From a virus (taxonomy: Duplodnaviria > Heunggongvirae > Uroviricota > Caudoviricetes), in the IMG/VR virus record IMGVR_UViG_3300046096_000174, positions 72,024 to 83,214 of that record: a stretch of DNA of 11,191 nt, one strand, 5' to 3'. Positions within the stretch are counted from its first letter, which is position 1. Every line of letters starts with the position of its first letter. This document shows, piece by piece, positions 1 to 11,191 of the stretch. The notes beneath the pieces are model-generated. The model was given only the letters and a program-made list of their open reading frames with translations, did not search any database and was not told the DNA's origin. Position numbers and translations under genes: made by a program.

Positions 1-2
1 TT

Positions 3-185
3 CTTAACCGTGTTCGTGAATCAGTTGGTATCGATGGTTTACCAGAAGATGAAGAACCTAATCAGGACTTAATGCCAGCTAGTACTTCTCGAAGTGGTGA
101 TGGTATGGCAACAGCTGGTGAAGGTACTGCAACTAGTCCATCTGGTACAGATACTTCAAGTAATAACCTAGATAATGTAGGTTAA
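3..185 (+). CDS. Portal protein, C-terminal end (5' partial)
   Basis: Frame 3 is open from the window edge and reads LNRVRESVGIDGLPEDEEPNQDLMPASTSRSGDGMATAGEGTATSPSGTDTSSNNLDNVG*, stop at 183-185. The 'SRSGDG..TAGEGT' low-complexity tail resembles portal C-termini I recall from phages with this head module. Its position upstream of protease/scaffold/MCP fits. Confidence 0.7.
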   Translation, partial: LNRVRESVGIDGLPEDEEPNQDLMPASTSRSGDGMATAGEGTATSPSGTDTSSNNLDNVG

Positions 186-198
186 TACCTATTTGCTC

Positions 199-227
199 TT
201 GAATTATTAGTATTTTTATGATATAAT
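199..227 (+). promoter_or_regulatory. Sigma70-type promoter P1 with extended -10
   Basis: TTGAAT (199-204), 17-nt spacer, TG at 219-220, TATAAT (222-227). Intergenic, upstream of the 283 ORF. Confidence 0.75.
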
Positions 228-238
228 AGTTCTATCTA

Positions 239-271
239 AGCCCCGCCTAAACAGCGGGGTTATTATTGTTT
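239..271 (+). terminator. GC-rich hairpin, possible intrinsic terminator with a weak U-tract
   Basis: Stem CCCCGC (241-246) / GCGGGG (254-259), extendable by G-U and A-U pairs to 239/261, 7-nt loop, followed by TTATTATTGTTT. Confidence 0.55.
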
Positions 272-282
272 AAGGAGAGTTT

Positions 283-1695
283 ATGCCGTGGAGCGCAAGC
301 AAGACTATTTCCTCTATGGAGGGAAAATCCTCGAAGTTGAAGGAGTTATTTGCAAAAGTTGCCAATGCTGCTCTCGCTAAAGGACAAACAGAAGAAGAGG
401 CTATCTTCGCTGGTACAATTTCAGTAAAGATAGAAGAAAAGAAAAATCAACCTGCGAAAGCTCAATCACCTAAGGTTCCAGCTCATTTGGCAGCTGTGAG
501 AAGTTTCTCTGAGCCGTATAGCATGGTTTCTAAAGCAGTTGAACCAGCGCCAGCTGTAAATAGCATAAAAGCAGCCGAGTTCGACAATCAAGGTCATTTA
601 GTATTATTAATGTCCGATAATACCAAGCTAGTATCTAAAACTAAGGCTGTACAAGAAAATATTGAACAGAGCGTATACATTACGAAAGATTATAAGCCAT
701 TTCTTGCTATGCAAGAGCCGACTGGTTTTCAAACTCGTGATACAAGTTCAATCAGTTTCGATGATGCAACACGTACATTCACTATAACAGCTACGAATAT
801 GACCAACGGTTTTAATGTTTGGTTACACGCTAATGAGTTTACGCGATATACTGAGTCTGTTCAAATTGAGAATATTACTGGAAATCACTTTATCTATTTC
901 GATTATCCAGACAATGAATTAAAATCTACGACTACACCTACACACGAATTATTTTTAGAGAAGGCATTAGTTGCCTTAGTGTTTTGGCGGTCAGATTTGC
1001 AGAAGCATATATATTTTGCCGATGAACGTCATGGTATTACAATGGACGGTGCAACTCATCAACATTTGCATTTATCTATTGGTGCTCAATATCGTGATGG
1101 TCTTGCTTTAAATAATTTTACTGTAGATGGTAATGGGACATTAAATAGTCACTCACAATTCTCATGTTCAGATGGGCATATTGCAGACGAAGACTTACTA
1201 ATAACTATCATAGATAATGCACCTCAGGAACTTTCTACTATAGCTTATCTTCCAATATTTTATAGACATGGTAATAATTGGGGAAAGAAAACTGCCTCGG
1301 CTTACTCAGTTATAAGACCAAATACAATACCAGAATATACAACAGGAACTCGCTGTGCATATAACGCTCAAGTTAATGGGGTCTGGGATGTGCTTGAAGT
1401 ACCAAATAATCAATACTTCTTAGTGCATATCTTAGCTACCAATGATATAGAAAATCCTATTGTTGGAATTTTAGGTAATACATATCAGAATAAACCTCAA
1501 GCAAGAGCTGGAGCATTAAACGAATTTAAGTATTTAACTGGTTTACCATTTCTAGAGTTTGTGAAATTAGGTACAGTAATTTTTCAAACCTCAGACAGTT
1601 TTACAAACACTCCAAAAGCAATAGTTGTTAGTACAGATACTGGCACATCATACATAGATTATAGACCTACAGGTCCATCTGTAATGGTCTTCTAA
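283..1695 (+). CDS. Putative virion structural protein: ChaB-like N-terminal helical domain, Pro/Ala/Lys linker, large beta-rich C-terminal domain of unknown function
   Basis: 470-aa ORF with AAGGAG RBS. aa 1-55 (MPW...LKELFAKVANAALAKGQTEEEAIFAG..VK) loosely fit the ChaB pattern. aa ~145-460 (EPTGF..R..S.ISFDD.TRTFTI...) are aromatic/Thr/Asn-rich. Confidence 0.55.
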   Translation: MPWSASKTISSMEGKSSKLKELFAKVANAALAKGQTEEEAIFAGTISVKIEEKKNQPAKAQSPKVPAHLAAVRSFSEPYSMVSKAVEPAPAVNSIKAAEFDNQGHLVLLMSDNTKLVSKTKAVQENIEQSVYITKDYKPFLAMQEPTGFQTRDTSSISFDDATRTFTITATNMTNGFNVWLHANEFTRYTESVQIENITGNHFIYFDYPDNELKSTTTPTHELFLEKALVALVFWRSDLQKHIYFADERHGITMDGATHQHLHLSIGAQYRDGLALNNFTVDGNGTLNSHSQFSCSDGHIADEDLLITIIDNAPQELSTIAYLPIFYRHGNNWGKKTASAYSVIRPNTIPEYTTGTRCAYNAQVNGVWDVLEVPNNQYFLVHILATNDIENPIVGILGNTYQNKPQARAGALNEFKYLTGLPFLEFVKLGTVIFQTSDSFTNTPKAIVVSTDTGTSYIDYRPTGPSVMVF

Positions 1696-1705
1696 AGGAA
1701 AACAA

Positions 1706-2065
1706 ATGCAACCAGCACACATTGATTTAACAATTTACAAAGGCTCTACTTTTAGTAAGAACTTCCAGTGGAAAACTGGTAGCCCTGCCGAACCAGTTAT
1801 TCTGACAAATTGCACCTTACGCATGCAAGTAAGAAAGAATGTAATGGATACAAAAGTCCTTGCTGAATTCTCATCTGAAAATGGTTTACTAACTGTTACA
1901 GACGGACCATTAGGTAAGATTCAGTTAAACATTCCAGCCGAGATTTCAACAGCCTTTGCTTTCACGGCAGGTGTTTATGATATCGAAGTTATCTTCATGG
2001 GTACAGGAGATGAATATCGAATTATCGAAGGTTGCTTCTCAGCTATTCCAGAGGTAACAAGATGA
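1706..2065 (+). CDS. Small beta-sandwich fibre-anchoring/adaptor protein (T5 p132/LtfC-like or BppU-N-like)
   Basis: 119 aa, AAGGAAAA RBS. Motif string L.I.KGSTF ... LT.C..RMQVR ... G.I.L.I ... GVYDIE ... RIIEG ... PEVTR, which I recognise from small phage proteins found next to fibre genes. Confidence 0.6.
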   Translation: MQPAHIDLTIYKGSTFSKNFQWKTGSPAEPVILTNCTLRMQVRKNVMDTKVLAEFSSENGLLTVTDGPLGKIQLNIPAEISTAFAFTAGVYDIEVIFMGTGDEYRIIEGCFSAIPEVTR

Positions 2066-2313
2066 GTGATGTAATTGTAGAAAGTTCTACGGAAACAATC
2101 GTAGTAGAGACTGAATTAACCACGGTTATTATTACCGCAGGTGAGCAAGGTCCAACAGGCCCTCAGGGTCTTTCAACAAATATTAGTGGTGCGCCAGATG
2201 TAGACATTACAGATTTACAAGATGGTTCTCTACTTATTTATTCTGCTCAAGAGCAAAAATGGGTTGCAAATACTCAGTTAACAAACCAAAGCCTAGAATC
2301 AGGGCAATATTAA
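2062..2313 (+). CDS. 83-aa fibre linker/adaptor with a mini collagen stretch
   Basis: Start reassigned to ATG 2062: ATGA overlap with the upstream stop and GAGGT RBS at 2051-2055. Contains GEQGPTGPQG and a 'DV....LQDGSLLIY.....W' fibre motif, and ends LESGQY. Confidence 0.7.
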   Translation: MSDVIVESSTETIVVETELTTVIITAGEQGPTGPQGLSTNISGAPDVDITDLQDGSLLIYSAQEQKWVANTQLTNQSLESGQY

Positions 2314-2326
2314 TCAAGGAAAAATT

Positions 2327-4681
2327 ATGGCTTCAATCGTAAGAATTAAACGCTCAGAGGTTTCTGGCAACCCTGCTACGCTAGGTCAAGGTGAATTAGC
2401 TTATTCAGCTTTAACTGATAACGGTAGCAACGGTGGTGACCGCTTATACGTAGGTATGGGTACTGAGACTGCAGGTAATGCTGTAAATCACGTAGTAATC
2501 GGTGGTAAGTACTTCACCGACATGATGGACCACACTAAAGGTGTTTTAGTAGCTAACTCTGCGTTAATTGTAGACGCAGCAGGTAAATTAGACAATTTAA
2601 AAGTTGACAACTTAGATTTAAACGGTAACACATTAAGTGCAACCAATGCTAACGGTAACGTAGAAATCTCTCCTAACGGTTCTGGCGCTGTTGTGCTTGA
2701 TGGTCAACACTGGCCTACAACTACAGGTTCTAACGGTCAGATTTTAAGTACAGATGGTGCAGGTCAAACATCTTGGACCGCTTTACCTTCAAGCTCATTC
2801 GAACTAGTGGGTAATACTGGTACTGACATGTTCAATACTGGCAGTTCATTAATCTTCTCAGGTGTTGGTGCTATTAGTACAGCCGTTACAGAAGATACAA
2901 TCACTTTCTCAGTAGCTTCTGCTTCTGATACTGCTAAAGGTGTTGCATCATTTGCAGCAATTGACTTTACAGTTACTGATGGTGCTGTAAGCTTAAACGC
3001 TGAACGAGTTCAAGATATTGTCGGTGGCATGGTCACTAACAACGTAGAATCAGGTATCGTAGTATCTTATGACGATGATAACGGTAAGTTAGATTTTCAA
3101 GTAAACAATCCTGTTATTACCATTTCTGGTGATGCAGACGGTTCTGCTACTATGACTAACTTAGGTAATACAGCTATTGCGATTACCTTAGACAACGTAA
3201 ACACTGCAGTTGGTACTTTCGGTTCAACTACTAATATTCCAGTTATTTCTGTAAATAGCAAGGGCTTAGTAACTGACGTTAGCACAGCAAGCATTTCAAC
3301 TTCATTTACTATCGCTGCTGATACTGGTACTCCAGACATTTTCAACAACGGTGAAACATTAAATATCGTAGGCGGCGAAGGCATTGATACAACTATCAGC
3401 GCCAGCACAAACACTATTACCATCTCTGCTGAAAATGCAAGTGATACTAATAAAGGTGTTGCTACCTTCAACACATCAAGCTTTTCAGTAAGCAACGGCG
3501 ATGTAACAATTAAAAACGCAGGTGTAACCAATAACCAGTTAGTTAATTCAACTGTAACAATCGGTTCAACCAGTGTAGCCTTAGGTAATACTACAACAGT
3601 ATTAGCAGGTTTAACAGAAGTCTCTGTAGATAACTTAAACTTAAATGGTAATTCATTAACAGCTACCGATGTTAACGGTAATGTCGCATTAGTTCCAAAC
3701 GGTACTGGTGTTGTTGACGTAACCGATTCACGTATTGCTAACGTAGCTACCCCTGTAAATGATTCAGATGCAGCTAACAAGCTTTACGTTGATACTGTAG
3801 CCGCTGAAGGTCTACACGTACAAGAAGGTGTTGACGCTGGAACTACAGACACATTAGCTGTCTTATCTGGTGGTGTAGTTGTATATAATAACGGAATTGA
3901 TGGGGTTGGTGCTACATTAACTACGACTGGTTCTTACGTAACTGGTTTACCTATTGACGATGTTAACTTACAAGCTATCGGTTACGGTAATGCTACAGTC
4001 TTAGTTAAGAACGAAGTAAACGCAGCTCACAACGGTATTTACGTTCTAACAAGTGCTACAGTATTAACTCGCAGAGCAGACTTCGATTCTGACGCTGACG
4101 TACAAGGTGGTGACTTCGTATTCGTAGTTGAAGGTTCTGATAACGGTGGTACAGGTTGGGTACAAACAGCTACTGTTGACGTAATCGGTACTGACGCTAT
4201 CGTATGGCAACAATTCTCTGGTGCAGGTACTTATACTGCAGGTTCAGGTTTAACTTTAACTGGTACAGAATTCTCTGTAAACGTAGTAAGCAACGGTGGC
4301 TTAGAGATTTCAGGTAACGCTTTACAACTTCAAACTAATATTGCAGGTGATGGTTTAACATTAACTGCAGGTGTATTAGCTGTTGTTGGTACTGCTGACC
4401 GCATCTCTGTAGATTCAAACTCTGTAGATATTGCTTCTACTTATGTTGGTCAATCTAGCATCACTACATTAGGCACTATCTCAACAGGTACTTGGAATGC
4501 TAATACCATTGCAACTACTAAGGGTGGTACAGGCTTGACAAGTTATACAACTGGTGATATACTATATGCTTCAGGTACAAATACCTTAGCAAAATTAGCA
4601 ATCGGTTCTAGTGGTAAAATTCTACAAGTTAACGGCTCTGGCGTTCCAGTTTGGGCCGATATCGATGGTGGTACGTATTAA
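2327..4681 (+). CDS. Long modular fibre protein (784 aa)
   Basis: AAGGA RBS; very rich in G/T/N/S/V/A. N-terminus MASIVRIKRS...GELAY resembles the Mtd_N/hyaluronidase-like attachment domains. Contains fibre motifs ERVQDIVGGM, GTFGS...IPVISVNSKG.VT, RIANVATP..DSDAANKLYVD, a NGIYV...RRADFD...FV.EG...W.QFSGAG domain, and a GGTG motif. Ends IDGGTY. Confidence 0.85.
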   Translation: MASIVRIKRSEVSGNPATLGQGELAYSALTDNGSNGGDRLYVGMGTETAGNAVNHVVIGGKYFTDMMDHTKGVLVANSALIVDAAGKLDNLKVDNLDLNGNTLSATNANGNVEISPNGSGAVVLDGQHWPTTTGSNGQILSTDGAGQTSWTALPSSSFELVGNTGTDMFNTGSSLIFSGVGAISTAVTEDTITFSVASASDTAKGVASFAAIDFTVTDGAVSLNAERVQDIVGGMVTNNVESGIVVSYDDDNGKLDFQVNNPVITISGDADGSATMTNLGNTAIAITLDNVNTAVGTFGSTTNIPVISVNSKGLVTDVSTASISTSFTIAADTGTPDIFNNGETLNIVGGEGIDTTISASTNTITISAENASDTNKGVATFNTSSFSVSNGDVTIKNAGVTNNQLVNSTVTIGSTSVALGNTTTVLAGLTEVSVDNLNLNGNSLTATDVNGNVALVPNGTGVVDVTDSRIANVATPVNDSDAANKLYVDTVAAEGLHVQEGVDAGTTDTLAVLSGGVVVYNNGIDGVGATLTTTGSYVTGLPIDDVNLQAIGYGNATVLVKNEVNAAHNGIYVLTSATVLTRRADFDSDADVQGGDFVFVVEGSDNGGTGWVQTATVDVIGTDAIVWQQFSGAGTYTAGSGLTLTGTEFSVNVVSNGGLEISGNALQLQTNIAGDGLTLTAGVLAVVGTADRISVDSNSVDIASTYVGQSSITTLGTISTGTWNANTIATTKGGTGLTSYTTGDILYASGTNTLAKLAIGSSGKILQVNGSGVPVWADIDGGTY
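2603..3709 (+). repeat. Diverged internal repeat A in the 784-aa fibre (copies 2603-2686 and 3626-3709)
   Basis: VDNLDLNGNTLSATNANGNVEISPNGSG (aa 93-120) vs VDNLNLNGNSLTATDVNGNVALVPNGTG (aa 434-461). Confidence 0.85.
2795..3511 (+). repeat. Diverged internal repeat B in the 784-aa fibre (copies 2795-2995 and 3302-3511)
   Basis: aa 157-223 SFELVGNTG.DMFNTG...TITFS..SASDTAKGVASF...FTVTDGAVSL vs aa 326-395 SFTIAADTG.PDIFNNG...TITIS.ENASDTNKGVATF...FSVSNGDVTI. Confidence 0.8.
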
Positions 4682-4688
4682 TTAATAT

Positions 4689-4714
4689 GGGCGGTTTTTA
4701 CCGCCCTTTCTTTT
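4689..4714 (+). terminator. Intrinsic terminator
   Basis: GGGCGGT-TTTT-ACCGCCC (7-bp stem) followed by TTTCTTTT, immediately after the 784-aa gene stop. Confidence 0.8.
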
Positions 4715-4733
4715 ACCTTTATTAAGGGCATGT

Positions 4734-6107
4734 ATGGCAAGTAAGATTATTCTTAAAAAGTCCTCAGTAGCAGCGAAAGCTCCTGTTGCAGGTGATTTAG
4801 ATTTTGGCGAGTTAGCTTTAAATTATACCGATGGTAAACTCTTCTTTAAGAAGGCTGATAACAGTATAGCATCTTTTGCACTTGGCGCTGCTCCGAGCGT
4901 AACAATTGGTACAACAACTACAGGTAATGCAGGTACAAATGCAAGTGTAACAAACTCTGGCACAAGTACAGATGCAGTATTTAACTTCACTATTCCTCGT
5001 GGAGACACTGGCGCTACAGGCCCAACAGGTGCAACAGGCCCTCAGGGTGAAACTGGTCAAACAGGTGCTACAGGTCCTCAAGGTATTCAAGGCGCAACTG
5101 GCCCTGCTGGTCCTACTGGAGCAACTGGTCCTGCAGGAACTAACGGAACTAACGGTGCTGCTGCTACTATTACATTGGGCACAGTCTCAACAGGTAATGC
5201 AGGTACTGCGGTTTCCATTACTAATTCAGGCACATCAAACGCTGCCGTATTTAGCTTTACTATTCCTCGTGGAGATACTGGCCCTGCTGGAGCGACAGGT
5301 CCACAAGGCCCTCAAGGTACTACAGGTGCGACTGGTTTAACTGGTCCTACAGGTCCACAAGGTGCAACTGGTAATACAGGACCAACTGGTGCTGCAGGTG
5401 CTGCTGCTACAATCGCTGTCGGCACAACAACTACTGGTACTGCTGGCTCTAATGCCAGTGTAACAAACTCAGGTACAACAAGTGCTGCTGTATTTAACTT
5501 CACAGTCCCTCAAGGTGCAACTGGTCCTCAAGGTGCTACAGGTCCTGCTGGTCCAACAGGCGCTACTGGCTCTCAGGGTATTCAGGGCGCTACAGGTCCC
5601 GCAGGTGCAACAGGTCCTCAAGGTCCTGCTGGTCCTACTGGTTCAACAGGTGCTACTGGTGCAACTGGCCCTCAAGGTCCTGCTGGTCCTGTTGCTGGCT
5701 CTTCTTCACAAGTTATTTATAACAATGCTGGAGCTGCTGCTGGTTCTGCCAACTTAACCTTCAACGGTACGGATTTAACTTGTGGCGGTAACGTCACAGC
5801 TTATTCTGATGAAACCCTAAAGACTAATTGGCGCGATTTACCAGACAACTACATTGAGCTATTAGCACAAGTAAAGAATGGTATTTATGACCGTATCGAT
5901 GGAGCTACTGACCAAGTTGGTGTATCAGCTCAATCCTTATTAAATGCCTTAAAGCAAGCTGTATTAGCAGATGCTGACGGTATTTTATCTGTAGCTTATG
6001 GTAATGCTGCTTTAGTTTCTGCTGTTAAATTAGCAGAACGAGTTGTAGAACAAGACCGTAGAATTGCAGAATTAGAGCGATTATTATCGAAAATTATCGG
6101 TGATTGA
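4734..6107 (+). CDS. Collagen-like fibre with C-terminal peptidase S74-type intramolecular chaperone
   Basis: N-terminus [10 protein letters not shown]...GELALN..DGKLFFK. Three Gly-X-Y runs of 17, 14 and 20 triplets. aa 358 onward: SDETLK ... GVSAQ ... LSVAY ... terminal coiled coil, the typical S74 layout with Ser/Lys five residues apart. Confidence 0.88.
4884..5693 (+). repeat. Three tandem units of a 39-aa non-collagen module plus a Gly-X-Y run
   Basis: 39-aa modules at 4884-5000, 5154-5270 and 5397-5513 (consensus GAA.T..[IVL]GT.[TS]TG.AG..[AV]S[VI]TNSGT...AVF.FT[IV]P), spaced 270 and 243 nt apart. Each is followed by [12 protein letters not shown] triplets. Confidence 0.95.
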
Positions 6108-6117
6108 TAAATTTCAC

Positions 6118-6146
6118 TTGATTTCTTAATAAAAATGTGATATAAT
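6118..6146 (+). promoter_or_regulatory. Sigma70-type promoter P2 with extended -10
   Basis: TTGATT (6118-6123), 17-nt spacer, TG at 6138-6139, TATAAT (6141-6146). Intergenic, upstream of the protease. Confidence 0.75.
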
Positions 6147-6177
6147 TATGTTTATATACTTACAAAACGGAGCGTAA

Positions 6178-6930
6178 ATGGAAACAGATAAAACTATAAG
6201 TTTCGCTCCTTCAGAGGCAATGCGAAATAATGCACGAAGAGGTTTAGCCTTACGTGAAAAATGGAATAGAGGTGGACTAGCTATCTCTAAAGCCAAAGAA
6301 ATTATCGCAGGTGATTTAAAGTTAGAAGACGTTAAAAAGATGTACTCTTTCTTCTCGTCTAATGAGAAACAATATCTACCAAAAAGTAAATTAAGTGATG
6401 GTGGTCCTACAGAAGGTACTATTGCTTGGTTATTATCTGGTGGTTCTGCAGGGCAAGCTTGGACCCGTATGCATTTAAAGCAAGCAGAGATTGTCAAATC
6501 TTATACTAAAGAAATTACCGATAATGAATTAAATTCAGAAGATATCCTTTTAGGTGAGAAGCTTGCTATTACTAAAGCTGTCGATGAAGAATTAAAACAA
6601 GCTACTTTTATTGTCATGGTTCCTGATGAGGTTGATGCCCACGGAGATACGACAACTGAAGCTGAAGTTCGCAAGGCATGTCATAACTTCAATAAATACT
6701 CAATGAAGGCTAACTTATTTCACTTAGTTGAAACAAGTACTTTTGAGTTCTGTGAAAGTTACTGCTGCCCTACTGATTTTGTTCTTGGCGATAAGTTCGT
6801 TAAGAAGGGTACTTGGTTAGCCACAGTACAGTCCTTAGATGATAGTCTTTGGGCCTTAATCAAATCAGGCGATATTAACGGTCTAAGCATTGGTGCTTTA
6901 GCATCAGTCGAAACAATTGAAGAGGAATAA
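6178..6930 (+). CDS. Prohead maturation protease, XkdF/peptidase S78_2-like, with an extra ~100-aa N-terminal domain
   Basis: GGAG RBS. aa 134-245 carry EELKQATFIVMVPDEVDAHGD, NLFH, KKGTWL and IKSGDINGLSIGA, characteristic of XkdF-type proteases. Sits directly upstream of scaffold, decoration and capsid genes. Confidence 0.85.
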   Translation: METDKTISFAPSEAMRNNARRGLALREKWNRGGLAISKAKEIIAGDLKLEDVKKMYSFFSSNEKQYLPKSKLSDGGPTEGTIAWLLSGGSAGQAWTRMHLKQAEIVKSYTKEITDNELNSEDILLGEKLAITKAVDEELKQATFIVMVPDEVDAHGDTTTEAEVRKACHNFNKYSMKANLFHLVETSTFEFCESYCCPTDFVLGDKFVKKGTWLATVQSLDDSLWALIKSGDINGLSIGALASVETIEEE

Positions 6931-6932
6931 CG

Positions 6933-7904
6933 ATGGCAACACAACGTAAAGCTAAAAGAAAACTTTCTGATATCAGCTTTGAAAAAGAAGGCGCTCACGT
7001 AGCACTAGTCTCTAAAGAACAAGGTGGTCCTGCTAATACGCATGATTATGCTCTAGTTTTAAAGGCTAATAAATTCAGTGAAGAGTTTGTTCAAAAGATG
7101 CAACAGATTCGCGTCACTATGGAACTACCTGATTTTCTACAAAAGTTTTTCGGATTGTATTACTCAGATTCTAAAGTTTTAGCTGCAATGCTTGGCTATG
7201 TAGAACCTGCAGAAGAAGAAGGTAATGGTTACGAAGACTATATTCAGTCTCAACTACAAGCTTTTGAAGTCTTAAAATCAGCTCACGATGCTGAAAGTTT
7301 AGCTGCTATTTTAGCTAACTTAGACGAAACCGAATATTTAGCTATGCTCAACGACCAAGAGTTAATTGAAAAAGCTTTTGCAACCGTAGAGAAAGCAACT
7401 GAATCTGCACCTCCTGCTAATGCAGAAGGTACTGATACCTCACCCGCATGCGAGGTTATTAAAGAAGAGGTATCTGCCTCTGTTAACAAAGAAGAATTGG
7501 AGAAATCTAAGATGGATGAAGATGTAAAAATCGAAACCGTAGAAAAAGCTCAATTTGAACTAGTACAGAAAGCTCTAGACGAGCAAAAAGTAGAGTTACA
7601 AAAAGCTTTAGATACAATTGCTGCATTCGAAGCTGAGAAAAAAGAAGCTATCAATAAAGCAAAATTCGAACAAGTTAAAGCTATCGTTAAAGACGAAAGC
7701 AAAGTAGAGGCAATCGCTAAGGCTGCTCTATCATTAGAATCTGAAGATGATTTTACAGCGTTTCTAGCTGCTATGCAAGCTATGATGACTACTGTTGAAA
7801 CATCTGAGATGTTTGTTGAAAAAGGCGCTTCAGCTACTGAAGAACCCGCCATTCAAGAATCTGCTGTGGCGAAAGTGTTAAAAGCCAAGCTAACCACTAA
7901 GTAA
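6933..7904 (+). CDS. Capsid scaffolding protein
   Basis: 323 aa, acidic and E/K/A-rich with a coiled-coil-like C-terminal half. N-terminal motif AKRKLSDISFEKEGAHVALV...QGGPAN. Lies between protease and decoration/MCP. Confidence 0.75.
   Translation: MATQRKAKRKLSDISFEKEGAHVALVSKEQGGPANTHDYALVLKANKFSEEFVQKMQQIRVTMELPDFLQKFFGLYYSDSKVLAAMLGYVEPAEEEGNGYEDYIQSQLQAFEVLKSAHDAESLAAILANLDETEYLAMLNDQELIEKAFATVEKATESAPPANAEGTDTSPACEVIKEEVSASVNKEELEKSKMDEDVKIETVEKAQFELVQKALDEQKVELQKALDTIAAFEAEKKEAINKAKFEQVKAIVKDESKVEAIAKAALSLESEDDFTAFLAAMQAMMTTVETSEMFVEKGASATEEPAIQESAVAKVLKAKLTTK
7512..7904 (+). CDS. Probable nested in-frame short scaffold product (130 aa, from Met194)
   Basis: GGAG at 7499-7502, 9 nt before the in-frame ATG at 7512. 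The 11-mer AATTGGAGAAA (7495-7505) is identical to the RBS context of the gene starting at 11167 (11151-11161). Confidence 0.55.
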   Translation: MDEDVKIETVEKAQFELVQKALDEQKVELQKALDTIAAFEAEKKEAINKAKFEQVKAIVKDESKVEAIAKAALSLESEDDFTAFLAAMQAMMTTVETSEMFVEKGASATEEPAIQESAVAKVLKAKLTTK

Positions 7905-7924
7905 TAAATTAAAGGAAAATTAAA

Positions 7925-8260
7925 ATGGCAAATCCATTCGCAACAGAAGCTAAACGTCTATCAAACGTAGTAAAGCAAGAATTATGGGCTGAAACTGGTT
8001 ACACTCGTGGTGTATTAACAGTTACTGCTGACGGTATTGTACCCGGTACCCTTTTATCAGAAACAGGCATTGCCGAAACCGCTGCTGAAGTAGTTGGTGT
8101 AGCTATGGTTGAAGCTGGTGGTACTGATGTTAAAGTATTAGCCTTAGTAAAAGGCCCCGCTATTGTCTCTAAAGGTGGCCTAATCTTAGGTGACTGTGTA
8201 GCTGCTGACGTATATGCTGCGTTAGAAGCCAAAGGCATTAACGTAAACGATACAATCTAA
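7925..8260 (+). CDS. Head decoration protein (lambda gpD-like)
   Basis: 111 aa, small, V/A/G-rich, with 'ALVKGPAIVSKGGL'. Immediately precedes a gpE-type capsid gene; AAAGGA RBS. Confidence 0.75.
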   Translation: MANPFATEAKRLSNVVKQELWAETGYTRGVLTVTADGIVPGTLLSETGIAETAAEVVGVAMVEAGGTDVKVLALVKGPAIVSKGGLILGDCVAADVYAALEAKGINVNDTI

Positions 8261-8295
8261 TTGTATTTTTAAATAAATAATAAGGAAAATATAAC

Positions 8296-9309
8296 ATGCA
8301 AGTACGCAGTTTTGACAAACCATTTGAGTTAGTAGACTACACAGAAGAACTATTATTAGTTCCTAATAAATGGGGTCTAATCAATGAATTAGGTATCTTC
8401 TCTTCAGAGCCAGTTTCACAACACTCTGTAACAGTTGAGTCTACTCAAGGTACATTAGGTTTAGTAACCGACCAAGTTCGCGGCGCTCGTAACACTATGA
8501 ACAGTGACGACACACGTAACTTACGTTCTTTCCCAATCCCTCACTTCCCATTAGATGACGCTATCAAGCCTCAAGATATCCAAGGTAAACGTGCTTACGG
8601 TTCTGCAGACGCTGCTGAAACTGAAGCTGCTGTTACCGCACGTAAGTTAGAGCGTATCCGTTCTAGCCACGCTATCACTCTTGAAGCTGCTCGTGCCTAT
8701 GCTTTAACCACTGGTGCTATCTACGCTCCAAACGGTACAGTATCTGGCAACTTCTTCACTGATTTCGGTGTTACACAAAAATCTATCGACTTCGTATTAG
8801 GTACTACAACTACCGACTTACTCGCCAAGTCTGAAGAAGGTATCGCTCACATCCAAGACAACATCTTAACTGGTGAAGTCGTAAATGAAGTTATCGTTTT
8901 ATGCTCACCAGCATTCTTCGCTAAGTTAATCGCTCACGCAACTGTTAAAGAAGCGTACAAGTACTACACTAGTACTCAAGAGCCATTACGTCAACGTCTC
9001 GGTTCAGGTTTATACCGCCGTTTCGTACACGGTGGTGTAACTTACATTGAATACCGTGGTTCATTCAACGGTACAGCTCTCATCCCTGCTGGTGAAGGCG
9101 TAATGTTACCAACAGGTACAGCTGATATGTTCAAGACATACTTCTCACCTGCTAACCGTTTCAGCCACGTAAACACCTTAGGTGAAGAGGCTTATGCGTT
9201 CACATACCGTGACCCTAAAGACGTTGAAGTTCAGATTCAAACTGAATCAAACTTCTTAAACTTAATCCGCCGCCCTGCTGCTGTGGTTAAGGTCACAACT
9301 TCTAACTAA
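8296..9309 (+). CDS. Major capsid protein (lambda gpE-like family)
   Basis: 337 aa with motifs typical of gpE-like capsids (LGLV.DQVRGA, SFPIPHFPLDDAIKPQDIQG.RAYG, HAITLE.AR, F.HGGVTYIEYRG, ESNFLNLIRRP). Strongly biased codons; followed by a terminator. Confidence 0.92.
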   Translation: MQVRSFDKPFELVDYTEELLLVPNKWGLINELGIFSSEPVSQHSVTVESTQGTLGLVTDQVRGARNTMNSDDTRNLRSFPIPHFPLDDAIKPQDIQGKRAYGSADAAETEAAVTARKLERIRSSHAITLEAARAYALTTGAIYAPNGTVSGNFFTDFGVTQKSIDFVLGTTTTDLLAKSEEGIAHIQDNILTGEVVNEVIVLCSPAFFAKLIAHATVKEAYKYYTSTQEPLRQRLGSGLYRRFVHGGVTYIEYRGSFNGTALIPAGEGVMLPTGTADMFKTYFSPANRFSHVNTLGEEAYAFTYRDPKDVEVQIQTESNFLNLIRRPAAVVKVTTSN

Positions 9310-9325
9310 AATTAGAAAACAGATT

Positions 9326-9348
9326 GGCTCCTTCGGGAGCCTTTCTTC
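9326..9348 (+). terminator. Intrinsic terminator after the capsid gene
   Basis: GGCTCC-TTCG-GGAGCC (C(UUCG)G tetraloop) followed by TTTCTTC. Confidence 0.85.
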
Positions 9349-9404
9349 TAATGGTTCATACTTCATGTGCTATTAGAAGAAAGACATTAATAAAAGGATA
9401 TACT

Positions 9405-9809
9405 ATGACAGTACACGCATTACGTATAGAACTCGGTGATACCGATGTTAATTTTCCTCTTATGTCTGACGAAGAATACAGATATTTCTTAGATAAGAAT
9501 GATTGGTCTATTCGCAGAGCATCCCTTGATGCTGCAAAATCAATGGTATTAAAACTATCATTAAGACCTGATGAAACATTCGATATTTTTAGTATTAAAG
9601 GTAGTGCTGCAGCTAAACAGTTTATGGCAGCGTTACAAATGTACATTAAAAATCCTGACCTCAATCCAATTTATACTAACGCTATGCCTTATGCTGGTGG
9701 TATTAGTAAAGCAGATATGGCAGCGAATAACGCTAATTTAGATAATAACATTGTTCTAAGTCCTACACAAGATACAACAAACCTACCTTCTTTACACTTT
9801 AACATCTGA
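9405..9809 (+). CDS. Head-tail adaptor / head completion protein (134 aa)
   Basis: Start reassigned to ATG 9405: AAAGGA RBS, and the track's 9324 start overlaps the terminator. Motifs LRIELGDTD...LMSDEEY.YFL and PYAGGISK. First gene after the MCP. Confidence 0.7.
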   Translation: MTVHALRIELGDTDVNFPLMSDEEYRYFLDKNDWSIRRASLDAAKSMVLKLSLRPDETFDIFSIKGSAAAKQFMAALQMYIKNPDLNPIYTNAMPYAGGISKADMAANNANLDNNIVLSPTQDTTNLPSLHFNI

Positions 9810-9816
9810 GGTAATT

Positions 9817-10176
9817 ATGGCAAATCCGTTTTTACTCTCAACAACAAAGATGATTAAAACTCATGGTTCTCCCATGACGTATATTCAAGTTACAGAAGGT
9901 ACTTATAATATTGAAACTGGTGCTACAGTTAATTCAAACACTGAGCATACAATTACGATGTACAAGAAACATCTTAAGACAGACCAATATAATTTTCCAG
10001 ATTTAATCGGTAGAAGTGCTGCAATGTTCTATCTACCCAATTACAACCTAAACTTTACTCCAGCTTTGCGAGATAAAATTGTAGTTGATGGTGAGACATT
10101 TGAGATTCAAAGCTTAATCGAACATAGGGCTTACGGCTCATTAATCTTCTATAAGCTTATCGGTGCAAAGGGTTAA
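9817..10176 (+). CDS. Head closure (stopper) protein
   Basis: 119 aa, GAGGT RBS. Contains 'TYNIETG' and 'P.LRDKIVVDGETFEIQS', a gp16/FII-like pattern; position fits. Confidence 0.65.
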   Translation: MANPFLLSTTKMIKTHGSPMTYIQVTEGTYNIETGATVNSNTEHTITMYKKHLKTDQYNFPDLIGRSAAMFYLPNYNLNFTPALRDKIVVDGETFEIQSLIEHRAYGSLIFYKLIGAKG

Positions 10177-10178
10177 TC

Positions 10179-10703
10179 ATGAAGATAACTTGCAATGTAG
10201 ACGAATTAACTAAGCAACTAGAAGCTCTGACCCAAGATACACAACAGCGCATGGAAAACATGGCTCGTAAGTTTTCTTATGGTGTTGCTTCATCTGCTGT
10301 AGATTTTACACCTTTAGGTGATTCTGAGAAGTTTGCAAGTTTATACCAAATGCGCCAACAAATTTGGGGCTTACAACCTGTCGAAGGTTATGCTAGAGGC
10401 TCTTGGCAAGTCTCATTAGACGGTACATTAGACCGACAGGAACTCTACGGTATCAGCTCAGGCGATACAGCCCTAGGTGCAGTTAATACTCACTTGCTGA
10501 ATTATAAGTTAGGTGAAGATATCCTGATTGGTAACCCTGCAGAATATATCGGAAGCTTAGAAGGTATCGGTGGTATCCCATCTTCTAAACAAGCTCCACA
10601 AGGTATTATGGCTCCAGCTACTGACAGAATCATGAACATCTATGCAATCAAATTAGATGACTATTATAACTCAGGTAAGAATTGGAGTGGTGGATGGCAA
10701 TAA
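10179..10703 (+). CDS. HK97 gp10-like neck/tail completion protein
   Basis: 174 aa. Motifs TP.GD...G.ARGSWQVS, IGNPAEYIGSLE and S.QAPQGIM.P. Lies between closure and terminator genes. Confidence 0.7.
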   Translation: MKITCNVDELTKQLEALTQDTQQRMENMARKFSYGVASSAVDFTPLGDSEKFASLYQMRQQIWGLQPVEGYARGSWQVSLDGTLDRQELYGISSGDTALGAVNTHLLNYKLGEDILIGNPAEYIGSLEGIGGIPSSKQAPQGIMAPATDRIMNIYAIKLDDYYNSGKNWSGGWQ

Positions 10704-11101
10704 TCGAAATTAAAAAGGCTGCTGAAAGGCATCTTAATAATCTAACTCCAGTAGTTCCTATCGCGTGGGAAGGTGTTAGCTTTACACCTCCAACTGGACT
10801 ATACGAACGAGTTCAGTTTACGATACAACCTCCAGAGGACCCCGTATTTGGTACTGGCTTTCATAGAGAGCGAGTAACTATGCAGGTATTCTGTTTAGGT
10901 GCAACTAACAAAGGTACTTCCGAGATTATTGCTCGTGCTGAACTAGTTAGAAATCACTTTAAAAAGGGCACGGTATTCGTAGAAGGTAATGTAAAAATTC
11001 ATGTGCTTGCTACTCCGCAAATAGCAGGTACATCTACAGTATCAGACAAGGCAATCTGCCCTGTTCTAATCGAATTGGTAGCTGAAGTATATTCGGACTA
11101 A
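10694..11101 (+). CDS. Tail terminator protein (135 aa)
   Basis: Start reassigned to ATG 10694 (GGAG at 10684-10687). Motifs IAWEGVSFTPP...Y.RV, QVFC.G..N.G...I..RAE.VR.HF.KG and PV.I. Precedes the tube gene. Confidence 0.7.
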   Translation: MAIIEIKKAAERHLNNLTPVVPIAWEGVSFTPPTGLYERVQFTIQPPEDPVFGTGFHRERVTMQVFCLGATNKGTSEIIARAELVRNHFKKGTVFVEGNVKIHVLATPQIAGTSTVSDKAICPVLIELVAEVYSD

Positions 11102-11128
11102 TCTGGTTTGCTGATATCCTAAAATCAG

Positions 11129-11144
11129 TTCATTTGCAAATGAA
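11129..11144. repeat. Perfect 16-bp palindrome TTCATTTGCAAATGAA
   Basis: Equals its own reverse complement. Intergenic, ending 10 nt upstream of the GGAG RBS of the next gene. Confidence 0.9.
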
Positions 11145-11166
11145 AATTTAAATTGGAGAAAATAAT

Positions 11167-11191
11167 ATGACAATCGCAAAAGGTACGGCTA
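11167..11191 (+). CDS. Probable major tail (tube) protein, 5' end only (MTIAKGTA...)
   Basis: GGAG RBS at 11155-11158 and ATG at 11167. Follows the tail terminator. The M.IAKG start resembles tube proteins of this module type. Only 8 codons are visible. Confidence 0.5.

Follow-up and report, generated by a model that had tools for sequence, protein, structure and literature searches.

Phage T5 carries side fibres made of a single polypeptide, pb1, which is about 1,400 aa long and has an S74 self-cleaving chaperone. These fibres are anchored by the p132 collar, which is threaded by the first ~50 residues of pb1 (10.1101/2022.09.20.507954). In phage T4, gp36 binds the N-terminal region of gp37 (PMC3004832), and many T-even relatives have an S74 chaperone at the end of gp37 as well (PMC12143355); no atomic interface of the gp36-gp37 joint was found in the literature searched, in which a T4 cryo-EM preprint reaches only ~7–8 Å for the distal rod. 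Mtd of Bordetella phage BPP-1 is located at the tail fibre ends (PMC2408619), and the mtd gene comes directly after the fibre gene bbp9. In the branched receptor-binding sets (K1-5 gp37, G7C gp66/gp63.1, CBA120 tailspikes), separately encoded fibres or spikes are stacked via conserved N-terminal modules and the partners are encoded by neighbouring genes, but the modules are T4 gp10-like or T7 gp17-like adaptor domains that dock side-on (PMC4819975, for part of this description).

Here we analyzed a window of 11,191 nt, the whole stretch of DNA from position 72,024 to 83,214 of the IMG/VR virus record IMGVR_UViG_3300046096_000174 (Caudoviricetes), in which neighbouring genes likewise encode separate fibre proteins with conserved N-termini. 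The conserved C-terminal motifs are hereafter called tails and the shared N-terminal domain the docking domain. The features are as follows:

1706..2065, + strand: 119-aa Ig-like protein, matching phrog_1084 (E 2e-24) and phrog_3304, 'L-shaped tail fiber protein assembly' (E 7.6e-7)
2062..2313, + strand: 83-aa adaptor with a short collagen-like GxxGxxG stretch and the tail LESGQY (2293-2310), then stop
2327..4681, + strand: 784-aa fibre protein 1 with the docking domain (~2327-2410), a variable shaft and the tail IDGGTY (4661-4678), then stop
4734..6107, + strand: 457-aa fibre protein 2, the putative terminal member, with the docking domain (~4734-4860), collagen-like repeats (~4998-5762) and Peptidase_S74 (5805-5966)
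4658..4766, + strand: predicted 784-457 joint, the modelled strand pair being encoded on both sides of the 52-nt gap

The start ATG of the 83-aa ORF overlaps the stop of the preceding gene, and the successive fibre ORFs sit in different reading frames, separated by gaps of 13 nt (83/784) and 52 nt (784/457). A preliminary description of the sequence had read them as a series in which each protein with a tail is followed by a gene that opens with the docking domain, and the ORFs bear this out: the 83-aa protein ends in SLESGQY and lacks the N-terminal K[KR]S..GELA motif, the 784-aa protein starts with MASIVRIKRS..GELAY and ends in DIDGGTY, and the 457-aa protein opens with the K[KR]S..P..GELA domain and ends in KIIGD, so that the first has a tail without a domain, the second has both, and the third has a domain without a tail. 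Even at E 10, no Pfam family was matched by the N-terminal 80 residues of either fibre, by the C-terminal 79 of the 784-aa one or by the entire 83-aa protein, while residues 468-694 of the 784-aa fibre are similar to PDB 9efk orf22 and to the capsid decoration protein 9nx3. The 457-aa fibre matched Pfam Collagen (E 2e-23) and, at residues 358-411, Peptidase_S74 (26.0 bits vs. a cut-off of 22). The Ser..Lys pair is present at the start of the latter domain (S-D-E-T-L-K, 358-363); this intramolecular chaperone is probably cleaved off. The ..VTAY considered as a tail of the 457-aa protein after S74 cleavage was rejected, because Tyr precedes the Ser in only 20 of 47 homologues. A 470-aa protein gave no match in Pfam, PHROG or PDB.

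The distal half-fibre of T4 is the closest counterpart. A profile of the window-type domain (59 sequences) was aligned by hhalign with 11 T-even gp37 N-termini at 97.5% (E 6e-12, 45 columns), and on this profile evidence the docking domain and the gp36-binding N-terminus of T4 gp37 are homologues. In both systems the upstream-encoded partner ends in acidic-x-Gly-x-Tyr-stop, and the next gene starts a few nucleotides further on: T4 gp36 ends in DFGYY-stop and is followed by gp37, and in 21/21 T-even relatives gp36 ends in DFG[YT][YF], 7–9 nt ahead of gp37 (one has an extra Ser). Trimers join end to end in T4, as is proposed here, with the distal member bearing the receptor end. Unlike T4, the window would have two successive joints with the tails ESGQY and DGGTY, its first partner is an 83-aa adaptor (gp36 has 221 aa), and equivalents of gp34 and gp35 are absent. 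A tail-sheath gene was also not found in the phage genome by Pfam search, and the fibre cassette has the portal gene on one side and the prohead protease gene on the other.

The preliminary description had assigned the N-termini to the Mtd_N/hyaluronidase type. Pfam Mtd_N (PF18454) had no match even at E 10 within the N-terminal 80 residues of either fibre protein, and T4 gp37 was also without a match; what stands is a remote likeness of the window-type profile to three Mtd_N sequences of 39–44 bits (hhalign 73.8%, E 2.9e-5, 38 columns), to which the gp37 N-terminus aligned at 85.5%. Homology to gp37 and this remote likeness to Mtd_N would make the joint one of the T4 gp36-gp37 kind. The window resembles BPP-1 in its gene order and, remotely, in its N-terminal domain, but Bbp9 ends in DLGGIA and the window tails in Gx[YF]. 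In other contigs, bona fide Mtd_N genes come after IDGGTY-stop genes, and the second tail type to which the Bbp9 end belongs, DLGxxx (DLGSVA, DLGSDSSV, DLGALT), stands ahead of half of the sampled canonical Mtd_N genes. PDB sequence searches with the docking-domain profiles returned chance matches or isolated Mtd only, and no solved joint. The branched sets, for their part, are not known to use a C-terminal pentapeptide strand that docks into a gp37/Mtd_N-like N-terminal domain (PMC4819975, in part).

A regex search through the six reading frames of the 83,214-bp genome found exactly two tails and two docking domains, with both tails directly upstream of a docking domain. Among 80 related viral contigs, the enrichment that the preliminary description had proposed to look for was found: the docking domain comes next in 102 of 106 distinct tail-ending ORFs vs. 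17 of 838 other ORFs, an association far above chance in counts that are phylogenetically non-independent. The pairing was found again in ~160 viral contigs, in the cultured Limnohabitans phage DC31 and Methylophilales phage Melnitz (freshwater and marine) and in the Vibrio podophage 1.208.B; tblastn with the 50-aa docking domain retrieved only four records of cultured phages because the query is very short. The expectation that a tail is always followed by this domain is borne out in the window and in its close relatives but is no universal rule, since in an unbiased DNA scan for IDGGTY-TAA (TAA stops only) 81/81 matches closed an ORF of at least 60 aa, while the docking domain was directly next in ~49/76 genes (~64%) and adjacency was absent in about a third.

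The tail itself is conserved in sequence and in position. Over the last 100 residues of 62 homologues of the 784-aa fibre, mean column identity is 29%, and the only invariant or nearly invariant columns are the last five, D-G-G-T-Y. At loci not selected by tail, [DE]GG[TS][YF] was exactly C-terminal 102 times, one residue short five times and internal in no case, these conservation counts being drawn from related contigs and not from independent events. Homologues of the 83-aa adaptor (74–143 aa) end in [ILVM][ED][SGA]G[QHE][YF]-stop in related contigs. An extra residue beyond the aromatic one occurs in Melnitz (GGTYS) and in one T-even relative (DFGYYS), and this tolerance weakens a strict need for the Tyr carboxylate. 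A G.Y ending was found in only 1 of 120 homologues of the 457-aa protein.

As the preliminary description had suggested, the tail was modelled together with the N-terminus of the next gene product, using three copies of the C-terminal end of the 784-aa protein and three of the N-terminal end of the 457-aa protein. The 3+3 model scored 0.85 (best control 0.09), a mark that 58 of 80 solved complexes attained, as did 2 of 110 mismatched pairs, although these calibration counts hold only roughly here, as our own alignments and the 3+3 set-up differ from the calibration. At least 98% of the contacts agreed between runs, and the pLDDT of the partner was at least 88. In the model, A777-Y784, the final strand of the 784-aa fibre, pairs with K4-S11, the opening strand of the 457-aa fibre, and Y784 contacts K8, K9, S10, K15, P17, D21, and A28. 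In the 59-sequence alignment, two of these contact positions (P17 and A28) do not vary and two others (K8 and S10) hardly do. The idea of a free C-terminal peptide as the ligand is retained insofar as the tail is predicted to lie in a conserved pocket, but the modelled interface also takes in ~10 residues further upstream, which touch the partner and could confer specificity. The controls were unrelated proteins rather than scrambled tails or non-cognate fibre ends, and generic stacking of trimeric fibre ends may therefore account for the score; within these terms, the model supports the predicted 784-457 binding.

In DC31, Melnitz, and many contigs, too, the gene of the small adaptor is closely preceded by the 119-aa gene. 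The AlphaFold model of its product (pLDDT 92.7) found its best PDB matches in the T5 tail tip (7qg9, chains L/J) and the DT57C baseplate (8hqz), with Foldseek E 3e-8 and TM 0.73 (E 3.4e-8 and TM 0.73 for 7qg9_L). Judged by its predicted fold, the protein is a structural homologue of the T5 p132 collar protein, and by analogy with the p132 collar, a dodecameric ring around the tail tube, it is the probable anchor ring for the fibre chain, although a neck site is also conceivable, as similar Ig-like proteins are known in phage necks as well (9oab). The window shares with T5 a p132-fold protein ahead of the fibre genes, a summed fibre length close to that of pb1 (83+784+457 = 1324 aa) and the same type of S74 chaperone at the end of the chain; unlike T5, its fibre is split over three proteins with tail-and-domain joints.

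Taken as a whole, these results are best explained by a side fibre made of three different trimers set end to end, from the 83-aa adaptor through the 784-aa fibre to the 457-aa collagen-like tip, and we put the probability of such a chain, joined by docking of tails into domains, at roughly three in four. At each joint, the last beta-strand of the proximal protein would align with the one that opens the N-terminal domain (K[KR]S..P..GELA) of the distal protein. The docking strand would end in hydrophobic-acidic-small-Gly-x-Tyr/Phe with its carboxylate free, and the terminal aromatic residue and carboxylate would sit in a pocket of conserved Lys/Arg, Ser, Pro, and Ala. The tip protein would fold with its C-terminal S74 chaperone, which is afterwards cut off, and the chain would probably hang from the T5 p132-like collar protein of 119 aa. 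The motifs, their conservation and strictly terminal position, the homologies, and the controlled model are what the analysis provides; we infer that the proteins bind physically, that they do so as trimers, that the free carboxylate plays a part, and that the chain is attached to the collar. The extensible chain encoded by gene order, as first proposed, keeps the core that these observations back, and is corrected with regard to adjacency, precedent, Mtd_N, and the peptide acting alone. Its remark that no description as a general code was known has to yield to the T4 gp36-gp37 precedent, but a motif-level rule was indeed not found in the literature: no paper in our search stated one, and the string DGGTY gave nothing on phages. 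The joint looks like that of T4 gp36-gp37 in a far more widespread, sequence-readable form.

The loci all come from related cassettes, and adjacency could accordingly be inherited synteny, with the pentapeptide serving as a cap that only its own fibre needs, to fold or to close the trimer, and the next domain binding elsewhere on the virion. Such a cap would fit the tail genes whose neighbour is not a docking gene but a neck gene (gp13-like) or one for a podovirus internal-type protein, and Vibrio phage 1.208.B, in which three tails face two docking domains and pairing is thus not simply one to one. We consider it quite unlikely, given that the tail is retained on wholly different preceding domains and on adaptors of 70–110 aa, that T4 gp36 and gp37, with the same motifs, are known to bind, and that the modelled tail occupies the next protein's conserved pocket. 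Partner genes lie kilobases from the tail-bearing gene in podovirus-like contigs, and two near-complete contigs of this kind have the docking-domain fibre gene elsewhere in the genome. The numbers in 1.208.B would also suit real but generic joints that form a branched or alternative set, in which either the 784- or the 457-aa fibre sits on the 83-aa adaptor and a virion has two kinds of fibre; the order of the genes would then not fix one 83-784-457 chain. The domain behind a DGG-type tail varies in type (66 fib2-type, 9 fib1-type, and 36 others), BPP-1 fibres are reported with two Mtd trimers each (PMC2408619), and some relatives have near-identical tails at both joints (L035, L059, and L078, with IDGGTY twice in L035 and others), which means that something besides the pentapeptide must determine the order. 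A branched set is nonetheless unlikely here: the two tails of the window differ (ESGQY vs. DGGTY), the E[SGA]G type precedes 784-type N-termini only (36/36), and the predicted contacts upstream of the tail are a possible source of specificity.

Short gaps, 13 and 52 nt here and a median of 33 nt between tail gene and next gene overall, together with GGNGGN codons that could mimic a ribosome-binding site, could hint that the gene ends act as a signal at the nucleotide level (for translational coupling, for ribosome binding, or for ORF-fusing recoding) that involves no protein contact. This is highly improbable, and both of its forms were rejected: each tail position uses several synonymous codons, which points to selection at the protein level, and fusion or recoding disagrees with the different frames of consecutive ORFs, with gaps ranging from -1 to 193 nt, and with the lack of any fused form, the docking domain being N-terminal in 120/120 homologues of the 457-aa protein.

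Beyond the end-to-end chain in this phage, we tentatively suggest, at somewhat less than even odds, a portable and sequence-readable docking code for multi-protein fibres across podo-, sipho-, and myovirus-like phages, in which the tail of one protein docks by adding a strand to the gp37-N/Mtd_N-type domain of its successor, in at least two dialects ([ILV][DE][GSA]Gx[YF]-COOH and D[LM]Gxxx-COOH). If true, a single rule would cover chains of one to three joints, adaptors of ~80 aa that consist of little beyond domain and tail, and partners encoded kilobases apart, and the wiring of fibres would be predictable from genomes and fibres recombinable at their joints. Fibre proteins determine which bacteria a phage attaches to, and most of them are annotated just as hypothetical or 'tail fiber', with their binding partners unstated. 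A terminal-motif rule could allow annotators to wire multi-protein fibres by sequence alone, would account for swaps of fibre segments between unrelated phages with assembly competence kept, would supply an atomic-level hypothesis, open to testing, for the gp36-gp37 joint of T4, and would mark natural junctions for chimeric fibres in laboratory phage-host systems.

The window forms the right-hand end of a phage genome of 83,214 bp. Its fibre cassette and the head genes after it are all on the + strand; the cassette comprises:

283–1695, +, 470-aa orphan protein at the head of the cassette
1706–2065, +, 119-aa protein with a p132-like fold
2062–2313, +, 83-aa protein (adaptor), ending LESGQY-stop
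2327–4681, +, 784-aa fibre, starting MASIVRIKRS..GELAY and ending IDGGTY-stop
4734–6107, +, 457-aa fibre with collagen repeats and a Peptidase_S74 chaperone, starting [16 protein letters not shown]

The preliminary description was exact in its sequence observation: the adaptor and the 784-aa fibre end in a short tail motif ([ILV][DE][GS]Gx[YF]-stop, here LESGQY and IDGGTY), and both next genes start with an N-terminal docking domain (K[KR]S..P..GELA). The C-terminus of the 457-aa fibre is without the tail motif, and a genome-wide regex scan found no tails or N-terminal domains beyond the two of each in this cassette. The 470-aa protein had no sequence match in Pfam, PHROG or PDB; it is kept at the cassette head in Limnohabitans phage DC31 (478 aa), while an unrelated glycine-rich 560-aa protein takes its position in the T4-like Methylophilales phage Melnitz.

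DC31 and Melnitz, cultured phages that differ greatly in kind, have the same layout: a protein of ~90 aa and the next fibre are both tail-ended (..IESGQY, then ..IDGGTY in DC31; ..NGGTF, then ..IDGGTYS in Melnitz) and a domain gene comes after each. Across 80 viral contigs carrying the N-terminus of the 457-aa fibre, [ILVM][DE][GSA]Gx[YF]-stop ended the preceding gene for almost all genes with the domain, the apparent exceptions being mostly artefacts in which a 113-aa ORF was chosen over the small ORF adjoining the fibre. The domain came next in 102 of 106 tail-ending ORFs vs. 17 of 838 other ORFs, counts that are not phylogenetically independent. As a reverse test, the DNA of viral contigs was scanned for IDGGTY followed by TAA. 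Among the matches listed, all 81 closed an ORF of at least 60 aa, and a regex recognized the domain in the next gene for 42 of the 76 with enough downstream sequence; a divergent version followed ~7 more, which brings adjacency to ~64%. About 22 of the exceptions among these listed matches were small proteins (67–111 aa) from podovirus-like contigs, with an N-terminus of a different, virion-attachment type, and both near-complete contigs of this class encode a domain-bearing fibre elsewhere in the genome. A T4 gp13-like neck gene came next in three exceptions among the matches listed. In Vibrio phage 1.208.B (locus L229, Zobellviridae), four consecutive genes (4040–7546) carry three tails vs. 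two domains, in the order tail only (146 aa), tail only (173 aa), domain and tail (159 aa) and domain only (688 aa), and one tail-bearing gene has no domain in the gene after it. Given the exceptions in the scan and in 1.208.B, the earlier statement that the tail is always followed by the domain is too strong: it describes the window and its close relatives, but does not apply to all phages. Co-occurrence of tail and domain within a genome looks more general than adjacency.

The podovirus-like proteins of 67–111 aa form a family that starts with MSNYTK.T.FA.KD and ends with ..TIDGGTY (loci L085, L098, L109, L116, L134, L153 and ~15 more), and their stop overlaps the start of a 280–610-aa protein that contains an FRPFTVTTGTG motif. 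The family resembles tail adaptors whose C-terminal tail would be offered to a fibre from a gene lying kilobases away.

The tail itself is the most constrained part of the fibre end. When the C-terminal 100 residues of the 784-aa fibre's homologues were aligned (62 sequences, mean column identity 29%), the last five positions, D-G-G-T-Y, were the only invariant or near-invariant columns. Their codons vary synonymously, and the constraint therefore acts on the protein. At loci that were not selected for the tail, [DE]GG[TS][YF] occurred in 107 distinct ORFs, 102 times at the exact C-terminus, five times one residue off and never internally, a distribution that fits a role for the free protein end and a motif that would be tolerated at the very end only. 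A candidate third tail would arise if an S74 cut before Ser358 (window 5784–5822) left the mature 457-aa fibre ending in ..GGNVTAY; it is probably not one, because Tyr precedes Ser in only 20 of 47 homologues. Elsewhere in the 784-aa fibre, residues 468–694 (window 3728–4408) match PDB 9efk 'orf22' (E 4e−13), the 'capsid decoration protein' 9nx3 (E 6e−8), PHROG 'head decoration' and cyanophage or mycobacteriophage decoration proteins, and this region is therefore a domain common to fibres and head decoration proteins.

A multimer model of the kind proposed in the preliminary description was built from the C-terminal 100 residues of the 784-aa fibre and the first 90 of the 457-aa fibre, three copies each, using separate alignments. 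The complex scored 0.85 vs. 0.09 for the best of three controls, all of them unrelated proteins rather than scrambled or non-cognate fibre ends. In the calibration, 58 of 80 solved complexes attained this mark, as did 2 of 110 mismatched pairs; the counts hold only roughly here because our own alignments and the 3 + 3 set-up differ from the calibration. Contacts agreed by at least 98% across runs, with a partner pLDDT of at least 88; sequence searches of the PDB turned up no similar complex, which makes it unlikely that the model reproduces a known structure. The model supports, as a prediction, binding of the 784-aa C-terminus to the 457-aa N-terminus. In it, strand A777–Y784 pairs with strand K4–S11 of the partner, and Tyr784 contacts K8, K9, S10, K15, P17, D21 and A28, of which K8, S10, P17 and A28 vary little or not at all in 59 homologues. 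The conserved Lys/Arg residues may neutralise the terminal carboxylate and the Asp. Contacts with the partner extend to residues 762–775 of the 784-aa fibre, and the interface is therefore larger than the tail peptide. One 320-aa homologue (P0058) has a second, internal docking-domain motif at residue 172, the sole internal copy among 120 proteins.

A counterpart of this joint exists in T4, where gp36 ends ..QDFGYY-stop and gp37 starts 8 nt later with the same K-R-S..P..GELA domain; this arrangement was present in 21 of 21 T-even relatives fetched, and the profiles of the window-type domain and the gp37 N-terminus matched with 97.5% probability (E 6e−12). Trimeric gp36 is established to bind the N-terminal region of gp37 (PMC3004832), a region seen at only ~7–8 Å in the newest T4 cryo-EM work and modelled from predictions. 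The homologous domain, the gp36-type tail and the known gp36–gp37 binding together argue that the window would encode a T4-type joint, used twice in series.

The proposed chain (83, 784, then 457 aa) also implies an order. Tails of the E[SGA]G type preceded only domains like that of the 784-aa fibre (36 of 36), while DGG tails preceded 457-type domains in 66 cases, 784-type in 9 and others in 36. Some phages carry an identical tail at both joints, so the order is not always set by the pentapeptide on its own; a branched or alternative assembly, instead of one linear chain, is a less likely alternative, and the three tails vs. two domains of 1.208.B suggest branching or alternative fibres there.

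The N-termini had also been labelled as Mtd_N-type, for which only a remote similarity was recovered: no window protein matched Pfam Mtd_N, but the window-type domain aligned to Mtd_N-type sequences in hhalign (74%). Bona fide Mtd_N genes (39–44 bits, cut-off 26.3) do come after IDGGTY-stop genes in other contigs. For half of 72 canonical Mtd_N-type genes the preceding gene ends IDGGT[YF]-stop, and for the other half the tail is DLGSDSSV, DLGSVA or DLGALT; the tail thus has two dialects or more. The C-terminus of Bbp9, the BPP-1 fibre bearing Mtd at its end (PMC2408619), is DLGGIA. At loci L101, L104 and L230–L309, proteins of 78–87 aa consist of an Mtd_N domain and an IDGGTY tail; the gene before them encodes a ~110-aa protein with a DLGSV or DLGAFS end, and the gene after them a large Mtd_N fibre. 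They are minimal link pieces that would place two dialects in series.

Attachment to the virion may involve the 119-aa protein, whose confident model (pLDDT 92.7) had as best PDB matches the T5 collar protein p132 and its DT57C homologue (Foldseek E 3e−8, TM 0.73), in agreement with its phrog_3304 match; similar Ig-like proteins also occur in phage necks. The T5 side fibres are anchored on a dodecamer of p132, through which the N-terminal ~50 residues of pb1 are threaded (10.1101/2022.09.20.507954). Compared with pb1, the window trio amounts to 1,324 aa with an S74 chaperone at the end, and by analogy the three proteins would correspond to a pb1-like side fibre in split form. The cassette (470, 119, 83, 784 and 457 aa; window 283–6107) sits inside the head-morphogenesis block, in an unusual position between the end of the portal gene and an XkdF-type prohead protease, which is followed by a scaffold and a lambda-E-type capsid protein, whereas the equivalent cassette of Melnitz directly precedes the neck genes gp13/gp14. 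A Pfam search of the genome for a tail sheath gave no hit.

Anchor domains conserved at the N-terminus are already known, as are fibres of several polypeptides in phages other than the T-evens (PMC4819975), and an end-to-end fibre joint is known from T4. The earlier view that a general assembly code was undescribed is therefore narrowed to the motif rule itself, for which, as for the strict C-terminal position of the tail and its occurrence in phages of widely differing kinds, second dialect included, we found no description in the literature. The predicted terminal-motif rule is relevant to phage structural biology and annotation.
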